Source of the DNA: a virus
DNA length: 64,000 nucleotides
Direction: 5' to 3' (one strand)
IMG/VR virus record: IMGVR_UViG_3300007513_000007
Location: 32,001-96,000 of that record
Shown here piece by piece: positions 1-64,000 of the stretch. Position 1 is the stretch's first letter, and every line of letters begins with the position of its first letter. Position numbers and translations under genes: made by a program. Under the pieces are notes generated by a model. That model had not been told where the DNA came from. It did not search any database and worked only from the letters and a program-made list of their open reading frames with translations.

Positions 1-299
1 TTGTAGATGATCTTCTGCCGCTTCTGGTCCACGGAGCCTTTGTCTGTAAGACGGCCCCACTGACGAAGCAGCTTGTAGCCACCGCCCTGTTCCGGGGTGA
101 TCAACTGCTCATAGAACTTGGAACTGTTCTTCGCTCGATCCAGGAACCAGACCATCGTGGCCATGCCGTCACGCACGGAGTTCTTATTCACGCCTGGGGT
201 AAGAGCGCCACGACGCGCTTCCTTCAGTAGTGGAAGCAGGTGGGCACGGAGTTCCGGCTTCTCGTAAGCCAGCTTGATGCAAGCGATGCGAAGGTTCAT
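1..299 (-). CDS. WGR-domain-like protein with N-terminal LxxxIKLA..PELR..LLPLL tag (runs off window start)
   Basis: Manual translation from ATG 299: MNLRIACIKLAYEKPELRAHLLPLLKEA...NSSKFYEQLI...YKLLRQWGRL; the N..KFY..L...WGR pattern matches WGR domains; RBS GGAG upstream. Confidence 0.75.
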   Translation of the reverse strand, partial: MNLRIACIKLAYEKPELRAHLLPLLKEARRGALTPGVNKNSVRDGMATMVWFLDRAKNSSKFYEQLITPEQGGGYKLLRQWGRLTDKGSVDQKRQKIIY

Positions 300-354
300 G
301 GGGTTCTCCAGAAATGTTTGCTGTTCGTTCGGTATAGGCTGTTGATTCAAGGGG

Positions 355-732
355 TTACCCGTCCACGTTTACAAAGGCGTAGACACGAGCACCGCTGGAA
401 TCAGGATCCAGGGCGACGACGAGGGAACCGGTGAGCGTTCTTTCGTAGTCCTCGGCGTTGGGGTCATCGTTCTCCATCGTGAGGTTAGAGAACATGCGGC
501 CACCCATCGCCTTCGTCACCTTTCGATCAATCTCCAGAGATCCGGGACGAGCCATCGGGTAGTGCTTCAAGAACATCTTTTCGATGTCCCGAGGTTTGAG
601 GTTGACTTCAAACTTCGAGAAGATCGGAACCTTGTCCACCGCCCCTTGCTTCAGGATCGGGAGGAGGTCCTCCCTAAGCTCAGGGCGGGCATGAGCCAGC
701 TTGATGAGCTTTTCGCGTAGGGGATCTGACAT
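355..732 (-). CDS. hypothetical protein with N-terminal LREKLIKLAHARPELREDLLPIL tag
   Basis: 125 aa ORF, RBS AAGGAG, shares leader with 1..299. Confidence 0.85.
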   Translation of the reverse strand: MSDPLREKLIKLAHARPELREDLLPILKQGAVDKVPIFSKFEVNLKPRDIEKMFLKHYPMARPGSLEIDRKVTKAMGGRMFSNLTMENDDPNAEDYERTLTGSLVVALDPDSSGARVYAFVNVDG

Positions 733-764
733 AGCAGGGTGCTCCTTCTCGGAACCCTACCGGA

Positions 765-779
765 ATAGACACTTCACCG
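765..779 (-). promoter_or_regulatory. class II motif CGGT-N7-CTAT (putative late promoter)
   Basis: CGGTGAAGTGTCTAT about 33 nt upstream of the 732 start. Confidence 0.55.
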
Positions 780-788
780 AAGCAGAGG

Positions 789-803
789 CGGTAAACCGCC
801 TAT
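789..803 (+). promoter_or_regulatory. class II motif CGGT-N7-CTAT (putative late promoter)
   Basis: CGGTAAACCGCCTAT upstream of the 850 start. Confidence 0.55.
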
Positions 804-849
804 CAAACACGGACGGTGGTAGCAGAACCACCTGATCCCTTGGAAGAAG

Positions 850-2028
850 ATGGAAAACCCCTCCTCTAATCGCGTAGCGACTGCCTTTTTACGGAAGGCC
901 CGTCACAGCATGAAGATCAGGGGCATGAGTCCCATCGACATGCTGGGCCGGATACGAGACCTCTCCGATTTGATCAAAGGTGGTGCTGACCATCTGTGGG
1001 AGGGGCGCAACACCCCTGATCCCACGCCTGCCCAGGTGAAGGCTTGGAGACAAGAGCGTAAAGCTCTCCTGGAGTTGTTTGGTCAGTTCGAGTTGGGTGC
1101 AGTGCATCTGCATGACATCAAGGACTGGAAGATGTACCAGAAGATGAAGGTGGCCTATGGCGGTTATCCGGGCGGCCCCGGTCAGTACGGGGACGCAACC
1201 GAGGACCCAAGCATCTACCATGAAGAGGAGGTGGACCCCTGCGAGGAGAACCCCGAGTACATCGGCATGTCACTGGATGATGTAGTTGGGTGTGCCCCCG
1301 ATGCGGTCGATGATTGGATGGAGGCTGCCGAAGGCGTCATGGCAGGCTTGAAAAGGCTCGGGTTCAAGGTGCGCGAGGGCAAGGATTGGCACGAGGACGG
1401 TCAACTCAGGATGAGGATTTTCATCCAGGGGCCGCTCGGAAAAGCCGAGATCGACATCACAGGGAACATCGACCCCAACGGACAACTCAAGAGGGGCTGG
1501 GGTCTTTACGCTGGGATCGTGAGGGGTGCCGACTGGTGGGACCTCAAGCATCTCAAGCACGGTGAGATCGAGATGGACGGCGGCAACGTCAGGCGGTTCG
1601 TCAAGAAGGTGCTGGATGTCTGGGCTGACGGCGGCATGAACCGCACCCGGAGGGCTTCTTCTAAGGCCAGTGCCGAGAGGGTCGCTGCCGCTTTCTTGAA
1701 GCAAGGATCATGGGAGATTCACAAGGAGTGGCAGGCTGCGTATCGTTCAGGGATGGGCGACATGCAGAAAAGATGGACCGCCCTACTCAATAAAGCAGGG
1801 CGACAGTTCAAGAAGGACGACTGGAAGCTGGAGCCTCAAAGCTGGCTTGGCCACTACAACCACGGCTCAGATGGCGCTCGCATGGACGGGATGTTGTTTT
1901 TTGAGGATCTCCGCAACGAGGCACGAGGCACACGCGAGACCGAAGACTGGCTGGAAGCGAACCTTGGCCTCAGCTACAACCTGACGGGTCGCGGCTACGG
2001 CAAGTGGTCCTTGAGCCTTGAAGAATAA
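850..2028 (+). CDS. multi-module hypothetical protein with two RVA tags
   Basis: 392 aa ORF; SSNRVATAFLRKA at N-terminus and SAERVAAAFLKQG internally. Confidence 0.85.
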   Translation: MENPSSNRVATAFLRKARHSMKIRGMSPIDMLGRIRDLSDLIKGGADHLWEGRNTPDPTPAQVKAWRQERKALLELFGQFELGAVHLHDIKDWKMYQKMKVAYGGYPGGPGQYGDATEDPSIYHEEEVDPCEENPEYIGMSLDDVVGCAPDAVDDWMEAAEGVMAGLKRLGFKVREGKDWHEDGQLRMRIFIQGPLGKAEIDITGNIDPNGQLKRGWGLYAGIVRGADWWDLKHLKHGEIEMDGGNVRRFVKKVLDVWADGGMNRTRRASSKASAERVAAAFLKQGSWEIHKEWQAAYRSGMGDMQKRWTALLNKAGRQFKKDDWKLEPQSWLGHYNHGSDGARMDGMLFFEDLRNEARGTRETEDWLEANLGLSYNLTGRGYGKWSLSLEE

Positions 2029-2251
2029 GGGAGTTCAGAATGTCTGAAGCAGGAATGGTTGCATGTAAGATCGGGCTTCAAGCTCCCGTAGCCGCCCCCG
2101 GCTGAAATCAGTTGGGCGTAGCTATCGCCGCTATGGGCATCAAGATCGACAACGCTACGATTGCCCAGCATGTCTGGGACGGTATCAAGTCCGGTTACAC
2201 GGAAGTAGACAGCCTGAGTGAATACCTGTGCCGGGAAATGGGCGCGGACGG

Positions 2252-2536
2252 CTAACCCTCGACCATGTTCAGGAGCACTTGCTCCCCTACTACGTCCTCG
2301 ATGGTGTCTGCGATATGGCACGCGGCCTCATCCAAGATCGTATCGGGTGCATAGTGGGCACGCGGGGACGGGACCCACTGACTCTTGAACACAGTGACCC
2401 AAGCAGCCGTGTTCTCGTTGTACTTCTGAATCATCGTGCGGATTCGGTTCTTACGGGCCTCAACACAGCACCGCAACGGAAGCACTATCTCTACGTCTTT
2501 GACGAGGTACGAAGTCTCCACCCACTTCGACTTCAC
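2252..2536 (-). CDS. hypothetical protein
   Basis: 94 aa ORF, protein-like composition; start uncertain. Confidence 0.5.
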   Translation of the reverse strand: MKSKWVETSYLVKDVEIVLPLRCCVEARKNRIRTMIQKYNENTAAWVTVFKSQWVPSPRAHYAPDTILDEAACHIADTIEDVVGEQVLLNMVEG

Positions 2537-2641
2537 AGAGCAAATCCAAAAACTTGAGCGGCTGGCATATACACCTCGGGGAGTCAGCCCTTTTGAATAC
2601 GGTTTTCGCCGTTCAGAAAGACCCCCCTCTGTGGAGGCGCT

Positions 2642-3070
2642 TTATCTCCAGAGTTGAACCGTAGGGGGCTTGCCTTCGCCTCCCCAGGAAACCGACACAG
2701 CGATTCGGATGTAGCCTTTCCATGCTCGAATCTCCATTTCGTTGCCGACCATCCCTTCGTACCGATTCATTCCACCACGGCCCCATCCTTCCTTCTTCAG
2801 CTTCTTGATCTTGGCCAAGGCGCGGGCCATAGCATCCCACTCCTCCTTCACCCTGACCTCATGCGTGACGACCCTGGTCATGGACTCAAGCGTGTACTCG
2901 TGCCTGCCCGTTTGGCTGTCTACGCCCTGGTAGATGAAAGACCGTGTCCAGCCCTTTGCGGTCTTTTTCAAACCTGAAAGGATAGTCCTACGCTCCTCCG
3001 AACCTTTGGGGAGAGTAGAAGCGAGTCGAATGAGCTTCTTACGATCAGATCCGGTAAGGGTTTTAGACAT
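2642..3070 (-). CDS. hypothetical protein with N-terminal DRKKLIRLAS..PKGS.ERR.IL.GL tag
   Basis: 142 aa ORF; leader nearly identical to 3143..3433 but the body is unrelated. Confidence 0.85.
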   Translation of the reverse strand: MSKTLTGSDRKKLIRLASTLPKGSEERRTILSGLKKTAKGWTRSFIYQGVDSQTGRHEYTLESMTRVVTHEVRVKEEWDAMARALAKIKKLKKEGWGRGGMNRYEGMVGNEMEIRAWKGYIRIAVSVSWGGEGKPPTVQLWR

Positions 3071-3142
3071 AGGGGATTTCCTACAGGGTGTTTGTACTTG
3101 TGTCGGGGCAATAGGGAATCAACCAAGTTCGCGGAGCCATGC

Positions 3143-3433
3143 TTACTTACCAAACGCACCGCGAATGTCTCGGAAAGCGAGTTCCACAGCAGCTTCAGCC
3201 AGACGGTAAGCGTCTGGGCCGTAGACCCCATGCTTCTGCAAAGCAGGGTACATCACGTCGTACCATGCTTTCTTGGGTGACAGTCGCGCAGTCTTGTCGG
3301 TTTTTGGCTGAACCACACCCGAAGCCTTAGACAATCCAGCGAGGATAGCCTTACGCTCGGGGGAACCCTTCTCCATCGTGGAGGCGAGTCGAATGAGGGT
3401 TTTTCGATCTGAAGCGGTGAGGGTTTTAGACAT
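3143..3433 (-). CDS. hypothetical protein with N-terminal DRKTLIRLAS tag
   Basis: 96 aa ORF; duplicated 5-prime cassette shared with 2642..3070. Confidence 0.85.
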   Translation of the reverse strand: MSKTLTASDRKTLIRLASTMEKGSPERKAILAGLSKASGVVQPKTDKTARLSPKKAWYDVMYPALQKHGVYGPDAYRLAEAAVELAFRDIRGAFGK

Positions 3434-3488
3434 AGGGGATTTCCTATACGCAAGGGATTGGTTCTACCTTTGCTGGGCAATAGGGAAC

Positions 3489-3665
3489 CTACTGGTCAGT
3501 CTTGGGACGGGCGTCCTGCTCACTCTTGTTGAAAAGGTCGCCCTGTTCCCCCAAGCGTTGGAAAGCAGCAGAGGGATCTCGGGTCTGTGGCTTCTTGGGT
3601 GCCGTTCGCACCCGTTTCGTCACCACCTCAATCTCTTTGCCTTGTCTGTCCTTGATGATCTTCAT
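3489..3665 (-). CDS. small basic hypothetical protein (58 aa)
   Basis: Manual translation MKIIKDRQGKEIEVVTKRVR...; GAGG upstream; below ORF-track cutoff. Confidence 0.55.
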   Translation of the reverse strand: MKIIKDRQGKEIEVVTKRVRTAPKKPQTRDPSAAFQRLGEQGDLFNKSEQDARPKTDQ

Positions 3666-4033
3666 GTTGTTGTAGCCTCGCCTAAAAGGGTTTGAAAACA
3701 GTCTGCGATTTTCAATGCGGTTTCAATGTGCTGGATTTGAGCAAGATAGGGGTCCCAAAAAGTTTTCTGCGCGGTTCTACAAGGCTGTCCGTTGAAGGTC
3801 CTCGTTCGACTTGGCGAAGGCTCGCCTCATCCTTCGGGTGCCCTACGCCTCTCCCCAAGAACAGGTACGCCATGCAAGCCACGCGATCCCCGCAGGGACG
3901 TTACGCACGACGTACTCTGCATGGTCGGCACTGTGGGTGGAGGTGATGCAGCCGCGTAGCCATGCCAGGGCCAACGCCAACTCATCAGCCGTACCGCTGG
4001 CACCGCAGATCACCGCAGACACAGAGGCCCCAA

Positions 4034-4175
4034 GTTCGTTCGTTCGTTCGTCTTTTACGTCGTCACTCATAATGTTGAAATCCTCGGTTCCCATCTGATT
4101 CGTGTTCGTTCGAGTCGAACGAACGCGAACGAACTCAGAGCGGGTAGCTGTTCTCCCTGACTCGAACGAACGAAC
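4034..4175. repeat. GTTC/GAAC tetramer runs in inverted arrangement
   Basis: (GTTC)4 at 4034-4049; palindrome GTTCGTTCG-AGT-CGAACGAAC at 4104-4124; (GAAC)3 at 4164-4175. Confidence 0.8.
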
Positions 4176-4350
4176 ATGCAGTCATCCGCAGCGAGGACAG
4201 GGGTGATGGTGTGTGCCGTGGGTTAGGGTGTGACGGCAAGGTCGGATCTTGCGAAGCCTCTGATACATGCCCGAGGCCCTGGCCCGCTCCTGGTAGTGGG
4301 GCAACACTACACAGGTCACTGACACCACGTCTTACCCTCTCTCCCACTAT

Positions 4351-4824
4351 CTACCCTCCCAAGGTAGACTTGAACGATACCCGTGGAGTCGGGTCCCTGT
4401 ACTCGATGGACTTGAGCAGCAGGTCACGGACTCCCGTAGAAGCCACCCTGGACTCGATGAGGTCAGGGAAGTTCTTACGGGGCTTATGCGTCACCACAGT
4501 CTCGAAGTAGGCCGAGAACTGGTCAGCACCCAGCAGAGCGATGAGGCTCTCGGTGTCAGCCGACTTGGCGAGTTTGACAGTCTTGCGGGGAATGGTGACC
4601 TTGACTTGGCCATCAGTGACAGGGAACTCATGGGTATAGGGGAGTTCACCCCCATTCCAGGTGTCTGCCACCTCTTCCCGCAGCCGGGTCTTCAGGGGTT
4701 CCAGGGCTGCCTGGATCTGGTCACCGATAGCAGCCAAGGCCAGAGCACTGGCTGCCACCTGTTCAGGGGTGCCGGTAGACACCAGCTTTCCTGCATCCTG
4801 GATCATTTCACGGATTGAGGACAT
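4351..4824 (-). CDS. hypothetical protein
   Basis: 157 aa ORF with RBS GAGGT. Confidence 0.8.
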   Translation of the reverse strand: MSSIREMIQDAGKLVSTGTPEQVAASALALAAIGDQIQAALEPLKTRLREEVADTWNGGELPYTHEFPVTDGQVKVTIPRKTVKLAKSADTESLIALLGADQFSAYFETVVTHKPRKNFPDLIESRVASTGVRDLLLKSIEYRDPTPRVSFKSTLGG

Positions 4825-4861
4825 GGTTTACCTCTACTGGTAGGGAGCCTACTGCTGGGAA

Positions 4862-5755
4862 TCAGCAGCAGGACTCATGGAACAGTCCCTTGCCCGGAAT
4901 GTGGATAGCGCCCTCTCCCTTGGAGATGATGCCGCCACAGGTGGAGCAGGGGGAATCGAAGTAGGCTTTGAGGGAGGTAGCACCCTCGGGAAGCGTCTTG
5001 TTGGCTTCAGGCTGGGCTGCTTCCGGCTCCTCTTCCTCGACCACAGGGGGAGTAGGAAGGATGCCACTGTTGGCTGCCTGCTCCCGAAGGCTCTGCTCGA
5101 AGCTGGCATCAGCCTGCTCCAGCAGGGAGGCCATCGTGGTGACAGCAGCAGCCTTGCAGGCTTCCAGCAAGGGGCAACCCTCACAGGACTTGGAGCGGGT
5201 AGAGAAGTGGCCGTAGCACCGGGTGCTCTCGATCTGGAGCCGATGCAGGTAGGCGTCTTCCACGACGTGCTGGCTCTTCTCCACAGGGGGAAGCCAGCAG
5301 ACACCCTCGTTGACTGCTTCTACAGTCAGGGTCTCGATGGCAGGAAGGGTAGCCTCTGCTGCCTCGTCCACGACGGGAGCCTCGGGAACCGTGTTCTCCA
5401 CCTCGTGAGGAGTGCTCTCATCACGGTAGGGGGTCTGGCTCTTGATGAGGTCCACACCAGCCTGGGTAGCCGCGTAGTAGCGACGACGAGGGCACTCGAT
5501 GAGAAACTCTTGCTTGAGGACACCAGCAGTCAGGGTGACTGCACGCTGGGCCTTGGGGTAGTTGGCGTTCTGGCCGCTACGGGTGGTCCCGTAAGCCATC
5601 CAGTCGATGCCGGGAACCAGAGTCTCGATGAAGTGGATGAGCCGGTCCCAGCCGACTTCGCGACCAGGGGCATAGCCGCTGGCTTCTACGATGGCGTGAA
5701 GGACGATGAGCCGCCACTGCTTGGGATAGTGGGCTTGGGGCTGGGAGTAGGTCAT
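4862..5755 (-). CDS. hypothetical protein, winged-helix-like N-terminus and Cys-rich modules
   Basis: 297 aa ORF; CYGH..C.GC...C and C-terminal CSTCGG..HESCC; RBS AGGAG. Confidence 0.8.
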   Translation of the reverse strand: MTYSQPQAHYPKQWRLIVLHAIVEASGYAPGREVGWDRLIHFIETLVPGIDWMAYGTTRSGQNANYPKAQRAVTLTAGVLKQEFLIECPRRRYYAATQAGVDLIKSQTPYRDESTPHEVENTVPEAPVVDEAAEATLPAIETLTVEAVNEGVCWLPPVEKSQHVVEDAYLHRLQIESTRCYGHFSTRSKSCEGCPLLEACKAAAVTTMASLLEQADASFEQSLREQAANSGILPTPPVVEEEEPEAAQPEANKTLPEGATSLKAYFDSPCSTCGGIISKGEGAIHIPGKGLFHESCC

Positions 5756-5824
5756 GTTCTCGGTCTCCTGTGGCCTGCTCCCGAAGGATGAGGCGAGAGG
5801 GTTGGGGTAGTGGGTCTTTCTCTA

Positions 5825-5852
5825 TACGAGGTGAAGGGGGGCGGGGAACCCC
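5825..5852 (-). promoter_or_regulatory. class I promoter motif GGGGTTCC-N16-CGTA
   Basis: exact match upstream of 5755. Confidence 0.8.
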
Positions 5853-5864
5853 CCTTCAGGGGGA

Positions 5865-7064
5865 TTAGTAGCTCTCCTCATCCAGAGCGCCACCAGACAG
5901 ATGGGGGTCGATGAGCCGACGGGCGATGAGCCGGTTGTCAGCATCCAGCTTGTGGGTCCAGGCGCGGAAGGCCCGAGCACCGAACTTGGAGGGCATCGAA
6001 TCGTCCCGGCGAAGCATACGCTCTGCACGGGAGAGGACCGAGCACAGGGCACGGTGGCTGAACTCTGCGTAAAGCTCATCCTTGTCGATGGCTTCGCGGA
6101 GAGCGCGAGTAGCGTTACCCACCTGCTCGATGAACTGGGGAGCCTTCTCGGCCAGGGCCGGGAACTTCTCACGGACGATGATGACCTCATCATCCCAGTG
6201 GAGGTAGGCGAACTGAACGGCGCTGTCGAAGCGGTCCAGGATGGAGGCGTCCAGGCAGCCTGCGCTGACCATACGGCCACGGTCATCACCGGAGCCATTG
6301 GTGTTGGCAGTAGCCACGAACTGCGTTCCGGGGAACACGCTCACGACCTCACCCTCGGGTCCGACGATACGGCCCTGCGTGCTGTCCATGAGCAGCCGAA
6401 GCCACTCGACCTGTGCCGGGTCAGCCCGGTCGAGGTCGGTGAGCACCACGATGGCGGGGCGAGCCACACCGTCACGGCCCATGACACCCTTGGTCACGAC
6501 GTTCCAGAGGTGGCCGAAGTCCCAGCCAGTGCCGTCCTTGTCCATCGAACGCTGGTAGAACCAGGGGCCAATGTCACGGTCAGGAACGATGTTGTTCATG
6601 ACGAGGGGCTTGCGAGCCATGCCAGAGAGGGCCAGCAGGAAGCCGTCCTTTCCGGTTCCGGGGAAGCCCCAGATGTAGACGTTGAGGCCATCAAGAATGT
6701 CCATGATGGCATCCTTCATCATTTCGCGGGCCTTACCCTTGGTGGGGAAGCGGTACGCCTCGGGGATCATGGCGCAGGTATCGGGGTCTGCACCAGCATC
6801 CACCTCGACCTTGAAGCCACAGGCATCGAAGGTCAGGTTGTCGATACCGGGGGCTGCGTTCCGACGCATACCCTTGAACTCGGTCTCGACATGGTCGAGG
6901 TAGTCCTGGCTCACCGTGGGAGCCTTGGGGTACGCAGCGACATACTCGTGCAGAGTCATGCCGTGGTCAGCCGCGAGGTGCGGTCCCAGGAAGTGAGACT
7001 TGTGCCCACAGCCGTCTACTTGGCACTCGGGGCGGGGGTCGATGAGCTTGGGGGTCGGGGTCAT
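5865..7064 (-). CDS. MoxR/CobS-like AAA+ ATPase with N-terminal Zn-finger-like segment
   Basis: Walker A GFPGTGKD, Walker B-like VVLTDLDR, ATANTNG sensor, LDASILDRF; N-terminal C..DGCGH..HL..DHGMTL.EY..YP. Confidence 0.9.
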   Translation of the reverse strand: MTPTPKLIDPRPECQVDGCGHKSHFLGPHLAADHGMTLHEYVAAYPKAPTVSQDYLDHVETEFKGMRRNAAPGIDNLTFDACGFKVEVDAGADPDTCAMIPEAYRFPTKGKAREMMKDAIMDILDGLNVYIWGFPGTGKDGFLLALSGMARKPLVMNNIVPDRDIGPWFYQRSMDKDGTGWDFGHLWNVVTKGVMGRDGVARPAIVVLTDLDRADPAQVEWLRLLMDSTQGRIVGPEGEVVSVFPGTQFVATANTNGSGDDRGRMVSAGCLDASILDRFDSAVQFAYLHWDDEVIIVREKFPALAEKAPQFIEQVGNATRALREAIDKDELYAEFSHRALCSVLSRAERMLRRDDSMPSKFGARAFRAWTHKLDADNRLIARRLIDPHLSGGALDEESY

Positions 7065-7125
7065 GGTCTGAATCTCCTATGAGCCTTGCTTTCGCTGGGC
7101 TACCAGGGTTGCTGTTCTCTCTCAC

Positions 7126-7153
7126 TACGGGGTGCCAGCCGAGGGGGAACCCC
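7126..7153 (-). promoter_or_regulatory. class I promoter motif
   Basis: exact match upstream of 7064. Confidence 0.8.
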
Positions 7154-7154
7154 C

Positions 7155-7295
7155 CTAACTAACTTTCACCGCCACAATATGCGGAGCATAGCCTTGGGCA
7201 ATCTCCTTGAACTCGGCCTTGCCGAAATGGGAATGGCACTTCCTGGTGCTCCAATGCACCGTCTTGCCGCTGTCGATGAACGTGATCTCCCACAT
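7155..7295 (-). CDS. small hypothetical protein (46 aa)
   Basis: MWEITFIDSGKTVHW...; RBS AGGAG. Confidence 0.65.
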   Translation of the reverse strand: MWEITFIDSGKTVHWSTRKCHSHFGKAEFKEIAQGYAPHIVAVKVS

Positions 7296-7305
7296 GGGGT
7301 ATCTC

Positions 7306-7476
7306 CTAAATACTGAAGTCGATGATGGCGATGCCGCGCTTGGGAGGGTCCTCGGAAGGGCGCTCCTGCTGCTCTTGGGGCCGACGAGGCTGCGGGGCAT
7401 GGATAGCGGGGCGCTCGCGCTCCTCACGGTTCTCACGCTCTTGTCGCAGTTTCTCGATTTGCCAGGGTTGAAGCAT
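7306..7476 (-). CDS. small charged hypothetical protein (56 aa)
   Basis: MLQPWQIEKLRQERE...; RBS AGGAG; class I motif upstream. Confidence 0.7.
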   Translation of the reverse strand: MLQPWQIEKLRQERENREERERPAIHAPQPRRPQEQQERPSEDPPKRGIAIIDFSI

Positions 7477-7497
7477 CGTTGAATCTCCTGCGCTCCT

Positions 7498-7525
7498 TAC
7501 GGGCCACGAAGGGGGCCGGAACCCC
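7498..7525 (-). promoter_or_regulatory. class I promoter motif
   Basis: exact match upstream of 7476. Confidence 0.8.
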
Positions 7526-7533
7526 CCTCGCAA

Positions 7534-7671
7534 CTACCGACCGAAGATGGCGTCTCCACGACGAATCTTGAAGATGCGGTAGATGTCCGCACGGACCTTG
7601 CCATCCTGTCCCACGGGGAGACGAACGAACACGGTACGACCGTTGACGGAAACCATAGTGAGCTTGGTCAT
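7534..7671 (-). CDS. small hypothetical protein (45 aa)
   Basis: MTKLTMVSVNGRTVFVRLP...; RBS AAGGAGG. Confidence 0.7.
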   Translation of the reverse strand: MTKLTMVSVNGRTVFVRLPVGQDGKVRADIYRIFKIRRGDAIFGR

Positions 7672-7691
7672 GACGACCTCCTTTCCCACTC

Positions 7692-7719
7692 TACGGGACA
7701 GTGCTGATTCGGGAACCCC
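7692..7719 (-). promoter_or_regulatory. class I promoter motif overlapped by a 12-bp inverted repeat
   Basis: exact match upstream of 7671; TGCTGATTCGGG/CCCGAATCAGCA at 7702-7730. Confidence 0.8.
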
Positions 7720-7808
7720 CCGAATCAGCAATCCAGGACCGCGCTGACAGCAACCGAGGATTTCAACACCACGGCGAGCTACCGCCGCGCCAACAAAGTT
7801 GCGCGACG

Positions 7809-7836
7809 GGGGTTCCCGCTACGCACAACTCCCGTA
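7809..7836 (+). promoter_or_regulatory. class I promoter motif
   Basis: exact match upstream of 7859. Confidence 0.8.
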
Positions 7837-7858
7837 GTGAGTCCATCAGGAGATCCCA

Positions 7859-8317
7859 ATGCTCATCAACGACGCCATCGTAGACCCCGCTGACATGATC
7901 GTGCCCGAGGTACGCTTCGCTGACAGCTATGAGGGGTCCCGTACCCCGAACCGGATCCGCTTCTGCGGTCGCTACGGTGACGGCTACAGTGCTGACTTCC
8001 TCTACCACCGGGGAACCGGCGTTGTCGTCCGTAAGGAAGAGGACGGCCTCTGGCGTGCGTCCTACAACGGTCGCCCCTCTATCTGGAATGGCTGGGTCCG
8101 AGAGACTCGCCCTTACATGGGCACGGGACTCTCCCTGTCCTGTAGCTGCCCCCGCGTGAAGCTCACCCAGGGCTTCAGGACTCGTCGGGAAGCTGCTCTT
8201 GCTGGTCTGGCCGTCGTCCGTAAGGAAGAGGCCCTCTGCCGCAACAGTGAGCGTGTGGACCGCAACCGCATCCGTAACAAGGCCGTGCTCACGAAGGATG
8301 GATGGCTGTATTCTTGA
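7859..8317 (+). CDS. hypothetical protein
   Basis: 152 aa ORF, RBS AGGAG. Confidence 0.8.
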   Translation: MLINDAIVDPADMIVPEVRFADSYEGSRTPNRIRFCGRYGDGYSADFLYHRGTGVVVRKEEDGLWRASYNGRPSIWNGWVRETRPYMGTGLSLSCSCPRVKLTQGFRTRREAALAGLAVVRKEEALCRNSERVDRNRIRNKAVLTKDGWLYS

Positions 8318-8320
8318 TGG

Positions 8321-8348
8321 GGGGTTCCCTGTCAGAAGTCGCCCCGTA
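8321..8348 (+). promoter_or_regulatory. class I promoter motif
   Basis: exact match upstream of 8377. Confidence 0.8.
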
Positions 8349-8376
8349 GTGAGTCTACAAGTTCAAGGAGAACCCA

Positions 8377-9726
8377 ATGGCCCCTCGCCCGAACAAAGCA
8401 GACGAATCCTGGCTCTCTGGAGCCAAGTACCGTGCAACCCACCAGAGCACCATCGACGGTGTGTTGGGTGCTGGTGTGCGCTCCGTCTCCAGCCGGGGGC
8501 AGAACTTCTACAACAAGGACAAGTGGCCTGCACGCCAGTTCACTGCTGCCTTCTGTAAGTGGGCTGCGTCCAACCCTGACAACAGCATCCCGCTGACCCC
8601 CGAGATCGTGCGGGCCTTCTGTCTGGCCGGGAACGAGGACCTCCCCTGTTGGGAGCACCCCGAGATCGTCATCGCCTCTACGCCTGACAACCTCTCTGCT
8701 TTCATGCGGGATGCTCTGGTTGGCGGTGGCTACCATGAGGCATGGCACACAGAGTACAGCCGTCGTGCTGACCTCGACGTGGCTGAAGTCTGGAACCGTA
8801 TCGAGTCCCTGTGGGGCCTCGTCCCGAACTGGGCACCCTACGTCAAGGCGTTGCTCACCTGGGGCAACATCATCGAGGACATTCGCATCGAGCGTTGCGG
8901 GTGCCGCAAGTACCCTGGCTCCCCCAAGAAGATGGAGGCTCTGCAAGACCTCATTCTCATGCAGGAAGAGAAGGGCCGTGAAGCCTCCGAGCACCGTGGG
9001 CTTCCCACGAACGATGACATGGCTACGGTTGTCGGCACCTTCCGGGACCTGGGCCTGGGATACGACACGACGCGCCAGAACGCCGCCTACACGCAGTACC
9101 AGCGCCGTAGCTCCCAAGGGTATGCCCTCGTCACTGAAGGCCCTCTGCGGCCCCTCCTGGACCGCGCAATCGCCCTTGGAGACGAGGATGACATGGAGCA
9201 CCTCTGGATCGCTATGGAAGTAGTGGCAGTGCTTGTGGCTCTCGGCCAGCCTCCCCAGGAAGGTGACGGTCCCGAAGGTGACGGTCCTGGCGATCCTCCT
9301 CAAGACCAGGATGCCACTTGCCCCAAGTGTCGGAGCAAGGACGTGGTGTACCGTCCCTCGCAGAAGGTCATCCACTGCAACGCCTGTGGCTTCGAGCAGA
9401 AGATGGAAGAAGGCGGCGGCGGCGGCGGCAAGGGACCTTCCGTGAACGTGAAGGTGGACCCCAACGATCCCGGTGCCCAAGACGAGGGTAGTGAGTCTGG
9501 TGAGTCCAGCGAGTCTGGCGAAGGTCAGGAAGGCGAAGGTCAGGAAGGCGAAGGCTCTGGCGAGGGCGGTAGCAGCGACAAGAAGCCTGTCTTCAAGGTC
9601 GGTGACCGTGCCCGAGTCAAGGCTGGCCCCCTGGCTGGCAAGACGGTCGAGGTGACCTCTGCCTCCGCACCTGACAGCGAGGGTAACCAGGAACTTCAGT
9701 ACGCAGTGGTGGAGGATGCAGCGTAG
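8377..9726 (+). CDS. CobT-like N-terminal half: HExxH domain, Zn ribbon, acidic linker, KOW-like tail
   Basis: YHEAWH, NIIEDIRIE, CPKC..CNAC, G/E-rich linker, FKVGDRARVKAGPLAGKTVEV. Confidence 0.8.
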   Translation: MAPRPNKADESWLSGAKYRATHQSTIDGVLGAGVRSVSSRGQNFYNKDKWPARQFTAAFCKWAASNPDNSIPLTPEIVRAFCLAGNEDLPCWEHPEIVIASTPDNLSAFMRDALVGGGYHEAWHTEYSRRADLDVAEVWNRIESLWGLVPNWAPYVKALLTWGNIIEDIRIERCGCRKYPGSPKKMEALQDLILMQEEKGREASEHRGLPTNDDMATVVGTFRDLGLGYDTTRQNAAYTQYQRRSSQGYALVTEGPLRPLLDRAIALGDEDDMEHLWIAMEVVAVLVALGQPPQEGDGPEGDGPGDPPQDQDATCPKCRSKDVVYRPSQKVIHCNACGFEQKMEEGGGGGGKGPSVNVKVDPNDPGAQDEGSESGESSESGEGQEGEGQEGEGSGEGGSSDKKPVFKVGDRARVKAGPLAGKTVEVTSASAPDSEGNQELQYAVVEDAA

Positions 9727-9754
9727 GGGGTTCCCCCTCCCTCGTTGCCCCGTA
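9727..9754 (+). promoter_or_regulatory. class I promoter motif
   Basis: exact match between the two CobT-like halves. Confidence 0.8.
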
Positions 9755-9775
9755 GAGAGTCCAAGGAGAGTTCTC

Positions 9776-11185
9776 ATGTCTATGTCCATTCTGCTCAAGC
9801 TCGGTGAAGCCATCTTTGGCACCAACAACGACCTGTCCCTCATCAGCGATGGTGAAGGTGGAGAGGGCACTGATGGTGACGGCGAAGGCGAGGGCGGTGA
9901 GCAGGACGGCCCCGAAGGTGGCGACGAAGGCCAGCCCGGTGACGGTGAGGGCAAGGACGGCGAAGGGAAGGGCAAGGGCCAACCCCAAGCTGGAAATGAG
10001 TTCTCTGGCGAGATTGGCGAAGGTGACACCACCTCTGACACCACAGGCCAGCACACCAACGGCGCTGGCGGGCACTGTGATTCAGGCTCTGCCCGTGACG
10101 ACAGGGCTATTGCCCAAGCACTCCTCGCAGCCATCGAGAACGGCGAACTGTCCGGTCTGGTGGACAACAACGATGCTCTTGGTGACGCCTTGGGTGAACT
10201 CCGGGACAAGGACCAGCCCTGTGAGGATAACGAGAAGCCCTGGAACCCCTATGACCGCTCCTCTGACACCGTAGAGCTTGTGAGAGCGCGTTCTGGTGAC
10301 AAGGAGCACGCTCTGCGCCTTGCCAACTCGGTGAAGAAGGAAGTGGCTGCTATCCGCACACGCCTCCGTTCCAAGTTCCTCCAGAACCGTGGTCGCCGCA
10401 CCATTCATGGTGTTCAGAACGGTCGTGGACTGTCCGAGCGCCGTCTGGTCCAGAGCATGGTCGAGATCACCGCAGGGTCCCGTCCTACTCGCCCTGACTA
10501 CACCAAGGTTCGCAAGCCTGACTGCTCGCTGGCTGTGGCCATCGTCCTCGATGAGTCTGGTTCAATGGGAAGCCACCTCCGGGATGCCTCTCGCGCCATG
10601 ATGGCGATTGCAGAGCCTCTGGATGCAGTGGGCGCTCCGGTCATGGCCATCGGCTTCCGTGATAGCAGCGGTTCGGGACACCACCCCAACCGTGACGAGA
10701 TTTATGCTCCCGACGGCAGCTACAACTTCCATCGCTGGGGAAGCATCCGCATCGACGTGTTCAAGCAGTGGGACGAGAAGTGGCGCAAGGTGATGCCCCG
10801 TATGGCGCGTACACGGGCCACAGGAGGCACTCCGATGTCTGATGGCGTCCAGTATGCCCTCCAGGCCCTCTCCGAGCGTCCAGAGCGCCACAGGGTCATG
10901 CTGGTCATCACTGATGGCTACCCGAATGGAGGCCACGCAGAGGTCATCAAGCGCCAGATCCGTATCGCACGGGAAGCAGGTATCGCTATCGTCGGTATCG
11001 GCATCGACTCGGGCTGCGATGCAGTGTCCCACCACTTCGACCTCTCGGTTCAGTGCCACGACATCTCCCAGCTTCCCAAGAACCTGCTGGACGTGCTGGA
11101 GGAGATCGTCTTCCCCTCCAAGTCCAAGAAGGCTGTCATCGACACCAAGATGAAGCAGTTGAAGGGGCGCAGGAAGAGTGCTTGA
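9776..11185 (+). CDS. VWA-domain protein (CobT-like C-terminal half)
   Basis: MIDAS LDESGSM, GGTPM, LVITDG; acidic G/D/E-rich N-terminus; start re-picked at ATG 9776 after AAGGAG. Confidence 0.9.
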   Translation: MSMSILLKLGEAIFGTNNDLSLISDGEGGEGTDGDGEGEGGEQDGPEGGDEGQPGDGEGKDGEGKGKGQPQAGNEFSGEIGEGDTTSDTTGQHTNGAGGHCDSGSARDDRAIAQALLAAIENGELSGLVDNNDALGDALGELRDKDQPCEDNEKPWNPYDRSSDTVELVRARSGDKEHALRLANSVKKEVAAIRTRLRSKFLQNRGRRTIHGVQNGRGLSERRLVQSMVEITAGSRPTRPDYTKVRKPDCSLAVAIVLDESGSMGSHLRDASRAMMAIAEPLDAVGAPVMAIGFRDSSGSGHHPNRDEIYAPDGSYNFHRWGSIRIDVFKQWDEKWRKVMPRMARTRATGGTPMSDGVQYALQALSERPERHRVMLVITDGYPNGGHAEVIKRQIRIAREAGIAIVGIGIDSGCDAVSHHFDLSVQCHDISQLPKNLLDVLEEIVFPSKSKKAVIDTKMKQLKGRRKSA

Positions 11186-11191
11186 AAGAGG

Positions 11192-11219
11192 GGGGTTCCC
11201 GCTCGGAGCCTCTCCCGTA
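11192..11219 (+). promoter_or_regulatory. class I promoter motif
   Basis: exact match directly upstream of an ORF-less structured region. Confidence 0.8.
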
Positions 11220-11226
11220 TAGAGGT

Positions 11227-11830
11227 CAGCACAGCGAGACACCTCGCTGGTAAGTCTCAAGTCCTTGGTCTTTGTTGACCCTGACTGGAAGTGCTGGCTC
11301 ACATGGGACGTTCGAGATCGAAACCATGCAGCGCGGACGGATACGGAGAGAAGACCAGGGCAACCTCTTTGACATTCAAGTAAGTGTTTTGAGTAGCGAT
11401 CCGTATGGTCAGGGGTAAGGAAACGACCCCTCTTGGTGAGTTAGAGTCTCATCCGGTTCAAAGTAACCGAAGGGCGAATCGAGAGCAGCCCGACCCTCTA
11501 TAAGTGCCGCGCAACCCGTGACGAGCGGGGGAGGGTGCGGATTGAAGGTTCCTGTGGCGGTCGCGAACGTCACAGAAGCACCTTGGGGCGGGAGCCTCAA
11601 GGGGAACAGAAGCACGGCCCACTCTGTGGAGGCCATATCCAGGTCAGAAGCAGAGCGTCGTGTTCTACTCAAAACCCTTACTTGAATGCCAAGGAAACGC
11701 ATCACCAATAGAGCCGTTGATCCGCTTGATTGCGAGTAAAGGACCCCGCCAGGGGTCAGACGGTCATGTTCTCGGACGAAGGGTGATGTAGCGAGACAGC
11801 CTGCCGAGATTCAGGTCCTCGCTTCCCTTG
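11227..11830 (+). ncRNA. candidate large structured ncRNA 1 (family unknown)
   Basis: No credible ORF; 26/28-bp long-range helix 11369-11396/11665-11692; about 8 further hairpins, one capped by a GGGA tetraloop; CAGAAGCA x3; own promoter motif. Ends approximate. Confidence 0.75.
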
Positions 11831-11919
11831 GACCTCGGACATATTCTGTCCGGGTTCCATAAAATCGCCCCTCTGGGGGTGTACAAGCCCGATTCTGTGA
11901 TAAGATTTATTTCGAGAGG

Positions 11920-11947
11920 GGGGTTCCCCACAGTTCCTCCCTCCGTA
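11920..11947 (+). promoter_or_regulatory. class I promoter motif
   Basis: exact match upstream of 12014. Confidence 0.8.
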
Positions 11948-12013
11948 TTGAGACCATCACCCCATCACCCCAGCGCCTCAACCCATTCCGGGTGCAGGCC
12001 AAAGGAGTTCCGA

Positions 12014-12820
12014 ATGACCATCGACGCCACCAACGCATCTTCCTTCGCCACCGCAGCCGCTCTCGCAGAAGCTCGGAACGGCACCTTCACCGGCCTGATC
12101 ACCACCAAGCGTGGCAAGGTCGTGGGTGGAACCCTCTACGGTGACGACACCGTTCACGCCGTCATCATCACTGGCTTCAGCTACATGGGTCTGGTCGAGC
12201 GTTCGCTCGCCAAGCTCCAGGCCATGTCTGCTGCTGACCTCGCTGCCCTCGTGGCCGACGGTCGGGAAGGCTACGACAGCCGCAAGAAGACTGCGAGCCT
12301 CGTGGCCCTCACTCAGGCTGACTACGTTGCCGCTCGCGATGCCCTCGTGGCTTCCTTCCAGAAGACTCTGGCGGGCACCAACAGCGCCACGACCGATCAC
12401 GTCTATGAGTCCCTTCAGGTTCTCCACGACGACGGCACGGTCGAGAGCGTCCGGGGCGCACGGGTCTACCGCTGCGTGGCTTCCAACCCCAACCACGAGT
12501 GCAAGTGCCGCGACTGCTCCGGTGACAAGCGTGCCCCCGTGGACGGTCAGGTGAACCTCTCTGGCCTGCTCATCGGCTCCAAGGTCATCACTGCTGCTGC
12601 TAACGGCCCCAAGCCTGCTGCCCGGAGTGGCGTGGCGACCGTCGCCAAGAACGCTCTTCGGAGCCGCCTGCCCATCAGCCGCTACGTCAGCTACCGTCTG
12701 GAGCAGGGTGGTTCCTGGATTCTGAACGCAGGTGGCACCGCTGCCGCAGCCGCCACCAACGGTGCGGTGACCTTCAACGAGGACCGTGTGGCTGATGCCC
12801 TCGACCTCCTGGTTGCCTAA
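12014..12820 (+). CDS. hypothetical protein (Ala/Thr-rich, C..C..H.C.C..C cluster)
   Basis: start re-picked at ATG 12014 after AAGGAG; strongly biased codon usage. Confidence 0.85.
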   Translation: MTIDATNASSFATAAALAEARNGTFTGLITTKRGKVVGGTLYGDDTVHAVIITGFSYMGLVERSLAKLQAMSAADLAALVADGREGYDSRKKTASLVALTQADYVAARDALVASFQKTLAGTNSATTDHVYESLQVLHDDGTVESVRGARVYRCVASNPNHECKCRDCSGDKRAPVDGQVNLSGLLIGSKVITAAANGPKPAARSGVATVAKNALRSRLPISRYVSYRLEQGGSWILNAGGTAAAAATNGAVTFNEDRVADALDLLVA

Positions 12821-12840
12821 ACCTCAACCTCTAACCAACT

Positions 12841-12868
12841 GAACCCCCGTCCCTGTGGCGGGGGTTCT
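12841..12868 (+). terminator. hairpin, probable terminator
   Basis: GAACCCCCG/CGGGGGTTC stem just after the 12820 stop; its 3-prime arm doubles as a degenerate class I -35 box. Confidence 0.55.
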
Positions 12869-12919
12869 TGCGTCTCGTGTCCGGGTAGTAGAGGGAGGGC
12901 CTCTTGCTGGAGGTGTGCC

Positions 12920-13246
12920 ATCCCTATCTGGCCCAACACAGAACCCGGAACACAACAGAGCACCATTCTCGACTGGCTCTATGAGAACGGTCCAGACTTC
13001 ACCCCCACCACCGCCTCCATCGCTGATCACCTTGGGTTCGAGCGCAAGTACCGAACCAAGCGTGGCAAGGGTGGGTCAGTGCAGTGGCAACTGATCGCGG
13101 ATCCTGACGTGAACCTGGAGGCCCACGAGGAGCATCTCCTCGCCCACAAGATCCAGGAGGTACGGATGCGACGACTCGAACAACGCATCAAGGTTCTCGA
13201 AGACTTGATCCTGGAGATGGGGTCCCGCCTCGAAGACGCTCCATAG
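12920..13246 (+). CDS. HTH-like/coiled-coil hypothetical protein, non-canonical start
   Basis: Open frame IPIWPNTEPGTQQSTILDWLYENG..TTASIADHLG..RMRRLEQRIKVLEDLILEMG; GGAGG lies 6 nt before ATC 12920; no in-frame ATG/GTG/TTG near the 5-prime end. Confidence 0.6.
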   Translation: MPIWPNTEPGTQQSTILDWLYENGPDFTPTTASIADHLGFERKYRTKRGKGGSVQWQLIADPDVNLEAHEEHLLAHKIQEVRMRRLEQRIKVLEDLILEMGSRLEDAP

Positions 13247-13256
13247 GGGACAACCC

Positions 13257-13478
13257 TTATTCAGAGTCGCTGGAGTCGCGTTTCTTGGTGAGCAGTCCGA
13301 GCGCAGCACGAGCAATCATGACAGTTCCAGCAAGCTGGTGCGCCGCCTCGCCGCTTTGGATGACGCCCTTGGCTTGGTCCCACCACACCGAGAGTTGAGC
13401 ACAAGCTCCAAAGGCACGAGCCACCTTGACAGGGTCATGGCCGCAGGCGGGGCAAGGTCGATGGGATCGGTCAGTCAT
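13257..13478 (-). CDS. hypothetical protein with CPAC motif
   Basis: 73 aa ORF, RBS GGAGG. Confidence 0.7.
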   Translation of the reverse strand: MTDRSHRPCPACGHDPVKVARAFGACAQLSVWWDQAKGVIQSGEAAHQLAGTVMIARAALGLLTKKRDSSDSE

Positions 13479-13511
13479 TCTCTTCCCTCCTCCCTACGAA
13501 GACAAAAGGCT

Positions 13512-13648
13512 CACCACCGGCAGTGGTCTGCAACACCACCGGCAGTGGTTTCCTGAAGCAACGCGGGAGTCACACCCACCTGTCCCGAGACGACACGAAG
13601 CGACAAGAGACGACAAGAGACGACAAGAGACGACACGAGGTGTCCCGA
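13512..13648. repeat. 16-bp direct repeat x2 plus 10-bp tandem repeat x5
   Basis: CACCACCGGCAGTGGT at 13512 and 13534; CGACA(A/C)GA(G/A)(A/G) at 13591-13640 flanked by TGTCCCGA. Confidence 0.85.
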
Positions 13649-13832
13649 CGGGATGGACAAGAACTGGTTTGTCCGTCCCGTCGGCAGCCTGAATCAGTTT
13701 CACTGTGCCCATGCAGCCGAGCGTCACACGAGAACTCGCCAGCGATTTTGCTGGCGAACCCCGTTCGGTATGATTTCAACACCAGCTTGATGGCTGCTAC
13801 CCATAATCGCCGTTTTCAGCGTTCTACGAGAG

Positions 13833-14501
13833 GTGGTTCATATCGAAACACCTCTCACGCAACATGGACAACCCCCCGTGAAACTCCCCGCAAGCAACAC
13901 CCCAAGCAACACGGAGCCAGTAAGCCTCGCGGTGTCCCTACTGAACCAACCCTTCCTTCAGTACGAGAGGAAGCCTGCTACACAGAAAGCTCTCTCTGGA
14001 CCGCCTACGGACCCAACGTGGTGGATTCCATACAGGGACAGGGCACTCCTACATACATGCCTATGGACAGGGTGGGGTATGAACCCTCTCCTCCAGGTAT
14101 CCCTACAGCAAGCAAAGGACGCCCTCGAAGACTCTCCACTTGCTTCAAGCCTCATCCCCGAACCTCTATGGAACGACTGCTGGGAATCTCTCCAGCTATG
14201 GGAACAGGCAGCCAACCTCCTGGTATGCACACCCAAGCATCGCTACTGTGGAAATCACCTGCTATTCATCTCCCGAAAGCACACAGACCTTTCCAGGTAT
14301 CCCGGAGGACGTGTCTCTTGCAGGGAGTCTCTCTGGCGCACCTTCCACCGAATCAGGGAGGGACTCACCATCACGGAGATCCAGGAAGTGAGTGCTTCTC
14401 TCTCTGAAGTGTCTGGTATCAGTCTTCCCTCTCCCCCTCCAAGCAGACCTCGGGTATTCACTCCGCGATCTATGGCCCTGTGGCTCTCCTCGCAGAAGTA
14501 G
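13833..14501 (+). CDS. possible hypothetical protein
   Basis: 222 aa frame ends just before a class I motif, but codon usage is atypical and the start is unclear. Confidence 0.35.
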   Translation: MVHIETPLTQHGQPPVKLPASNTPSNTEPVSLAVSLLNQPFLQYERKPATQKALSGPPTDPTWWIPYRDRALLHTCLWTGWGMNPLLQVSLQQAKDALEDSPLASSLIPEPLWNDCWESLQLWEQAANLLVCTPKHRYCGNHLLFISRKHTDLSRYPGGRVSCRESLWRTFHRIREGLTITEIQEVSASLSEVSGISLPSPPPSRPRVFTPRSMALWLSSQK

Positions 14502-14502
14502 G

Positions 14503-14530
14503 GGGGTTCTTACTGCTCTCCAAAAACGTA
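14503..14530 (+). promoter_or_regulatory. class I promoter motif (GGGGTTCT variant)
   Basis: N16 spacing to CGTAGAGAG upstream of 14560. Confidence 0.75.
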
Positions 14531-14559
14531 GAGAGCAAGAAGACAAGGAGTTGATCCCC

Positions 14560-15021
14560 ATGCCCTCTGACCTCTACGACCTCTTTGGAACCAAGACCGA
14601 GGGACCTGCGGGTGCCCCTTACACCAAAGGGTCCATCACCTCTATGGAAGCTGCTGAAGCCATCGCTGACGTTGCTGGTAGGCTACGCAGGCAGGTGTAC
14701 CAGTACATCGTGTCCTGTGGCGCTTCAGGCACTACGGATGATGCTGCTGAAGTAGCCCTCGACATGAAGCACACCACTTACACTGCCCGTAGGGGTGAAC
14801 TGGTCAAGCGGGGACTCGTTGCTGACTCTGGGCACAAGGCAAAGACCCGTTCTGGCCGTAGGGCTACCATCTGGGTTGCCGTGAACCCCAAGAACGCTGC
14901 GAACCTCAAGGAAGTGTCGGACCTCAACAAGATCCGCACCAAGCTGAAGGGCAAGGTCAGCAAGATGTCCGAGGAACAGTGCGAAAAGGTCCTCAACGCC
15001 ATTGAAGGCTGGGGGCTGTAG
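14560..15021 (+). CDS. winged-helix DNA-binding protein
   Basis: RRQVYQYIV..GTTDD..EVALDMKHTTYTARRGELVKRGLV.DSG..TRSGR.A.IW; RBS AAGGAG. Confidence 0.8.
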   Translation: MPSDLYDLFGTKTEGPAGAPYTKGSITSMEAAEAIADVAGRLRRQVYQYIVSCGASGTTDDAAEVALDMKHTTYTARRGELVKRGLVADSGHKAKTRSGRRATIWVAVNPKNAANLKEVSDLNKIRTKLKGKVSKMSEEQCEKVLNAIEGWGL

Positions 15022-15026
15022 CGCAT

Positions 15027-15251
15027 ATGTCTGATTGGGAACACCAACACACGATGGGGGAGATCCAAGAACCCTTGAAGGTCGAACTCGATGAGAACGG
15101 TACGACCCTCTTTGACATCAACCTGGGCAGCTATGTCCTCTTTGATGGCGAGGGTCGGTGTCTCCTCATCCAGAAGGACTTGCCCTTCCCCCCGGAGTAC
15201 TTGCCTGACGAGTACACCATCCTCCAGGTCGTGGAGAAGGTCGAGAAGTAG
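15027..15251 (+). CDS. hypothetical protein
   Basis: 74 aa ORF downstream in operon. Confidence 0.7.
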   Translation: MSDWEHQHTMGEIQEPLKVELDENGTTLFDINLGSYVLFDGEGRCLLIQKDLPFPPEYLPDEYTILQVVEKVEK

Positions 15252-15254
15252 GGC

Positions 15255-15716
15255 TTACCCCAGGATCTGCAAAGGCCCCGGCCCCACATCCAGAACCGCA
15301 TCGCACTCCCAGACATACTCAAAGCCTGAGTCCGTCAGCCTGAACCACACCGTGGTGTTGTCCGCTGTACGCCTGCCACGAAAGAGCATGTTCTCAGCCG
15401 GGGGAGGGAACTCTTCGTCTGTGTGGTACTGGGAGGTATGAAGCCCGTCGATTCCGGGCATCTCGTGCCCTACGCTTGGCTCCCACCCGCGTCCCCGGCC
15501 CAACTCGTACTGCTCTCGAACGTGTGCGTTGCTGGAAACATTGCTGACGAGGTGCCATGTCAGGAACCTTTCCGGGCCTTCCCACCTGCTGATGCACCCC
15601 TCGAAGCCTTCCTCAAGCTGGATGACGCCGATGGAGTAGCCTGACGGGTGGGGATTTACGGTTTGGGCTTCTTCGCGGCTTAGCGAGTTGTAGCCATCGT
15701 CACTGTGTAGGCGCAT
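15255..15716 (-). CDS. hypothetical protein
   Basis: 153 aa ORF, RBS GGAGG, class I variant upstream. Confidence 0.75.
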   Translation of the reverse strand: MRLHSDDGYNSLSREEAQTVNPHPSGYSIGVIQLEEGFEGCISRWEGPERFLTWHLVSNVSSNAHVREQYELGRGRGWEPSVGHEMPGIDGLHTSQYHTDEEFPPPAENMLFRGRRTADNTTVWFRLTDSGFEYVWECDAVLDVGPGPLQILG

Positions 15717-15741
15717 GGTGCTCCCCTCCTTCTACCCTCCT

Positions 15742-15805
15742 TACGGGGGAATCCGAATCGTGGAACCTACGAGAGTGGGGGTTCCCCCTGGCTTTTCGAG
15801 CCGTA
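15742..15805. promoter_or_regulatory. divergent pair of class I motifs
   Basis: TAGGTTCC-N16-CGTA minus at 15742-15769; exact match plus at 15778-15805. Confidence 0.75.
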
Positions 15806-15813
15806 GGGAACTC

Positions 15814-15990
15814 ATGGACACTTACAAATCCCGCATCATCAAATGCCCTGGCCGCAGATGCTTCTGCTTTGGCCCCGGCTACCCCTGCGACCGTGAATCC
15901 TCAAGCAAACGCAAGGCTGCCCGTCTTGCCCGTCGTCGCCTCAAAACCGACGACCGCAAAACCTTCCGACGCCACACCCTTCCTCGTTAG
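15814..15990 (+). CDS. small Cys/Arg-rich protein (58 aa)
   Basis: MDTYKSRIIKCPGRRCFC...KRKAARLARRRLK; directly after a class I motif. Confidence 0.6.
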   Translation: MDTYKSRIIKCPGRRCFCFGPGYPCDRESSSKRKAARLARRRLKTDDRKTFRRHTLPR

Positions 15991-16027
15991 GGTTCCTATC
16001 CGCACCTACGGGTATAGGAGAACCCTC

Positions 16028-16483
16028 ATGAAGACACCCTCACCTATCCCTTCGCTCCCAACCGACAGGAAGGGGTTGATTCGCATGGCTTCGGAACTCC
16101 CCCTCGGTGACCGGAAGCGTAGAGCTATCCTGTCTGGGTTGAAGGCTGGCGCTGGGAAGACCGCCAAGATTGACGACGAGGATCTAAACAAGGTTCTCAT
16201 TGTGATGAAGGCTCATGTAAGCAGACGCCCTGACAAGGGTTGGCGGATGATGGCCGCGCCCGAAGACGCGGCTTCTGGGCCAGCCGATTCTGGCATTGTC
16301 GCTGACTGGCTGGGCTGGGGTGGCGGTGCAGCTACAACTGCTTTGAGGGTGCTTCAGAGACAAGGGCTTGTGAACTCTGTAAAGGGCCGCACACGCAAGA
16401 ATCGGTGGTATTTGACCCCCAAGGGTTTGCAAGCGGCGGTGAGGGCGAAGACCACAACGAAACTGGCCCAGAAGAAGCCCTGA
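16028..16483 (+). CDS. winged-helix-like protein with DRKGLIRMAS..RRAILSGL tag
   Basis: start ATG 16028 after AGGAG; TALRVLQRQGLV..WYLTPKG; class II variant CGTT-N7-CTAT at 15985-15999. Confidence 0.8.
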   Translation: MKTPSPIPSLPTDRKGLIRMASELPLGDRKRRAILSGLKAGAGKTAKIDDEDLNKVLIVMKAHVSRRPDKGWRMMAAPEDAASGPADSGIVADWLGWGGGAATTALRVLQRQGLVNSVKGRTRKNRWYLTPKGLQAAVRAKTTTKLAQKKP

Positions 16484-16490
16484 TTAGAAG

Positions 16491-17582
16491 CTACCCCCAG
16501 ATTTCGTTGAGTGCTTTTTCGTGTTCTGTGGGCAGTATTCCCAGGGCACTCAAGGCCACTGCTTCAGCGAAGTGTTCTTCATCGCTCTTTGAAGAGTACG
16601 GCGTCGGGAAGTTCTTGAGCGCCTTGTTCTGCTTCAGCAGAAACTTGTGGATGTCCCGTACTGGGTGACTTTGCAGGCCGTGGTTTGGGGTGTCGAAGAA
16701 GTATTGCCCGTGTTGGATCATCTTCACCACAGGGCGTTCCTTCATGCCTCGGATCTTCAGGGGGATCTCGTCCCCGACTCCGGGCATGTCGAAATCCGGG
16801 TCCTTGTTCCCGACGTTCCAGTGGTGGTGGTGCCAAGTACGCTTGGCACCCTTGTCAGCAAACTTCTTCCAGTATCGGTGGGCGAGTTCGTGGACCAGGG
16901 CGTGGACCTCATCCATCCCCGTGGCCTTACCCCGGCGAAGGTACATGCTGTCATCCCCCGGCATGTACCAAGCGGCATGGTGCGCTTGGCTGAGTCGGGA
17001 CACGATATGAAGGTCGCCGTATAGGGTCTTGGCGAAGCCTGGAACCGGGTTCTTCTTGGCGAGCTTCTCTGCTCTCTGGATAGCTTTCTTCAGTGCCTCA
17101 AGCTCTGCACCCTCGGCGTTCACCGTGTTGTGGATCCTGAACCTACCCAGCTTGAACAACTCGTCCGTGCCTTCTTGCTTCTCGGGCCAGTTGTAGGCTC
17201 CTCTAATCAGAAGGTCGATCCGCTTTTCGTTCTTGGCCCACCACTTGTAGACATCCTTGGGCATCCGACGGCTGTTGTTGAACAGCCGGTACGCCATTTC
17301 CATGCCCTTTGAATCACGGCGGGGAACACTCCTGGAGGACAGCAAGCCATCCGAAATCCGTGAGCCTTTGTTGATCAAAGCAACCCAGGGACGGTTGGCC
17401 CAGACCCGGACGGTGCGGCTATCACCTGAAAGACCACGATCCTTCCCGTCCTGGACGGCCTTGATGAAATCCTGGCGTGCGATCTCGAACGCATCCAGGT
17501 TGTTCATGATGTCCTGTTCCGTTCCTGCCGCCTGCTTCAAGGAGAAGCGCAGAGCTACTCTGGCCGAATCAGCTTTCATCAT
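16491..17582 (-). CDS. zincin-like metallopeptidase with RVA tag
   Basis: LVHELAH plus C-terminal PTPYSSKSDEEHFAE; N-terminal DSARVALRFSLKQA. Confidence 0.8.
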   Translation of the reverse strand: MMKADSARVALRFSLKQAAGTEQDIMNNLDAFEIARQDFIKAVQDGKDRGLSGDSRTVRVWANRPWVALINKGSRISDGLLSSRSVPRRDSKGMEMAYRLFNNSRRMPKDVYKWWAKNEKRIDLLIRGAYNWPEKQEGTDELFKLGRFRIHNTVNAEGAELEALKKAIQRAEKLAKKNPVPGFAKTLYGDLHIVSRLSQAHHAAWYMPGDDSMYLRRGKATGMDEVHALVHELAHRYWKKFADKGAKRTWHHHHWNVGNKDPDFDMPGVGDEIPLKIRGMKERPVVKMIQHGQYFFDTPNHGLQSHPVRDIHKFLLKQNKALKNFPTPYSSKSDEEHFAEAVALSALGILPTEHEKALNEIWG

Positions 17583-18208
17583 GGGTCCAGCAACGTGACT
17601 ATGCACCTTCCCTCGAAGGTGGTTCCGATGGGGAAGTTGACTCCATCATTCGGGTTTTGGATGAAGAACACGAACTGGGCAGGCGTAGGCCCAGAGGCCG
17701 CGACGTATGTAACGGAGCAACCCGCGTCGATAGGGCCGATCCCCGTGGAGGCTGAAGCGCCTCCGATTTTGTCGATGTTCCCAGACTGGAGGGTTTCATC
17801 GGTGGCGAAGACGTACTCTCCGATTTCACTGTTGCTGGTGCCTTGGGCCTTCATGTGGACCGTGATTCGACCGCCTACGAAGTCTGAAGCAGTGTAGACG
17901 AGCACCTCGATGTTTTCTTGGACCGCTGTGGAGGTCGTATGGGTGAACTGCTCGCAGAACACCCTGCCGCAGGAGTACACCGAAGCCAACTGATGGACTT
18001 CTGCCCACTGGCGTTCCGTGCCTGGGGTCCCGTCCCCGCTGTGCCCCAGGTTCCTGGTGAGGTTCGCGTCTGGAGTGAGGTCCGATGCGATTGATGCTGT
18101 GACCTCAAGGGTGTCTGTTGCCTCATCGTTCCCGATGGTCATGCTTCCAGGAACATCCAGGTGGTCGATGTCGATCCCGATAGCGTCAGTGATCAATACT
18201 CTGGGCAT
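17579..18208 (-). CDS. hypothetical protein, beta-rich, possibly structural
   Basis: 209 aa ORF translationally coupled on both sides. Confidence 0.8.
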   Translation of the reverse strand: MPRVLITDAIGIDIDHLDVPGSMTIGNDEATDTLEVTASIASDLTPDANLTRNLGHSGDGTPGTERQWAEVHQLASVYSCGRVFCEQFTHTTSTAVQENIEVLVYTASDFVGGRITVHMKAQGTSNSEIGEYVFATDETLQSGNIDKIGGASASTGIGPIDAGCSVTYVAASGPTPAQFVFFIQNPNDGVNFPIGTTFEGRCIVTLLDP

Positions 18209-18825
18209 CAGGACCTCATAGACCAGCGTAGAGCCACGCTGGCAGCATTAGGGGTGGAAGCCCAGCGCCGAGTCGGATGTCTGCGCCGCCCCCGTGGCTT
18301 TATGGGATTGCGCGGGGGCTTCCTCCGACCGGATTTATCCGTCCAGGAACTCCCGGAGTTGGCGAAGTTGTCTCGCATGTATTTCTCGGCGGCTTCTTCC
18401 GACATGAATGGCCCGTAAGAGGACATGTCCCCTTCGATCTGGTAGCCATCCTCGTCTTCTTGGTAGTCCTCATTATCGACGTACCACTTGCCGTCTGACG
18501 CCTTGTAGAACTCCCGCTCGGTGTTGGTGCTTCCCTTTTTCTTTTTCTTGATCTTGCCCTTCCAGTAGGACTTCGCATCGGAGCGGGCATCAGGGGATTC
18601 TTTCTTGTTCTTCTGACGCCAACCGGGCATCTGCCAGTCAGCAAGGCCACCGCAAAAGGCACCAGGGTTGCTGATGTTGTCGGTCATCTTCTCGATGCAG
18701 TCCCAGACCTTGTGTTCAGGCGTGCCTTTACCCAGCGTCTTCCAGAACTTCTTGACGGACTTATCCGTCCATCCCGGAGGGAGGTTCTTCCATTTCTTGG
18801 CTACGCGGGCAGCGGATGGCTTCAT
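18208..18825 (-). CDS. hypothetical protein with RVA-like tags at both ends
   Basis: start re-picked at ATG 18825: MKPSAARVAKKW...NAASVALRWSMRS. Confidence 0.8.
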   Translation of the reverse strand: MKPSAARVAKKWKNLPPGWTDKSVKKFWKTLGKGTPEHKVWDCIEKMTDNISNPGAFCGGLADWQMPGWRQKNKKESPDARSDAKSYWKGKIKKKKKGSTNTEREFYKASDGKWYVDNEDYQEDEDGYQIEGDMSSYGPFMSEEAAEKYMRDNFANSGSSWTDKSGRRKPPRNPIKPRGRRRHPTRRWASTPNAASVALRWSMRS

Positions 18826-18850
18826 GGGATTCCTTCCCCCTTCCGAAAGG

Positions 18851-18865
18851 ATAGGAACCTTACCG
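18851..18865 (-). promoter_or_regulatory. class II motif CGGT-N7-CTAT
   Basis: CGGTAAGGTTCCTAT upstream of 18825. Confidence 0.6.
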
Positions 18866-18882
18866 TGCCCCAAATAAGAGAG

Positions 18883-19645
18883 GGGGCCACCCTTTCGGAT
18901 GACCCCCTCATGAGGGAACAAACAAGCACACATGCACTTGCTCCCAGCCGTGACCTCCAAGCCTTTTGAGCCTGTCCCCGTTCGGGTTAGGAGTGTGAAC
19001 ACCAGCAAGTAAAGCTGTTCACGACGTTCCTCCCTGTTCTTCGCAGTCTCCTACGACGGAACAGCACGCGATACTGCTGCCTACATTCTGTGTATCGGAG
19101 GGTAAGCTGTACACTTCTCCCTTCCTCCACACGACAACCTTTGATCTCTTGGGAAGATCGCCACTTGCCCCCTTTCGGGACGGTTGCCAGATTGCTCTGA
19201 CAACCAGAGAGGCTTCTGCATTCAGCAGTCCGATTCTGGGGAACAACCCCCTTCCCAAGACTTTGTTCTTGGTTATTGCCCTGCAACCGTTTCCTCAGTG
19301 AATCAGCAAGTCCGAGGATGCCCTTCGCAGCACTCCGACAGTGGAATGTCGGCTCATGCTCTGGACCACTGGGTGATTCTCGGAGCAACCACGCTCCATA
19401 ACTCACCCCCCTTCATAGTCAGGCGGCAGAGTGTGTGAACACCCCTTTCCTGAACAGGGTTCTGGCTACCTCCCGAAGGAGCCGACGACCCGGCAAGGGT
19501 ACGAAGGTTTTAGGACCCGTCAGCAGGGTCCACTCGCCACCCCTGCAAGCAGGAGCTTTGAGATTCGTTGAAACTGTAAAAGAACTATGCCGCTCTATGG
19601 TGACGGCTACCTGTTTTTTGGCGCTCTGCCAGTCATCAATGACTT
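18883..19645 (-). ncRNA. candidate large structured ncRNA 2 (family unknown)
   Basis: No credible ORF; cUUCGg, GCAA and two GAAA tetraloop hairpins on the minus strand plus at least 4 more stems; exact class I motif at 19654-19681 points into it. Ends approximate. Confidence 0.7.
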
Positions 19646-19652
19646 GTAACCT

Positions 19653-20054
19653 CTACGCGGTCACACTACCAAGGGAACCCCCCCTCAAAACCTTTTCTGC
19701 ATTTTTCAACGCACGCCACGCAGGACGGCCCTTCTTCTCGATCCAACGGTTAGCGACAGCAATAACATGCTTGCACGCTCCAGCACGCCCGTGGTCGGGG
19801 CACGAGCAGCTATGCCGACGTACCGCGTTCCGGTCGATGCTGATGGTCACCATGTAGTCCTGACGGCCCCTACAGAGAGCACGGAGGCCATGCTGACCAT
19901 CCCTGGCCCAAACGATATGGACACCGCTTGCACGGTACACGCGGCCAGTCTCGGACACCTTGATGAGTGCCCGCAGCCCACGCCCACGGTCTTCGACCTG
20001 GGAGATAGCCCACAAGAGGGACTCGGCTGCGCTCTTGGTGATGGTTCCTTTCAT
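19653..20054 (-). CDS. SWIM zinc-finger protein
   Basis: HSCSCPDH....CKHVIAV (CxC..CxH); start re-picked at ATG 20054. Confidence 0.85.
   Translation of the reverse strand: MKGTITKSAAESLLWAISQVEDRGRGLRALIKVSETGRVYRASGVHIVWARDGQHGLRALCRGRQDYMVTISIDRNAVRRHSCSCPDHGRAGACKHVIAVANRWIEKKGRPAWRALKNAEKVLRGGSLGSVTA
19654..19681 (-). promoter_or_regulatory. class I promoter motif
   Basis: exact match; -10 box overlaps the SWIM stop codon. Confidence 0.8.
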
Positions 20055-20073
20055 CGGGACCTCCTGCTCTCCT

Positions 20074-20592
20074 TTACGCGGAAGGAGGGGTATCAGAACC
20101 CCCCTCCGCAGCTTCCGCAGCAATCTTTTTCAGGTACTCGGCACTCGCCTTGGATTCAACGGCTGCATTAGCAACTACGGTGGGGTGATCCTCCCCCATG
20201 TCCTCTGTCACGAACCCTGCATGGACGAACCTCTCGCCATCAGAGTTCACGAGGTGGCTGTCATCGTCACAGTGAAAGTGTGCGTACCAGATGGTCGGGC
20301 CATCCCCTTCCTCAGTACTCCTCGTAGCCTCGAAGTAGGTGGGCTTCTTCAACCCCTCGTACCACTCCTTGACGCCTTCCTCGTTGAAGTGCTCCAGGTA
20401 GAACTCCTGGGGTGCTGCCACGCTCTCATGCAGGGTTCCAGGGAGGGTTTCCATGGTGTGGAAGAAGAACCTCATCACGGAGTCAAGGTTCTGCCACCAT
20501 GTCGTCAGTTCTTCGGCGGTGAAGCCTGTTTCCCAGACCCAATGCCGATAGCCGTATTCTTCTTGGACGTAGACCGTAATGAGGTCGCTCAA
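20074..20592 (-). CDS. acidic hypothetical protein
   Basis: start re-picked at TTG 20592, overlapping the HNH stop (TTGA). Confidence 0.7.
   Translation of the reverse strand: MSDLITVYVQEEYGYRHWVWETGFTAEELTTWWQNLDSVMRFFFHTMETLPGTLHESVAAPQEFYLEHFNEEGVKEWYEGLKKPTYFEATRSTEEGDGPTIWYAHFHCDDDSHLVNSDGERFVHAGFVTEDMGEDHPTVVANAAVESKASAEYLKKIAAEAAEGGSDTPPSA
20075..20102 (-). promoter_or_regulatory. class I promoter motif (GGGGTTCT variant)
   Basis: N16 spacing, upstream of 20054. Confidence 0.7.
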
Positions 20593-21104
20593 GGCAGTCT
20601 CCTTGGCTTCGAGAAGTTGGGGCGCTCGACCTCCCGGTATCGCTTTGCCCGACGATCCTTCTGACACGTTCGGCATTTGCGACGGCCCGTAGAAGGACTC
20701 TTCCAGGTGTTCTCCTCCGTGAACTCGTGCCCGTACTTGCAGTGCGTCTTGGCTGCGTTCGTCACAGCGAAGCTCGTACCCCTTCGGGTGTTCTCCTGTG
20801 TGGTGACTGGTTCCATATGGTCGAGATTGCAGCACAGGCGGTTTCTACAAAGGTGGTCGATTTCCAGTGTGGGATCAATGGGACCTCTTTCGAGAACATA
20901 GAGGACCCGATGTGGGGGCAGGTATCGCTTCTTACCGTCTACACAGACGGCGATGTTGCCGTAGCCTTTAGAGGTCTTGGCTCCTGCCCATTCGAGGCAC
21001 CCCGAAGCAGGCCGTTCTACGCACCGGCTTCGTATTCTTTTGGCGTACTTCTCTGGGATTCCAGCATAGTTGGATGCCTTGACCTTTCGCACCGCCCCCT
21101 TCAA
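20589..21104 (-). CDS. HNH endonuclease (homing type)
   Basis: CLEWAGA..KGYG..HRV..IDHLCRNRLCCNLDHMEPVT..EN..THCKYGHEF; start uncertain. Confidence 0.9.
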   Translation of the reverse strand: MKGAVRKVKASNYAGIPEKYAKRIRSRCVERPASGCLEWAGAKTSKGYGNIAVCVDGKKRYLPPHRVLYVLERGPIDPTLEIDHLCRNRLCCNLDHMEPVTTQENTRRGTSFAVTNAAKTHCKYGHEFTEENTWKSPSTGRRKCRTCQKDRRAKRYREVERPNFSKPRRLP

Positions 21105-21361
21105 GGCTTCTCCTGGGCCTTCTTGGCCTCGTACTCTTCCTTAGCCAGCCCTCCGAGCGCACCGATGCTCCCCAGGAAGTCCTGGAGGTTCTCATCCCCC
21201 CGCTTGGAGCCTGTGAAATAGGCAGGCCCTCCAATGCGGACAGCCTTGTGACCGCCCTTGAAGATGCCTTTCTTCATGGATTCGCGGATCTCTTCGTCAG
21301 TCTCTCCCTCGTAAGGGGAAGTGCCGTCTGCGAATCTACCGTCAGGTCCAAGTACCGCCAT
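21101..21361 (-). CDS. hypothetical protein
   Basis: start ATG 21361 overlaps the DUF5131 stop (TAATG). Confidence 0.65.
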   Translation of the reverse strand: MAVLGPDGRFADGTSPYEGETDEEIRESMKKGIFKGGHKAVRIGGPAYFTGSKRGDENLQDFLGSIGALGGLAKEEYEAKKAQEKP

Positions 21362-22242
21362 TAGCTTGCAGCCCTCTCTTCTTGCCTCTGCTTGTTGATG
21401 ATGAACCCGCCCAAGACCGAAGGAGTCTTGAGAGGAGGAAGCTCGTCCCAGGTACGTCCGTCCAACGTCCGTCCTGCTGCCTTCTTTCCTACACGGGTTC
21501 CCTGGTCGCCGTACTCCCCCCACTGCTTGAAGTGGAAAGGAATAGCCTCCTGCACGCTCTGATCGCGCAGTCCACGCACCCACTTGACCTCACTCGGACG
21601 AGCCTTGTGACCGCTTTCGCCGCCCACGATGACCCACTCCAGCTTCTTGGCCCAGCTTTTGAGGATGCGAACATTGCCGAGCAGCGGTTCACAACTCAAG
21701 TAGCGAACATGAGCGTTGACTTTGATGAGGTGAGGAACCCTTTCCTTTGCCCACTTCTGGTCCTCTACGGTGACGCCGACCCAAACCTGGGGAGGCAACC
21801 CCTTCGGGAAATAGTGTTTCTGCCACGCCAGGAGCCTCTCTGGCCGCTTTGTGAGGAACATGACTACCTGGGGAGCCTTGCACCCTTTGTCAAGGCTCCT
21901 GACCTCATCAGCGAGCAGTTCCAGTTCTTCCCCCGTGATGTCCAGGCTTTCATGGAAGAGGTCCGTCATCGAACCATAGAAAGTCCGACGAGGCTTCAAA
22001 GCGTTTCGGATCTCCGCGAAGTTCCTACGCCGAATGTTGAGGTCACACTGGACCTTCCCCGTCCACGCAGGCTTCTTCATACTGCCGTTCGTAACCCCGT
22101 CGTATCGAGCATGGTTCCCCATGTTCGCGATGCGAACGGAAAGGGTCATCGCATAGCAGTAAGTACATGCAGGAGAGTTCTTGGAACACCCCGCCTGATC
22201 ATTCATCGTATGAGTAGCCCATTCGATTTTGGTTCGTGCCAT
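21361..22242 (-). CDS. phage Gp37/Gp68-like (DUF5131) protein
   Basis: TKIEWA..GCSKNSPACTYCYA, SMTDLFH, LTKRPE, GVTVEDQ, LSCEPLLG, WVIVGGESG, FKQWG, GRTLDGRTWDELP. Confidence 0.92.
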   Translation of the reverse strand: MARTKIEWATHTMNDQAGCSKNSPACTYCYAMTLSVRIANMGNHARYDGVTNGSMKKPAWTGKVQCDLNIRRRNFAEIRNALKPRRTFYGSMTDLFHESLDITGEELELLADEVRSLDKGCKAPQVVMFLTKRPERLLAWQKHYFPKGLPPQVWVGVTVEDQKWAKERVPHLIKVNAHVRYLSCEPLLGNVRILKSWAKKLEWVIVGGESGHKARPSEVKWVRGLRDQSVQEAIPFHFKQWGEYGDQGTRVGKKAAGRTLDGRTWDELPPLKTPSVLGGFIINKQRQEERAAS

Positions 22243-22331
22243 TTTCTCCTACCTCGTAGGTTTGTAGAAAAGGCTGTCTCTTGCAGCCCACAGGCCCTAC
22301 TACACGGAACGCCTCGCAGTAGGACCCCCTC

Positions 22332-22532
22332 CTACCGCCCAGTCTCGTCTACACCTGCGGCTACGAGGCTGCGAGCAAGGCTTTCTTCGTCCTCTGTCAG
22401 AACGATCTCGTTGCCGTTCTCATCCAGGATATGGGTGAAGAACCACTCCCCTCCGCGCAAAGCGAAGGCAACGGTGATGTAGAGGGTTCCCGAGAGGGTT
22501 TCACGCTGAAGCGAAACGGTGGCGTTGTCCAT
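22332..22532 (-). CDS. small hypothetical protein
   Basis: MDNATVSLQRETL...; RBS AGGAG. Confidence 0.65.
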   Translation of the reverse strand: MDNATVSLQRETLSGTLYITVAFALRGGEWFFTHILDENGNEIVLTEDEESLARSLVAAGVDETGR

Positions 22533-22534
22533 GT

Positions 22535-22738
22535 CTACTCCTGGTGGTCTTGGCGACCTTGGGGACGACGATACCGCTTCCGGTTGCGGGTGACGGTGTG
22601 GATGCCACGCCATTGGGCCAAGGTTCCACCAGCCGCGAAGTGGGCAGCACGGTCGAGGCCGCTCTGGGCCTTTCGGTCCCTACGGATACGGTCGGCCCGC
22701 TCACCTTTCTGACGTTGATGTTTGACCTTGCGAGCCAT
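22535..22738 (-). CDS. small basic hypothetical protein
   Basis: 67 aa, RBS AAGGAGG, class I motif upstream. Confidence 0.75.
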   Translation of the reverse strand: MARKVKHQRQKGERADRIRRDRKAQSGLDRAAHFAAGGTLAQWRGIHTVTRNRKRYRRPQGRQDHQE

Positions 22739-22758
22739 GACGGCCTCCTTGAACCCTC

Positions 22759-22786
22759 TACGGCTACAGCCACTTCAGGGAACCCC
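22759..22786 (-). promoter_or_regulatory. class I promoter motif
   Basis: exact match preceded by a T-rich tract. Confidence 0.8.
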
Positions 22787-22929
22787 CTCAAAAAATCTAA
22801 AAAAGATTGTCCGTCAGCGTCACCAAACCGCGTCTTTGGTTGTGAGGCAGTCAGAAATGTTCGCACCGTGCGTCCTACTTCTGAAAGCCCGGTCATCTAC
22901 CCCGTGTCCCGTTTCAACCTTTCCAATCT

Positions 22930-23180
22930 CCCCCAGAAAACACCCCACCGTTCTACTACTTGAGGAAGCCAAAACCCATGACCTATACCCCCACTTCCGT
23001 TTGATCGTTCTGTACAGAGAGGAGTTCCGGCTCAACTCAAGTGCCGAGGCCCGCCGACCCATGTCCGCGAAAACCGGTTCACGTCGTTCTGTCGGGTGAG
23101 TGTCCGGTTTTCGCGCCGTTGCTCGTCTTTCAACTGTCCCCCAGAAAACACTCCACCGTTCTGTTTAGTGAGAAGCCCAT
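22930..23180. repeat. degenerate intergenic repeat, copies 1-2
   Basis: CCCCCAGAAAACAC(C/T)CCACCGTTCT at 22930 and 23138; GACCCATGTCCG near 23056; GTTCTGTCGGGTGAG at 23086. Confidence 0.7.
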
Positions 23181-23315
23181 GACCCAATGCCGCGACCCGC
23201 CGTAGAAACCCCAGTGATTAGGGGGGTAAAGAACCCCCCCTGCCATCTCGCTTATCTTCTTGAAATACCTACGGTTTACCCCTTTCTATAACCCCCTTCA
23301 GCACCCGAGTTCAAG

Positions 23316-24038
23316 ATGAAGTTCCACGAACCCCCCACTGCTCACAAGAAGCCCTTTAGTCGCATCATTCATATCCGGGTTCCTACGCGCCCCGAGTTCG
23401 ACTACACGGCTTATGTCCAAGAGTGCGTGGAGCGTGAGGCGGCCAGCTATGAGCGCACCCGTTCTATCCTCTCCTCTATTCGGGATACCGACTACACCGA
23501 GGAGAAGTGGCAGGAGGCCCAAGAGCGCCGCAGGGAAGCCAAGGAAAGGAGCATGAGGTACTACCTGTCGCTCCCTCCTGCGGATCGGTTGCTCCGCGAG
23601 GTGGTGTGGTTCATCAAGGAATACACCACCCAGGGCGGCATCTACGCTGACGAGCATATCCGCATCCGGGAACTCATGGTGGGCCTCTTGAAGAAGATCA
23701 AAGACCACCTGATTGCAGGCCGGGACGAGGAAGCCTTCTATGCTCTCTACTGCATCAGCGGTTTCGAGGGGCTTTGTTGGGAAGAGGAGACAGCGGAGGA
23801 CGGCTACCTCTACTTCTGGTGTCCTTCGGATCTCGAATGGTACACAGACCAGTGGGCTGACGTGGAGTGGCGCTGGGAAACCTGCATCCAGCACACCGAC
23901 GTTCCCGTAGCCCCTCCTATAGCGGCTCCCTCCGGGCACCTTTCCCATCAGCGGGAGTGTGCCGAATGCTTGGCCGCCGACGCTGCGGCCAAGCAGCAGT
24001 TTTACGCGGCCCAGCCCCAGGCTGCGGCGAAAGCCTGA
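23316..24038 (+). CDS. hypothetical protein
   Basis: 240 aa ORF with typical codon bias. Confidence 0.8.
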   Translation: MKFHEPPTAHKKPFSRIIHIRVPTRPEFDYTAYVQECVEREAASYERTRSILSSIRDTDYTEEKWQEAQERRREAKERSMRYYLSLPPADRLLREVVWFIKEYTTQGGIYADEHIRIRELMVGLLKKIKDHLIAGRDEEAFYALYCISGFEGLCWEEETAEDGYLYFWCPSDLEWYTDQWADVEWRWETCIQHTDVPVAPPIAAPSGHLSHQRECAECLAADAAAKQQFYAAQPQAAAKA

Positions 24039-24045
24039 ATCAGTT

Positions 24046-24204
24046 GACCCATGTCCGGCTCAAAGGGGCTTTGCGTTCTATCGGGTGAGGGAAGCCCGAA
24101 ACAGCATTTTGTCCACAGGAGAAAACCCCATCGTTCTGTTTGATGAAAGCTCCTGAATCAGAGCCATGTCCACATTGCCAAACCTCCCGGTTCTGTCGGG
24201 TGAG
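24046..24204. repeat. degenerate intergenic repeat, copy 3
   Basis: GACCCATGTCCG 24046; GTTCTATCGGGTGAG 24075; GAAAACCCCATCGTTCTGTTT near 24121; GTTCTGTCGGGTGAG 24190. Confidence 0.7.
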
Positions 24205-24390
24205 ATCGAAAATCTCAAAACACACAGCACACAACACACAGCACACAACAAAGGAGGGCCGCCATGACCAGACGTCACCGCCGCCGCAAAATGCGGTAGG
24301 GAGTGAGACCCACTCCCTGGCTCCGATATACGCCCCGGCCCAGTGCCAGCCCAGCGTGAGGGGATGCTCGCGCCAACACCCAATCAAAGG

Positions 24391-24816
24391 ATGATTGTGG
24401 ACCCATACTACGAAATGATAGATGCAGAGAGACCGCTGTTCAGCGTCATCGACTACATCAACCCCCGTACTGGGGCGAGGAATAGTCACCGACCCGGCAT
24501 CTCGCCGGAAATGCGCTGTCTCGGGATTCTGCGGCAGGACGGCACTTACGAGGCCGTTACTGCCCGTGACTACGTTTCTTGGATCAGGCCCATGTCCCCT
24601 CGCAAGTATTTCCCAACAGGGTTGGCTTGCGACCAGAGAATCATGGAGGCGCTCGTACCGCGCTTGAATGAACTCTTTGCGAAGGACAAGTACCCTCCGG
24701 TCACTGCCATGCGGCAAGTCTGGAGACAGGTCTGGCGAGATGCGCTCGATGAGATCGGCTTCACCCGAAAGACTCCCACAGGAGAGTGGTTCGGTGAGCC
24801 GAAGGAAGAGCTTTAG
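24391..24816 (+). CDS. hypothetical protein
   Basis: start re-picked at ATG 24391 after AAGG. Confidence 0.7.
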   Translation: MIVDPYYEMIDAERPLFSVIDYINPRTGARNSHRPGISPEMRCLGILRQDGTYEAVTARDYVSWIRPMSPRKYFPTGLACDQRIMEALVPRLNELFAKDKYPPVTAMRQVWRQVWRDALDEIGFTRKTPTGEWFGEPKEEL

Positions 24817-24834
24817 GTAGCGCCTGGAGCTATG

Positions 24835-24863
24835 GGAGGCCGCCTTGATTCAGGGCGGCCTCC
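24835..24863. terminator. GC-rich hairpin between convergent genes
   Basis: GGAGGCCGCC/GGCGGCCTCC stem. Confidence 0.65.
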
Positions 24864-24869
24864 ACTTCA

Positions 24870-25724
24870 TCACTGTGAGGCGACCCAGTCCCGGACGCTC
24901 TGGTGGTTGATGGCCAGACGGCACATGCTCACCTCGGTGGAGCTTGCGATACGCTCCTCCCACGTCGTGTGTACCCTCTGCTTCCAGTCGGCTGCGTTGG
25001 TGCTTCGGATAGGCCCCAAGTTCCAGAACCCCACCCCATCCAGCCCCGTGCCGCTGGTGTTAGATTCCAGGGTCAGGATCTTCCCCGTCTCCTCGTCGTA
25101 GTCGAGGACCATCCAGGAGTGCCCGCTCGGCCAGCCTCGGATCGTCTGAAGCAGATAAACGCCGTCCTTGGGAACAGCGCCCTTGGGCATCATCTCACCG
25201 ACACCCCATTCAGCGCACACACCGGGGCCGTACCCTTGGTAGGCGTAGCCTTCTGGCTTGGTGAGCGCCCACCGCGCCCATTGGTCTCCCGAGAAGGGGC
25301 CGCCAAAACCATTCCCCAGCAGATAGCCGGTGAACATGACGCAGTTGGTGGTGTCGTCCCCTACATACTTGCTGTTGAGGCGTAGGCCCGGAGGGAGGGT
25401 GGGCATCTGGCCCCCTGATAGGGAGTAGGTCGCCGCCATCGCAGGTCCCAGGAGAGGGACGAAGGAACCCCACAGTTTTTCGTTGCTCTTGGGCAAGTCT
25501 TGGGTGTCTTCCTCTTTGTCCCATAGCTGAAGAGTGGTCCAGGTGTTCGGACCCACGATCCCGTCTACGTCCAGACCGTTCGCGGTCTGGAAGGCTTTGA
25601 CCTCCTTTTCGGTCAAAGCCCCAAAGATGCCGTCAGCATCGCACGGGTAACCCCGCTGGGTGAGGAGTCCTTGGCAAAGGGAAACGTCGTCCCCTCTCGA
25701 TCCCTTCTTGATGGTAGCTGGCAT
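24870..25724 (-). CDS. putative endolysin: peptidoglycan-binding domain plus Cys/His (CHAP/NlpC-like) catalytic domain
   Basis: TIKKGSRGDDV..CQ.LL..DGIFG..T..VKAFQ..GL.VDGIVGPNTW; TNCVMF..GHSWMV..LESN. Confidence 0.8.
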   Translation of the reverse strand: MPATIKKGSRGDDVSLCQGLLTQRGYPCDADGIFGALTEKEVKAFQTANGLDVDGIVGPNTWTTLQLWDKEEDTQDLPKSNEKLWGSFVPLLGPAMAATYSLSGGQMPTLPPGLRLNSKYVGDDTTNCVMFTGYLLGNGFGGPFSGDQWARWALTKPEGYAYQGYGPGVCAEWGVGEMMPKGAVPKDGVYLLQTIRGWPSGHSWMVLDYDEETGKILTLESNTSGTGLDGVGFWNLGPIRSTNAADWKQRVHTTWEERIASSTEVSMCRLAINHQSVRDWVASQ

Positions 25725-25762
25725 CTGCGTGTCCTTTGTTGTCTACGCTTCACCAGTACCGG

Positions 25763-26149
25763 TCAGTTCAGGTAGCCCGGAGGATTTTTACCCGCCAAGG
25801 TTCCCCGGTACTTCCACCAGCTAAACCAGGAGCGGTTGTCCAGGTAGCCTTCCTCGTGTTCGTGCATGTACGCCTCAACCTCGAAGGGGATGAGCTTGTA
25901 CGCCTTGGCCCCACCCTTGTGTCGAATCACCAGGATGAGCCAGAACAAAGGGTAGAGGACGAGAAACCCAACCAACAGAAGCTCCATCCACTGCTTGAAG
26001 TGGATGGTCTCGTGGCGTTTCCCGCGCTCTGAAAGCACCTCTCGGCAGAACACGAAGAAGCCAAGACTGATGGCGTATATGTTGATCGGAGACAGGCGAC
26101 TCAAGAAGACTGGCAATCTGCTGTTGTCTACAAAGACAGGCAGCTTCAT
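25763..26149 (-). CDS. small HExxH protein with membrane helix
   Basis: RHETIHFKQ..AY..IPFEVEAY; start ATG 26149 coupled to upstream stop. Confidence 0.75.
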   Translation of the reverse strand: MKLPVFVDNSRLPVFLSRLSPINIYAISLGFFVFCREVLSERGKRHETIHFKQWMELLLVGFLVLYPLFWLILVIRHKGGAKAYKLIPFEVEAYMHEHEEGYLDNRSWFSWWKYRGTLAGKNPPGYLN

Positions 26150-27156
26150 CCCTTTCTCTTGAAGCAAGACCTGACCCAACTCCAAAGGTACTTCAGGAGT
26201 TCCACGAAGGTAACGTCCTCTACGTCCATGTACTCCTGAACACTGGTTTCGGTGGAGAGCCATGAGGTCGGGACATACTGCCACTCGTACATCATCGCTT
26301 GCTTGATTCCGTACTTGGCTTCCACGGCGTCGAGGAACTTGAGGAAATCCTCCCTCGACCAAGTGCCGAAGGCGTCCATGATTCCACAAGCGTTGTGGGA
26401 CGTGTAAGGCGCTGCCACACACGCGGGCTTTGACAGAGATTCCAGGCTGAACATGGGCCACACGTTGTCTTGGGAGAGCCAGTCCTTGTGGTTCTCGATG
26501 TAGTCGCCCATCGGTCCTGCCAGGAGGCCAGCCGGATCACCGTTGTTCTTGCAGTAGGGGGTGTTGGGGCACCTGCACTTCGGCCCTTCGTCACCCTTGC
26601 AGCCACAAGCTGCCATCTCACCGACCCAGTAGATTTCCGGGTAGGAGTGGTTCCCCTGGTCGTTGGGGGGCGGCCCTTTGGGGGCGTACCCGTAGTCGAG
26701 AGGCACCTTGGGCCAATACTGTGCCCACAGCTTCTCGATCCAGGCTTCCCCTTCCTTGCCGTAGTAGACGTTCACGTTCTCGTAGTCGAAGGCAAGGCAA
26801 GTGACCTTTTGCCCAGTGCTGGACTTGTTCATCTCGTCCACGATCTTGAACGCCATGTCCATCGTGTCACCCGGCTCAAAGGTCTTGGCGGCTCCGGGCC
26901 ACGGATACTGGGCTTCAGTGTCCAGAACCAGACCTGCCTGACAGGTGGAGGGTAGCGCCTCCAGCCAATACTTCTGGAGCCAGCCCTCTTTGACGTAGGT
27001 GCCAGCGGGGATCTCCGGGTCCATCATGATGAAGAACGCCCGCTCGATGTTGTTGTCCTTGATGAACTGGATGTACTGCCCTGCGTAGTCTTTGAAGGTT
27101 TCCTCGTCTGTCGCAGGCTTGCCGACGATAGCTTCGTGCCAAATACCAAGTTTCAT
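26146..27156 (-). CDS. hypothetical protein (Trp/Cys-rich)
   Basis: start re-picked at ATG 27156 (ATGA overlap with upstream micro-ORF). Confidence 0.8.
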   Translation of the reverse strand: MKLGIWHEAIVGKPATDEETFKDYAGQYIQFIKDNNIERAFFIMMDPEIPAGTYVKEGWLQKYWLEALPSTCQAGLVLDTEAQYPWPGAAKTFEPGDTMDMAFKIVDEMNKSSTGQKVTCLAFDYENVNVYYGKEGEAWIEKLWAQYWPKVPLDYGYAPKGPPPNDQGNHSYPEIYWVGEMAACGCKGDEGPKCRCPNTPYCKNNGDPAGLLAGPMGDYIENHKDWLSQDNVWPMFSLESLSKPACVAAPYTSHNACGIMDAFGTWSREDFLKFLDAVEAKYGIKQAMMYEWQYVPTSWLSTETSVQEYMDVEDVTFVELLKYLWSWVRSCFKRKG

Positions 27157-27281
27157 TTGCCCATCCATCCATTGAGCACGTCTTGCATGTAGTCGTGCAT
27201 ATGGTTTGTCCAATCCATCAGGTTGCTGATGTTGGACTGGGCCTGTTGGACTTGACTCGGGGTGGGTCCATTGTCGGACAT
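27153..27281 (-). CDS. small hypothetical protein (42 aa)
   Basis: MSDNGPTPSQVQQAQSNISNLMDW...; RBS GGAGG. Confidence 0.6.
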   Translation of the reverse strand: MSDNGPTPSQVQQAQSNISNLMDWTNHMHDYMQDVLNGWMGK

Positions 27282-27319
27282 GGGGAACCTCCATTCCCCT
27301 GCCTGTGCGTATCGGCTTT

Positions 27320-27679
27320 CTACCGCTTCGGAGCCTTCATTAGATAAGTGCGCTTGACGTAAATGGTGTGGCCCGTGAGAGGGTCCAACACGGAGGTCAT
27401 CTTCTTCGCCATCGCTCCCGTCCCGCCAGGGTGCCGCATATCACAACTCCCCTCCACTACCTTGTAGACGACCCCTCGGTGAAGGGGGAACCTTTTGGTA
27501 AGCGGGGGTTGCGGATCGCCTGCCCTGATAGACCACGCGCCATTCTTCTTGTTGTGTTGCCTCTTCCAGCGTTCCCATTCATCCGCGTCTATTGGTCGAA
27601 ACCCTTGCAGTGAAAGCTCCTTTTCACCCATCACGTCTGGATTCAGTTGAACCCAGTCACCCTTACACAGCTTTGTCAT
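27320..27679 (-). CDS. hypothetical protein
   Basis: 119 aa ORF, RBS AAGG. Confidence 0.7.
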   Translation of the reverse strand: MTKLCKGDWVQLNPDVMGEKELSLQGFRPIDADEWERWKRQHNKKNGAWSIRAGDPQPPLTKRFPLHRGVVYKVVEGSCDMRHPGGTGAMAKKMTSVLDPLTGHTIYVKRTYLMKAPKR

Positions 27680-27727
27680 ACCTTACCTGTACCCGGATTT
27701 ACGGAGAAACTACCCCTGCGATCTCGG

Positions 27728-27755
27728 GGGGTTCCGGGGCGATGCCTTGTCCGTA
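27728..27755 (+). promoter_or_regulatory. class I promoter motif
   Basis: exact match upstream of 27779. Confidence 0.8.
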
Positions 27756-27778
27756 GAGAGTTCAAAGGAGGACGAATC

Positions 27779-28207
27779 ATGTCGTTCAAGATTGGAGATA
27801 AGGTACTTTTTGGCCGTAAGCACGGTCAGCAGAGCCTTGGCGAAGTGGTCAAGGTCAACCGCAAGAGCCTGAAGGTGAAGCTCTTGGAACCACGCGGTGT
27901 CTATAAGGCTCACGCGGTGGGAGGCATCTGGCGGTGTGCTCCTTCCCTTTGCACTCTTGTGGCTGACCACAGTCAGTCCCAGTTCCCGGTGATCGAGAAG
28001 CGGTCGGAAGAGGAACTGATGCGTAGCATCGACATTCTCTACTCCCGTATGTCCCCGGAGAACATTTCCTGGGACGGTGAGCGGTCCCGCACCGAGGTCA
28101 AGCGGGCTTACAGCCGACTCAAGGCTCAACTGCGGGTCTGCTTCAAGGAGCTTGGCCGAGAGGTTAGCGAGCACGAAGCGTACACTTACTGCAAGAACAT
28201 GAGGTAG
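27779..28207 (+). CDS. hypothetical protein with KOW/SH3-like N-terminus
   Basis: MSFKIGDKVLF..GEVVKVNRKSLKVKL; RBS AAGGAGG. Confidence 0.8.
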   Translation: MSFKIGDKVLFGRKHGQQSLGEVVKVNRKSLKVKLLEPRGVYKAHAVGGIWRCAPSLCTLVADHSQSQFPVIEKRSEEELMRSIDILYSRMSPENISWDGERSRTEVKRAYSRLKAQLRVCFKELGREVSEHEAYTYCKNMR

Positions 28208-28218
28208 CAAAAGCTGTC

Positions 28219-28632
28219 ATGATTATCGAAAGGCTCTACCAGGGGAAGGGTATCCCTGAAGGGACTCGCCCCGACCGCATTAGGCAGGTCCAGAAAGTGC
28301 TGGAAACCCGACTGAAGAACAAGATGCACCAACAGTACAACTGGTTCGCTGTCGCTACCAAGGCAGTGGAGGCTGGGCACTGGGGTGGCGTGCGCCGCAT
28401 CAGGGCCAGACGCAAGTTGGCTGACATGATTGACGAGTGCCGGGTCTTCTTGGGGAAGAGGCCGGTCGAACGCCCAAAGGGGTGGGAGAACTACGGGCTT
28501 CGCTTCGGCTATGGTGCGTGTAGCCGTCAGGACGTGATGGAAAGGTTCGGAACCATCGAGGCTCTGGTCAGCTTCATGCTCTACTTCAGGACCGAACTCG
28601 GCATGGAGATACCGACCTCTTACCGGATTTAG
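28219..28632 (+). CDS. hypothetical protein
   Basis: 137 aa ORF in operon. Confidence 0.75.
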   Translation: MIIERLYQGKGIPEGTRPDRIRQVQKVLETRLKNKMHQQYNWFAVATKAVEAGHWGGVRRIRARRKLADMIDECRVFLGKRPVERPKGWENYGLRFGYGACSRQDVMERFGTIEALVSFMLYFRTELGMEIPTSYRI

Positions 28633-28964
28633 CCCTCTACCGCGCCGGTCAAGGCGGGCATGTCGAGTTCAGTGACGTAGGGTGTGCCTTCGCCAACGTA
28701 GGACCCTTCTGTGTTGTGGGACACCCACTCTTCGGCTTCAGTCCACCGCATACGTTCGACATCCATCAGCGCCTTTACCAAGAGGCATCGTCGGTACACA
28801 AGCACACGCTCACCGTTCGCCTCGATGCTGCCGATGATGGCGCGGTCGTAGGTGTCTCGTGGTTCGAGAACCAGAGCCTTTCCCAGATCCGGTGCGTCCA
28901 CACCGTTGTGCTGCTTGAAGGACTTTGCGTTCAGGGAGCGGCCCCAGTGGTCATCCAATGGCAT
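28629..28964 (-). CDS. hypothetical protein
   Basis: start re-picked at ATG 28964; AIIG..VY..EAEEWV.HN..GSYVGEGTP. Confidence 0.7.
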   Translation of the reverse strand: MPLDDHWGRSLNAKSFKQHNGVDAPDLGKALVLEPRDTYDRAIIGSIEANGERVLVYRRCLLVKALMDVERMRWTEAEEWVSHNTEGSYVGEGTPYVTELDMPALTGAVEG

Positions 28965-29038
28965 GAGATCCTCGCTTGATGGGTTTTCGCTTCGCGTCTT
29001 CCCGTACCTTGGGGCCAGGATAGCCACACTATCGCGCC

Positions 29039-29377
29039 TCACGCCTGCGGGAACCCCGCCATGTACTCCTTGGCGGCTTCCTCCAACGCCACCTTGAGGG
29101 ATCTTTGCTTCTCCAAGGGCAACGGGATGGACTCGCCGTCCGGTCGAGGGTGAAAGACCAGCGCCGCCCCAACGATTTGTTGGCCGCACAGGCAAGACGC
29201 CAGAAGGTTGAAGGGGAGGTCCTTGGAAAGCCCGTCTTCGTCAACGTAGACCAACACTCCTGGGATAACAGTGGTGACTGCCTCCAGGTAGCCTCCGTTG
29301 AGAGCTTGTCTGGCTACGTCGTGGCTGATCGGATCGGTGTTCAGCGTCTCTACTGTTCCGTCAGGCTTGAGAATCAT
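29039..29377 (-). CDS. DUF3846-like protein
   Basis: GGYLEAV..VYVDEDGL.KDLPFN..AS..IVG; start may lie further upstream. Confidence 0.65.
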   Translation of the reverse strand: MILKPDGTVETLNTDPISHDVARQALNGGYLEAVTTVIPGVLVYVDEDGLSKDLPFNLLASCLCGQQIVGAALVFHPRPDGESIPLPLEKQRSLKVALEEAAKEYMAGFPQA

Positions 29378-29645
29378 TGAGGTGCCTCCTAATCGCACCT
29401 CTGCTTCTACGTTGGAGGGGGTGGTAACAGCCCCCCTGAAACTTTTTTGAAGGTAGCTGTCAGAAAGAGTGATGTCGGACGTCCCCCCACTGTTTCTTTC
29501 GACCGTAGGAGTTGTTGCTGAATCATCTAAAAGATGAAGACATAGTAATATCAACTACTTACGTCGATCCTTTGATTCGATGGCCGGGAATCGCGGATGT
29601 TGAATCACGGGTTTTAGAGGCTCAAATCAGAGCCAACCGGTGGAC

Positions 29646-30707
29646 TCAGTCCTGGTATTGAGGCTTCAATCCGAGGTGAGTTCCCAAGGTTTTGAACATT
29701 TCGTTGTGCGGTTCCCCGCCGTTTGAAGCAACGACGATATGGATGCACTCATGCAAGACCACTTGCTTTAGGTACTCCATGCTCTTCCCCGCCGCAGGGG
29801 AGATGGAAACCACAGTGTATGGCCGACGGTCGCTTGGCTGTTCTGTAAGGCCAACGGCTCCGGGTGGCAGCCGGATCTTGGAAAAGCCTACCGAGATGCT
29901 CTGGGGGCCTCCCACTAAAGCAAGGTTGCCTGGGAAGAGTTCCTCCCTCGCGGCAAGAGCCTTGTTCAAAGTCATGATGAACAAGGGCCTCAATACTTCC
30001 GCAGAAGCGGTTGCCCGCATCAGCAACCCTTCCAGTGCTTCAGCCCAAGGATAGCCTTGGACTACCATCTCATTCCCGATGTAGTAGGCCCAGTCGAATA
30101 CCCGTGCCCAGTGATCTGGTATCCGGGGTGCCTCGAACACTGCGCCTTCCGTGGGGTACACCACTGTTCCCAACGACCAGATGTTCGAGGGTTGGAATAC
30201 CGTTCGGCAATCAACGCTGGTGTACTGGCCCATTCCTCGAACATCCGGGACCTTGAATCTCCAGCCCTCGGGCAAAGGTTCGAGAGCAGCTTGTGGGGTT
30301 GACGACGCCAGTGCAAAGCAGAGAGCTTCCACTCCTTCCAGGGAGGGTCCCCAGTAGTCTCGCTGCTGTCCCCAGTGGGAGAGGGCTTCTTTGACGGCCT
30401 GTGATGTAGGTGTGGGGGGTTGGATGTCTTCGAGGATCTGGCGGCGAACATAGAAATCCTTCTTGGACCCCCGAAACGAACGCTCACCCAGTTCCACCTC
30501 GTAGCCGACTACCACACCCAGCCGAATCACCACACCCTGAATGGTTCCGGTCTTGCCTCGCTCTGGCAGCAGGTCGCCCCCAGCCGCCTGGGATACTTCG
30601 GCCCGCTTCCCCACAAGATGGTGCTTCCGCTGGATGTCTTCCATGCCTGCTTCGAGGGGCAAGTCTCGATCCCCAATCGGGGCGCTATGGGATGTTCGCT
30701 CACGCAC
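29646..30707 (-). CDS. SprT-like zincin domain protein
   Basis: C-terminal VLHECIH...GEPHNEMF; start uncertain. Confidence 0.75.
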   Translation of the reverse strand: MRERTSHSAPIGDRDLPLEAGMEDIQRKHHLVGKRAEVSQAAGGDLLPERGKTGTIQGVVIRLGVVVGYEVELGERSFRGSKKDFYVRRQILEDIQPPTPTSQAVKEALSHWGQQRDYWGPSLEGVEALCFALASSTPQAALEPLPEGWRFKVPDVRGMGQYTSVDCRTVFQPSNIWSLGTVVYPTEGAVFEAPRIPDHWARVFDWAYYIGNEMVVQGYPWAEALEGLLMRATASAEVLRPLFIMTLNKALAAREELFPGNLALVGGPQSISVGFSKIRLPPGAVGLTEQPSDRRPYTVVSISPAAGKSMEYLKQVVLHECIHIVVASNGGEPHNEMFKTLGTHLGLKPQYQD

Positions 30708-31032
30708 CCTTCACCCCAATCAGCTTGAGCTTCGTGTCTACCAGGGCATCTGAAAAGGCTGTCTCGAACACTTCGAGGACCTCGTCCGTCCCTGACCCCG
30801 ATACCATCCGCACAGTGTTGAAGTCCTCAATCTCGAAGTCTCCGTCCTCGAAGACTTGGATGCGAGCCTTGAACTTGACGGGCTTCACCTTGCTTGTCGG
30901 CTTTTGGCGCATGTCGATCTTCCCTTTGGCGAAGATCAATGGCTCGTCTTCGGCTTGGGATACCCGAGGGCGCACGTCCATCATGCGGATCACCGTTCGG
31001 ACAATCACGCTTTGCTGATAGATGGGGATCAT
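30700..31032 (-). CDS. hypothetical protein
   Basis: 110 aa ORF; start uncertain. Confidence 0.6.
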   Translation of the reverse strand: MIPIYQQSVIVRTVIRMMDVRPRVSQAEDEPLIFAKGKIDMRQKPTSKVKPVKFKARIQVFEDGDFEIEDFNTVRMVSGSGTDEVLEVFETAFSDALVDTKLKLIGVKGA

Positions 31033-31096
31033 GGCTCTGCTCGACTGTTCAAGGAGGTTACCTCCGTCGAGCGGTTGGGATAGCCTTGCTACCGCA

Positions 31097-31609
31097 TCAG
31101 GCGTTCAACCAAAACGGAGGGTCACACCGGGTCCAGGTAGGAACCTTGCCCCGCTTTCCCCAGTTGGCGTACTTCTCCTGAAGCACCTTACGGTACGCCT
31201 TGTGCGTGTCATCGCCCTCAAACCCCTTGGCTGCTTCGCAGCGAGGCCATTCGGAAGGGGTCTGGAGATCGGCTCGGGTCTGAATCACCATCAGGCGACC
31301 CATCTGGCCGCAAGCCAGGATTTCGGACGTGGCCTTGTGAACAGTGCCGAAGCGGAACTCATGCTCTTCTACCAAGGCCATCCCGTAGTAAACAAGCCAG
31401 AAGAAGTTGTCCCAGGACTCGCCCGCCCATTGGGCGAAACGGCCACCTGGGTTGTAGGGCTTTCCAAACAAAGGTCCTTCTGCCAACCCTTTGGTGTGCA
31501 GTGCAGTCGTGAGGATGCGGGCCGTCTCGCCCAGTTGAGAGCGGACGTGTTGGTCTGACAGGTGGGTAGCTGCCACCATCGGGTCAGTATCGGTCGCAAA
31601 GACGTTCAT
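31097..31609 (-). CDS. pyrimidine-dimer glycosylase (DenV)-like protein
   Basis: MNVFATDTDP..AA.HLSDQHV..QLGETARIL..W..ES..NF.WL..YG.AL..EH..RF; class I variant GGGGTCTT-N16-CGTA at 31631-31658. Confidence 0.7.
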   Translation of the reverse strand: MNVFATDTDPMVAATHLSDQHVRSQLGETARILTTALHTKGLAEGPLFGKPYNPGGRFAQWAGESWDNFFWLVYYGMALVEEHEFRFGTVHKATSEILACGQMGRLMVIQTRADLQTPSEWPRCEAAKGFEGDDTHKAYRKVLQEKYANWGKRGKVPTWTRCDPPFWLNA

Positions 31610-31648
31610 CTGTGCCTCCATACGAGAAACTACGCATAAGCAAAGGAT

Positions 31649-32626
31649 TCAAGACCCCCCATTATCCCCAGAGTTATCCACAGGGGGCTTGGTGCCAACC
31701 AAAACAGGCTCCCATGAGGGCTTGAGTGCCGTACCCCAACCTTCCCACAGTTGTGCTGCTTCGGATGCGGGTAGCGTCACGGGCATCTCGCTCGGCCCAT
31801 CACTGCTGAACGCCACACCGGGAACGACTTTCTTGAAACCGATGACCTCGCGCTCGGCTTCGGCAAAGAACCCGTCGAGTTCTGCCTCCCTGTCGGTGCC
31901 TTCAACCCCCAACACCTGCTTCATCACCTGCCACTTGGCCTGTGACGGAAGCACGTTGAACCACGGATCGGGCTGCTTTCCCGGCTCCGGGTACGACAGG
32001 TAGTTGCAGGCACGGAACCCACACTCCCCATCAATGGCCTTGCGGCTCTTGCCCGAAGCATCGAACAGGGCACGCAGTTCCTTCTTCAAGGTCACGATGG
32101 AGGTGTTTACTCGTCCAGCCTGCTTGTCCAAAGTCTTTCCGATGTTGAGGCTCTTCGGGAACCCGCTTCCATACACCCAGGCTTCGAGTTTGATGTCCGT
32201 GAATCCGACTTTCTCCAGTGCTGCGGCCAGCCTGTGGAAAGTCCGCGTCCCACTGAACGCTTTGATGACCCCACCTGATTCAAGTACCCGGTAGGCTTCC
32301 TGCAACCATTGGAGGTGCCATGCTTCCATAGCTTCCAGGTGGTTCCCCATACCTCCCCCGGTCTGGTCATCTGGAAGACCCTCGTTCTCCGCGTTTCGGC
32401 GCTTACCCATTGGTTTCCAATGGTCGTGGGGTTGGGGGCAGTGGCATTTCTTTGCACCGCGCAACCGGCCCCCGCACTCCGCACAAGTCGGATTGGTGGT
32501 TCCGTGCTTGGAGGTGCTGGAGAAGCTGGGCCACTTGATATGCCGTTCACCGATTCCAGGACTGGTGAAGGTGCCGCCATGCTCGTAGGACTTACCGCTC
32601 CCGATCTTGTCCCATTCTTTTCCCAT
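31649..32626 (-). CDS. beta-class N6A/N4C DNA methyltransferase, N-terminal half, second segment
   Basis: (LEF)MGKEWD, EAYRVLESGG..FSGTRTFHRL, WVYGSGFPKS, GWGTALKPSWEP; no FxGxG motif. Confidence 0.85.
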   Translation of the reverse strand: MGKEWDKIGSGKSYEHGGTFTSPGIGERHIKWPSFSSTSKHGTTNPTCAECGGRLRGAKKCHCPQPHDHWKPMGKRRNAENEGLPDDQTGGGMGNHLEAMEAWHLQWLQEAYRVLESGGVIKAFSGTRTFHRLAAALEKVGFTDIKLEAWVYGSGFPKSLNIGKTLDKQAGRVNTSIVTLKKELRALFDASGKSRKAIDGECGFRACNYLSYPEPGKQPDPWFNVLPSQAKWQVMKQVLGVEGTDREAELDGFFAEAEREVIGFKKVVPGVAFSSDGPSEMPVTLPASEAAQLWEGWGTALKPSWEPVLVGTKPPVDNSGDNGGS

Positions 32627-32640
32627 GAACTCAAGGCCAT

Positions 32641-32742
32641 TCAGCCGTAGGGAGGGTCACAAATGACGCTCCCTACGCTGCCCTCCTGGAGTTCGGCCAT
32701 GCGGTTTACGCACTCGCCATGTTTCAGGACAATCTCACTCAT
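32641..32742 (-). CDS. DNA methyltransferase N-terminal 33-aa segment ending DPPYG-stop
   Basis: MSEIVLKHGECVNRMAELQEGSVGSVICDPPYG then TGA; homology resumes 8 nt later in another frame. Confidence 0.85.
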   Translation of the reverse strand: MSEIVLKHGECVNRMAELQEGSVGSVICDPPYG

Positions 32743-33568
32743 CCTCTTCCTCCCTTTGCTGCATCTCCTCTTGGAGTTGCATCCACTTCTGTGCAGACAG
32801 AAGCAGTTCCTCGTCCGGTAGCGTGGACGGGTTCGCTGGGGCCTCCCCCATCGCCACGCATCCTGCCTCATGTTCGTCCATGATGGTTACCAGCTTGGCT
32901 ATGGAGGAGGCATCTCGGAGAGGTCTCTCCAGCGGCTCTTCTTTCCGAGGCTCGAACCAAAGCTGGTCGCCATAGTTCATGAGAAACTCGTCACCTTTGT
33001 GGATGTCCCTCCAAGCAGTGAAATCCAGGAACCTGCGCTGTGTTTTGGGGCAAACGTAGGCGAGCGCAATCGTGTTCCAGTTCTCCTCGGAATGGTTGTA
33101 GAGCATCCCGTACCCCAGTGCGAGGCACTTTACCGGGTCCCTTCTCCAAGGAATGACCATATGCGCCATCAAGGTGAGCTTCGCCATAGACTGGGGGGAG
33201 TCCCTTTGATCTAATGGGCCGGGTGCATACGGTTCCGTGACCACCGACAGGATGGCCTTGTCGGACGTGTAGTTGGTCATGTCTACCGTGTTGTGGGCGA
33301 GTCCGTGCCGCACACTCCCCGCGTTAGTGCAGATGACAAAAACGGGACACCTCTCCACCAATGTCCCTGCCGGTATGTCTTCTCGGGCGTAGATCCCTAT
33401 CCCGGCAGTGCCCTGCCTCATCTCAATCAGGGGGCCGGGTGCTGGCGCTATGTCCGTATGCCCCCACAACGTGCCGCACTGCTTACACTTCCGATAGTTC
33501 TTCGAGCGCCATTGAAAACCGCATGATTGACAAGTAAAGGTGAGGTGTCGAAGGGTTTTCTCGCCCAT
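32735..33568 (-). CDS. SET-domain protein with N-terminal Zn ribbon
   Basis: GIGIYAREDIPAGTLVE, GYGMLYNHS, FTAWRDIHKGDEFLMNYG; CQSC..CKQC. Confidence 0.9.
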   Translation of the reverse strand: MGEKTLRHLTFTCQSCGFQWRSKNYRKCKQCGTLWGHTDIAPAPGPLIEMRQGTAGIGIYAREDIPAGTLVERCPVFVICTNAGSVRHGLAHNTVDMTNYTSDKAILSVVTEPYAPGPLDQRDSPQSMAKLTLMAHMVIPWRRDPVKCLALGYGMLYNHSEENWNTIALAYVCPKTQRRFLDFTAWRDIHKGDEFLMNYGDQLWFEPRKEEPLERPLRDASSIAKLVTIMDEHEAGCVAMGEAPANPSTLPDEELLLSAQKWMQLQEEMQQREEEDE

Positions 33569-35007
33569 CACTCCCCCCACCCGAAGAAATCATCAAGGCT
33601 CTGTTCTTCCTGCTCTACCTTGGGGGCTTCCGACTCGATTGACGCACGATTCCAGCCCTGGTTCTCTGCGTTCCAGTGCCTTACACGGGCATCCGCAATC
33701 TGGATGTACTCTTCTTCCCGCTCAATGCCGATCCCAGAGTGTCCGGTTTTTGTACAGGCGATCATGGTCGTGCCGGAACCAAGAAAAGGGTCCACCACAA
33801 GCCCCTCTTTAGGCACTGTCTCAAGGAGTCTTCGCATCACCTCTACGGGCTTCACCGTCGGATGGGAGTTGTGCCGCTTCTGAACCCCTCGGTTTCGAGG
33901 ATTGTCACCACCCGGATTGCCTTCCTTTCGTCCGTCGTCCCTTTGTGCTGCCTCGATAGAAGCGCACCCTGCTTCTCGTTCGGCTCTCGAAGGCTTGGCG
34001 ACGTAGTGTAGGCGGTCTTCTGGGCTGTCTGCGACAAGGATGCAGTCCCGTACTTCAAAGCCTGCATCCTCCCCGGCACAAGCACCCTTGAACCCCGTAT
34101 CTTCGGATGCCAGAAGCAAGTGCCCTCCTGGCTTCATGACCCGGAGGGCCTCCCCGATCCAATCCCCAACAGCATTGTCTGATTCAGTGAGGATGGCATG
34201 TACCGTGCCGTCTTCGTGCTTGGCCCAGTCGAAATCCGAGGGGTTGGCAATAACAAGGGTGTTGCAGTCATCCAGGTGGTCAGGGGAGACCATCGTCTGA
34301 AGGTATTCTCGGAGTTCTTTGGGGAGCATGAAGTTCTTTACCCGTCCTGAAGGTTGTTTGACCCTCTCCTGGGGGAACTGGTGAAAGAATCGGGCAGCAC
34401 CCCCGGCATCTGCAAACCCCCGTTCAGTTGTGTCCGTGACGGAGTTGGGGTTCCACACCATCGATCCACCCCCTGTCGGATAGATGGGGTTGCCGGTGGG
34501 CTTGCGTACCACCCCTTTAGTGACTCCGCTCTGTTCATCGAGGTCGGCCACAAGGCACCCATCGACACACTCCCAAGCGGGGATCGTTTCGTTTCCGTCC
34601 GGGTCTGTTGCAGGGGACTCCCACGCATCTGGTCGGACATCTTTGCTGCGGCGTGCGCCCCAACCGTGGCGGGGATCTGGCTTTCCCTTTGGGCCGTTGG
34701 GATACCCTTGATGACCCTTCACCTTACGCACGCCGAGGTGCTCGCATCCAGGTTGGTGCTGAAGCACCAAGTTCCCCGGCCAACGGCCAAGAACCTGTCC
34801 GTCCTTCTGGTGGGTGGCGGTTGACCCATAAGCCCCGAAGATACCGTTCCCTTTGGCTGCTTCAGCAGGCTTCGAGTGGGTACTGACCACTTCGCCGTGG
34901 GCTGCTACACGGCATCGGTCGATATTGAGGCCGCCTGTTCCATGATTCAGGGCACATGCAGCAACCGTAGACCCCAGAGGTTTACGGAGAAGGTGGACGG
35001 TTTTCAT
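33568..35007 (-). CDS. beta-class DNA methyltransferase, C-terminal half (SAM-binding)
   Basis: RKPL..GTGGLNIDRCR, GRWPGN, AARFF, HPTVKP, VVDPFLGSGTT, GIEREEEY; DPPY position degenerate (ILTESD). Confidence 0.88.
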   Translation of the reverse strand: MKTVHLLRKPLGSTVAACALNHGTGGLNIDRCRVAAHGEVVSTHSKPAEAAKGNGIFGAYGSTATHQKDGQVLGRWPGNLVLQHQPGCEHLGVRKVKGHQGYPNGPKGKPDPRHGWGARRSKDVRPDAWESPATDPDGNETIPAWECVDGCLVADLDEQSGVTKGVVRKPTGNPIYPTGGGSMVWNPNSVTDTTERGFADAGGAARFFHQFPQERVKQPSGRVKNFMLPKELREYLQTMVSPDHLDDCNTLVIANPSDFDWAKHEDGTVHAILTESDNAVGDWIGEALRVMKPGGHLLLASEDTGFKGACAGEDAGFEVRDCILVADSPEDRLHYVAKPSRAEREAGCASIEAAQRDDGRKEGNPGGDNPRNRGVQKRHNSHPTVKPVEVMRRLLETVPKEGLVVDPFLGSGTTMIACTKTGHSGIGIEREEEYIQIADARVRHWNAENQGWNRASIESEAPKVEQEEQSLDDFFGWGE

Positions 35008-35581
35008 TCACCCTCTCCGGGGAAAACCCAGGCGTTGCCGACCAGTGTTCTCGACACCGGGCTGCGTACATCCCCTTGGAACCAACCAGGACGCGCTCCG
35101 CTGATTCCACAAGGCGTTGTGTTCGAGTCGCATGGCTTCCGCACACACAACACACGGCTGTCACCTTGGTTGCTGAATCAGCCAGGGCCAGGATGGGCGA
35201 AACCGTCGCGAAAGGTTTGCCTTCGTAGTCTAAATCAAGCCCTGCGGCGATGACCCGGTGGCCCTCGCTCGCCAGTTGGTCGAGCGCGTACCCGATGTCA
35301 GGGGAGCGAGGAGTCTTTTCTATGAACTGGACCTCGTCAATCCCAATGACATCGAAGCAGTGCGCCGCCTCCACGATTTCTTCAACGGTGGTGACCGAGG
35401 TGGCAGGGAAGGTAGCGCCGAGATGCGTGGACAGGTTGCTCTCTGAATAACGGTTATCGAGCTTCGGCTTGAAGGCTCCTACGCGCAAGCCTGCGATCTG
35501 CGCCCGTGTCAATCGTCGGACCAACTCCTCCGTCTTTCCAGAGTACATGCACCCAACCACCACCTCCAAACTTCCAGCCAT
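34982..35581 (-). CDS. tdk: thymidine kinase
   Basis: GCMYSGKTEEL, IDEVQF, AGLDLDY.G.PF, C.VCG..AT.TQR, Y.ARCREH. Confidence 0.95.
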   Translation of the reverse strand: MAGSLEVVVGCMYSGKTEELVRRLTRAQIAGLRVGAFKPKLDNRYSESNLSTHLGATFPATSVTTVEEIVEAAHCFDVIGIDEVQFIEKTPRSPDIGYALDQLASEGHRVIAAGLDLDYEGKPFATVSPILALADSATKVTAVCCVCGSHATRTQRLVESAERVLVGSKGMYAARCREHWSATPGFSPERVNENRPPSP

Positions 35582-35589
35582 CTCGTCCC

Positions 35590-36033
35590 CTACGTCAAAG
35601 CAAACTCATTTCCGGTGACCACAACAACATGTCGCCGCTCCCTCCAAGCCATAGCGACACGCTGAAAAACCGCCCCGTCCAGAGGTGGCTCGTAACATTC
35701 CGGCGTCTTGCCACAAGGACGACACCTTACCGAGTCCCAGCCAATACAGGACTCACGAATCGCACAAGCACCATCGTCGGAGGTCACCCGCTGTGCTGAT
35801 TTGAGGGGAGGTCGTCCCAACTCCCTTGCCAGGGGCGTGGCGTACCCGTGCAGAGCGTGGGACAAGGATTCTCCCGTCACCGTCGTCACCCCTTGCGCCC
35901 AAGAGGTTCCCTGAAGGGGTTGGAGGTCTCCCCAAGGAGCGGCATCCGTAGGGAAAGCCACCAACAGCAGGATGCTTCCCTGTTCCTGGTCGGTCAGGTC
36001 GATTTCCCGCAGACGAAGCCTACTCGTCATCAA
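35590..36033 (-). CDS. hypothetical protein
   Basis: 147 aa ORF in operon. Confidence 0.7.
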   Translation of the reverse strand: MMTSRLRLREIDLTDQEQGSILLLVAFPTDAAPWGDLQPLQGTSWAQGVTTVTGESLSHALHGYATPLARELGRPPLKSAQRVTSDDGACAIRESCIGWDSVRCRPCGKTPECYEPPLDGAVFQRVAMAWRERRHVVVVTGNEFALT

Positions 36034-36349
36034 AGACTACACTGAACGTCTGGGCAAACGTGGAAGTCGCACTCCAAGCCGATTCTTCAGATTCGGTAGC
36101 CGTAAGACTGTAGGTGTATTCCCCGCCCAACGTGTGAGGCACGAATGCTTCACCGCCCAGCCAGATGTTCGGGTCATCGCCCTCTGGTTCGGAAACGTCC
36201 TCGGGGTCTGGCATCTCGAACTCTTGAGGAGGCATTTCGATGGCCACCTTGGTTTCAGTCCCGGTGACGTAGACGACGGGCTTACCCGTTTCGGTTTCGA
36301 GGGTGATGACAGTCCCTTTTGGGAGGGTAAAGGCGGTGGGGATGTCCAT
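36020..36349 (-). CDS. acidic hypothetical protein
   Basis: 109 aa ORF, RBS GAAGGA. Confidence 0.7.
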   Translation of the reverse strand: MDIPTAFTLPKGTVITLETETGKPVVYVTGTETKVAIEMPPQEFEMPDPEDVSEPEGDDPNIWLGGEAFVPHTLGGEYTYSLTATESEESAWSATSTFAQTFSVVFDDE

Positions 36350-36382
36350 GCGGCGAAGTCCTTCCGTGATGTCTACTTCACC

Positions 36383-37150
36383 CTACCCGCCCTCTTTGGT
36401 TTCCTTCCCCCCATGCACCACGCAACGAACTTTTCCTTTGAGGCGGCGACAATCATTCCCAATACCTCCGATATACAGGCCGGAATCTGGGTGGGCGCAC
36501 AGACCGGGCCATCCCATCCCGGATTCCTTTTCCCGAGTGCGCCGATGAGCCAAGGGGATGGGATGGGTAAGACCTCGAACATGCCACGCATACGTCCCAC
36601 TGTTAGCACAGCACTTTCCGTCGGCTTGCGCTGCGGCGTTGGCCTCCTCGGACTTCCAGTTCAGGTGGCCACAAGGAAGGTGGTGGGGAGGCTTCCAGTC
36701 CGCAGGTGGCTCGCTGGGAGGGGGAACGTCATCGTCCTCAACTACCCGTTGGAAGGGTCCCCTGGGTTCCTCGATGGCCTCGTCATCGAACTCCGGTTCG
36801 GGTTCCGGGTCAAGAGCCACCAGGACCGGGTAGGAGAGTGATTCGGAATCCACCTCCAACACCTTGTTGGTTACCCCAGCCTCCAACACCTCGGCCCACC
36901 GTTTCGCAGAGAGCCTCTTGAATCCGTGAGCCTTTGCGGCCACAGGTTTCCAGGCGTCAACGCTCTTGCGTCGGCCCGTGTGGGCACGGAGAGCGTCGGC
37001 TATTGCTTGGGCGGCGTCCAGAGGCGTGGCCTTGGCCTTCTCCTCAAAGATGCTGCCGAAAGCATCCATCCCGCTGTTGTCAGCACTTTCGCGCACTGCT
37101 CCAGCCAGACCGCCTACCCAGTCCTCGATTATGTCCTTGGCTTTGGGCAT
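36383..37150 (-). CDS. hypothetical protein
   Basis: start re-picked at ATG 37150; Cys/His-rich C-terminus. Confidence 0.75.
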   Translation of the reverse strand: MPKAKDIIEDWVGGLAGAVRESADNSGMDAFGSIFEEKAKATPLDAAQAIADALRAHTGRRKSVDAWKPVAAKAHGFKRLSAKRWAEVLEAGVTNKVLEVDSESLSYPVLVALDPEPEPEFDDEAIEEPRGPFQRVVEDDDVPPPSEPPADWKPPHHLPCGHLNWKSEEANAAAQADGKCCANSGTYAWHVRGLTHPIPLAHRRTREKESGMGWPGLCAHPDSGLYIGGIGNDCRRLKGKVRCVVHGGKETKEGG

Positions 37151-37322
37151 CAGAACTTTCCAATGGCGGCACGCTTGCCGTCGCGAAGGGCGTCTTCCTT
37201 TACGTTCTGGAGCAGTCGCCAAAGGGCTTCTTGCTCGCGTTCGGTCAGCTTGTCCAGCATCGGAAGCAGGACGTGACGTTCACACCGGGTGCGGTGGAAC
37301 AGGGCTGTGAGGTGGCGCTTGA

Positions 37323-38732
37323 TCATCCCACCCCCAGGTCTTCGATGGGAACGGCGGTGAGGGTCCGCAAGCCATCCTCGCCTCGGGTTTGACCGATGTA
37401 GAGGTCGCCCCAGCCGTAGGTGTGGCGCTGTTCAGCAGAGGGGAGGTTGATGTTGAAGCCACACCCCTTCTTGCGAATCTGCTGCTCCTCTTTCGCGTAG
37501 CTGCCCATTGTCTGGTGTGCCTTCCACGCTGCGAGGCTGTTCCTCTTGTGGTGCATGTCCAGAATCTGCACAACCCGATCTCGGGGAAATGCCCGCAACA
37601 GGTCGAGTGCGTAGTGCTTGATGGCTTCCTCGCCAGTGGTGAGGTCAACGCTGTGATACTGCATGAGTTGCGGTTGCGTGCGAACCGCAATCTCGATCTG
37701 GTCACCTGCTTGACGGGGGCCAACGCAAAGGACGAACGAGCAGAAGGGAGTACCTCCGGGGGTCTTCTTTCCCGCCTTGTGTTCGCCGCTATGGTAGGCG
37801 TAGACGTTGAGCAGGGTGCATTCTAAACCCGTACCGAAGAGGTACACGTTCATGATTTGTCGGGTGGTTTCGGCTCGGGTCATCGCCTTGCCGATGGCTG
37901 TCAGGTTCCCGTTTCGGTTGACGGGCTGAAAGACGCTCTTCACACCTCTACGGTGCGGGAAGACACGGCGTAGCCGCTTCTCGGCCAGAGCGATCATCTT
38001 CCGGGGGTCGAACTCGCCGTGCGTGAAGCAGGCGGCACTGACCTCCATACCGCACTTGCGGTACAGGTCTCGGGCCTTCTTGCGGGTGGCACGGGGCATG
38101 TTGGGGACCAAGAGTTCCCGATCCCGGATAGCGCACTCCCGACCCTTGAGCAGAGTCACCCCAAAGATGGCTGGATACGCAGAGGCTCCCAGCATGGCCT
38201 CCCCCAAGGTCACCATGTTCGGGATGTCAGTGGTCGGAGCCAAGCCGCCAATGCCGTTACAGAAGTCGAGGTGGCCGCTGTTGTAGAGCAGGCGGCTGCT
38301 TCCCTGGACCTGGAGAATGGTGGAGTGTTGGCGCTTCCGTACCTTGATGGCAGGCGCGTTGTTCGGGACCACCAAGCCCCCGGAGTTCAAGGGTTGGTTG
38401 CCCAAGAGCTTCCAATGCCGCTGGTTGCCCATGCCCCGGTTGATTTGGGCTTGTGCCACAACCTGGGCACAGTCGCCGTGGATGATGTGTGCGTTCTGGT
38501 ACAGGCTTTGGGTGTAGGTCGCTTCGCTCTCGGCGCAGTCGATACCCGTGACTCGGGTCAGGTCAAACCCCAACCCCTCAAGGGTAGCGAAGTCTCCCCC
38601 GTGCCCAGCAAGCACCAAGCTCCCCAAGTAGGACGAGCCAATGGCGTTCATCCAGTTGGACATGGAGATCCAGAGCCTCGCTCTGGCAATACGCTTACCG
38701 GGGGAATCTCCCTTGTAGGTGCCTTCTTCCAT
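37323..38732 (-). CDS. hypothetical protein, possible methyltransferase-like N-terminal fold
   Basis: 469 aa; LVLAGHGGD..VTGID..IIHGD resembles a class I SAM-binding pattern (weak). Confidence 0.75.
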   Translation of the reverse strand: MEEGTYKGDSPGKRIARARLWISMSNWMNAIGSSYLGSLVLAGHGGDFATLEGLGFDLTRVTGIDCAESEATYTQSLYQNAHIIHGDCAQVVAQAQINRGMGNQRHWKLLGNQPLNSGGLVVPNNAPAIKVRKRQHSTILQVQGSSRLLYNSGHLDFCNGIGGLAPTTDIPNMVTLGEAMLGASAYPAIFGVTLLKGRECAIRDRELLVPNMPRATRKKARDLYRKCGMEVSAACFTHGEFDPRKMIALAEKRLRRVFPHRRGVKSVFQPVNRNGNLTAIGKAMTRAETTRQIMNVYLFGTGLECTLLNVYAYHSGEHKAGKKTPGGTPFCSFVLCVGPRQAGDQIEIAVRTQPQLMQYHSVDLTTGEEAIKHYALDLLRAFPRDRVVQILDMHHKRNSLAAWKAHQTMGSYAKEEQQIRKKGCGFNINLPSAEQRHTYGWGDLYIGQTRGEDGLRTLTAVPIEDLGVG

Positions 38733-38911
38733 TAGTGACCTTCCTGACAGAGCCGACGGGATGCTTGACGGAGCCGAGTTTCGATGGCCTTGCGGGCACG
38801 ACGAACCTTCCGCTTACGGGCACCGCCATGACCTCGGTGAAAGGTTCCCCCATCACCGTCCACGTCCTTGCGAGCCTTGCCGAAAAGTTTTGCTTTGCCG
38901 CGCTGTGCCAT
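38732..38911 (-). CDS. small Arg/Lys-rich protein (59 aa)
   Basis: MAQRGKAKLFGKARKDVDGDGGTFHRGHGGARKRKVRRARK...; RBS GGAGG; TAATG coupling. Confidence 0.7.
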   Translation of the reverse strand: MAQRGKAKLFGKARKDVDGDGGTFHRGHGGARKRKVRRARKAIETRLRQASRRLCQEGH

Positions 38912-38928
38912 AAAGCCTCCGAACCCTA

Positions 38929-38956
38929 TACGGGTTCAACTTGAAGGGGGAACCCC
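38929..38956 (-). promoter_or_regulatory. class I promoter motif
   Basis: exact match upstream of 38911. Confidence 0.8.
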
Positions 38957-38958
38957 CC

Positions 38959-39354
38959 CTAATCGCTAATCTCCAGCCTGTGAGCCTCGATTTTGAGCCA
39001 TTCGCCCGACCGCTCCCACACTTTGAAGAGTTGACTGGAGGGCTTCCCCTCCCAGTTGGACATGACAACAGAGCGAGGGGCGCTCGCCACGCTGTACTGC
39101 GCGTCCCAGAGTCCTTCCTTCCATTCAGACTTGAACTCGGTAAAGGAAAACGGAACGCCACAGTCTGTTGCACACTGCTTGGCCCGAGCCAAGGCATCCT
39201 TGAAGCTGGCCTTGTGTTCTGTGTTGTCGCGTTCGATAAGGGCCTGCGAAGCCGCAAGGGCGTCCTTCTCTGACACGAAGACACCCTGCACACTCCCGCC
39301 CTCGTGGGCTTCGCCTTGGGTGAGGATGAAAACGACGTTGAGCCATTCAGACAT
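38959..39354 (-). CDS. hypothetical protein
   Basis: start re-picked at ATG 39354 after AGGAG. Confidence 0.75.
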   Translation of the reverse strand: MSEWLNVVFILTQGEAHEGGSVQGVFVSEKDALAASQALIERDNTEHKASFKDALARAKQCATDCGVPFSFTEFKSEWKEGLWDAQYSVASAPRSVVMSNWEGKPSSQLFKVWERSGEWLKIEAHRLEISD

Positions 39355-39398
39355 TGGGGCTAACTCCTGGCTGCAAGCAGCGCGGGTTGGAAGTCCTT

Positions 39399-39426
39399 TA
39401 CGGGAGTACAGGGGGCCAGGAACCCC
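39399..39426 (-). promoter_or_regulatory. class I promoter motif
   Basis: exact match upstream of 39354. Confidence 0.8.
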
Positions 39427-39452
39427 CCACCGGGCACGGGAGTCTTTGATCT

Positions 39453-40571
39453 TCATGCGGTCACCTGAATAAAGAGGCGCTTGCCCACCCTTACTACGGA
39501 ACCTCTGGCCGGAATGGCCTCTACATCCTGACACTTTTCGCCGTCAATCCTGACACCGCCGCCTTGAATAAGTTTGCGGGCCTTGGAGCGGCTCTCACCG
39601 CGTGCTTCAGCCACAAGGGCTACCAAGGGTCCCTGTGCAACCGAAGGGAGGTCAGAGGGCACCTCACGCCGCTGCACGGATGCCTCGAAGTGAGCCTGCG
39701 CCTTGTCAGCGGCAGCCTCGCCGTGAAGCTGGCGAACAATGTCCCACGCCAACAGCTTCTTGTGCTTCATGGGGTGTGCGGGAAACTCCGTGATGGATGT
39801 CAGTAGACCTGCCCATTCTTGAGCGACCTCATCGGAAACGGACATGACCTTTCCGAACATCTGCTCGGGGGCCTCGTCCAACCAGATGGCGTTGTCGAAG
39901 CTCTTGCTCATCTTGCGGCCATCGGTTCCCCGAATCACAGGGGTCATGATGCAGCTTTGAGGCGCTTGGCCTTCGGCTTCCTGAAGCTGGCGAGCGACCT
40001 GGAAGTTGAACAGTTGGTCGGTCCCGCCGATCTCGACCTCGGCCCGGACCTCTACAGAGTCCCACCCTTGAAGCAGGGGCACCAGGAACTCGTGAAGGGC
40101 GATGGCTTGACCGGCATCGTTACGCCGACGGAAGCCATCACGGGACAGCATGTTTGCCACAGTGATCTTGCTTGCAAGGCGGGTGAGGAAGAACGGGACA
40201 CTCATGGCGTCCACGAACTCATGGTTCCGATGAACCTGGAATCCGGGGAGCAGCACCTGCTCTACTTGCTTCAGTAGCGCCTCGGCGTTCTGCCGAACCT
40301 CGTTCTCCGAAAGGATGGGCCGTGTCTTGTCCTGCCCCGACGGGTCACCCAAAGCAGCCGTGATGGTGCCAAGGATGAGGTGCAGGTCGTGACCCTGCTC
40401 CTGCATTTCGCGGGCAACACGAAGGGGAACGAAGTGTCCCAGGTGCAGCCGATCCCTTGTGGGGTCGATGCCGAACTTCACTCGCAAGGGGTGTGAGCTA
40501 CGACTGATGCGCTCCGTCGCTGTCGGAGGGAAGATAAACCAACCCCCGAAGAGCGTCTTCTGCGCCCTCAC
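39453..40571 (-). CDS. tyrS: tyrosyl-tRNA synthetase
   Basis: KFGIDPT..LHLGH (HIGH), LQGWDSV, EIGGTDQLFN, KMSKS, C-terminal S4-like domain. Confidence 0.95.
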   Translation of the reverse strand: MRAQKTLFGGWFIFPPTATERISRSSHPLRVKFGIDPTRDRLHLGHFVPLRVAREMQEQGHDLHLILGTITAALGDPSGQDKTRPILSENEVRQNAEALLKQVEQVLLPGFQVHRNHEFVDAMSVPFFLTRLASKITVANMLSRDGFRRRNDAGQAIALHEFLVPLLQGWDSVEVRAEVEIGGTDQLFNFQVARQLQEAEGQAPQSCIMTPVIRGTDGRKMSKSFDNAIWLDEAPEQMFGKVMSVSDEVAQEWAGLLTSITEFPAHPMKHKKLLAWDIVRQLHGEAAADKAQAHFEASVQRREVPSDLPSVAQGPLVALVAEARGESRSKARKLIQGGGVRIDGEKCQDVEAIPARGSVVRVGKRLFIQVTA

Positions 40572-40689
40572 GACAAGCCTCTTGACCCTCGCGGCGGGTG
40601 ATGCGCTCTTTTGCGCGATCCAGGGAAGCCCAAGTGGAGCGGCTCATAGCGCGTCCTCGGGGTCCGTCTTTTTTGGTGCGATGAGCCAT
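40498..40689 (-). CDS. small hypothetical protein
   Basis: 63 aa, RBS AAGGAGG, class I motif upstream; overlaps the tyrS start. Confidence 0.55.
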   Translation of the reverse strand: MAHRTKKDGPRGRAMSRSTWASLDRAKERITRREGQEACREGAEDALRGLVYLPSDSDGAHQS

Positions 40690-40713
40690 GTCAGCCCTCC
40701 TTCTTGGACTCTT

Positions 40714-40741
40714 TACGGAGCCGCCACGTTCTCGGAACCCC
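40714..40741 (-). promoter_or_regulatory. class I promoter motif
   Basis: exact match upstream of 40689. Confidence 0.8.
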
Positions 40742-40833
40742 CTGCCTCATCAGGTTTATCCGACCACACTGAAGCAGCCAGCACGATGAAGATGACAAGA
40801 CCGATGGCTACCACCAACCCCACAACGCGCCAA

Positions 40834-41022
40834 TCAGGACGGAGCAGGGTTTCTTTCGTCTGATACATCATGGAGTCGGTCCTTTACAGATTGGAGTGCC
40901 TTTCGGATGAGCTTTTGAGGCGCATCGGGAAACTGCTTCTGGGTGGCCTTCCGTGTAGGGAGTTGCTCCTGTTCTTCGAGCCACCTTGTCACTTGTTCAT
41001 ATGTTTGTCGGGTTTGATACAA
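40834..41022 (-). CDS. small hypothetical protein
   Basis: 62 aa ORF, RBS GGAGG. Confidence 0.55.
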   Translation of the reverse strand: MYQTRQTYEQVTRWLEEQEQLPTRKATQKQFPDAPQKLIRKALQSVKDRLHDVSDERNPAPS

Positions 41023-41082
41023 GACTTACCTCCAGAGCCACTCTACCGAAAAGGGGGTCTATAGAGAGACACTTCCCGGTAG

Positions 41083-41110
41083 TAGGTTCCCGAAAGTGTT
41101 TTTGTCCGTA
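41083..41110 (+). promoter_or_regulatory. class I promoter motif (TAGGTTCC variant)
   Basis: N16 spacing to CGTA upstream of 41117. Confidence 0.7.
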
Positions 41111-41116
41111 AGGGGT

Positions 41117-42748
41117 ATGTCCTCGAACACCAGGAATCTGATGAAGATTGGCATTATCTCAAAGAAGCCGCACGCAAAGAACCATGCCCAAGCTCTAAAG
41201 CGCGAGGGTCATGACGTAGTTTTGTTGGACGGTGACCCCAAAAGAATACCTTCCTCCATCGACTTGGTGATCTGCCGCACCGCTTCGTGTAGCCACGGTG
41301 CGAGTAACGTAGCTCTGGAGTGGCAACGCTCTGGAGGAGGTTTCCTGGTGATGGAGAACGGACTGTCCGGGGCTTTGAGAGCCATTCGGCAATACATCGA
41401 ACCCAAGAAGAGCAAGAAGAAGAAGGAAGAGGCCAAGGTCGCTGCTCCTGCTCCCACCCCTACTCCTGTGGAACCGGAGTCCGCACCTATGAAGAAGATC
41501 ACAGGCAGCGTTTTGGATGAGGCCGTCACTATGGTTGGCGAGGGCACTTCTCTCACCAAGGTTGCCAAGCATTTCAATGTTGCTCGCAGCACCCTCACCC
41601 GTGCTCTGATCGAAGCAGGAGGATGGCCCCAAACAAGCCAGCCTCTTTCGCCTGAACCGCAACCTCCCGCAGAAGCAGACGTACTGGAAGCAGGACCTCC
41701 CCCTTCAGAGTCCGAAGTCGAGGAGCTTATCGAGACATGGGCTGTGCTGGTTGTAGAAACCCGCATAAACGACAACTTCGAGCAACGCCTGGAAGTGATG
41801 AAGGGCTTGATGGAGGTCGAGGTCGAGGACTGGCGGCTTCGTAGTGCTTTGATGGCCGCAGCAGGCGAGGATGTCCCGCTGCTCCACGAACCGGAAGAAG
41901 ACCTCGAAACCGAGACGGTCACGCACACCGAACCTGAACCCGAACCTGAACCTGTTGAGGTCGAGGACCCCTCCACACCGGACTACGGTGACGACGAAGG
42001 TGCCTTCGTGTTGCCTCCGATCCCCGTACCTGAACCCCACTTCTTGAAGGCGTGTCCTGTAGACCGCATCCTCAACGATCTTCCTATTGCCCGCAGACTG
42101 GCCGCGTTGGTGTCTAATGAGGATAAGGAGAAGTTCCGAAAGGCGCTCCTGTCCCATGACCGGAACCCCAAGAACGCTGGGGCGTGGATACCTCGGGATT
42201 TGAAGAAGGCCGATGCACCTTTTGCTTCTGCCAAGGGCAAGCCCCTGGTCTTCGCGTTGCTGGTGTGGCTCTTGCTCGATCCCGAAGATGAACCTTCGGG
42301 CAGGGCCTTCCTCCACGCCTACAAGGAGTTGACCAAGAAGGGAACCGACAGTCGTTTCCCCAAGGCTGCTGCTTGGGCCTTGGGCCGCACTCTGGGGGAA
42401 GCCCTTCGTGGTAGGGGTGGTGGTAAGAAGCCGTCCTCTGATAGTCTTTCGGGAACTGAAAAGACCCACTTCCTCCAAGCCCTCGCAAAGAAGAAGGACA
42501 TGCTCGCTGAAAAGGATGCCACCATCCAGAGCCTCCAACAGGAACTCGAACAGGTTCGCGAAGAAGAGGACCGTCTGCGACATGAACTGGAGCTTGCTCT
42601 CCGTTCGCGTTCACAGCAGCCCCCTGCAATCGGAGCCAGCCCTGCTGCCCCTGTTCCGGCCCCTTCGACGGGCTTGACCTTGGACCTCACCGTGGATGAC
42701 TTGGTTCGCGCAGGCTTCCAGGTCCACGTCACGAAGCCCTGTGGGTAA
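41117..42748 (+). CDS. multidomain protein: DUF2325-like N-terminus, HTH, coiled coil
   Basis: IPSSIDLVICRTASCSHG; LTKVAKHFNVARSTLTRAL; C-terminal coil. Confidence 0.8.
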   Translation: MSSNTRNLMKIGIISKKPHAKNHAQALKREGHDVVLLDGDPKRIPSSIDLVICRTASCSHGASNVALEWQRSGGGFLVMENGLSGALRAIRQYIEPKKSKKKKEEAKVAAPAPTPTPVEPESAPMKKITGSVLDEAVTMVGEGTSLTKVAKHFNVARSTLTRALIEAGGWPQTSQPLSPEPQPPAEADVLEAGPPPSESEVEELIETWAVLVVETRINDNFEQRLEVMKGLMEVEVEDWRLRSALMAAAGEDVPLLHEPEEDLETETVTHTEPEPEPEPVEVEDPSTPDYGDDEGAFVLPPIPVPEPHFLKACPVDRILNDLPIARRLAALVSNEDKEKFRKALLSHDRNPKNAGAWIPRDLKKADAPFASAKGKPLVFALLVWLLLDPEDEPSGRAFLHAYKELTKKGTDSRFPKAAAWALGRTLGEALRGRGGGKKPSSDSLSGTEKTHFLQALAKKKDMLAEKDATIQSLQQELEQVREEEDRLRHELELALRSRSQQPPAIGASPAAPVPAPSTGLTLDLTVDDLVRAGFQVHVTKPCG

Positions 42749-42771
42749 GGTCTGACGGTAGGAGGTGCTCA

Positions 42772-43185
42772 ATGGCACAAGGTCGCGTAAAGAGGGTCGC
42801 TAACATCGACCGGAAGTTCGGTGCTGACTCCGAATACCTGTTCCTCAAGGTGCAGGCTCACGGTCGAGGGGAACCCGGCGAAGAATACTGGCTGGTCACC
42901 GACGAAGAGGCCGAGAAGTTCAGCCACCGCGCTACGGAGAACCCTGAAGACATCCCTGACAGCCACTTGGGGATTTTCATGCGCGTAGCGAACGCCACCC
43001 CCAAGCCCGCAGCCAACGACTGGTACGTTTCGGTCAAGGTGAAAATAGCCAACGCGGACAGAGTCCGGGAAGAGGTTTGGTTCCTTACCGAGTTCGACCT
43101 GGAGCGGGTTCGAGGCCGTGTTGAAAAGAACGCAGAAGACATCGAGGCCAACCGTGAAGGGTGGCTTGCCGACCTGTTTGATTGA
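42772..43185 (+). CDS. hypothetical protein with internal tandem duplication
   Basis: EEYWLVTDEE..RATENPEDI versus EEVWFLTEFD..RVEKNAEDI; RBS AGGAGG. Confidence 0.85.
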   Translation: MAQGRVKRVANIDRKFGADSEYLFLKVQAHGRGEPGEEYWLVTDEEAEKFSHRATENPEDIPDSHLGIFMRVANATPKPAANDWYVSVKVKIANADRVREEVWFLTEFDLERVRGRVEKNAEDIEANREGWLADLFD

Positions 43186-43442
43186 TGTTTCGAGCAGTTG
43201 CTTTCTTGAGTGTGTGTCTCTTGAGCGGGTGTTTTGCGCTCATGCACGAAGTTGACGCCATGAACGCCGTCAACCTTTACCGAAACCAGGGGGTTACCCC
43301 TGCGTGTGGCTTCTTCCACGAAGGGATGCAGTTCCCTGACGGGTCTGTGGTGGATCAGGTGGACCAGAACGTAGTTGTAGTGATCATCCCCGACCCCAGA
43401 TCAGCCGAGGGAGAGGATGACCACGCTATCCCTTGCCGGTAG
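43182..43442 (+). CDS. putative lipoprotein
   Basis: hydrophobic leader ending LLSGC. Confidence 0.6.
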   Translation: MMFRAVAFLSVCLLSGCFALMHEVDAMNAVNLYRNQGVTPACGFFHEGMQFPDGSVVDQVDQNVVVVIIPDPRSAEGEDDHAIPCR

Positions 43443-43465
43443 CTTGCTGATACGAGAGGGTAGCC

Positions 43466-44110
43466 ATGAAGCATGACGCCGCCAGGGTTGCCCTTCGCCA
43501 CAGCCTGAAGGCCACGGCCATCGGCCCCTATGAGGATTCCATCATCGACGGCCTCAAGGTCACGCAGGTGGAGACAGACAACCGCCGCTCAAATGCCTCG
43601 ATTCGGGGGAACCGCCTCCTGGTGAAGTGGGGGCAGGACAGCCGGATGTTCAACAAGGCTACCCAGCTTGCGAAGTGGGTCCGTTGGGCTAACCGCAAGC
43701 TGGGCCAGAAGAAGGAACGAGTCCAGCAGAAGAAGGAGTGGACGCGCACGAAAGTGGACGGCTACTCCGTCTACGACCTGGAAGGCAAGGAACAGGTCGC
43801 CGCCATGATGGCGAAGATCCAACGTGACGTAAAACCCTTGCTTCGGGAGTTTGGCCTCCGTTTCCAGACCATCAAAGAGTCTGTGGCCGAGGGGTCGCTG
43901 GGATTCAACCGTGGTGCGGGCCGTATCATCGCCCTCAATGTTCGTCAGAAGCGGAACCCCATGAAGCTCCGCAAGTACAGCGCGATCATGCGGACCATGA
44001 TCCATGAGCTTGCCCACATTCGGCATATGAACCACGGGCCGAACTTCAAGATGTTCGAGCAAGAGCTTCTGGGCGTTGCCCGTAAGACGGGCGTGTACTC
44101 ACCGGGCTGA
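43466..44110 (+). CDS. WLM/Wss1- or YgjP-like zinc metalloprotease with RVA tag
   Basis: SLGFNRGAGRIIALNVR..TMIHELAHIRHMNHGPNF; N-terminal DAARVALRHSLKATA. Confidence 0.85.
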   Translation: MKHDAARVALRHSLKATAIGPYEDSIIDGLKVTQVETDNRRSNASIRGNRLLVKWGQDSRMFNKATQLAKWVRWANRKLGQKKERVQQKKEWTRTKVDGYSVYDLEGKEQVAAMMAKIQRDVKPLLREFGLRFQTIKESVAEGSLGFNRGAGRIIALNVRQKRNPMKLRKYSAIMRTMIHELAHIRHMNHGPNFKMFEQELLGVARKTGVYSPG

Positions 44111-44305
44111 GTTTGCGACGATCCCCGCACACTCCTGGTACACCGCTTCGCTCATATCCTCCCCCATGCAGTCCATGACTGCGTGCAGGAACTCGTCTCT
44201 GGGCTGAACCCAGAAGAAGTACCAAAGAACGGCCAGCCCAAGGATGAACACGACCGGAAGAATAACGTCAGGGTTCAGGTTCTGCTTCAACTTCAGCATT
44301 TGCAT
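44099..44305 (-). CDS. small membrane protein
   Basis: one TM helix; RBS AGGAGG. Confidence 0.7.
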   Translation of the reverse strand: MQMLKLKQNLNPDVILPVVFILGLAVLWYFFWVQPRDEFLHAVMDCMGEDMSEAVYQECAGIVANSAR

Positions 44306-44326
44306 GTCAACACCTCCTGGTCACTA

Positions 44327-44354
44327 TACGACCCAGGAGGTGGCTTGGAACCCC
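44327..44354 (-). promoter_or_regulatory. class I promoter motif
   Basis: exact match upstream of 44305. Confidence 0.8.
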
Positions 44355-44356
44355 CT

Positions 44357-44740
44357 CTACGCTGATGCGATAAGGGCCTTGATCATCAGACTGCCGATTT
44401 GGGCAAAGACATGACTCGCTCTCGCAGCCATGTCGCGAGCCTTGGTCTTGCGGTCTGCTTCAGCGTTCTGGAGCAGTGCAACTGCATCGCTGGCTACGCG
44501 AGGGTTGGCCCAATCAATCGAGGGAGCTTCGCCGTCCAACAGGTCCTTGATAGCGCCTTGCGCCATGTCCAGGCCCGCAGGTCCATGCTGCTCTACCGCA
44601 TCAGCGATGAGAGCCAACACCACCTTGTTGGTCGGATCTCCTGCCTCTGAAGACAAGTCGTCCAGTTCGGATGCGAGCTTGTCGATTGCCACCTGTCCCG
44701 CCACGGGGACCAAGGAAGAAAGTGCGTCTTGCCAGTTCAT
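44357..44740 (-). CDS. hypothetical protein
   Basis: 127 aa helical ORF, RBS AGGAG. Confidence 0.8.
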   Translation of the reverse strand: MNWQDALSSLVPVAGQVAIDKLASELDDLSSEAGDPTNKVVLALIADAVEQHGPAGLDMAQGAIKDLLDGEAPSIDWANPRVASDAVALLQNAEADRKTKARDMAARASHVFAQIGSLMIKALIASA

Positions 44741-44743
44741 CGT

Positions 44744-45205
44744 CTACTCCTCGGTTGCTTCGGGCGCGGGTGCTGCTTCAGCTTCCGGCTCGGTTGTTTC
44801 TGCGGCCTCTTCTTCTGCATCGATCCGCTCCTCGTCGGAGGGCACAGCCTCCTCACCAGGGGGCGGCACAAGAGGACAAGACGACGCGGGAATCTCGGGA
44901 GGGGTTTCCGACGGGCGCTCCTCAATCTGGCTGGCATTGTAGAGGGACATCTGCTTGTGCCACTCTGCCCGATACTCCACGGTCAGCAGCCAATCAGCAG
45001 CCTTCGTGCATTCCGGCTCATTGAAGGTTCCTTCATCACTGCACGCACAGTGCTCCCCGACGAAGGCCCGCAACAATCCTGCCTGCTGGGTTGCCCATTG
45101 GTTGTACTGCTCCAGTTCTGCCCGGTATACCTCTGCACTTCGTAGCACAGTTGGCTTTGGGCACCCCATCAGAGCGACCATAAACAGTGGCCAGATGTAT
45201 CGCAT
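44744..45205 (-). CDS. putative lipoprotein
   Basis: MRYIWPLFMVALMGC lipobox-like leader; acidic tail. Confidence 0.8.
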   Translation of the reverse strand: MRYIWPLFMVALMGCPKPTVLRSAEVYRAELEQYNQWATQQAGLLRAFVGEHCACSDEGTFNEPECTKAADWLLTVEYRAEWHKQMSLYNASQIEERPSETPPEIPASSCPLVPPPGEEAVPSDEERIDAEEEAAETTEPEAEAAPAPEATEE

Positions 45206-45287
45206 TTCCTACTCCCTTCGGATCGCCCGTGATGGACGTTGGTGGATAATACCCCCCGCCGAAAGGCTCCTAACCGAGAAAAATCGG

Positions 45288-45315
45288 GGGGTTCCCGATA
45301 TTGTCCCTCTGCGTA
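45288..45315 (+). promoter_or_regulatory. class I promoter motif
   Basis: exact match upstream of 45325. Confidence 0.8.
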
Positions 45316-45324
45316 GTAGAAAGC

Positions 45325-45636
45325 ATGGAACTACTCCCTTACCAAGTTACGTCTGTGCTTCTCAACGCAAAGAGGATGACAGGCATTCCGTATGAAGTTG
45401 ATGGCTCTCTGGAGCATCGTGAGTTTGTCTGTGTTGGGTTGAGCGATGAGGAACCGGGGGATGAGATCACAAAGATCCTGGTGTCTCCCCATTCCCCTTG
45501 GGAAACCGCCCTGTTCACTGTGACGTTGCTTCATATCCTCGGGAATCCGTGGCTCAATGCTTTGGACCACGTCCCCATTGTCGGATGGTTCACAAGGTTC
45601 TTCGTCAGTCGGCGGGTAGCATCCCAACTGCTTTAG
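45325..45636 (+). CDS. hypothetical membrane protein
   Basis: start re-picked at ATG 45325. Confidence 0.65.
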   Translation: MELLPYQVTSVLLNAKRMTGIPYEVDGSLEHREFVCVGLSDEEPGDEITKILVSPHSPWETALFTVTLLHILGNPWLNALDHVPIVGWFTRFFVSRRVASQLL

Positions 45637-45663
45637 GGGTTCCCGTGAACAGTCCCGACCGTA
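45636..45663 (+). promoter_or_regulatory. class I promoter motif
   Basis: exact match upstream of 45678. Confidence 0.8.
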
Positions 45664-45677
45664 AAGGAGGCAAGGAG

Positions 45678-45872
45678 TTGAAGAAAGTGCTTCATTTCAT
45701 TGCTTACATAGCCGTTGCTTGTTTCCTCGTCGCTTGGTTGCGAAATGGAGGAAGTGTTCAAGGGATGGAGATCGCCCCCGTCGTGGACAGCAGCATCAAA
45801 GGTCTTCTCGTCGGGTTTTCCATCGTAGCCATCATCTTGGTCGTTGCGTTCTTCAACGACCCTCCGTTGTAG
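45678..45872 (+). CDS. small two-TM membrane protein
   Basis: TTG start after AAGGAG; MKKVLHFIAYIAVACFLVAWL. Confidence 0.65.
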   Translation: MKKVLHFIAYIAVACFLVAWLRNGGSVQGMEIAPVVDSSIKGLLVGFSIVAIILVVAFFNDPPL

Positions 45873-46322
45873 GCGTTCAGGTGGAGCTTGTGCTTGAACA
45901 AGAAGAGATGGAGGAACTCTTGCGCGAGGCGCTCGAAGCACGGGGTATAGATATACCTACAAGTGCGCGGTTTCACTTTCGTCAGAACCATAAGAAGCGC
46001 ACACAACGAGGTGTCTTCAAGGTGGAGCCGGGGAAATGGGATCGTCGTGTTGTAGATGCGGGAACGTGTGGGGAGGCTCCTGGAAACCGGGGGACCAACT
46101 CGTAAACGCCAGGGTTGGGGTGTGTAAACAGTGCCCCAAGTTCTCGGAAGAGAAGGCCCGAGGCTCCAAGAAGAAATCCCGGTGTTCCGCTTGTTCGTGT
46201 GACCCCGTCGTCCTCGCCGCAAAGAGCGACGGGTCATGCCCTTTGCGGAAATGGTGAATGGCCCCCCTACCTGCCTATCCGGGGGTCCGGGAAGGGGGCG
46301 GCAAGCAGAGGGGCCGGGGAGA

Positions 46323-46400
46323 TGGCTGGGGCGGTTGGACTCGAACCAACAATCTCCGGGGTAACAACCCGGCGTCCTTGCCTATTAGGACCTCACCCCA
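46323..46400 (-). tRNA. tRNA-Asn(GTT)
   Basis: Full cloverleaf: acceptor TGGGGTG/CGCCCCA, D stem GTCC/GGAC, anticodon stem CCGGG/CCCGG with loop TTGTTAC, T arm GTTGG-TTCGAGT-CCAAC, discriminator G, encoded CCA. Confidence 0.95.
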
Positions 46401-46490
46401 AGATCGCCCCACGGCACCCAGACAGGATTGCCCGACAGGAACGCGGGAAAAGGTGCCGCAGGACGAAAGTGTTGGATATGGACGAAGGGC

Positions 46491-47336
46491 TTATAGGCTG
46501 CCTTGGATTCGATAGGCTGCTGCCACCTGTGTGGCGCACGCCAACCGTACCGGACCAAACTGTGCCTCGTACCAGTCGAGGTGGCCATCGGGATCCGCTT
46601 TATCCAGGTGGCTCGGAACACGCCGCAAGAATGCGAATACGACCGCGTAAATAACTTCGGTGATTGGAAGGGTTCCGAGGATCGCCCATTCGGGGTCCCC
46701 AGTAGCCCAGATGAACACTGCTGGAAGCAGCGTGTGCTCCACAATCTCGGCCAAAGCAAACACAACCCCCAGCTTCCACCCGTGCTTTTTCACCATAGAA
46801 ATCATAGCTTTGAGGGTGTGGACCGGGCTGATAGCTTTCCAGGCGCTCGCCATCACCTTGACGACAACTTCTTCAGTTACGCGGCCTCGGAACTCTTTGA
46901 TGGCGTCCCGGACAACCTTGGCCTTGACCCCACTTGGCAGAGTTCTCCCGTCCCAGTCGTCGCCCTGCTCGAACCCCCACCGATACCCTTCGAGGAAATC
47001 CTCTGTCTCACGGCTGTACTTGGCCTCGTCGGGGTAGTGCCCTCGAACGGCCTCAAACCTTCCTGCTTGGGCACCCTCCAGGAACTCGTCCACGTCGGCA
47101 TCCACTTCAACCTCTCCCAGTTTCTTTACGAAGATGGGGGCTAAATCACGGATGATGTTGTCTACGGCGTCGTCAACAGGGCCTTGGACGAACTCGCGGT
47201 GATGGTCGTAGATGACTTTGAAGGGTTGGGCAATCCATTTCACCCATTCCCGCAACGCCGCTTCTCGCGCCATCTCGGCTTCGAGGTAGCGTTGGGCTAC
47301 CCGCTGGGCACTGGCTTGCTTCTTCAACATCGACAT
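46491..47336 (-). CDS. membrane-associated hypothetical protein with RVA tags
   Basis: KQASAQRVAQRYLEA at N-terminus, CATQVAAAY at C-terminus; hydrophobic C-terminal helices. Confidence 0.85.
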   Translation of the reverse strand: MSMLKKQASAQRVAQRYLEAEMAREAALREWVKWIAQPFKVIYDHHREFVQGPVDDAVDNIIRDLAPIFVKKLGEVEVDADVDEFLEGAQAGRFEAVRGHYPDEAKYSRETEDFLEGYRWGFEQGDDWDGRTLPSGVKAKVVRDAIKEFRGRVTEEVVVKVMASAWKAISPVHTLKAMISMVKKHGWKLGVVFALAEIVEHTLLPAVFIWATGDPEWAILGTLPITEVIYAVVFAFLRRVPSHLDKADPDGHLDWYEAQFGPVRLACATQVAAAYRIQGSL

Positions 47337-47345
47337 TCGCTCCAG

Positions 47346-47360
47346 ATAGACATTTCACCG
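47346..47360 (-). promoter_or_regulatory. class II motif CGGT-N7-CTAT
   Basis: CGGTGAAATGTCTAT 10 nt upstream of 47336. Confidence 0.6.
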
Positions 47361-47551
47361 GACTCGACTAAATACGTCGAAAATCGGGTGCTGGGGCAGG
47401 AATCAAAGAAAGGGGGGTGCTTTTATTGCGCCAGCGTTGTAGAGCATAAGCGGTGGTCGTAAGGTGAGGACCCCCTAAAGGGTCCCCACTATACGAAACC
47501 TACCGCTTATTTTGACAACTAAAACCGCTGACGCAGAGGGAAAGGCCGACG

Positions 47552-48472
47552 ATGAACCAGACGACAGGAACTTATTTCGCCAGGAGAGAACACGGAAACC
47601 ACAAGGTCCTTGGGACCCCTCAAGGATTTGAGGTCTTTTGGCCCTCCGGTTCGGTGAAGTACCCCTCTGCTCGTCAAACCATCATCGCTCTTGTCAACGG
47701 GACCCCGGCCCCGGCCCCCCATGCAAGAGACCCCAAGCTCACCTTTGACCGCTACTTCAAGCGTGGCCGCTTCGCCTCCTCCTCGTCCTACCTGAAGACG
47801 GACGCTCTCGACATGTTCAGGCTGGTCCAAGAGGTTCCCCTCACCGTTGACCGTCCTGCCAAAGTCAAAGCAGCCCCTCCGATCACAGTGGTTGCCCCTA
47901 CGTTGGGCATTGACTTGGATGCCCGAGGCCACGAAGTCCGCAAGCTCTTCTTTGCTGGATTTCTTCGGCGTGTGCTTCGCCTTGGCTACGACCCGGAAGA
48001 GATGCTTCAGGAGATTTACAAAGGCATCCTCATCAGGAACCGGGGCAAGTGCCCTTTTGATGTCGCCAAGAGCAGCTTTGGCCACTACGTCCATATGGTT
48101 GCCGGTTGCATCATCTCCAACTACCACCGCAAGCAATCCCGCAGGAACCACTACGAACTCTTTGGGGTGACGGGGGTGGACGGCGATCTCCTGGACGTGT
48201 CGGAAGCTGACATCGCCATCGCAGACGACCGCACTGATGACTATGCGGCTGGAAGGATCGCTCGCCATTCGATCCTCTCTACTGTTGGACAACGTGCTCG
48301 CGACGTGGGCCATGACCCCAAACTCTCCATCCGGTGCGCCGAGTTGGCTATGGAGGGCTTTCAGAAGTCCGAGATCGCTGCCCGCGTTGGCGAAAGCCCC
48401 TCCCTGGTGGGTAAGACCCTTCGTATTGTGCGTAAGGCAGCGAGGGATTGGGATGCAGAGCAGCAGTTCTAA
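47552..48472 (+). CDS. ECF-like sigma-70 factor with N-terminal extension
   Basis: region 2-like DPEEMLQEIY..FDVAKSSFGHYV..IISNYHRK; region 4 HTH GFQKSEIAARVGESPSLV. Confidence 0.82.
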   Translation: MNQTTGTYFARREHGNHKVLGTPQGFEVFWPSGSVKYPSARQTIIALVNGTPAPAPHARDPKLTFDRYFKRGRFASSSSYLKTDALDMFRLVQEVPLTVDRPAKVKAAPPITVVAPTLGIDLDARGHEVRKLFFAGFLRRVLRLGYDPEEMLQEIYKGILIRNRGKCPFDVAKSSFGHYVHMVAGCIISNYHRKQSRRNHYELFGVTGVDGDLLDVSEADIAIADDRTDDYAAGRIARHSILSTVGQRARDVGHDPKLSIRCAELAMEGFQKSEIAARVGESPSLVGKTLRIVRKAARDWDAEQQF

Positions 48473-48803
48473 CGAGTATTGGGTCTACGTCATCCAATCA
48501 CTGGAGAGGAGGGTCGGGAAACGTGGCCGCCCTCTTCCTGGATTTCACTACGTTGGGTGTACCACTGACGTAAAGCGCAGGCTTCGCCAACACAACGGGG
48601 AAATCAAAGGGGGAGGCAAGTACACCTCCAAGCACCGCCCTTGGGTTCTACGGGCGGTGTACGGCCCTTATGAGGGTCGTTCCAATGCCATGAAAGCCGA
48701 GTACGCTTTGAAGCGGGGCAAGCGCGGTACGGCACGAACCAAGTGGGCCAAGTCGGATTCCAAGTGGTGCCGTGGCCTGGGACCGGATGACCCGAGGGTT
48801 TAG
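48453..48803 (+). CDS. GIY-YIG (SLX1-like) nuclease
   Basis: YWVYVIQS..HYVGCTTDVKRRLRQHNGEIKGGGKYT..RPW..AMKAE. Confidence 0.9.
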   Translation: MQSSSSNEYWVYVIQSLERRVGKRGRPLPGFHYVGCTTDVKRRLRQHNGEIKGGGKYTSKHRPWVLRAVYGPYEGRSNAMKAEYALKRGKRGTARTKWAKSDSKWCRGLGPDDPRV

Positions 48804-48952
48804 GCTTGTCTTGCTTCAGCTTTTGCTCGCGTGACTGTCCGGTAAACGCCGCGCCACGAGCCGTTCTGATCCCATAAGTGGAAGCCGTTTAGCGACAACC
48901 CGTCCCGGATCTTCCAGGTTCCAAGCCAGATGAGGGGTGAGGGGTAGCGCAT
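48800..48952 (-). CDS. small hypothetical protein (50 aa)
   Basis: MRYPSPLIWLGTWKIRDG...; RBS GGAG. Confidence 0.55.
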   Translation of the reverse strand: MRYPSPLIWLGTWKIRDGLSLNGFHLWDQNGSWRGVYRTVTRAKAEARQA

Positions 48953-48982
48953 GTTAGTTCTCCATCTCAACGATGATTATGT

Positions 48983-49432
48983 CTATCCAATCGGACCCTG
49001 TGGTTCCTTGGGCCTCGACGGTGATCCGTTCGCTTTCCACCCCACTCTCGATAAGGTAGTCAACGACCGTTTGTTCCAGGGCTGCGACTCGCTGCTGGGC
49101 CTCCTCTTCATCCCACTTGTCCTTCGTGTGGATCTCGACCTTGATTTGAAGAATGTCTGGGCGAGGTCATTGAAGCCTTGGGTGAGTTCGTTGCTGCTGG
49201 GATCAGGCACGGCTTCCAGAGCCTCGGTGTTGTCTTCTTCGGGGGCTGGCGATTCTTCTGGCATGGGGTCCTCCAGTGGGTTGTCCGGTAAAAGCGAGGG
49301 TAAACCTTGGTTTTCATGGGGTGCTGATTCAGCAACTACTGATTCAGCAACATCGCGGAGGGGGTCTTCTGGAAGACCCTTTCCGGTATATCCACACAGG
49401 TCCGACTCCCCGACCTCTACGCGATCTCGCAT
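48983..49432 (-). CDS. possible acidic low-complexity protein
   Basis: start re-picked at ATG 49432; weak RBS. Confidence 0.45.
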   Translation of the reverse strand: MRDRVEVGESDLCGYTGKGLPEDPLRDVAESVVAESAPHENQGLPSLLPDNPLEDPMPEESPAPEEDNTEALEAVPDPSSNELTQGFNDLAQTFFKSRSRSTRRTSGMKRRPSSESQPWNKRSLTTLSRVGWKANGSPSRPKEPQGPIG

Positions 49433-49462
49433 TGGGGGGCCGCACACACCACGGAGCCAGCC

Positions 49463-50029
49463 ATGAACAGAGCAGACCGACGACGGATGAACCGCAAAGA
49501 GAAGCGCGGGAACCATGTCCACATTCTCACCACACGCCCCGGAAAGTTCCTCATGTTCGGAGGGTTCGGGTCGTTCGGAGAAACAGCGGTCATTCTCGCC
49601 TACACCAAGAGGGATGATGCCGCCTTGTCGGCAAACACTTTCAAGTATGCGATGCACATGCCGCACATTGGAGTACAGCCCATCCCTGCACTCGACTTCC
49701 TCGGAGGGGTTCTGGAAGGCTTGCCCAAGCAAGGGGTCGGGGTGTTGCTTCTGAACAACTTTGCGGTTCCCTTGACCAAGAGCGGAGCCTTGCTTCTGTG
49801 CCAAGGGCTTGGGTGGGATGGTGTCGTGTCTCTCCCCGGAGATGAGTGGTCACGCCTTGTGGAAGACGGGTCGTGGAAGTTGAGGGCGCTTTACTGCGTA
49901 CTGGAACAACTCGGCATGGACTTGGGTGGTGTAGACCCCGACAGGCTGAACGAGCAGGAACAGGCACAGCGTCTTCACCTGTTGTGGCAGCAGGTAGGTG
50001 GGGGCAAGACGGGTTGGGGGGAGGCGTAG
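49463..50029 (+). CDS. hypothetical protein
   Basis: 188 aa ORF beginning MNRADRRR; RBS GGAG. Confidence 0.8.
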   Translation: MNRADRRRMNRKEKRGNHVHILTTRPGKFLMFGGFGSFGETAVILAYTKRDDAALSANTFKYAMHMPHIGVQPIPALDFLGGVLEGLPKQGVGVLLLNNFAVPLTKSGALLLCQGLGWDGVVSLPGDEWSRLVEDGSWKLRALYCVLEQLGMDLGGVDPDRLNEQEQAQRLHLLWQQVGGGKTGWGEA

Positions 50030-50187
50030 GTATCGCTTTCCAGAGAGGGGTGAGGGTCGGTTCAGCTTCCACATGTTCAGCGTCAGTTCCGCTGCCATCG
50101 GCATCTGCTACGGACGGTTCCCCCTCCGGGTCTTCATCCACAACCGAGGCAGGAGCAGCCCCCTCTGATCGGCTTGAAAGGAGTCCA

Positions 50188-51408
50188 CTACCTGTACCTC
50201 TTGAGCTTCTCGTACACGTTGTTGGCATAGCCTCTGGGCTTGCTCAACTGGTACATCGTCTTCAGGTTCAAGTCGTAGAGGGGTTGCTGCTTCGGTGGGA
50301 TCTCCTCGAAGGAATCCCACATTTCCTTGAGGTGGATGGTCGCGTTGACTGCGTTGCCCACTGCCCGATCTGCTTCAAAAGCAGCCGTCTGGAAATCCTG
50401 GAGGCTGTACACGCGCTTGGCGTACCGTCCCTTGAGGCGTTCCAGTTCCGCTTGTGCGTCCCGCTGCGAGAGCCGCCACTTGGTAGTGAGGCTGTGCAGG
50501 ATCTTTCGGTCGGGCATCCCCTTTTGGAGCATCCGCTGTAGCGCCTTTTCGTACTGGCGCTTGTCCTTGCCTACCCCAATGTCTTCCCATGCGTCTGGAG
50601 GCCGTGCTCCAGGACGAGTTCCTGGATCATGACGGTGCTTGGCACCACCTGGGCGACGGTGCATGGGAGGCGCTTGTCTACGCTTGGCCGTCTTGACTTG
50701 GTACGCAGCAGCTACCCGTTCGGCTGAAGCGACACGGGGCACAGGGCCGTCAAAGAGACCTATGTCCTTTGTAAAGAAGACCAGGAAAGGCCCTTGCTCC
50801 TCTGCATACCGAGCAACCTCCCGTACAGGAATATCGTCGTCCGGGTCCAGGTTCATCTGCTTCCAGTAGATGGAGGCAAAACTCTCGGCCTCATCAAGCA
50901 GGTCATCAGCATCCCAGCTTTGCCACTTCCGGTGGTTCCGCATAGCGTGCCTCTTCCACTCCCGGCCAAGGTCCTCGTCCATCCTACGGGCCGCCCGCTT
51001 GTCACGCTTGCGCTTCTGGCGGTTTCGGGTGTCCGACATCCACTCGTCGTTCAGCTTGCGGGTGAGGCCGCATCTCTTGAGGGCCTCCAGAGAATCTTCC
51101 ATCTCATTGGAGCGAAGCACCCGAATCAGTTGTCCCAGTAGTTCCGGGGCGTTCTCCTTGTTGAAGGCTTGCTTCTCGACATGAGAGGCCGTGCTTCGAC
51201 GGAGCATCTCCTGTTGGCGCTCATGTTGTGGGTTGTCTTCACCGCGTGGCACTGCTGCTCCCTTGGGGCTTCCGTAGTCAGGCTGCATCGAGAGAGAACC
51301 TCGGGAAACAAAGTACCAGTCCGGGTATTTTTCCGGGTTTGGCTCCTCGGTATCCGCAGCCCAGCGCCGCATCTGATCGTGGATTATTTCTCGGGGGGTA
51401 CGCGCCAT
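50188..51408 (-). CDS. multi-module hypothetical protein with internal RVA tag
   Basis: start ATG 51408 after GGAGAG; RVASAERVAAAYQVKTA; class II variant CGAT-N7-CTAT at 51432-51446. Confidence 0.85.
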   Translation of the reverse strand: MARTPREIIHDQMRRWAADTEEPNPEKYPDWYFVSRGSLSMQPDYGSPKGAAVPRGEDNPQHERQQEMLRRSTASHVEKQAFNKENAPELLGQLIRVLRSNEMEDSLEALKRCGLTRKLNDEWMSDTRNRQKRKRDKRAARRMDEDLGREWKRHAMRNHRKWQSWDADDLLDEAESFASIYWKQMNLDPDDDIPVREVARYAEEQGPFLVFFTKDIGLFDGPVPRVASAERVAAAYQVKTAKRRQAPPMHRRPGGAKHRHDPGTRPGARPPDAWEDIGVGKDKRQYEKALQRMLQKGMPDRKILHSLTTKWRLSQRDAQAELERLKGRYAKRVYSLQDFQTAAFEADRAVGNAVNATIHLKEMWDSFEEIPPKQQPLYDLNLKTMYQLSKPRGYANNVYEKLKRYR

Positions 51409-51469
51409 GTTCTCTCCGCACCTCGAATCGAATAGGCACCTTATCGGTATTGTGGGCCAAGGAGGGCCT

Positions 51470-51655
51470 ATGCCTCTTTTTGAGTACAAGTGCGAGAAAT
51501 GCGAGAAACGCTTCGAGCGGCTGGTAAAGCACGACGAACGCGACAATCCACAAGACTGTCCTGCGTGCAAAGCCAAGGACTGTAAGAAGATGATCTCCCA
51601 GACATCCTTCTCTTTGAAAGGTGGAGGGTGGGCATCCGACGGGTACAGCAGTTAG
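51470..51655 (+). CDS. FmdB-family zinc-ribbon protein
   Basis: MPLFEYKCEKC..FE..CPAC..KMIS..FSLKGGGW. Confidence 0.9.
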   Translation: MPLFEYKCEKCEKRFERLVKHDERDNPQDCPACKAKDCKKMISQTSFSLKGGGWASDGYSS

Positions 51656-51685
51656 AGCCGCGCCACACCACCTACTGGAGAAAAC

Positions 51686-52777
51686 ATGTTCGTAGAGTAC
51701 ATCTGGGTTGACGGGGCTTCCCCAACCCAAACCATCAGGTCAAAGACCAAGGTGCTACCCGATCTGCTCCCGGATCAAGCCGTGGAACTCCCCGATTGGA
51801 GCTTTGACGGTAGCTCCACCGAACAGGCCACGGGGGACTCCTCCGACTGCGTGCTGAAGCCTGTTTGTGTGATTCCAGACCCGGTTCGCGGGGCTGGAAA
51901 CTACTTGGCGATGTGCGAGGTGTTTACAGCGGCAGGCCACCCCCACCCCACCAACACCCGCGCCAAGGTCCGTGAGTTCTTGGCTGCACGCGATGGTTAT
52001 GCTGACGCTTGGTTTGGGTTGGAACAGGAACACACCCTTTTTGAAGGCTCCCGTCCATTGGGCTTCGGCGGTGAACGGCGCTTCCCGGCCCCCCAAGGCC
52101 CTTACTATTGTGGCGTGGGTGCTGACGAGGTGTATGGCCGCGAGCTTGTTGAGGACCATCTCCAGGCTTGCTACGACGCCGGAATCAAGATCAGCGGCAT
52201 CAACGCGGAAGTGATGCCAGGGCAGTGGGAGTTCCAGATTGGACCTTGCACCGCCCTTGAAGTCGGGGACCACCTCTGGCTTGCCCGCTGGCTTCTCTAC
52301 CGCCTCGGTGAAGAGTACGGCATCAATGCCACTCTCGACCCGAAGCCCGTTCCCGGTGACTGGAACGGTGCGGGAATGCACACCAACTTCTCTACGAAGG
52401 CGATGCGCGAGCCAGGAGGCATGGAGCATATCAAGGCATGGTGTAAAGCCGCTGGAAACCCCGCACGAATCAACGCCCACCTTGCTGCCTACGGTGATGG
52501 CATCGAGATGCGACTGACAGGCAAGCACGAGACCTGCTCTTATCGGGACTTCAAGTACGGTGTCAGTGACCGCACGGCCTCAATCCGCATCCCCCTTGCC
52601 ACCGCACAGGATGGCTGTGGCTACCTCGAAGATCGACGCCCTAATGCCAATGCCTGCCCTTATGCAGTAGTGTTTGAGTGTCTGGAGACGGCAGTGCTGG
52701 CTTCAGAGAAGACAACCCATTTCGACTTCACAGACCCGTCCATTCCCGGTAACTCGCCCCACTACGCACCTGAATAA
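51686..52777 (+). CDS. glnII: glutamine synthetase, type II
   Basis: EYIWVDG, FDGSST.QA, GLEQE, PQGPYYCGVG, NAEVMPGQWEFQIGP, DWNGAGMHTNFST, RLTGKHET, EDRRP. Confidence 0.95.
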   Translation: MFVEYIWVDGASPTQTIRSKTKVLPDLLPDQAVELPDWSFDGSSTEQATGDSSDCVLKPVCVIPDPVRGAGNYLAMCEVFTAAGHPHPTNTRAKVREFLAARDGYADAWFGLEQEHTLFEGSRPLGFGGERRFPAPQGPYYCGVGADEVYGRELVEDHLQACYDAGIKISGINAEVMPGQWEFQIGPCTALEVGDHLWLARWLLYRLGEEYGINATLDPKPVPGDWNGAGMHTNFSTKAMREPGGMEHIKAWCKAAGNPARINAHLAAYGDGIEMRLTGKHETCSYRDFKYGVSDRTASIRIPLATAQDGCGYLEDRRPNANACPYAVVFECLETAVLASEKTTHFDFTDPSIPGNSPHYAPE

Positions 52778-52779
52778 CG

Positions 52780-52833
52780 AAGCCCCCTCCCTTGTGCCGT
52801 CCAGATCAACGGGGTTTTAGGAGAGGGGGCTTT
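52780..52833. terminator. hairpin after glnII
   Basis: AAGCCCCCTCC ... GGAGAGGGGGCTTT. Confidence 0.5.
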
Positions 52834-52975
52834 GCAGCACCTGCAATCCCGTTCGGCCTCGTGTTGCCTACTGGGGACCGTCCCACTGTGTCGCGTGAGC
52901 CGCCTTCTTACACGAAGCCTGAATCCGGTCTTGAAGAAGGTAAGTCACCGGGCACTCGCGTGGGCTTATTCCCTC

Positions 52976-53003
52976 TACGGTCGAAGTAGGAAAGGGGAAC
53001 CCC
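52976..53003 (-). promoter_or_regulatory. class I promoter motif with no long ORF downstream
   Basis: exact match pointing into 52780-52970. Confidence 0.75.
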
Positions 53004-53253
53004 CCAATCTGGGAAAAGAACCCTTCCACAACTCAACGGGGTTGCCTATCCCCTGGCTACCGACTCGAACGGCGCTGTGGAAGGGTAAATGAAAGCGGGT
53101 GGCCCGATAAGGGGGGCCTTTTCGGTTCGCCTACGAGGCGACTCCCCGAGGAGTGCAACCTGATGAAACTGGATCTCTCCGTAGACGAGTGGTACATCCA
53201 GATGGAGAAGATCCTGGCTCACCGAGAGCAAGACCACATAGGAGCAGAACATC

Positions 53254-53763
53254 ATGCTGTATGAAGTGAATGGAACCGAGTACGCTGTGGACATCGTGAC
53301 AACCCCCGAGGGCGAGATCACCAAGGTGTCTTTATTGGACGCGGACTGCGACGGGATAGCTCTGATGCCCACAGAGGCGGTGTTGGAGGCATGGGAGGCA
53401 GACTCTCTGCGAGCCTTGGTGCAGGCGCTTGTGGAAGCGATGCTGGCGAAGCGTGTGCCCCCGTCGCTTCCCGAAGGGTGGTCATGGGATGGCAACCCCT
53501 ATGACGATGAGGGCGACGAGGTGGAGGCGGTTGCCCTTCGTCCGTGGGTGGCGGTGTGGCCTGACAACATGCTGTGGGCTTCTCTCGACGGCAGGTTTGG
53601 CCACGGAAATATGGGCGTAGCAGATGGTCAGGTCGAGGTTGTCGAGGGGGATGACCCAGCGACCATTCGTCGGGCGATTGAGGTTGTGGAAGCATGGGCT
53701 TCGGAAGTGGAACGAGCAGCCCGAATCAGTAATGGAGGGGGTCTATCTGACCCCAGGAGTTGA
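53254..53763 (+). CDS. acidic hypothetical protein
   Basis: 169 aa ORF, RBS AGGAG. Confidence 0.8.
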   Translation: MLYEVNGTEYAVDIVTTPEGEITKVSLLDADCDGIALMPTEAVLEAWEADSLRALVQALVEAMLAKRVPPSLPEGWSWDGNPYDDEGDEVEAVALRPWVAVWPDNMLWASLDGRFGHGNMGVADGQVEVVEGDDPATIRRAIEVVEAWASEVERAARISNGGGLSDPRS

Positions 53764-53963
53764 GCCAGGAGTTGAGCCATGAGTCAGCAAGACATTTTCA
53801 CTTTGTTTGGGGGGCCAACCCCTGTGTCTTCTCGCATTCACAGTCGCGCTCCCCTTGGTTGGAAGCCACCCCAGTCCACTTTCGCAGGCAGGCCGCGTCT
53901 CCGATAAGGGGGAGTAACCCTCTCCCGTTTGGTGGGAGATTGCCTCTCCCGTTTGGTGGGAGA
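53754..53963. repeat. two tandem repeat pairs
   Basis: CAGGAGTTGAGC x2 (53754-53777); CCTCTCCCGTTTGGTGGGAGA x2 (53919 and 53943), each unit self-complementary. Confidence 0.85.
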
Positions 53964-54349
53964 ACCCCGAAAGGTTTTTCACCTCTCGTAGCTCTATACG
54001 GCAGACGTGTTGAACCGGAACCCCACCCTGTTTTCTACAACAGGGTCCTCAAAGCATGATTCGACAGGCCGAAAAAGTAAGACTTCTTCCGGTTTTTCTG
54101 ATGGTCGTGAAGGTGTCCTCGAAAACCCGCGTAGAACCTGGGTTTTCAAGAGTGCCTTTTTTGCCCAAAACCTGATCTTTTCAAAAGGCCCTCTTCAAAG
54201 GGTCAGCCTTTGTTGCAGGGGGCTTCTGCTTTGAGGGTTTCGGCGGCTCCCTGCGTGGCGGCCAGAACGGGGCATCGACCCGCAGTGGCGGGTCCCACTT
54301 CCCTTGGAACCAAGGGTGGTTTGGGATGAAGTCGAAGTTGGACACTTCG

Positions 54350-54973
54350 CTACTTCTTGGCTCTCGCTATTCTCGCAGCGGTTTCTCGGGCCTGCTCCTT
54401 CGCCGTGGCCTTCGCCGCCTGCTTCTTGGTGTCTGCTTTGTTTGCTTCTTCAAAGGCACGGACCTGCTTCAGCCGTTGAAGGGTGGCCGCATCCATGTTC
54501 CGGGTATTTCCCTTTAGGGTCATCTCCCCGGTGTCACGGTCTTGCCAGCGTGAGGTGAATCCGGTCGCGCTTGGGATGATGGCCTTGACGATCTTCGGGT
54601 CCATATGACGAACCGCGATGTCCCATGCCAAATCCAGGAACATCCCGGCGCATACCTCGATGGGCTTATGGTTGTAGAGGGTGGGTTGCCGTTCGCTGTA
54701 CAACAACAGGCCCGAATCCGTTCGGAGTTCAAGGTCGAAGTAGTGTACGGGCTGTGGAACCTCGGGCTTGCTGAACTCCATCCGAAAATGAAGCCCGATA
54801 CGCAAGTCTCCGATGATGACTCGGGGGTTGTTCACAATGCCCCAGTCCACAACATGAACCCGGAGCCTGCCCGCCTCCACGAGACGAGAGACAGCCTCCC
54901 TTTCAATGTCAGACATGGGAGTGTAGGTGCTGCCCGCGCCTTTGCCCCCAAACGGGTTCCCGTTGATCGCCAT
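54350..54973 (-). CDS. hypothetical protein
   Basis: start ATG 54973 after GGAGG, TGATG coupling. Confidence 0.85.
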   Translation of the reverse strand: MAINGNPFGGKGAGSTYTPMSDIEREAVSRLVEAGRLRVHVVDWGIVNNPRVIIGDLRIGLHFRMEFSKPEVPQPVHYFDLELRTDSGLLLYSERQPTLYNHKPIEVCAGMFLDLAWDIAVRHMDPKIVKAIIPSATGFTSRWQDRDTGEMTLKGNTRNMDAATLQRLKQVRAFEEANKADTKKQAAKATAKEQARETAARIARAKK

Positions 54974-55392
54974 CAAACCTCCATCGTGACGTGGCAAGCA
55001 CGGGCCTGCCCATCTTTGGCACCAGGATAGAACGATACCCGCGACCCGCGAACAGGCAGCCAGCTACCTTCCATCTCGCTTCGGTGAAGGAAGTAGACGT
55101 TGCCCCCTGCCGAGATGAAGCCCCACCCCTTCCCCGGATCAAACGAGGACACCTCCCCCTCCAGGCGTGAAGGACGCTCCTGCCTCTGAACAACCAGGGC
55201 CTTTGGACGCCTCTTCCCTTCAACGACAGTCACAAGGACGCGCTCCCCTATGATGGGGGGCGGTCCTTGTGGCTGTAGCCTGTGGAACACGTCGGCGTGG
55301 AAGTAGACCTCTTTACCAGCGGGAGGCGCACAAAACCCATACTCCCGCGTCCGGGTGTACATGCACACCACCATCGGCTGAAGCTCTGACAT
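54973..55392 (-). CDS. tandem cold-shock-domain protein
   Basis: EYGFC..EVYFH and FDPGKGWGFI..YFLH RNP-like motifs. Confidence 0.85.
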   Translation of the reverse strand: MSELQPMVVCMYTRTREYGFCAPPAGKEVYFHADVFHRLQPQGPPPIIGERVLVTVVEGKRRPKALVVQRQERPSRLEGEVSSFDPGKGWGFISAGGNVYFLHRSEMEGSWLPVRGSRVSFYPGAKDGQARACHVTMEV

Positions 55393-55409
55393 CCGTGCTC
55401 ACCTGTGGC

Positions 55410-55670
55410 TTACGCAGCTTCGATAGCCGCCAAGATTTCAGCCTTGGTGTTCCCGCTGGTCATGCCCAGGGCGAGACGATCTGCTTCGGCCAGAAGCTCT
55501 GCCTTGGTATTGGACATGCTGAAGGAAGCGGCTTCCGGCTCGGGTGCCGCTTCCGGCTCCGGTGCTGGGGCTGGGGCTTCCTCGGCTCCAGTTGGGTTGT
55601 TGTGGCGCATCGGATGGCCGCTCCTACGAAGGGGGCGACCCATTGCAGCAAGGGGGATTCCTCTACCCAT
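55410..55670 (-). CDS. small protein with HeH/Rho-N-like C-terminus
   Basis: TKAELLAEA..TKAEILAAIE. Confidence 0.65.
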   Translation of the reverse strand: MGRGIPLAAMGRPLRRSGHPMRHNNPTGAEEAPAPAPEPEAAPEPEAASFSMSNTKAELLAEADRLALGMTSGNTKAEILAAIEAA

Positions 55671-55673
55671 GAT

Positions 55674-56009
55674 TTACTCCTGAATGGTGTTGGGGGGAGA
55701 ATCCCCCTTGTTGGCAGCTATGAGAGCGAGACGAATATAGCGGTCAAGCCACGCCTGCCCTCCAATGAAACCAGCCTCTACGAAGCCAGCGATAAGAACA
55801 CAAGTAAAGAGCAGCCAGTACATCCAGGTGTCAACCTCGATTGCCCGCTCCGGGTGGGTCTGTGTGTAGATGATTCCTCCCAGCCCTATCAGCAGGATCA
55901 GCTTCCAGGTGGCTTCTGCTACCAAGTACGCGACGAACTTCTTGGACTTGAGAGGGCTTTTCTCCTGGGTGCAGGGGGCAGTTATCTCTTGTTTCTTGCG
56001 GGGCGGCAC
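55674..56009 (-). CDS. two-TM membrane protein (possibly holin-like)
   Basis: KSKKFVAYL..two hydrophobic helices..GGQAWLD. Confidence 0.7.
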   Translation of the reverse strand: MPPRKKQEITAPCTQEKSPLKSKKFVAYLVAEATWKLILLIGLGGIIYTQTHPERAIEVDTWMYWLLFTCVLIAGFVEAGFIGGQAWLDRYIRLALIAANKGDSPPNTIQE

Positions 56010-56383
56010 TACAAACCCCCCGGCAACTTTCGGATCGCCTTCTCAAGACGTGTCCGCACCCCTGCCGTAACCTCGGCGTGCTGGATAGCATCGGCAAACT
56101 CCTGGTCGCTAACGAGCAGTGACGTTTGCCTGGGATTCTGGGCTATCAGGGTGGAAAGGCGGTCTTGCGCCTCCCAACTCAAGGTATGGAATAGACGGTT
56201 GAAGTCGTTCCGGGCCTGCTTCGAGGTACGGAGGGCGTTCGCGATGAAGTAGTCTTCGAGGATCGCGGGGTTATCGGCGTTCTTTTGGGTGACCGTCCTG
56301 CCGTCAGGCATCTCCACAAGAGTAGACGCGGCCCCTTCCAGGGCGCACTTATTGCCGTAAGTCCAGAATCCAAAGTTGGACAC
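56009..56383 (-). CDS. hypothetical protein
   Basis: 124 aa ORF, RBS GGAGG. Confidence 0.8.
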   Translation of the reverse strand: MSNFGFWTYGNKCALEGAASTLVEMPDGRTVTQKNADNPAILEDYFIANALRTSKQARNDFNRLFHTLSWEAQDRLSTLIAQNPRQTSLLVSDQEFADAIQHAEVTAGVRTRLEKAIRKLPGGL

Positions 56384-56407
56384 GTTATCCTCCGTTTGGC
56401 AGCCCTT

Positions 56408-56422
56408 ATAGGGGGCCTACCG
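56408..56422 (-). promoter_or_regulatory. class II motif CGGT-N7-CTAT
   Basis: CGGTAGGCCCCCTAT upstream of 56383. Confidence 0.55.
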
Positions 56423-56430
56423 CAGAAGGA

Positions 56431-56961
56431 TCAGCGGGAGGGCAGCTTTATGTTGGAGATGGAGACCACCGATTCGGTCACTTCATCCCGCAGCCTGGAA
56501 GGAGGAACCCCCTCTTCTGTGGGGCCTTCTATATGGTCGTTGAGCCTCTTGATGATCTCGTGCTTCTTGCGGCCCAGGTCAGAAATGTCCACCCCCGCAA
56601 CAGCAGCCTGCTCTCTCAACGAATCCAAAGAGGGGAGCGTTTTGGGCTTGGTTGGGGTGGCGGCCTCTTCTTCGTAGTCGATACGCAGGACCACGCTCCC
56701 CTCCGACGACACCTGCAAAGAGGGAAAGCCCCTTCGCTTCTGGTCCTTCATCAAGGTCTGGGCCAGCAGCTTGGCTACTGCACTATCCGCAAGGAACGCA
56801 TTTGCCTCGGCCATAGCCGCTACGGCCTCTCGAAGACGCTCCCCGATAGTGGTGGTGACCTCCCCCTCCGACCCCACGACCGGGAAGTTCAAGACTTCCT
56901 GGGCAAGTGAAGGGTCGATGGGAAGCTCGATGGGCTTCAGTTTCCTGGTCACGGAAGGCAC
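56431..56961 (-). CDS. hypothetical protein
   Basis: 176 aa ORF, RBS GGAGG. Confidence 0.8.
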   Translation of the reverse strand: MPSVTRKLKPIELPIDPSLAQEVLNFPVVGSEGEVTTTIGERLREAVAAMAEANAFLADSAVAKLLAQTLMKDQKRRGFPSLQVSSEGSVVLRIDYEEEAATPTKPKTLPSLDSLREQAAVAGVDISDLGRKKHEIIKRLNDHIEGPTEEGVPPSRLRDEVTESVVSISNIKLPSR

Positions 56962-57013
56962 CTCCAGGTAAGAGATACCCGCCAGAGAGAAACTTTGACC
57001 CCCCTCCCCCTAA

Positions 57014-57223
57014 CTATCGGCCAATCTTTACCTTCAGGGGGTCGAAACCAGCCCTCATTAGAGCTTCTTCTAACCTTTCACTCTGGCCAGGGTCCTTCTT
57101 TTTCACCCGGCGTGCGTACAACCATAACAGGTCCGACGCTTTTTCGTCCTTCAGAGAGATAGCCCAGAATCCAGCAGGGCACCAATCATGGCTCTGTAAG
57201 GCTTCCGGCTCGGGTTTGGTCAT
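57014..57223 (-). CDS. small hypothetical protein
   Basis: 69 aa, ATGA coupling to upstream gene. Confidence 0.7.
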   Translation of the reverse strand: MTKPEPEALQSHDWCPAGFWAISLKDEKASDLLWLYARRVKKKDPGQSERLEEALMRAGFDPLKVKIGR

Positions 57224-58116
57224 TCCGTGTCCTCTTCCTCACTACCCGGAAGCGTGGAGCCTTCTCCCCCCTCTGGTTCGACCCAACGGGGTTCATGGTC
57301 CCCTTCATCCGTCACCTGCTCTGGGAGCATCGCGTACCTTTCGGCCACCCTCTTCGCGGTGTGGTAGTGCTTGCGATCCTCGATGATCTGCTTGTGCTTC
57401 CGCTTTGCTTCACCAATGGTTTTGGCAAGGATCGCCTTCCCTCGGTCATCAACCCCCACAAAGAAAAGCAGTCTGCCACGGCGATCCTGGATGCCGTCCC
57501 CCAAGCCGATGATGGGCCGGTCGTGGGGGCGTGCTTCACCGAAGAACACGTCCACTGGAATCAGGCCCTGACGCTTGAGCATGGCGGCTGACCCCATCTG
57601 CATGGGCGGCCCTTTTCGGGCAGCCACACGAACAGCGGCAGAAGCCTCTACGAGTCCCTTACGCAAAACACGGGCGGCTTGCCCGATCTCATGCTCCGGG
57701 CGACCATCTTGATAGGCTGTCCACAGTTCCCGTACCTGTGCCGGAAGCGGTGAGAGCAACCCCAACATCTCCCCTTCTGTGTCGAGGCGCACTGCTTCTT
57801 CAAGCAGTGCCTCCGTGGTGAGCAGATGTTTACGGATGCAGTCAGGACAGTGCTTCTGGACATGACCCAGATGGTCCTCCAGCAAGAGCAGTTCCTTGGC
57901 GGCTTCCCGCAGGTTGTAGAGGGGGTCCATCAAAGGAAGCAGTGCTGCGTACCGGGCAGCGACACGTTGGGCTGATTTGAACTTGTCTGGATTCATGCTC
58001 TTGTAGATTCCCATGATGTAGGCGTAGTTCTCGGCCTTCCCCTGCTCTTTCGCACGGGCCTTGGCCTTCTGCCACTTCTTCTCATCGGCTGGGGTCTTGA
58101 CGACGTTGGTAGGCAT
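57220..58116 (-). CDS. multi-module protein with RVA tags between modules
   Basis: MPTNVVKTPADEKKW..; KSAQRVAARY; LLPLMDPLYNLRE..LLEDHL..HCPDCIRKH; TAKRVAERY. Confidence 0.88.
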   Translation of the reverse strand: MPTNVVKTPADEKKWQKAKARAKEQGKAENYAYIMGIYKSMNPDKFKSAQRVAARYAALLPLMDPLYNLREAAKELLLLEDHLGHVQKHCPDCIRKHLLTTEALLEEAVRLDTEGEMLGLLSPLPAQVRELWTAYQDGRPEHEIGQAARVLRKGLVEASAAVRVAARKGPPMQMGSAAMLKRQGLIPVDVFFGEARPHDRPIIGLGDGIQDRRGRLLFFVGVDDRGKAILAKTIGEAKRKHKQIIEDRKHYHTAKRVAERYAMLPEQVTDEGDHEPRWVEPEGGEGSTLPGSEEEDTE

Positions 58117-58856
58117 CAGTTGAGAATCCTCAAGAGGCAAGCCAGATCGTCTACGGTGAAAGAGTCTGATTGCCCACCGGATACGGTCATGCTCATCTTC
58201 AAGGTCAGCCTGTCGTTGACAGCGAACGTCAGAGGGGTCTGGAACTCCACAGACCCTCCGATGTCCCCGCTTGACACGTTGTTGAGGGTGATTCGATAGT
58301 TAGCGCCTTGGTCCACCCCGTTCTTCCACAGAGAAAGGATGAAGCTGTTCTGGCCGCCACTCTCGGTGGAATCAAACTGGGTGCTCATGTGGGTGACCAG
58401 TCCTGCGACAGGCATCCTCCACCCCTGTGCATTCGTTGATCCGTTGACTGTGGAGAGTTCAAAGTCCGTCTGCGGGGCATCCTTCGCGTTGTTCTTACCG
58501 AACCCAAGGAAAGATGGAAGGTTCCCCTCCAAGGCAAGGTGTCCGCTCATGGCCGGGATGGTGACAGTCTCATTCTGGGATGGGTCTTCCCACTCAAGCC
58601 GTGTGCCAAAATCTCCAGTGCCGTGGAGGTTGATCCGGGTCCCAAGGCATATCTCGCGCCAGGATTTATCCCCGTTCCCCAGGTCCACCGTGTTGTCTAC
58701 ATCCGGGATCAAGCTGGAGGTGAACTCTGCGTTGATTTCAATGGCGTCCGTATCCGCATCCCCGATGATCATTGAACCATCGGTCACCATTTCATCAGTG
58801 GTGCTTGCAAGGGATTGAAGCCCTTGTCGAAGCCCCATGAGCTTTACCGTCGCCAT
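58116..58856 (-). CDS. putative virion structural / fibre-like protein
   Basis: IIGDADTD..SSLIPDVDNTVDLG..SWREI, followed by a beta-rich domain. Confidence 0.75.
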   Translation of the reverse strand: MATVKLMGLRQGLQSLASTTDEMVTDGSMIIGDADTDAIEINAEFTSSLIPDVDNTVDLGNGDKSWREICLGTRINLHGTGDFGTRLEWEDPSQNETVTIPAMSGHLALEGNLPSFLGFGKNNAKDAPQTDFELSTVNGSTNAQGWRMPVAGLVTHMSTQFDSTESGGQNSFILSLWKNGVDQGANYRITLNNVSSGDIGGSVEFQTPLTFAVNDRLTLKMSMTVSGGQSDSFTVDDLACLLRILN

Positions 58857-58881
58857 AGCCTCTCCTGCCAAGGCGCGAGAG

Positions 58882-58896
58882 ATAGAGGCAATACCG
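58882..58896 (-). promoter_or_regulatory. class II motif CGGT-N7-CTAT
   Basis: CGGTATTGCCTCTAT upstream of 58856. Confidence 0.6.
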
Positions 58897-58898
58897 TA

Positions 58899-59399
58899 TT
58901 AGTTGGACCCGACGTGCCCCGAGAGGTTGTGGAAGGTGCCTCCGAACTCCCCGTCAACTGACTGGCGCTCCCCGACTGACCCATCAGCGTGGATTTCGTG
59001 CAAGAGGATCTGATTCAAGTCGGGGCCATCCACAGACAACAGGATGTTCTCTGTCTTGTCGGGGTAGTCTTCGAGCGAGTACCCGGCAGTAACCCAAGCC
59101 CCTGCCGCCACGGCCTCTTCCCTGGTCGGAATAGACATCCACGCTTCACAGAGGTGAACGACGTATCGTGCGCCCACCTTTTCACTTTCCACACGCAGTC
59201 TGTGGGCTATCCCTTCACGGTCGTCGCCCCAAGAAGGCTGGGGGTTTACCTGATACACAATGGGCGCTTCTCCGTCAGGGAAGGTCACCAGGAAGAATAC
59301 GGGGGGAATCTCATCGCCACCTTCGCGGAAGGCAACTGCCTGATCCAGAATCCCGCCCACCAGCACACCCGTCCACTTCTTCATGTCTTCATTGTTCAT
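58899..59399 (-). CDS. hypothetical protein
   Basis: start ATG 59399 after GGAG; class II variant GGGT-N7-CTAT at 59431-59445. Confidence 0.8.
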   Translation of the reverse strand: MNNEDMKKWTGVLVGGILDQAVAFREGGDEIPPVFFLVTFPDGEAPIVYQVNPQPSWGDDREGIAHRLRVESEKVGARYVVHLCEAWMSIPTREEAVAAGAWVTAGYSLEDYPDKTENILLSVDGPDLNQILLHEIHADGSVGERQSVDGEFGGTFHNLSGHVGSN

Positions 59400-59455
59400 G
59401 GCTTCTCCGTCATCACCCCTACCCTTTTTGATAGGCAGGGAACCCCCGCCTATTA

Positions 59456-60226
59456 TCACAGGCGGGGGCGGGCCACGGGACGACCGGGAACACTCACGAA
59501 AGACCGTTCCCCTTCGGCGTCTACGACCAATGCAGTCAAGGAGCCGCCGAACACGGCACCTGTGTCCACACCAGTAGCGTGGGGGAACTGCGCCGGTCCA
59601 TCCATGAAAGGTTCATGGCCGAACACAACATGGCCGAAACGCCCATCGTGAACCTCGGCCCAGAACGGGTCAGCTTCGGTTTCGTCACCCAACCGCACGA
59701 ACTTGCCAGTCTCGGCATTGACGTGTCGAACCCGTGCAGTCTTTTCCATAGCCCTGCGAGCCTTCCCCGACATGGAAGCAACTTCTTCCACTGATTCAGG
59801 GAAGGTCACCATGTCACCGGGGACGCCTGCATGGACCACCAAGACTCCGTGCTCGGGAACCCGATGGAAGGGAACTGCGCTGTCCAAGAAGGCAACGTCT
59901 TCTTCGGTCAAGTCGTTCGTTATAGAAGCCAACTCGGGCTGCCGTTCAGCTTGGCCAGCAGCGACCTCGGGCCGCACTGTCAAGTTCCGACGGAACCGGC
60001 GATGCTTGTCTTCGTGGTTGCCCTCTACCACAACAACCTTGTGGGTCTGGGACAACTCACGCACGAACCTAACCACGCCAACGCTGTCCGGTCCCTTGTC
60101 TACCAAATCACCAACGAAGATGATCTGGTCTTCAGGGCCAGGGTTCACGCGCTCGATCAACTCGACCAGTTCCGGCAACATGCCGTGAACGTCGCCTACA
60201 AAGATATGTCGTGGTTGGTGGTGCAT
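59456..60226 (-). CDS. calcineurin-like metallophosphoesterase (PrpA/ApaH-like)
   Basis: GDVHG, GDLVDKGP, GNHE, HAG, VVFGH, DTGAVFGG.LT. Confidence 0.93.
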   Translation of the reverse strand: MHHQPRHIFVGDVHGMLPELVELIERVNPGPEDQIIFVGDLVDKGPDSVGVVRFVRELSQTHKVVVVEGNHEDKHRRFRRNLTVRPEVAAGQAERQPELASITNDLTEEDVAFLDSAVPFHRVPEHGVLVVHAGVPGDMVTFPESVEEVASMSGKARRAMEKTARVRHVNAETGKFVRLGDETEADPFWAEVHDGRFGHVVFGHEPFMDGPAQFPHATGVDTGAVFGGSLTALVVDAEGERSFVSVPGRPVARPRL

Positions 60227-60245
60227 AGCCTCTCCGTGCCCTCTT

Positions 60246-60273
60246 TACGGAGCACGGGAGGCTATGGAACCCC
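60246..60273 (-). promoter_or_regulatory. class I promoter motif
   Basis: exact match upstream of 60226. Confidence 0.8.
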
Positions 60274-60585
60274 CCTACCCGATCTTTGCGTTCATCTTGA
60301 ACATGCGGGTCGCTCCCGGAGGAGGCGCACAACACATGTTGGGCTTGACGTTGCCGCCGTTCTGGAAGGCACCCGCACCAGCCGAGTAGGCCGAAGAGGT
60401 GGTCCCGTCCCGCATCCCAGGGCTACGTCCGACGTTACCGCCGATGCGCTTGCCGAAAGCAGGTCGAATACGAAGATTGGGGGGAGAAGGCTGGTAGGCA
60501 CCAGCAGTAGATCGAACAGCCATGACGAGACTCCTTGTCGGGGGAAAGCGGTACTATTTACAAAGCCGTATAGGGAAGGCATTGG

Positions 60586-60613
60586 AGGGTTCCCTACCTT
60601 CTCGAATCCCGTA
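60586..60613 (+). promoter_or_regulatory. class I promoter motif (AGGGTTCC variant)
   Basis: N16 spacing to CGTAGAG upstream of 60622. Confidence 0.7.
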
Positions 60614-60621
60614 GAGACTAT

Positions 60622-61251
60622 ATGATGCGAAAACCGTTGTCCGAAAAGCCCTTGTGTTTCCTGGATACTGAAACCACGGGCCTTGATTCCAGCATTCACG
60701 AGGTGATCGAGATCGCCATTGTGAAGGAGTACCCGGACGGGCGTAGAGAGCACTACCAAACCTTGATCCGTCCCGAGAACATCGAGGTCGCGGCTCCCAA
60801 GGCCCTTGAGCTAAACGGCTACGCCGCCAACCCCTCTCGGTGGGAGCATATGGAGACGATGGCGACCGTGGGGCCGCTCATCCTCAACGTGTTGGAGGGG
60901 AGCATCGTAGTGGGGCACAACATCAGCTTCGACCTCGACATGCTCGAAGCCAATATGAAACGTGCGGGCCTCAAGCCTCGCCTGCCCTACCACAAGATCG
61001 ATACAGTGACGCTTGCCTATGAGCATCTGGTCCCGTGTGGCCTGGAATCACTCTCAATGGACAAGATCAGGAAGTTCCTGGACTGGTCTATGGAAGGTGC
61101 CCACACTGCCATGAAGGATGCCAAAGACGCACGCCGCCTGTACCGGCTTTGCAGCCGGTCGGGCAAAGGCGCACGCTTTCTTATCCGATGGGGTCACCGT
61201 ACCCGAACCTACCGCGCTACCAAGAAAGCTATGCGGAGAGTGCGTCGATAA
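60622..61251 (+). CDS. DEDDh 3-5 exonuclease (DnaQ-like)
   Basis: LDTETTG, GHNISFD, IDT, H.A..DA. Confidence 0.92.
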   Translation: MMRKPLSEKPLCFLDTETTGLDSSIHEVIEIAIVKEYPDGRREHYQTLIRPENIEVAAPKALELNGYAANPSRWEHMETMATVGPLILNVLEGSIVVGHNISFDLDMLEANMKRAGLKPRLPYHKIDTVTLAYEHLVPCGLESLSMDKIRKFLDWSMEGAHTAMKDAKDARRLYRLCSRSGKGARFLIRWGHRTRTYRATKKAMRRVRR

Positions 61252-61513
61252 GGTCGGCCTTCTTCATACTGGAGTACCCGGAAAGCCCTCGCTCCTTGGC
61301 GATGCTCTTGAGTTCAGCCACCTTCATGGACTTGAAGTCAATAGAGACTGGAGGGTTCACCACGTCCACTGGCTCCGGGACAACCGGGGCCTTGTCAGGT
61401 CCAGGGACGGGCAGCCCCATCTTCCGAAAGGCAGTGCCCACAGAGTCGGGCCTGTGGGTGCGGTGGCCCGCTTCATACATCTTCACGATCTTGTCGGCAG
61501 TTCTTCTATTCAT
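61229..61513 (-). CDS. Rho-N-like domain protein
   Basis: MKVAELKSIAKERGLSGYSSMKKADLIDAL. Confidence 0.85.
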   Translation of the reverse strand: MNRRTADKIVKMYEAGHRTHRPDSVGTAFRKMGLPVPGPDKAPVVPEPVDVVNPPVSIDFKSMKVAELKSIAKERGLSGYSSMKKADLIDALSA

Positions 61514-61800
61514 GGTAGGTCATCCTCTTCTTTGATCAGTTCTTCCAGCCCAAAACGGCGGGCTATGTCATTGGCAAGAGCACGGGTGTGCTTGACGAGT
61601 AACACTACCTCGTAGTGGGTGCGTGGGTTGTCCAACTCTCCCCCATCGCCTCCTCTGCGAAGGTCCTCCAGGTCCCGAACCACCGCATTGAAGCCGAATA
61701 CCCGGTTCCCCCACACGGCCTCCAAGAAGGCAATAGGCGGGGATTCAAGGTCCATCTTGAGCCTATGTTTGTCGAGATCGACAACTTTTTCATCAGACAT
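61510..61800 (-). CDS. hypothetical protein
   Basis: 96 aa, coupled on both sides. Confidence 0.8.
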   Translation of the reverse strand: MSDEKVVDLDKHRLKMDLESPPIAFLEAVWGNRVFGFNAVVRDLEDLRRGGDGGELDNPRTHYEVVLLVKHTRALANDIARRFGLEELIKEEDDLP

Positions 61801-63083
61801 CAGTCACCTACGACGTAGATGCGTGACTTTACCTGCCGCTCTTCCCCTTTGTTCCGTTTGTAGGGCCTAATCCACTTCCTCTTCCTTTCAAACTCCTGTT
61901 GAAGATCGTTGTAGGCGAGGGTGGCTTCGCTTGCTTCTTGCTGTGCTGCACGCGCATCTTGGAGGACTGCGGGAATGTCCTTGGACCCGGCCTCAAGCGC
62001 AGATGCCTTCTCCATGAGGGAGAAAGCCTTCTCCGTGCTTTTGTCGGCAGTGCTCCGGGCTACGGCCATCTTTGCTTGGATGGTGCGCCTCTTGGGCCTC
62101 CAGTGGCCCCGTACCCAATGCTCTGCGGCTTTCCTGCGTCCGGTCGAGGGCTGGGGCTTGCTGTCCCCGTCGGAGGCTTGTCCCATCGCAGCACCGACCC
62201 ACACAATCCGATCTTCGGGGAGATCCTCCAACTTCTTACGCAGCTTCCTGCCACGACTCTTGTTGGGGTTCTTCATACGCTTCAACGCTGCACGCGCTTC
62301 CTTGCGTTCCTCCCGCTTTTTCTTCGCGTCCGGGTCTTCGGAAACATCCGGCTCATCCGTGTCGAGGTACACCAACGTGTTGATGGCGATACGAAGGATG
62401 GACACCATGCTGTTCACCAGCTTCGTGCGGTTGGCTCCCTTGGGCATTTCTGTGCCGAGTTCCAGGCGAAGTCCAAGGGGGAGAAGGTCGTTAGAGGTCT
62501 CGTCCCTCTTTTCATCTTCCAGCATCATGAACAGGTATTGCTCCAGATCCATCTGCATCTGACGCATTTCGTTCAGGTCAATCGTCATCCAGAAAGAGGC
62601 ATCATCGCCGGGGCTGTCCGACCTCTCGTTCTCTACCCCCCACAGGTAGACCGTGATGAGGTCACGTTCTTCGTCATACAACCCTACTTCTGGTGTAGGT
62701 CGAACCAGGAACACTCCAGCGCACTGATGCCACTGGGTACGGGGGCCTCCCCACAGTTCGTGGTCACACCCTGGCAGTGCAATAAACACACAGGGGAAGG
62801 GGAGCTTGAGGTCGTCAGCCGTCACCTCTTCCAAAGAGGTCTTCTCCAACGCCTTACGCATGGCACCGGGAACTACAAAGGTGTTGGAACCCGTCCACTT
62901 GTAGTAGGCCAAGGAAAGTGTCAGCACCCAAAGCGCCCGGTGAAACCCAACACCTGGGATATGGAACAGTCCTTTGGCCTGCTCTGCGGCCTCATCCCGG
63001 ACTTCTGGAGGCAGCGACACCAAAGCATCCAGAATGTTCTGGTGAATCGGATCTCGCGGCATTTCTTGCGGCAGCAATCTCAT
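61800..63083 (-). CDS. hypothetical protein with C-terminal HWVRGHWR motif
   Basis: start re-picked at ATG 63083. Confidence 0.85.
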   Translation of the reverse strand: MRLLPQEMPRDPIHQNILDALVSLPPEVRDEAAEQAKGLFHIPGVGFHRALWVLTLSLAYYKWTGSNTFVVPGAMRKALEKTSLEEVTADDLKLPFPCVFIALPGCDHELWGGPRTQWHQCAGVFLVRPTPEVGLYDEERDLITVYLWGVENERSDSPGDDASFWMTIDLNEMRQMQMDLEQYLFMMLEDEKRDETSNDLLPLGLRLELGTEMPKGANRTKLVNSMVSILRIAINTLVYLDTDEPDVSEDPDAKKKREERKEARAALKRMKNPNKSRGRKLRKKLEDLPEDRIVWVGAAMGQASDGDSKPQPSTGRRKAAEHWVRGHWRPKRRTIQAKMAVARSTADKSTEKAFSLMEKASALEAGSKDIPAVLQDARAAQQEASEATLAYNDLQQEFERKRKWIRPYKRNKGEERQVKSRIYVVGD

Positions 63084-63092
63084 ATGGCTCTC

Positions 63093-63136
63093 TACGTTGC
63101 CAAGGGTGTCTCGGAACCCCCCGGTGAGGTTTCTAT
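63093..63136. promoter_or_regulatory. back-to-back class I (minus) and class II (plus) motifs
   Basis: GGGGTTCC-N16-CGTA minus at 63093-63120; CGGTGAGGTTTCTAT plus at 63122-63136. Confidence 0.7.
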
Positions 63137-63151
63137 GGGCACCGGAAGACG

Positions 63152-63436
63152 ATGGAAACCTTACGCAAAGCACGTTCCTTGGGACGATTCTTCCTCATCT
63201 GGTACAGCGAACAGTTCGCCGTTCCTTTTTGGATCGTGGGTCACGTCCATCTCCATTTTGAGGACTATCACGCGCTACTGGAAACAGGAGCGTCAGTGGT
63301 GATGAACCTAATGGTGGCTGTCGGCTTCTTTATCGCTTGGAAGGATTATGACCGGGAGCGAGAAGTCTTCACGGAAGAAGCAAAGGAGATCGAGAAGGCT
63401 CCTCGACGCAAGGACTTGGAATCAACTGGCCTTTGA
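63152..63436 (+). CDS. small two-TM membrane protein
   Basis: 94 aa ORF. Confidence 0.7.
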   Translation: METLRKARSLGRFFLIWYSEQFAVPFWIVGHVHLHFEDYHALLETGASVVMNLMVAVGFFIAWKDYDREREVFTEEAKEIEKAPRRKDLESTGL

Positions 63437-63859
63437 GATTCTATCTTTCACAGGGCACGCTTCCCAATCACTTGCGGCCTTCTCGCTTTCGAGGAAGGCA
63501 GTCCGTGACTCCGAAGGCCAGTTCACATAGCCGCAAGGTTCCCCTTCTTCGATGAGAGGGTCGAACCAAGCGCAGTTGGGACAAGCCCCTGAAGGCCAGC
63601 ACTTACCCCCCCGCTGTACTCCCAACAGCGCCATCCTCTCGGCTTTCTGCTCGTCCGTCTGCTTGTGTAGAAGCCTTACTGTGGCTTTGCAGTTTCTCCG
63701 GTCTGCGATGTCCTCAATCACTGCGGCTTGCTGGGCGGTCAACACAAGATGGAACACTGACAAAGCACCGTCATGGTCTACTCGGGGATTCCCCGGAACC
63801 CCCAAACCAAAGGGGTCACCCCCTTGAAGCTGCACTGTCCAAATCTCATGGGCCATCAT
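63422..63859 (-). CDS. hypothetical protein
   Basis: 145 aa; CW..CPNC.W...C cluster. Confidence 0.75.
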   Translation of the reverse strand: MMAHEIWTVQLQGGDPFGLGVPGNPRVDHDGALSVFHLVLTAQQAAVIEDIADRRNCKATVRLLHKQTDEQKAERMALLGVQRGGKCWPSGACPNCAWFDPLIEEGEPCGYVNWPSESRTAFLESEKAASDWEACPVKDRISKAS

Positions 63860-64000
63860 CTAAACTGCCTTGGCGGCATCCTTCCACTGGGTGAGCTTCT
63901 CCCACTGGGGAGCATGGTCCCGATCTCCCCACCCGCACAAGGCAAGGGAGAAACCCTTACTGGTAGGGGTGGAGTTGACCGAGGTGACCGTCACCTTCTT

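Follow-up and report, generated by a model that had tools for sequence, protein, structure and literature searches.

A candidate family of large structured non-coding RNAs encoded by a small clade of huge uncultivated phages

Introduction

What is made from a stretch of phage DNA that lies behind an apparent promoter and leads to no credible gene for more than 800 nt? This question is raised by the DNA analysed here (the window), a stretch of 64,000 nt that corresponds to bases 32001-96000 of a 180,576-bp IMG/VR virus record. On its minus strand, the first credible gene start after a promoter-like motif at 19681 is the ATG at 18825, 826 nt downstream. The CheckV completeness of the record is 40%, so that the genome of this phage is probably larger than 400 kb, and the majority of the phage proteins lack a match to a Pfam or PHROG family. 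An earlier note on this DNA had inferred a large non-coding RNA on the minus strand of the region. Apart from rRNA, introns and RNase P, few RNA classes of bacteria or phages are known to exceed 500 nt (OLE, GOLLD, ROOL and a few others). Here we describe the homologues, predicted structure and genomic context of this RNA and weigh the explanations that may account for it.

Distribution of the RNA

The region had no BLAST match in 50,697 GenBank phages. Relatives recovered via the downstream protein P0001, DUF5131 and a 371-aa neighbour shared protein modules only, and the RNA was absent from these loci according to nhmmer and blastn. A BLAST search against the whole records behind the neighbour-protein loci identified an 82%-identical copy in the 297-kb IMG/VR record G001. 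More copies were obtained by scanning metagenome and IMG/VR contigs with words common to the window and G001 copies, namely three of the G001 type (L021, L039 and L049), the copies L025 and L040, and the copies L068 and L069 on records of 152 kb and 58 kb, respectively. The L039 copy is located on the 552,571-bp metagenome contig Ga0080013_1000001, a length that puts these phages within the 'megaphage' size range. The homologue search suggested in the earlier note therewith added five distinct homologues, all on contigs of huge phages (552 kb for the longest), and the resulting six distinct variants, including that of the window, have pairwise identities of 70-88%.

All copies reside on IMG/VR virus records or metagenome contigs of at most 552 kb and belong to a few huge phages with a G+C content of 51-59%. 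Added IMG/VR scans with other conserved words returned the same three records only. In species-representative prokaryote genomes all nine word-scan matches were due to chance, and no prophage or host copy was found. A covariance model (R1) built on the 213 nt of highest conservation scored 246-253 bits, on G000 and G001 only; it detected no paralogue in the phage's own genome and none in G002-G004. The complete 375-kb relative G002 is without the RNA, which is thus not essential to the wider lineage. As judged by these searches, the RNA family is real but narrow.

Among the 34 metagenome word matches, 29 were rejected as an unrelated AT-rich gene that has a 20-mer in common by chance (loci L022-L024, L026-L038, L041-L048 and L050-L054). 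The 29 metagenome contigs on which the AT-rich gene carries this 20-mer, GAATGTAGGCAGCAGTATCG, are up to 575 kb long; the matches are chance, multiplied by one well-sampled lineage, and call for caution in word-based scans.

IMG/VR has been mined for structured RNAs by Fremin et al. 2023 (PMC10690425), where motifs average 67 nt and the bit score is capped at 200. A homologue pair of the RNA described here scores 692 bits and therefore lies outside this cap, and the article, supplementary tables aside, gives no sign of the RNA (PMC10690425).

Secondary structure

A consensus structure was predicted with RNAalifold on the alignment of the six sequences (A6). The conserved core comprises about 706 nt (19585-18880, minus strand) and the entire gene about 720-770 nt (18870-19650, minus strand), with the following features from 5' to 3':

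19651-19681, minus strand: phage-specific promoter-like motif GGGGTTCC-N17-GTAGAG, exact match
19586-19650, minus strand: variable, unconserved leader of about 60 nt; homology begins at GUUCUUU (19585)
19578-19585, minus strand: 5' strand of P1 (GUUCUUUU), closing the 5' domain; pairs with 19026-19033
19236-19577, minus strand: less conserved 5' region with H2-H15; 57% of columns invariant
19069-19232, minus strand: highly conserved central multi-helix domain with H16-H23; 68% of columns invariant
19034-19064, minus strand: H24, a 12-bp hairpin with a GNRA loop (GAGA or GAAA); 100% of cells paired
19026-19033, minus strand: 3' strand of P1 (GGAGGAAC), invariant in six of six homologues
18947-19025, minus strand: 3' domain II, where H25 closes a junction of the four hairpins H26-H29; 78.5% of columns invariant
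18914-18945, minus strand: H30/H31 hairpin; two compensatory pairs in H30
18880-18909, minus strand: terminal 13-bp hairpin with a GAAA loop, flagged terminator-like; probable intrinsic terminator stem
18870-18879, minus strand: U-rich tail (UCUUAUUUGG) directly 3' of the terminal hairpin

The predicted structure consists of 214 pairs in about 32 helices. Across these pairs, 97.5% of the cells are standard base pairs, and 53 pairs (91 cells) have changed on both sides in a compensatory manner; the six sequences come from one narrow clade, and the covariation events are therefore few and partly common by descent. As a control, the 3' partners were slid by 1-3 columns, which left 39-47% of the cells paired and 3-9 pairs changed on both sides, and none of 500 shuffles reached the observed values. 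Earlier, smaller alignments of two and four sequences had contained 27 and 40 compensatory pairs, respectively. The minimum for the minus-strand fold of the region was -323 kcal/mol (z = -4.96) vs -268 kcal/mol (z = -2.13) for the plus strand. The large minus-strand RNA of the earlier note, for which covariation had been named as a check, is thus borne out by five homologues with compensatory changes. Its argument that G-U pairs indicate the minus strand holds as well, as many G-U pairs are invariant, including four of the eight pairs of P1 (G-U or U-G). P1 encloses about 560 nt and is paired in 95.7% of its cells. We consider it almost certain that 18870-19650 on the minus strand is a real non-coding RNA gene.

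The helices H6, H8, H9, H10, H11, H13, H16, H18, H20, H23, H24, H26, H29, H30 and H32 are well supported. In the 5' region, H6, H8, H9, H10, H11 and H13 each have 2-6 pairs changed on both sides. Compensatory pairs are likewise present in H16, H18, H20 and H23 of the central domain and in H26 (three) and H29 (one) of domain II, while H24 (four pairs) and the otherwise conserved terminal hairpin (two pairs) have theirs in L068/L069. H2, H3, H12 and H14 are without covariation support and shifted between the four- and six-sequence folds; the long-range helices H2 and H3 contain several unpaired cells, and H12 and H14 no changes on both sides.

The 3' part of the RNA is better conserved than the 5' part (70% vs 57% invariant columns). 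In the central domain, the GCAA and GAAA tetraloops and the loop CCCAA are invariant, and domain II contains the invariant 22-mer GGUGUUCACACUCCUAACCCGA. The loops UUCCAC and CAAAA are invariant too, and a 13-nt loop is nearly so. Two loops vary within the GNRA class only (GAGA/GAAA and GAGA/GGAA/GCAA), with GAAC in the window copy of H28 as the exception. The loop of H23 carries the palindrome GUAC, which reads UGUACA in three variants. Invariant blocks of 48-87 nt include unpaired junctions; among the first four variants, such blocks are at most 48 nt long. Variable columns make up 34.5% of the unpaired vs 37.9% of the paired positions. Loops and junctions are conserved to the same degree as stems, which points to tertiary contacts or contacts with a partner.

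All hairpins that the earlier note had listed were found on the minus strand, where it had placed them, by direct reading of 18600-19900:

19483-19469, minus strand: hairpin GGCUCC-UUCG-GGAG
19205-19182, minus strand: hairpin GGUUGUCAGA-GCAA-UCUGGCAACC
19179-19170, minus strand: hairpin CCC-GAAA-GGG
18906-18883, minus strand: hairpin GGGGUCAUCC-GAAA-GGGUGGCCCC
19531-19513, minus strand: stem GGACCC/GGGUCC
19352-19335, minus strand: stem CCGACA/UGUCGG
19397-19382, minus strand: stem GGAGC/GCUCC
19159-19143, minus strand: stem GAUCU/AGAUC

A repeat of GGUGUUCACAC had also been pointed out there. Its 3' copy (19002-18990) is invariant in six of six homologues, whereas the 5' copy (19443-19429) varies among them, so that the repeat is probably coincidental. 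A search for pseudoknots supported by covariation gave weak candidates only; the best one, pairing of the H13 loop UUGCU with AGCAA of H18, is unconvincing. Three copies of the word (C/U)UGCUGA are present, in the loops of H4 (19526-19519) and H13 (19311-19299) and in the 5' strand of H16 (19230-19223). The sequence CAGCAG, part of the 3' strand of H16, is complementary to all of them, which may permit alternative or intermolecular pairing.

Transcription unit

The motif ahead of the RNA, described earlier as a class I motif at 19654-19681, proved to be exact and unique as a 28-mer. It belongs to a family GGGGGTTCC-N17-CGTAKWG (GGGGTTCC-N17-GTAKWG) of fixed spacing, with 16 copies in the window vs 0.02 expected and 19 copies in the whole record. 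For ten of the 16 copies, a ribosome binding site (RBS) and an ORF follow on the same strand after 14-66 nt, as would fit a phage-specific promoter, and we infer that the motif acts as one. In five of the six homologues, a variant of the motif is found 10-65 nt upstream of the RNA, the one of G001 being a weaker variant. The leader between motif and RNA is 10-63 nt long in four of the other homologues and about 200 nt in L069, where the motif precedes two repeats that resemble a tRNA T-arm. This L069 leader (6505-6706) contains two copies of GGTTCGGGTTCGACCCCCGGCA (T-arm-like) as well as GAGAGTTGGAACACC.

Two other exact motifs of the window, at 52973-53003 and 53994-54024 (both minus strand), are not followed, within the next 400 nt, by an RBS with an ORF of 50 aa or more and seem to be antisense to ORFs of the plus strand. 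They may indicate additional transcripts, non-coding or antisense, or else genes that were mis-called.

At the other end, the terminal hairpin has the hallmarks of an intrinsic terminator, namely a 13-bp stem with nine G-C pairs followed by the tail TCTTATTTGG. It forms the end of the conserved block in five of six homologues, L025 being cut off by the end of its contig, and a U-rich tail follows in all complete copies (UCUUUUUUU, i.e. T7, in L069). In the homologues that have their ends on the contig, the conserved stretch runs from P1 to the terminal hairpin, and the flanks are unrelated. G001 contains a second canonical terminator hairpin and a T7 stretch thereafter, followed by a new promoter motif before the next gene. 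The RNA would thus be transcribed from the phage promoter class GGGGGTTCC-N17-CGTAGAG, perhaps read by a phage sigma factor, and transcription would stop at the terminal hairpin and its U-rich tail. On the basis of these boundaries, it very probably forms a transcription unit of its own.

Genomic context

In the window, the RNA is flanked by two protein-coding genes on the same strand:

19653-20123, minus strand: upstream neighbour, gene of a SWIM zinc-finger protein (Pfam PF04434, E = 1e-5)
18208-18825, minus strand: downstream neighbour, gene of a 205-aa protein of unknown family with its own RBS

In the G001 type, a 34%-identical SWIM gene is present upstream of the RNA with two small ORFs in between. 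Upstream of the RNA, L025 has a VWA-gene cluster and L069 patatin-like and fatty-acid-hydroxylase genes. None of the other homologues has the gene of the 205-aa protein downstream of the RNA; this place is taken by a metallophosphoesterase in G001 and by a convergent tRNA-Asn gene in L069. The neighbours differ between the phages, which argues against both a cis-regulatory leader and an intron. As a separate observation, residues 1-106 and 94-181 of the 205-aa protein recur as modules in proteins of 516-851 aa in related phages (loci L002-L008).

The orthologous proteins of these phages have amino-acid identities of 28-54%, and the RNA has a nucleotide identity of 70-82%. Judged by these identities, the RNA is among the slowest-evolving loci of these genomes.

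The window encodes a tyrosyl-tRNA synthetase homologue (39453-40571, minus strand; phrog_9270, E = 3e-68) and, as its sole tRNA, a tRNA-Asn(GTT) at 46323-46400 (minus strand), 27 kb from the RNA. In L069, the RNA abuts the convergent tRNA-Asn(GTT) gene (7442-7517). This is the only tRNA-adjacent copy, as five of the six copies are not near tRNAs.

The earlier note refers to another candidate large RNA, ncRNA 1; this region of the window (11226-11905, plus strand) lies behind a motif at 11192. The view that the two are dissimilar in sequence stands, and with the conserved-domain covariance model no second copy of the present RNA was found in the genome. The suggestion that both RNAs may act together found no support: ncRNA 1 has no BLAST match in G001-G004, including the relatives that carry the RNA, and no nhmmer match in any fetched locus. 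The complementarity between the two RNAs is unexceptional (-388 kcal/mol vs -390 +/- 9 kcal/mol for shuffles). A placement of ncRNA 1 beside the RNA in L025 was rejected, since the gap there holds small ORFs.

Comparison with known large RNAs

The comparison with Rfam proposed in the earlier note gave no match to a known RNA family. With the 4,227 models of Rfam 15, cmscan found no match within the RNA at the gathering threshold, none in 18700-19800 of the window at E <= 10, and none in four homologues at E <= 5, permissive filters included; five homologues were thus searched in total, the window copy among them. ARAGORN found no tmRNA. By this measure, membership of the RNA in GOLLD, ROOL, OLE, raiA, RNase P, the group I/II introns, tmRNA or any of the ribozyme families is not detectable. 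A stretch CGAAAGUC...ACAGAAUCGGACU recalls what we take to be the CR-I/CR-V elements of RNase P; this resemblance was rejected, as its GGACUGCUG part is held in H16, with a compensatory pair, and no Rfam match was obtained.

The phi29 pRNA, another phage-encoded RNA, with a structural role, is about 120-174 nt long, has a single three-way junction and multimerises by intermolecular loop-loop pairing. There is no sequence or model similarity between the two, and the present RNA has no link to packaging genes.

[quoted passage not shown] GOLLD is an ornate RNA of about 800 nt in phages and prophages, with members in marine metagenomes and some copies near tRNAs, and with stronger conservation in the 3' than in the 5' region (PMC12286853). 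ROOL, also from phages and prophages, is about 580 nt long and has many hairpins and pseudoknots but no known protein partner (PMC12286853). By cryo-EM, both form RNA-only cages via kissing loops and A-minor contacts (PMC12286853). The present RNA resembles GOLLD (RF01998) in being phage-borne, ornate and of similar size (about 706-770 nt vs about 800 nt), in the better conservation of its 3' part and in the one copy, that of L069, beside a tRNA-Asn gene. It differs in the lack of a covariance-model match, in its helices and conserved words, in its usual location away from tRNA islands and in its confinement to a few huge phages of 51-59% G+C. With ROOL (RF03087) it has in common the phage origin and an ornate fold with many hairpins; however, it is longer, has another architecture, has a tRNA beside one copy only and does not match the model. 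OLE, about 600 nt in length, is a non-coding RNA in which covarying helices are separated by long invariant stretches (PMC9723947). In size and in these invariant stretches it is similar to the present RNA, yet it is chromosomal in Bacillota and acts with the OapA/B/C proteins at the membrane, whereas the present RNA is found in phages, has no conserved neighbouring protein gene and does not match the OLE model.

Alternative explanations

The main rival to an RNA scaffold is a large ribozyme, either self-processing or acting in trans, e.g. on RNA or tRNA substrates. The size, the multi-domain architecture and the invariant blocks that include unpaired junctions are characteristic traits of large ribozymes, and OLE-class RNAs have been proposed as ribozymes for these reasons (PMC11332333). 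The L069 copy, moreover, is located between tRNA-like elements and a tRNA gene. However, the Rfam models of ribozymes, introns and RNase P had no match in the five homologues searched (E <= 5-10), and neither a substrate nor a cleavage site is evident, so that we regard a ribozyme as improbable.

A highly divergent member of GOLLD or ROOL would account for the phage origin, for a length in the range of 700-800 nt, for the better conserved 3' part, as described for GOLLD (PMC12286853), and for the copy beside a tRNA gene. The missing cmscan match in all five homologues, even at the permissive settings, and the location of five of six copies away from tRNAs make such a membership very unlikely.

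Slightly less probable still is a long cis-acting 5' leader of the gene at 18825, similar to an attenuator or riboswitch. The RNA does lie between a promoter motif and the next gene of that strand, whose transcription the terminal hairpin could attenuate. In other phages, however, the gene that such a leader would control is a different one or, in L069, a convergent tRNA gene, G001 has a second terminator and a fresh promoter motif before the next gene, and about 700 nt with 32 helices are far beyond known leaders.

Large structured phage RNAs with GNRA loops are often introns, and the genomic position of the present RNA differs between phages. A group I/II intron or another mobile RNA element is nevertheless extremely unlikely, since the RNA matches no Rfam intron model, is flanked by complete, unrelated genes rather than by the halves of one, has no ORF for a reverse transcriptase or homing endonuclease within or adjoining it, and is equipped with its own promoter motif and terminator.

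Finally, the reading that the region contains a protein-coding gene or several small ORFs, perhaps with an unusual genetic code or frame, can practically be dismissed: single sequences do have open stretches of 130-149 codons, the longest frame of the window copy being a GTG-initiated ORF of 139 aa (18987-19406), but no frame is open across all six sequences, the 139-aa frame is interrupted in the homologues, its variable sites number 53/44/39 at codon positions 1/2/3 with the least variation at the third, indels are mostly of 1-2 nt and thus frame-breaking, its Cys/Arg-rich translation looks random, and the 53 compensatory pairs speak for an RNA, in agreement with the earlier note, which had seen no credible ORF here.

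Proposed role

Overall, we consider it likely that the locus is a free-standing gene of a structured non-coding RNA, that this RNA represents a previously undescribed family of a small clade of very large uncultivated phages, and that a scaffold acting in trans is the best guess for its function. An action in trans that would depend on the three-dimensional fold is suggested by four to six conserved GNRA tetraloops, by long loops that are invariant and by internal loops resembling receptors, and we hold it to be probable. By analogy, the RNA would most likely be an architectural particle or scaffold, as is thought for GOLLD and ROOL, made during infection and composed of RNA only or of RNA and proteins. 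A homo-oligomeric, cage-like assembly is a tentative possibility; the palindromic GUAC/UGUACA loop of H23 and the GNRA loops are compatible with it and may be taken as hints. The RNA may also touch the translation apparatus. This tie is only a hint, which the tyrosyl-tRNA synthetase and tRNA genes of the phage and the tRNA context of the L069 copy provide. We further regard it as conceivable, though rather unlikely, that the RNA constitutes a third independent class of self-assembling phage RNAs, from phages of 450-550 kb, or a new class of large ribozymes, and acts on the translation or RNA machinery of the host.

The size and complexity of the RNA are on a par with those of GOLLD and ROOL, rare phage RNAs termed "ornate". 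A new class of about 700 nt would join a short list, with a structure backed by covariation, clean unit boundaries and a slower evolution than that of the phage proteins. The RNA is an immediate candidate for structure determination and an independent example for what large phage RNAs do. As its host phages are huge and carry translation genes, the suspected link between such RNAs and translation would become testable in a second system.

Follow-up and report, generated by a model that had tools for sequence, protein, structure and literature searches.

An in-frame stop codon beside a co-varying 5' hairpin interrupts the genes of an old clade of phage DNA methylases: a candidate family of natural stop-hops

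The stretch of viral DNA analysed here (the window, 64,000 nt, positions 32,001 to 96,000 of IMG/VR record IMGVR_UViG_3300007513_000007) encodes a DNA methylase whose gene is broken by a stop codon and a change of frame directly after the catalytic motif DPPY. The break is shared by an old and large clade of phage methylases, in which, as we consider on balance probable, a co-evolving 5' hairpin and the stop codon make ribosomes hop over 6-16 nt, a natural stop-hop family. For the window, a hairpin-assisted hop from one glycine codon to the next, which would yield the junction DPPYG-LEFMGK, is the best reading of the sequences, and we put its chance slightly above even. The co-varying hairpin marks the short-gap class of the interrupted genes, and both flanks of the interruption are under purifying selection.

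The features of the locus are listed in Table 1. In ORF1 lie the N-terminal beta-strand (beta-strand 4) of a PF01555-type DNA methyltransferase and its catalytic motif IV (DPPY). The start codon of ORF1, an ATG with a GGAGG-like Shine-Dalgarno sequence upstream, overlaps the stop codon of a SET-domain gene. Across the 180-kb contig this DPPY is the only one in a methylase-like context. ORF2 is open back to the second GGC, lies in the -1 frame relative to ORF1 and has 325 aa when counted from the ATG of FMGK. It contributes the remaining N-terminal half of the methyltransferase, with motifs V-VIII, a Zn-ribbon-like CxxC...CxC insert and a variable region, and its PF01555 match in Pfam is weak. 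A preliminary description, made from the letters of the window alone, had placed a GGC-TGA-AT-GGC break after DPPYG. This is exact, as deletion of 8 nt restores DPPYG-LEFMGKEWD and the uninterrupted homologs P0003, P0004, P0022 and P0035 read exactly so. The same description had seen no further stops over about 1 kb, which is correct for the downstream ORF but not for the upstream piece, which has just 33 codons.

Table 1. Positions of the interrupted methylase gene, its elements and the adjoining genes in the window.
Feature	Position	Strand	Sequence or remark
Interrupted DNA-methylase gene		minus	GAC CCT CCC TAC GGC TGA AT GGC CTT GAG TTC ATG GGA AAA GAA TGG GAC
ORF1	32644..32742	minus	33 codons, MSEIV...SVICDPPYG; own ATG at 32742
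5' hairpin	32643..32679	minus	AGC.GUAGGGAG.c.GUCA-uuug-UGAC.c.CUCCCUAC.g.GCU
DPPY codons	32658-32647	minus	
Take-off codon GGC (Gly33)	32644..32646	minus	in the P site while the stop occupies the A site
In-frame stop TGA	32641..32643	minus	immediately 3' of the take-off GGC
Spacer AT	32639..32640	minus	untranslated gap TGA+AT = 5 nt; codon-to-codon hop distance 8 nt
Landing codon GGC	32636..32638	minus	decoding would restart at CTT (Leu)
ORF2	31649..32635	minus	LEFMGKEWD...ALKPSWEPVLVGTKP...; stop 31649-31651
ATG of FMGK	32626-32624	minus	
SET-domain gene	32735..33580	minus	PF00856, 3e-8; flanked by the two methylase genes; stop codon overlaps the start of ORF1
Partner gene, 479 aa	33568..35007	minus	PF01555, 5e-20, residues 282-438; upstream of ORF1

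The SAM-binding region with motif I (FxGxG) is absent from ORF2, which ends after LKPSWEP, and DPFLGSGTT sits in the separate 479-aa gene. Fused relatives exist, and comparison with one of them (P0035, 552 aa) reveals in the 479-aa partner an RKPL..GTGGLNID segment, a degenerate catalytic region with TESD replacing DPPY, and the SAM-binding part HPTVKP...DPFLGSGTT. The gene order methylase/SET/methylase is the same in L001 and L007. Besides the SET-domain protein, the window neighbours recognized by Pfam are a weak Pyr_excise match, a thymidine kinase, a SprT-like protein and unknowns. In a non-exhaustive Pfam search no homing-endonuclease gene was found among these neighbours or among the upstream neighbours of nine long-spacer loci. 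The GenBank phage collection yielded no near-identical phage by megablast, and no Rfam match was obtained across 32300-33000 down to E = 1.

In independent metagenomes we identified 67 junctions in which a stop right after DPPYG is followed by 0-10 nt and then by GLEF. The search pattern was restricted to GLEF and required a Gly codon before the stop, so that this codon is imposed in 67/67; although the pattern also permitted TGG as the triplet after Gly, a true stop is found there in all 67 junctions. TGA, TAA and TAG as well as all three frames are represented. Two thirds of the junctions (45/67) have gaps of 5, 8 or 11 nt with the stop included, beside which gaps of 3, 4, 6, 7, 9, 10 and 13 nt occur, and AT is among the commonest spacers. 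An unbiased scan indicates that the spacer tops out at about 10 nt though 25 nt were allowed, that length variation is restricted to the spacer and ends exactly at the landing codon, and that in the downstream frame the four codons GxxF ahead of Met are never disrupted. The LEF codons vary synonymously only, including those of TAA and TAG forms without a start codon ahead of them. Of 166 in-frame relatives, 165 read DPPY-G-LEF, and the link DPPY-x-LEF always has exactly this length.

The same break is present in JGI, ENA, NCBI and Logan assemblies. In L001 three tandem paralogs each carry the device, and L003 and L006 have an identical ORF2 with differing ORF1. Six loci (L002, L158, L177, L179, L199 and L331) have the form DPPY-stop-N-G without a duplicated codon, while L180 contains a DPPYE gene with a GAG...GAG pair as take-off and landing codons. 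P0038, for which only the protein sequence is available, reads DLEF and has apparently lost the landing Gly. A junction scan of bacterial and archaeal genomes revealed one interrupted case, in a MAG of candidate division Kazan, and no cultured host.

The 5' arm of the hairpin consists of the Ser-Val-Gly-Ser-Val codons and the 3' arm of the Asp-Pro-Pro-Tyr codons, and at its base the second and third nucleotides of the take-off GGC and the first of the UGA stop are included. The result is a 15-bp interrupted helix; the minimum free energy fold of the surrounding 70 nt has -29.5 kcal/mol (z = -2.06). Of the interrupted genes 55% have a helix of 7 bp or more whose end is at the Tyr codon, versus 3% of the intact genes (p = 4e-7), the latter being taken from the same GLEF subfamily with equal GC content. 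In the class of the window (TGA plus 2 nt), each of the 18 unique genes contains the helix, with 91% of cells paired against 50% in intact genes. With partners slid along the sequence the value drops from 90% to 35-56%, and three to four pairs exhibit compensatory change. RNAalifold recovers the hairpin unprompted, and the AT-rich L152, L194 and L200 form the same geometry from quite different letters. The preliminary description did not contain this element, whose restriction to the interrupted genes supports a stop-hop.

Hairpin-bearing relatives occur with in-frame gaps (TGA+0, TAG+0), with +1 gaps (TAG+1, TGA+1, TGA+4, TGA+7) and with -1 gaps (TGA+2, TAA+2). The long-spacer classes are without hairpin and carry an ATACC motif instead, and therefore more than one mechanism may be at work across the spacer classes. 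For the 8-nt-spacer class RNAalifold gave no consensus structure, nor did it find a helix downstream of the stop (21 sequences, 26 nt past the stop). An extended 'bulged-gap' helix between the landing codon and upstream codons appears in the single-sequence fold of the window; in the alignment just a weak 3-bp version is seen, and it was not relied on.

In the gene tree 46 of 47 interrupted genes fall into one deep, well-supported clade with long internal branches. Among 45 interrupted relatives dN/dS is 0.31 for ORF1 and 0.17 for ORF2 at dS > 1.3, and no second lesion was found in any of them. The depth of the clade and the purifying selection on both flanks indicate that the device is old and that both parts are translated. 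A reassigned or suppressed stop codon was considered and rejected: more genuine stops of the genome are TGA than any other codon (62 of 112 long ORFs), the contig encodes no suppressor tRNA, its only tRNA being Asn, and a TGA read as sense would still leave the ribosome in the wrong frame.

Since all frames, all stops and spacers from 0 to 10 nt are represented, only a frame-agnostic mechanism fits. While the anatomy, its conservation, the selection on both flanks and the specificity and covariation of the hairpin are shown by the sequences, the course of events given next for the window is inferred, as are the hop, how efficient it is and what it yields. A ribosome would translate 33 codons up to the Gly codon (GGC) after DPPY and meet UGA in its A site. 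Decoding of the stop would be slow, and the hairpin of the just-translated Val-Gly-Ser...Pro-Pro-Tyr codons would refold behind the ribosome and favour forward motion. A fraction of the ribosomes would retain the peptidyl-tRNA(Gly), move 8 nt forward until it pairs again with the following GGC, and restart at CUU, while those which terminate would release the 33-aa peptide. The predicted product is a single polypeptide with the canonical junction DPPYG-LEFMGKEWD, for which the exact-hop junction peptide would be ...ICDPPYGLEFMGK; the fixed DPPY-x-LEF of the in-frame relatives matches the product expected from an exact hop. The fused polypeptide would then be the catalytic and recognition half of a methylase acting with the SAM-binding protein encoded upstream.

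Matching of the two GGC codons, as first noted, is exact in the window, but across the relatives the third base agrees at the level of chance (a 'same tRNA' match of 0.69 observed versus 0.66 expected). There is thus no signal of wobble matching, and take-off/landing pairs such as GGA->GGC and GGT->GGA are common. Several further observations speak against a hop. The relatives without a duplicated codon offer the Tyr-tRNA no cognate landing codon, and the apparent loss of the landing Gly in P0038 points the same way. The nascent chain has just 33 residues at take-off. Moreover, the enzyme of this lineage is already encoded in separate halves, and a further split is not far-fetched.

Five explanations had been offered for the window without ranking; the short stop-hop is now the best supported, and a trans-complementing 33-aa DPPY peptide stays its main rival, though we judge it unlikely. 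According to this rival the enzyme has three pieces, the peptide of ORF1 complementing ORF2 and the upstream SAM-binding protein non-covalently. ORF2 would be started by termination-reinitiation, either at the overlapping CUG (its C from GGC, its UG from UGA) or at the FMGK start codon AUG, and the hairpin would serve as a backstop against backward sliding of post-termination ribosomes. If this is how the enzyme is built, its architecture would be unusual, with a peptide of the catalytic loop provided in trans. The TGA forms with a -1 gap do always have the stop overlapping an NTG in the frame of ORF2 (TTG in L001 and L007-10), the overlap is ATG in genes with called proteins starting MTGLEF or MNGLEF (P0016, P0069), and L002 is without internal Met (FQGK) yet has a TTGA overlap. 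Spacer length and frame vary freely like those of adjacent cistrons, and N- and C-halves are already separate genes in this lineage. The forms without a duplicated codon suit a split better than a hop, and ORF1 is exchangeable, as the shared ORF2 of L006 and L003 indicates.

However, reinitiation fits poorly with the sequences, because a Shine-Dalgarno sequence is absent (the upstream bases are C-rich Pro codons), the sole overlapping start in the window is CTG, and the stop is followed by a wrong-frame ATG (TGA-ATG) which opens a 177-codon junk ORF; the AT spacer responsible is a common one. A take-off GGG, which would give a GTG start, is found in 1/54 interrupted genes in comparison to 47/122 at that codon in intact genes, and GGC, giving CTG, dominates (19/26). 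Forms with TAA or TAG that share the hairpin and the 2-nt spacer lack a start before GLEF, yet they keep GLEF with its synonymous variation. The hairpin sequesters no start codon, and the spacer has its upper limit at about 10 nt where 25 nt were allowed.

A second alternative, which we regard as improbable, is a forward slide without re-pairing in the P site. Here UGAAU (5 nt) would be skipped and the second GGC decoded in the A site, which gives DPPYG-G-LEF and the predicted junction peptide DPPYGGLEFMGK. The same rule produces the canonical DPPY-G-LEF in forms like L002 and so unifies the genes with and without a duplicated codon, and it is consistent with the absent wobble matching between the Gly codons. 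Against it, DPPYGGLEF is found in none of the 166 in-frame relatives, and the distance would have to vary from 3 to 13 nt by gene with the landing codon alone defining it.

Programmed -1 ribosomal frameshifting at GGC-UGA, which had been among the original options as DPPYG-LNG-LEFM, is improbable. It would read DPPYG-LNG-LEFMGK, with the predicted junction peptide ...DPPYGLNGLEFMGK. The gap of the window sets ORF2 in the -1 frame, as do the gaps of two thirds of the junctions, and in this frame the codons spell Leu-x-Gly and vary synonymously (CTG/TTG, AAT/AAC, GGC/GGT). The middle residue nevertheless varies (N, I or T), and the three-residue insert DPPYG-LxG-LEF is present in no in-frame relative (166 examined). 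An X XXY YYZ slippery heptamer is missing from CCC TAC GGC TGA, with no slippery run past the Tyr codon, tRNA-Gly is unable to re-pair on CGG, and RNAalifold found no stimulatory structure downstream. The refolding of an upstream hairpin reportedly attenuates -1 shifts, according to work from the Chang laboratory. As hairpin-bearing relatives, including the sister genes with 0-frame and +1-frame gaps, occur in every frame, the class cannot be accounted for by a fixed -1 shift.

A dead gene, a sequencing error or an assembly error, which a stop and frameshift within a catalytic motif resemble and which had been listed as recent inactivation or misassembly, is extremely improbable and is refuted by an identical break in many independent assemblies that is congruent with the gene tree of a deep clade, by flanks under purifying selection without second lesions, by synonymous sites that have become part of a hairpin restricted to the interrupted genes, and by the three tandem paralogs of L001.

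We found no published description of this stop/gap device of methylases in the literature. Gene calling breaks these genes up into a 33-aa 'hypothetical' protein plus a methylase without catalytic motif, and therefore phage methylomes that are deduced from annotation are in error where this clade is concerned. For decades the evidence for natural bypassing came essentially from T4 gene 60 and its homologs, to which the yeast mitochondrial inserts and the phiHau3 candidate can be added. If ribosomes do hop here, the clade is a source of many natural and independent versions of a minimal bypass element, and dozens of them (every frame, every stop, spacers of 0-10 nt) would form a ready mutational series for take-off and landing. 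They would also permit a direct test of mRNA refolding behind the ribosome as the driver of forward sliding.

With T4 gene 60 the methylase gene of the window shares a Gly take-off codon, a stop directly after it, a matching Gly landing codon and, if ribosomes do hop, a restart at the next codon; with gene 60 and its topoisomerase-gene homologs it also shares the location of the insert within a highly conserved coding site of a phage gene. In T4 gene 60 a 5' stem-loop gives directionality (PMC6551183), and pairing of the mRNA exiting the ribosome was proposed to drive forward bypassing (bioRxiv 10.1101/2024.12.09.627546). In contrast, the gap of gene 60 is 50 nt while the methylase hop would be 8 nt (the non-coding gap in relatives is 3-13 nt, stop included), and the gap is too short to hold a take-off stem-loop. 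In the gene 60 type a nascent-peptide signal holds the peptidyl-tRNA, whereas the methylase chain has 33 aa at take-off and ORF1 is conserved as an enzyme N-terminus. DPP is a known stalling motif. Further differences are the gene family (a PF01555 methylase), the lack of an adjoining homing-endonuclease gene in the window, and the third base of the two codons, which is unmatched across the methylase family.

A further known case is the terminase gene of Streptomyces phage phiHau3. For it a bypass of 7-10 nt with a 5' stem-loop was proposed with some experimental support; inserts of 10 nt (and 7 nt) after a rare UUA are found in 3/100 terminase genes and are a candidate for regulatory bypass (PMC10732093). 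In both cases the frame of a conserved phage gene is broken by very short inserts, next to a slow A-site codon and a proposed 5' stem-loop, and in both the in-frame relatives fix the junction residues, which argues for bypass over a +1 or -1 shift. The phiHau3 trigger is a rare sense codon tied to the availability of host tRNA, while that of the methylase would be a stop codon. Moreover, in comparison to the few terminases with inserts, the methylase device is present in a whole deep clade with covariation evidence for the hairpin. The +1 frameshift of prfB (RF2) at CUU UGA C likewise involves a 'shifty stop' with a poorly decoded A-site UGA and an upstream duplex pushing the ribosome forward. 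There the duplex is formed between Shine-Dalgarno and anti-Shine-Dalgarno sequences 3 nt upstream, and a +1 shift, always into the same frame, lets the tRNA re-pair with an overlapping codon, whereas the methylase duplex is an intramolecular hairpin and the displacement differs between genes.

Naturally split DNA methyltransferases such as M.AquI alpha/beta and M.EcoHK31I consist of separately translated polypeptides, and the present lineage, which parts the DPPY half from the SAM-binding half, resembles them in building a methylase from separate polypeptides. The known splits use ordinary starts and ribosome-binding sites, and to our knowledge no methyltransferase is split directly after motif IV leaving a 33-aa peptide.

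Further counterparts in layout are the synthetic 'stop-hops' of E. coli (Weiss, Dunn, Atkins and Gesteland 1987, as cited in PMC5009743). In the account given there, a stop is flanked by matched codons and 9 nt specify one residue; the relatives with a 0-nt spacer (GGT TGA GGC, GGC TAG GGT) have exactly this arrangement. According to the same review, as of 2016 no natural in-frame stop-hop was known, and shorter counterparts of bypassing were presumed but not found (PMC5009743). If the hop in the methylases is real, they would represent the natural short 'stop-hop' family which was long presumed and stayed undocumented. The synthetic stop-hops, as far as that account describes them, were laboratory constructs of low efficiency, whereas in the methylases the layout occurs naturally, is conserved and has a dedicated hairpin beside it.

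The break that the preliminary description had placed behind the catalytic DPPYG motif of the methylase gene, GGC-TGA-AT-GGC, is exact to the base. Removal of 8 nt gives DPPYG-LEFMGKEWD, as was proposed, and precisely this sequence is found in the uninterrupted homologous proteins P0003, P0004, P0022 and the fused 552-aa P0035. The spacer AT also makes TGA-ATG, which opens an ORF in a frame discordant with the methylase. This ORF is not kept in the relatives, several of which have early stops, and therefore was probably never meant to be translated.

Features of the methylase break in the window and in related DNA loci (L numbers)
Feature	Position	Strand	Sequence or remark
Junction		minus	GAC CCT CCC TAC GGC TGA AT GGC CTT GAG TTC ATG GGA AAA GAA TGG GAC
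ORF1, piece ending in DPPYG	ATG at 32742, stop 32643-32641	minus	MSEIV...SVICDPPYG, 33 codons
ORF2, downstream piece	to 31649	minus	-1 frame relative to ORF1, open from second GGC
Hairpin	32679-32643	minus	AGC.GUAGGGAG.c.GUCA-uuug-UGAC.c.CUCCCUAC.g.GCU
ORF opened by TGA-ATG	32107-32640	minus	177 codons
Methylase in permuted pieces	31649-35007	minus	479-aa C-terminal (SAM-binding) gene, SET-domain gene, DPPY half
Gap, L001 and L007-10			TAC GGT TGA AT GGC
Gap, L003-5			GGC TGA TT GGC
Gap, L002	L002:959-1000		TAT TGA AC GGT; 52% identity
Gap, L006			GGA TAG TACCAT GGC; gap in-frame
Loci compared (ORF2 identical, ORF1 and gap different)	L006:120-200, L003:3969-4045
Tandem DPPY-half paralogs	L001:1761-4041
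Intein-like (Hint) insertion	L003:1935-3875		in neighbouring methylase gene

In about one third of the best 120 homologs the protein begins either with MGKxWD or with a frame-shifted read-in, MRPSLRLNGLEF being one example, and the DNA of six of these contains the same break with differing spacers. The pattern DPPYG-TRR-N(0-14)-GLEFMG matched 6 viral and 49 metagenomic loci. Although TRR also permits TGG, a true stop is present in all 67 junctions. Stop and spacer together comprise 3-13 nt and all three frames occur; gaps of 5 nt (31 junctions), 11 nt (12) and 9 nt (10) predominate, the remaining lengths being less frequent. An unbiased scan, in which only DPPY and MGKxWD 13-40 nt apart were demanded, revealed more forms in other subfamilies, e.g. 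a DPPYE gene with GAG TAA TAATACCT GAG. In every case of that scan the four codons preceding Met (GxxF or ExGF) are intact in the downstream frame, and the length variation lies wholly within the spacer. In six loci (L002, L158, L177, L179, L199 and L331) the stop follows Tyr immediately and the codon duplication is missing, as in TAT TGA AC GGT or TAT TAA GGT. Here a skip of the stop and 0-2 nt would result in the canonical DPPYG..., yet the tRNA-Tyr would have no cognate landing codon. Spacers of 2 nt place a T before the landing Gly codon in 20 of 21 aligned sequences (AT, TT, CT; AC once).

Upstream of the stop, the codons for Val-Gly-Ser-Val-Ile-Cys can pair with those for Asp-Pro-Pro-Tyr. 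In the window the base of the predicted helix extends to the U of the stop and includes nucleotides 2 and 3 of the take-off codon, the Gly codon before the stop. Interrupted and intact genes of the GLEF subfamily (homologs with GLEF after DPPY) were compared at the same GC content (0.57). An unbroken helix of 7 bp or more that terminates at the Tyr codon is found in 55% of the unique interrupted genes versus 3% of 116 intact genes (Mann-Whitney p = 4e-7). All 18 unique genes of the window's class, TGA+2 (TGA with a 2-nt spacer), have a helix of 8-13 bp; none is present where the spacer measures 6, 8 or 10 nt. Among 25 short-spacer sequences 90% of the cells are paired, compared to 35-56% with the partners slid, and compensatory changes affect 3-4 pairs (e.g. 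A-U/G-C/C-G/U-A at one position). In intact and long-spacer genes pairing at the helix cells amounts to 50% and 56%, respectively. The helix was found unprompted by RNAalifold, and AT-rich relatives exhibit the same geometry in different letters (ACGGU...ACCGUAU). Because the sequences are related, shuffle counts make the pairing look more significant than it is; stronger evidence for the putative hairpin comes from the several types of pair and from the difference to intact genes. Spacers of 6-10 nt without hairpin occur in L097, L098, L107, L111, L112, L120, L128, L130, L136 and L180. Such gaps have in common a motif (A/T)TA(C/T)C about 2 nt past the stop, in differing frames, and RNAalifold gave no consensus structure for the 8-nt-spacer class.

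Two models that are indifferent to the frame remain, a hop and a split enzyme. Judged from the sequences, the odds are slightly in favour of an exact Gly-to-Gly hop over stop and spacer. In favour of the short stop-hop considered in the preliminary description, the stop directly adjoins the take-off codon, the two sides of the gap carry a duplicated codon (Gly...Gly; Glu...Glu in L180) and the DPPY-x-LEF link is of fixed length. Three findings argue against a simple hop: the two Gly codons agree in the third base no more than by chance, six relatives lack the duplicated codon, and the long-spacer genes combine the missing hairpin with an ATACC motif.

Rather unlikely is a split enzyme, whose ORF2 would be translated by termination-reinitiation. 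The sole overlapping start in the window is a CTG, immediately followed by the out-of-frame ATG of the 177-codon ORF, and AT, the spacer that makes this ATG, is among the commonest. GGG, which at take-off would make a GTG start and is the commonest codon at the corresponding position of intact homologs, is the take-off codon in 1 of 54 unique junctions versus 47 of 122 intact homologs (sets not phylogenetically matched) and the landing codon in none of the 54. The dominating take-off codon GGC again yields the overlapping CTG. Where the stop is TAA or TAG and the same hairpin is present, GLEF is conserved even though no start codon precedes it. ORF2 has no Shine-Dalgarno sequence ahead of it, and the hairpin does not conceal a start codon. 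A slide across the gap without re-pairing we regard as quite improbable.

The fixed -1 shift to DPPYG-LNG-LEFM, another option of the preliminary description, is quite improbable. A slippery site and a downstream structure are absent, tRNA-Gly cannot re-pair on CGG, and the gaps of sister genes with the hairpin include 0-frame and +1-frame ones. The three added residues occur in no in-frame relative, the DPPY-x-LEF link being one residue in 166 of 166.

A dead gene is the least probable reading; recent inactivation and assembly error, which had also been suggested, are ruled out for practical purposes, as are a pseudogene and sequencing error, by the clade and dN/dS values that follow. In a FastTree phylogeny of the GLEF subfamily, built from 159 N-half proteins and with single branches to be read with caution, 46 of 47 interrupted genes fall into one supported clade (52 rows). 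The internal branches are long, and 7 state changes are needed versus 40.7 with shuffled labels. The dN/dS values from 45 unique interrupted genes are 0.31 for ORF1 (last 28 codons) and 0.17 for ORF2 at a synonymous divergence above 1.3; therefore both pieces have long been translated and functional. The probability left over by all these readings belongs to mechanisms we have not thought of.

The loci L006 and L003 have an identical ORF2 but very unlike ORF1 and gap (in-frame TAG+6 versus TGA+2), and on the tree the TAG+6 genes branch from within the TGA+2 genes. Therefore the junction acts as a recombination breakpoint, with ORF1 and gap as a mobile module.

From motif IV to ...ALKPSWEP, ORF1 and ORF2 together account for no more than the N-terminal half of a PF01555 enzyme. 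In the 479-aa gene upstream, the SAM-binding part (HPTVKP...DPFLGSGTT) is accompanied by a GTGGLNID segment and by a catalytic region that is degenerate (TESD for DPPY); a SET-domain gene is placed between it and the DPPY half, an order kept in the relatives L001 and L007. In L001, 90% identical to the window's gene, three tandem DPPY-half paralogs follow one C-half gene and the SET gene; every paralog is interrupted and has a short ORF1, a hairpin and a stop-gap of its own (TGA AT GGC, TGA TT GGT, TGA AC GGA). This looks like a single SAM-binding subunit for several recognition subunits. Intein-like (Hint) insertions occur in two relatives: in P0003 (482 aa) the DPPY half is hit within its GSGFPKS motif, in L003 the neighbouring methylase gene. 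Thus inserts of several kinds target motifs that are conserved in this family. Besides the interrupted DPPY, the contig of 180,576 bp has none in a methylase-like context. The contig encodes one tRNA (Asn) and no suppressor tRNA, and TGA is its most frequent genuine stop (62 of 112 long ORFs). Genes around the methylase include a thymidine kinase and a SprT-like gene; together with relatives located on IMG/VR contigs of 150-297 kb, this gene content suggests a large uncultured phage. An HNH nuclease gene was found neither in the window nor among ten neighbouring genes tested.

The hop would have mechanistic precedents. The directionality of gene 60 bypassing is due to a 5' stem-loop (PMC6551183), pairing of mRNA exiting the ribosome was proposed as forward driver of bypassing (bioRxiv 10.1101/2024.12.09.627546), and candidate bypasses of 7-10 nt with a 5' stem-loop are reported for the phiHau3 terminase (PMC10732093). 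According to a recoding review from 2016, natural stop-hops were unknown and short counterparts of gene 60 only presumed (PMC5009743); our literature search found no description of the methylase stop-gap element. In its working the methylase device would resemble the bypassing of T4 gene 60 and phiHau3 as well as the synthetic stop-hops of Weiss et al. 1987. In contrast to all three, its gap comprises 3-13 nt including the stop and lacks an in-gap stem-loop, another gene family is concerned, and the break is the conserved state of a whole clade.
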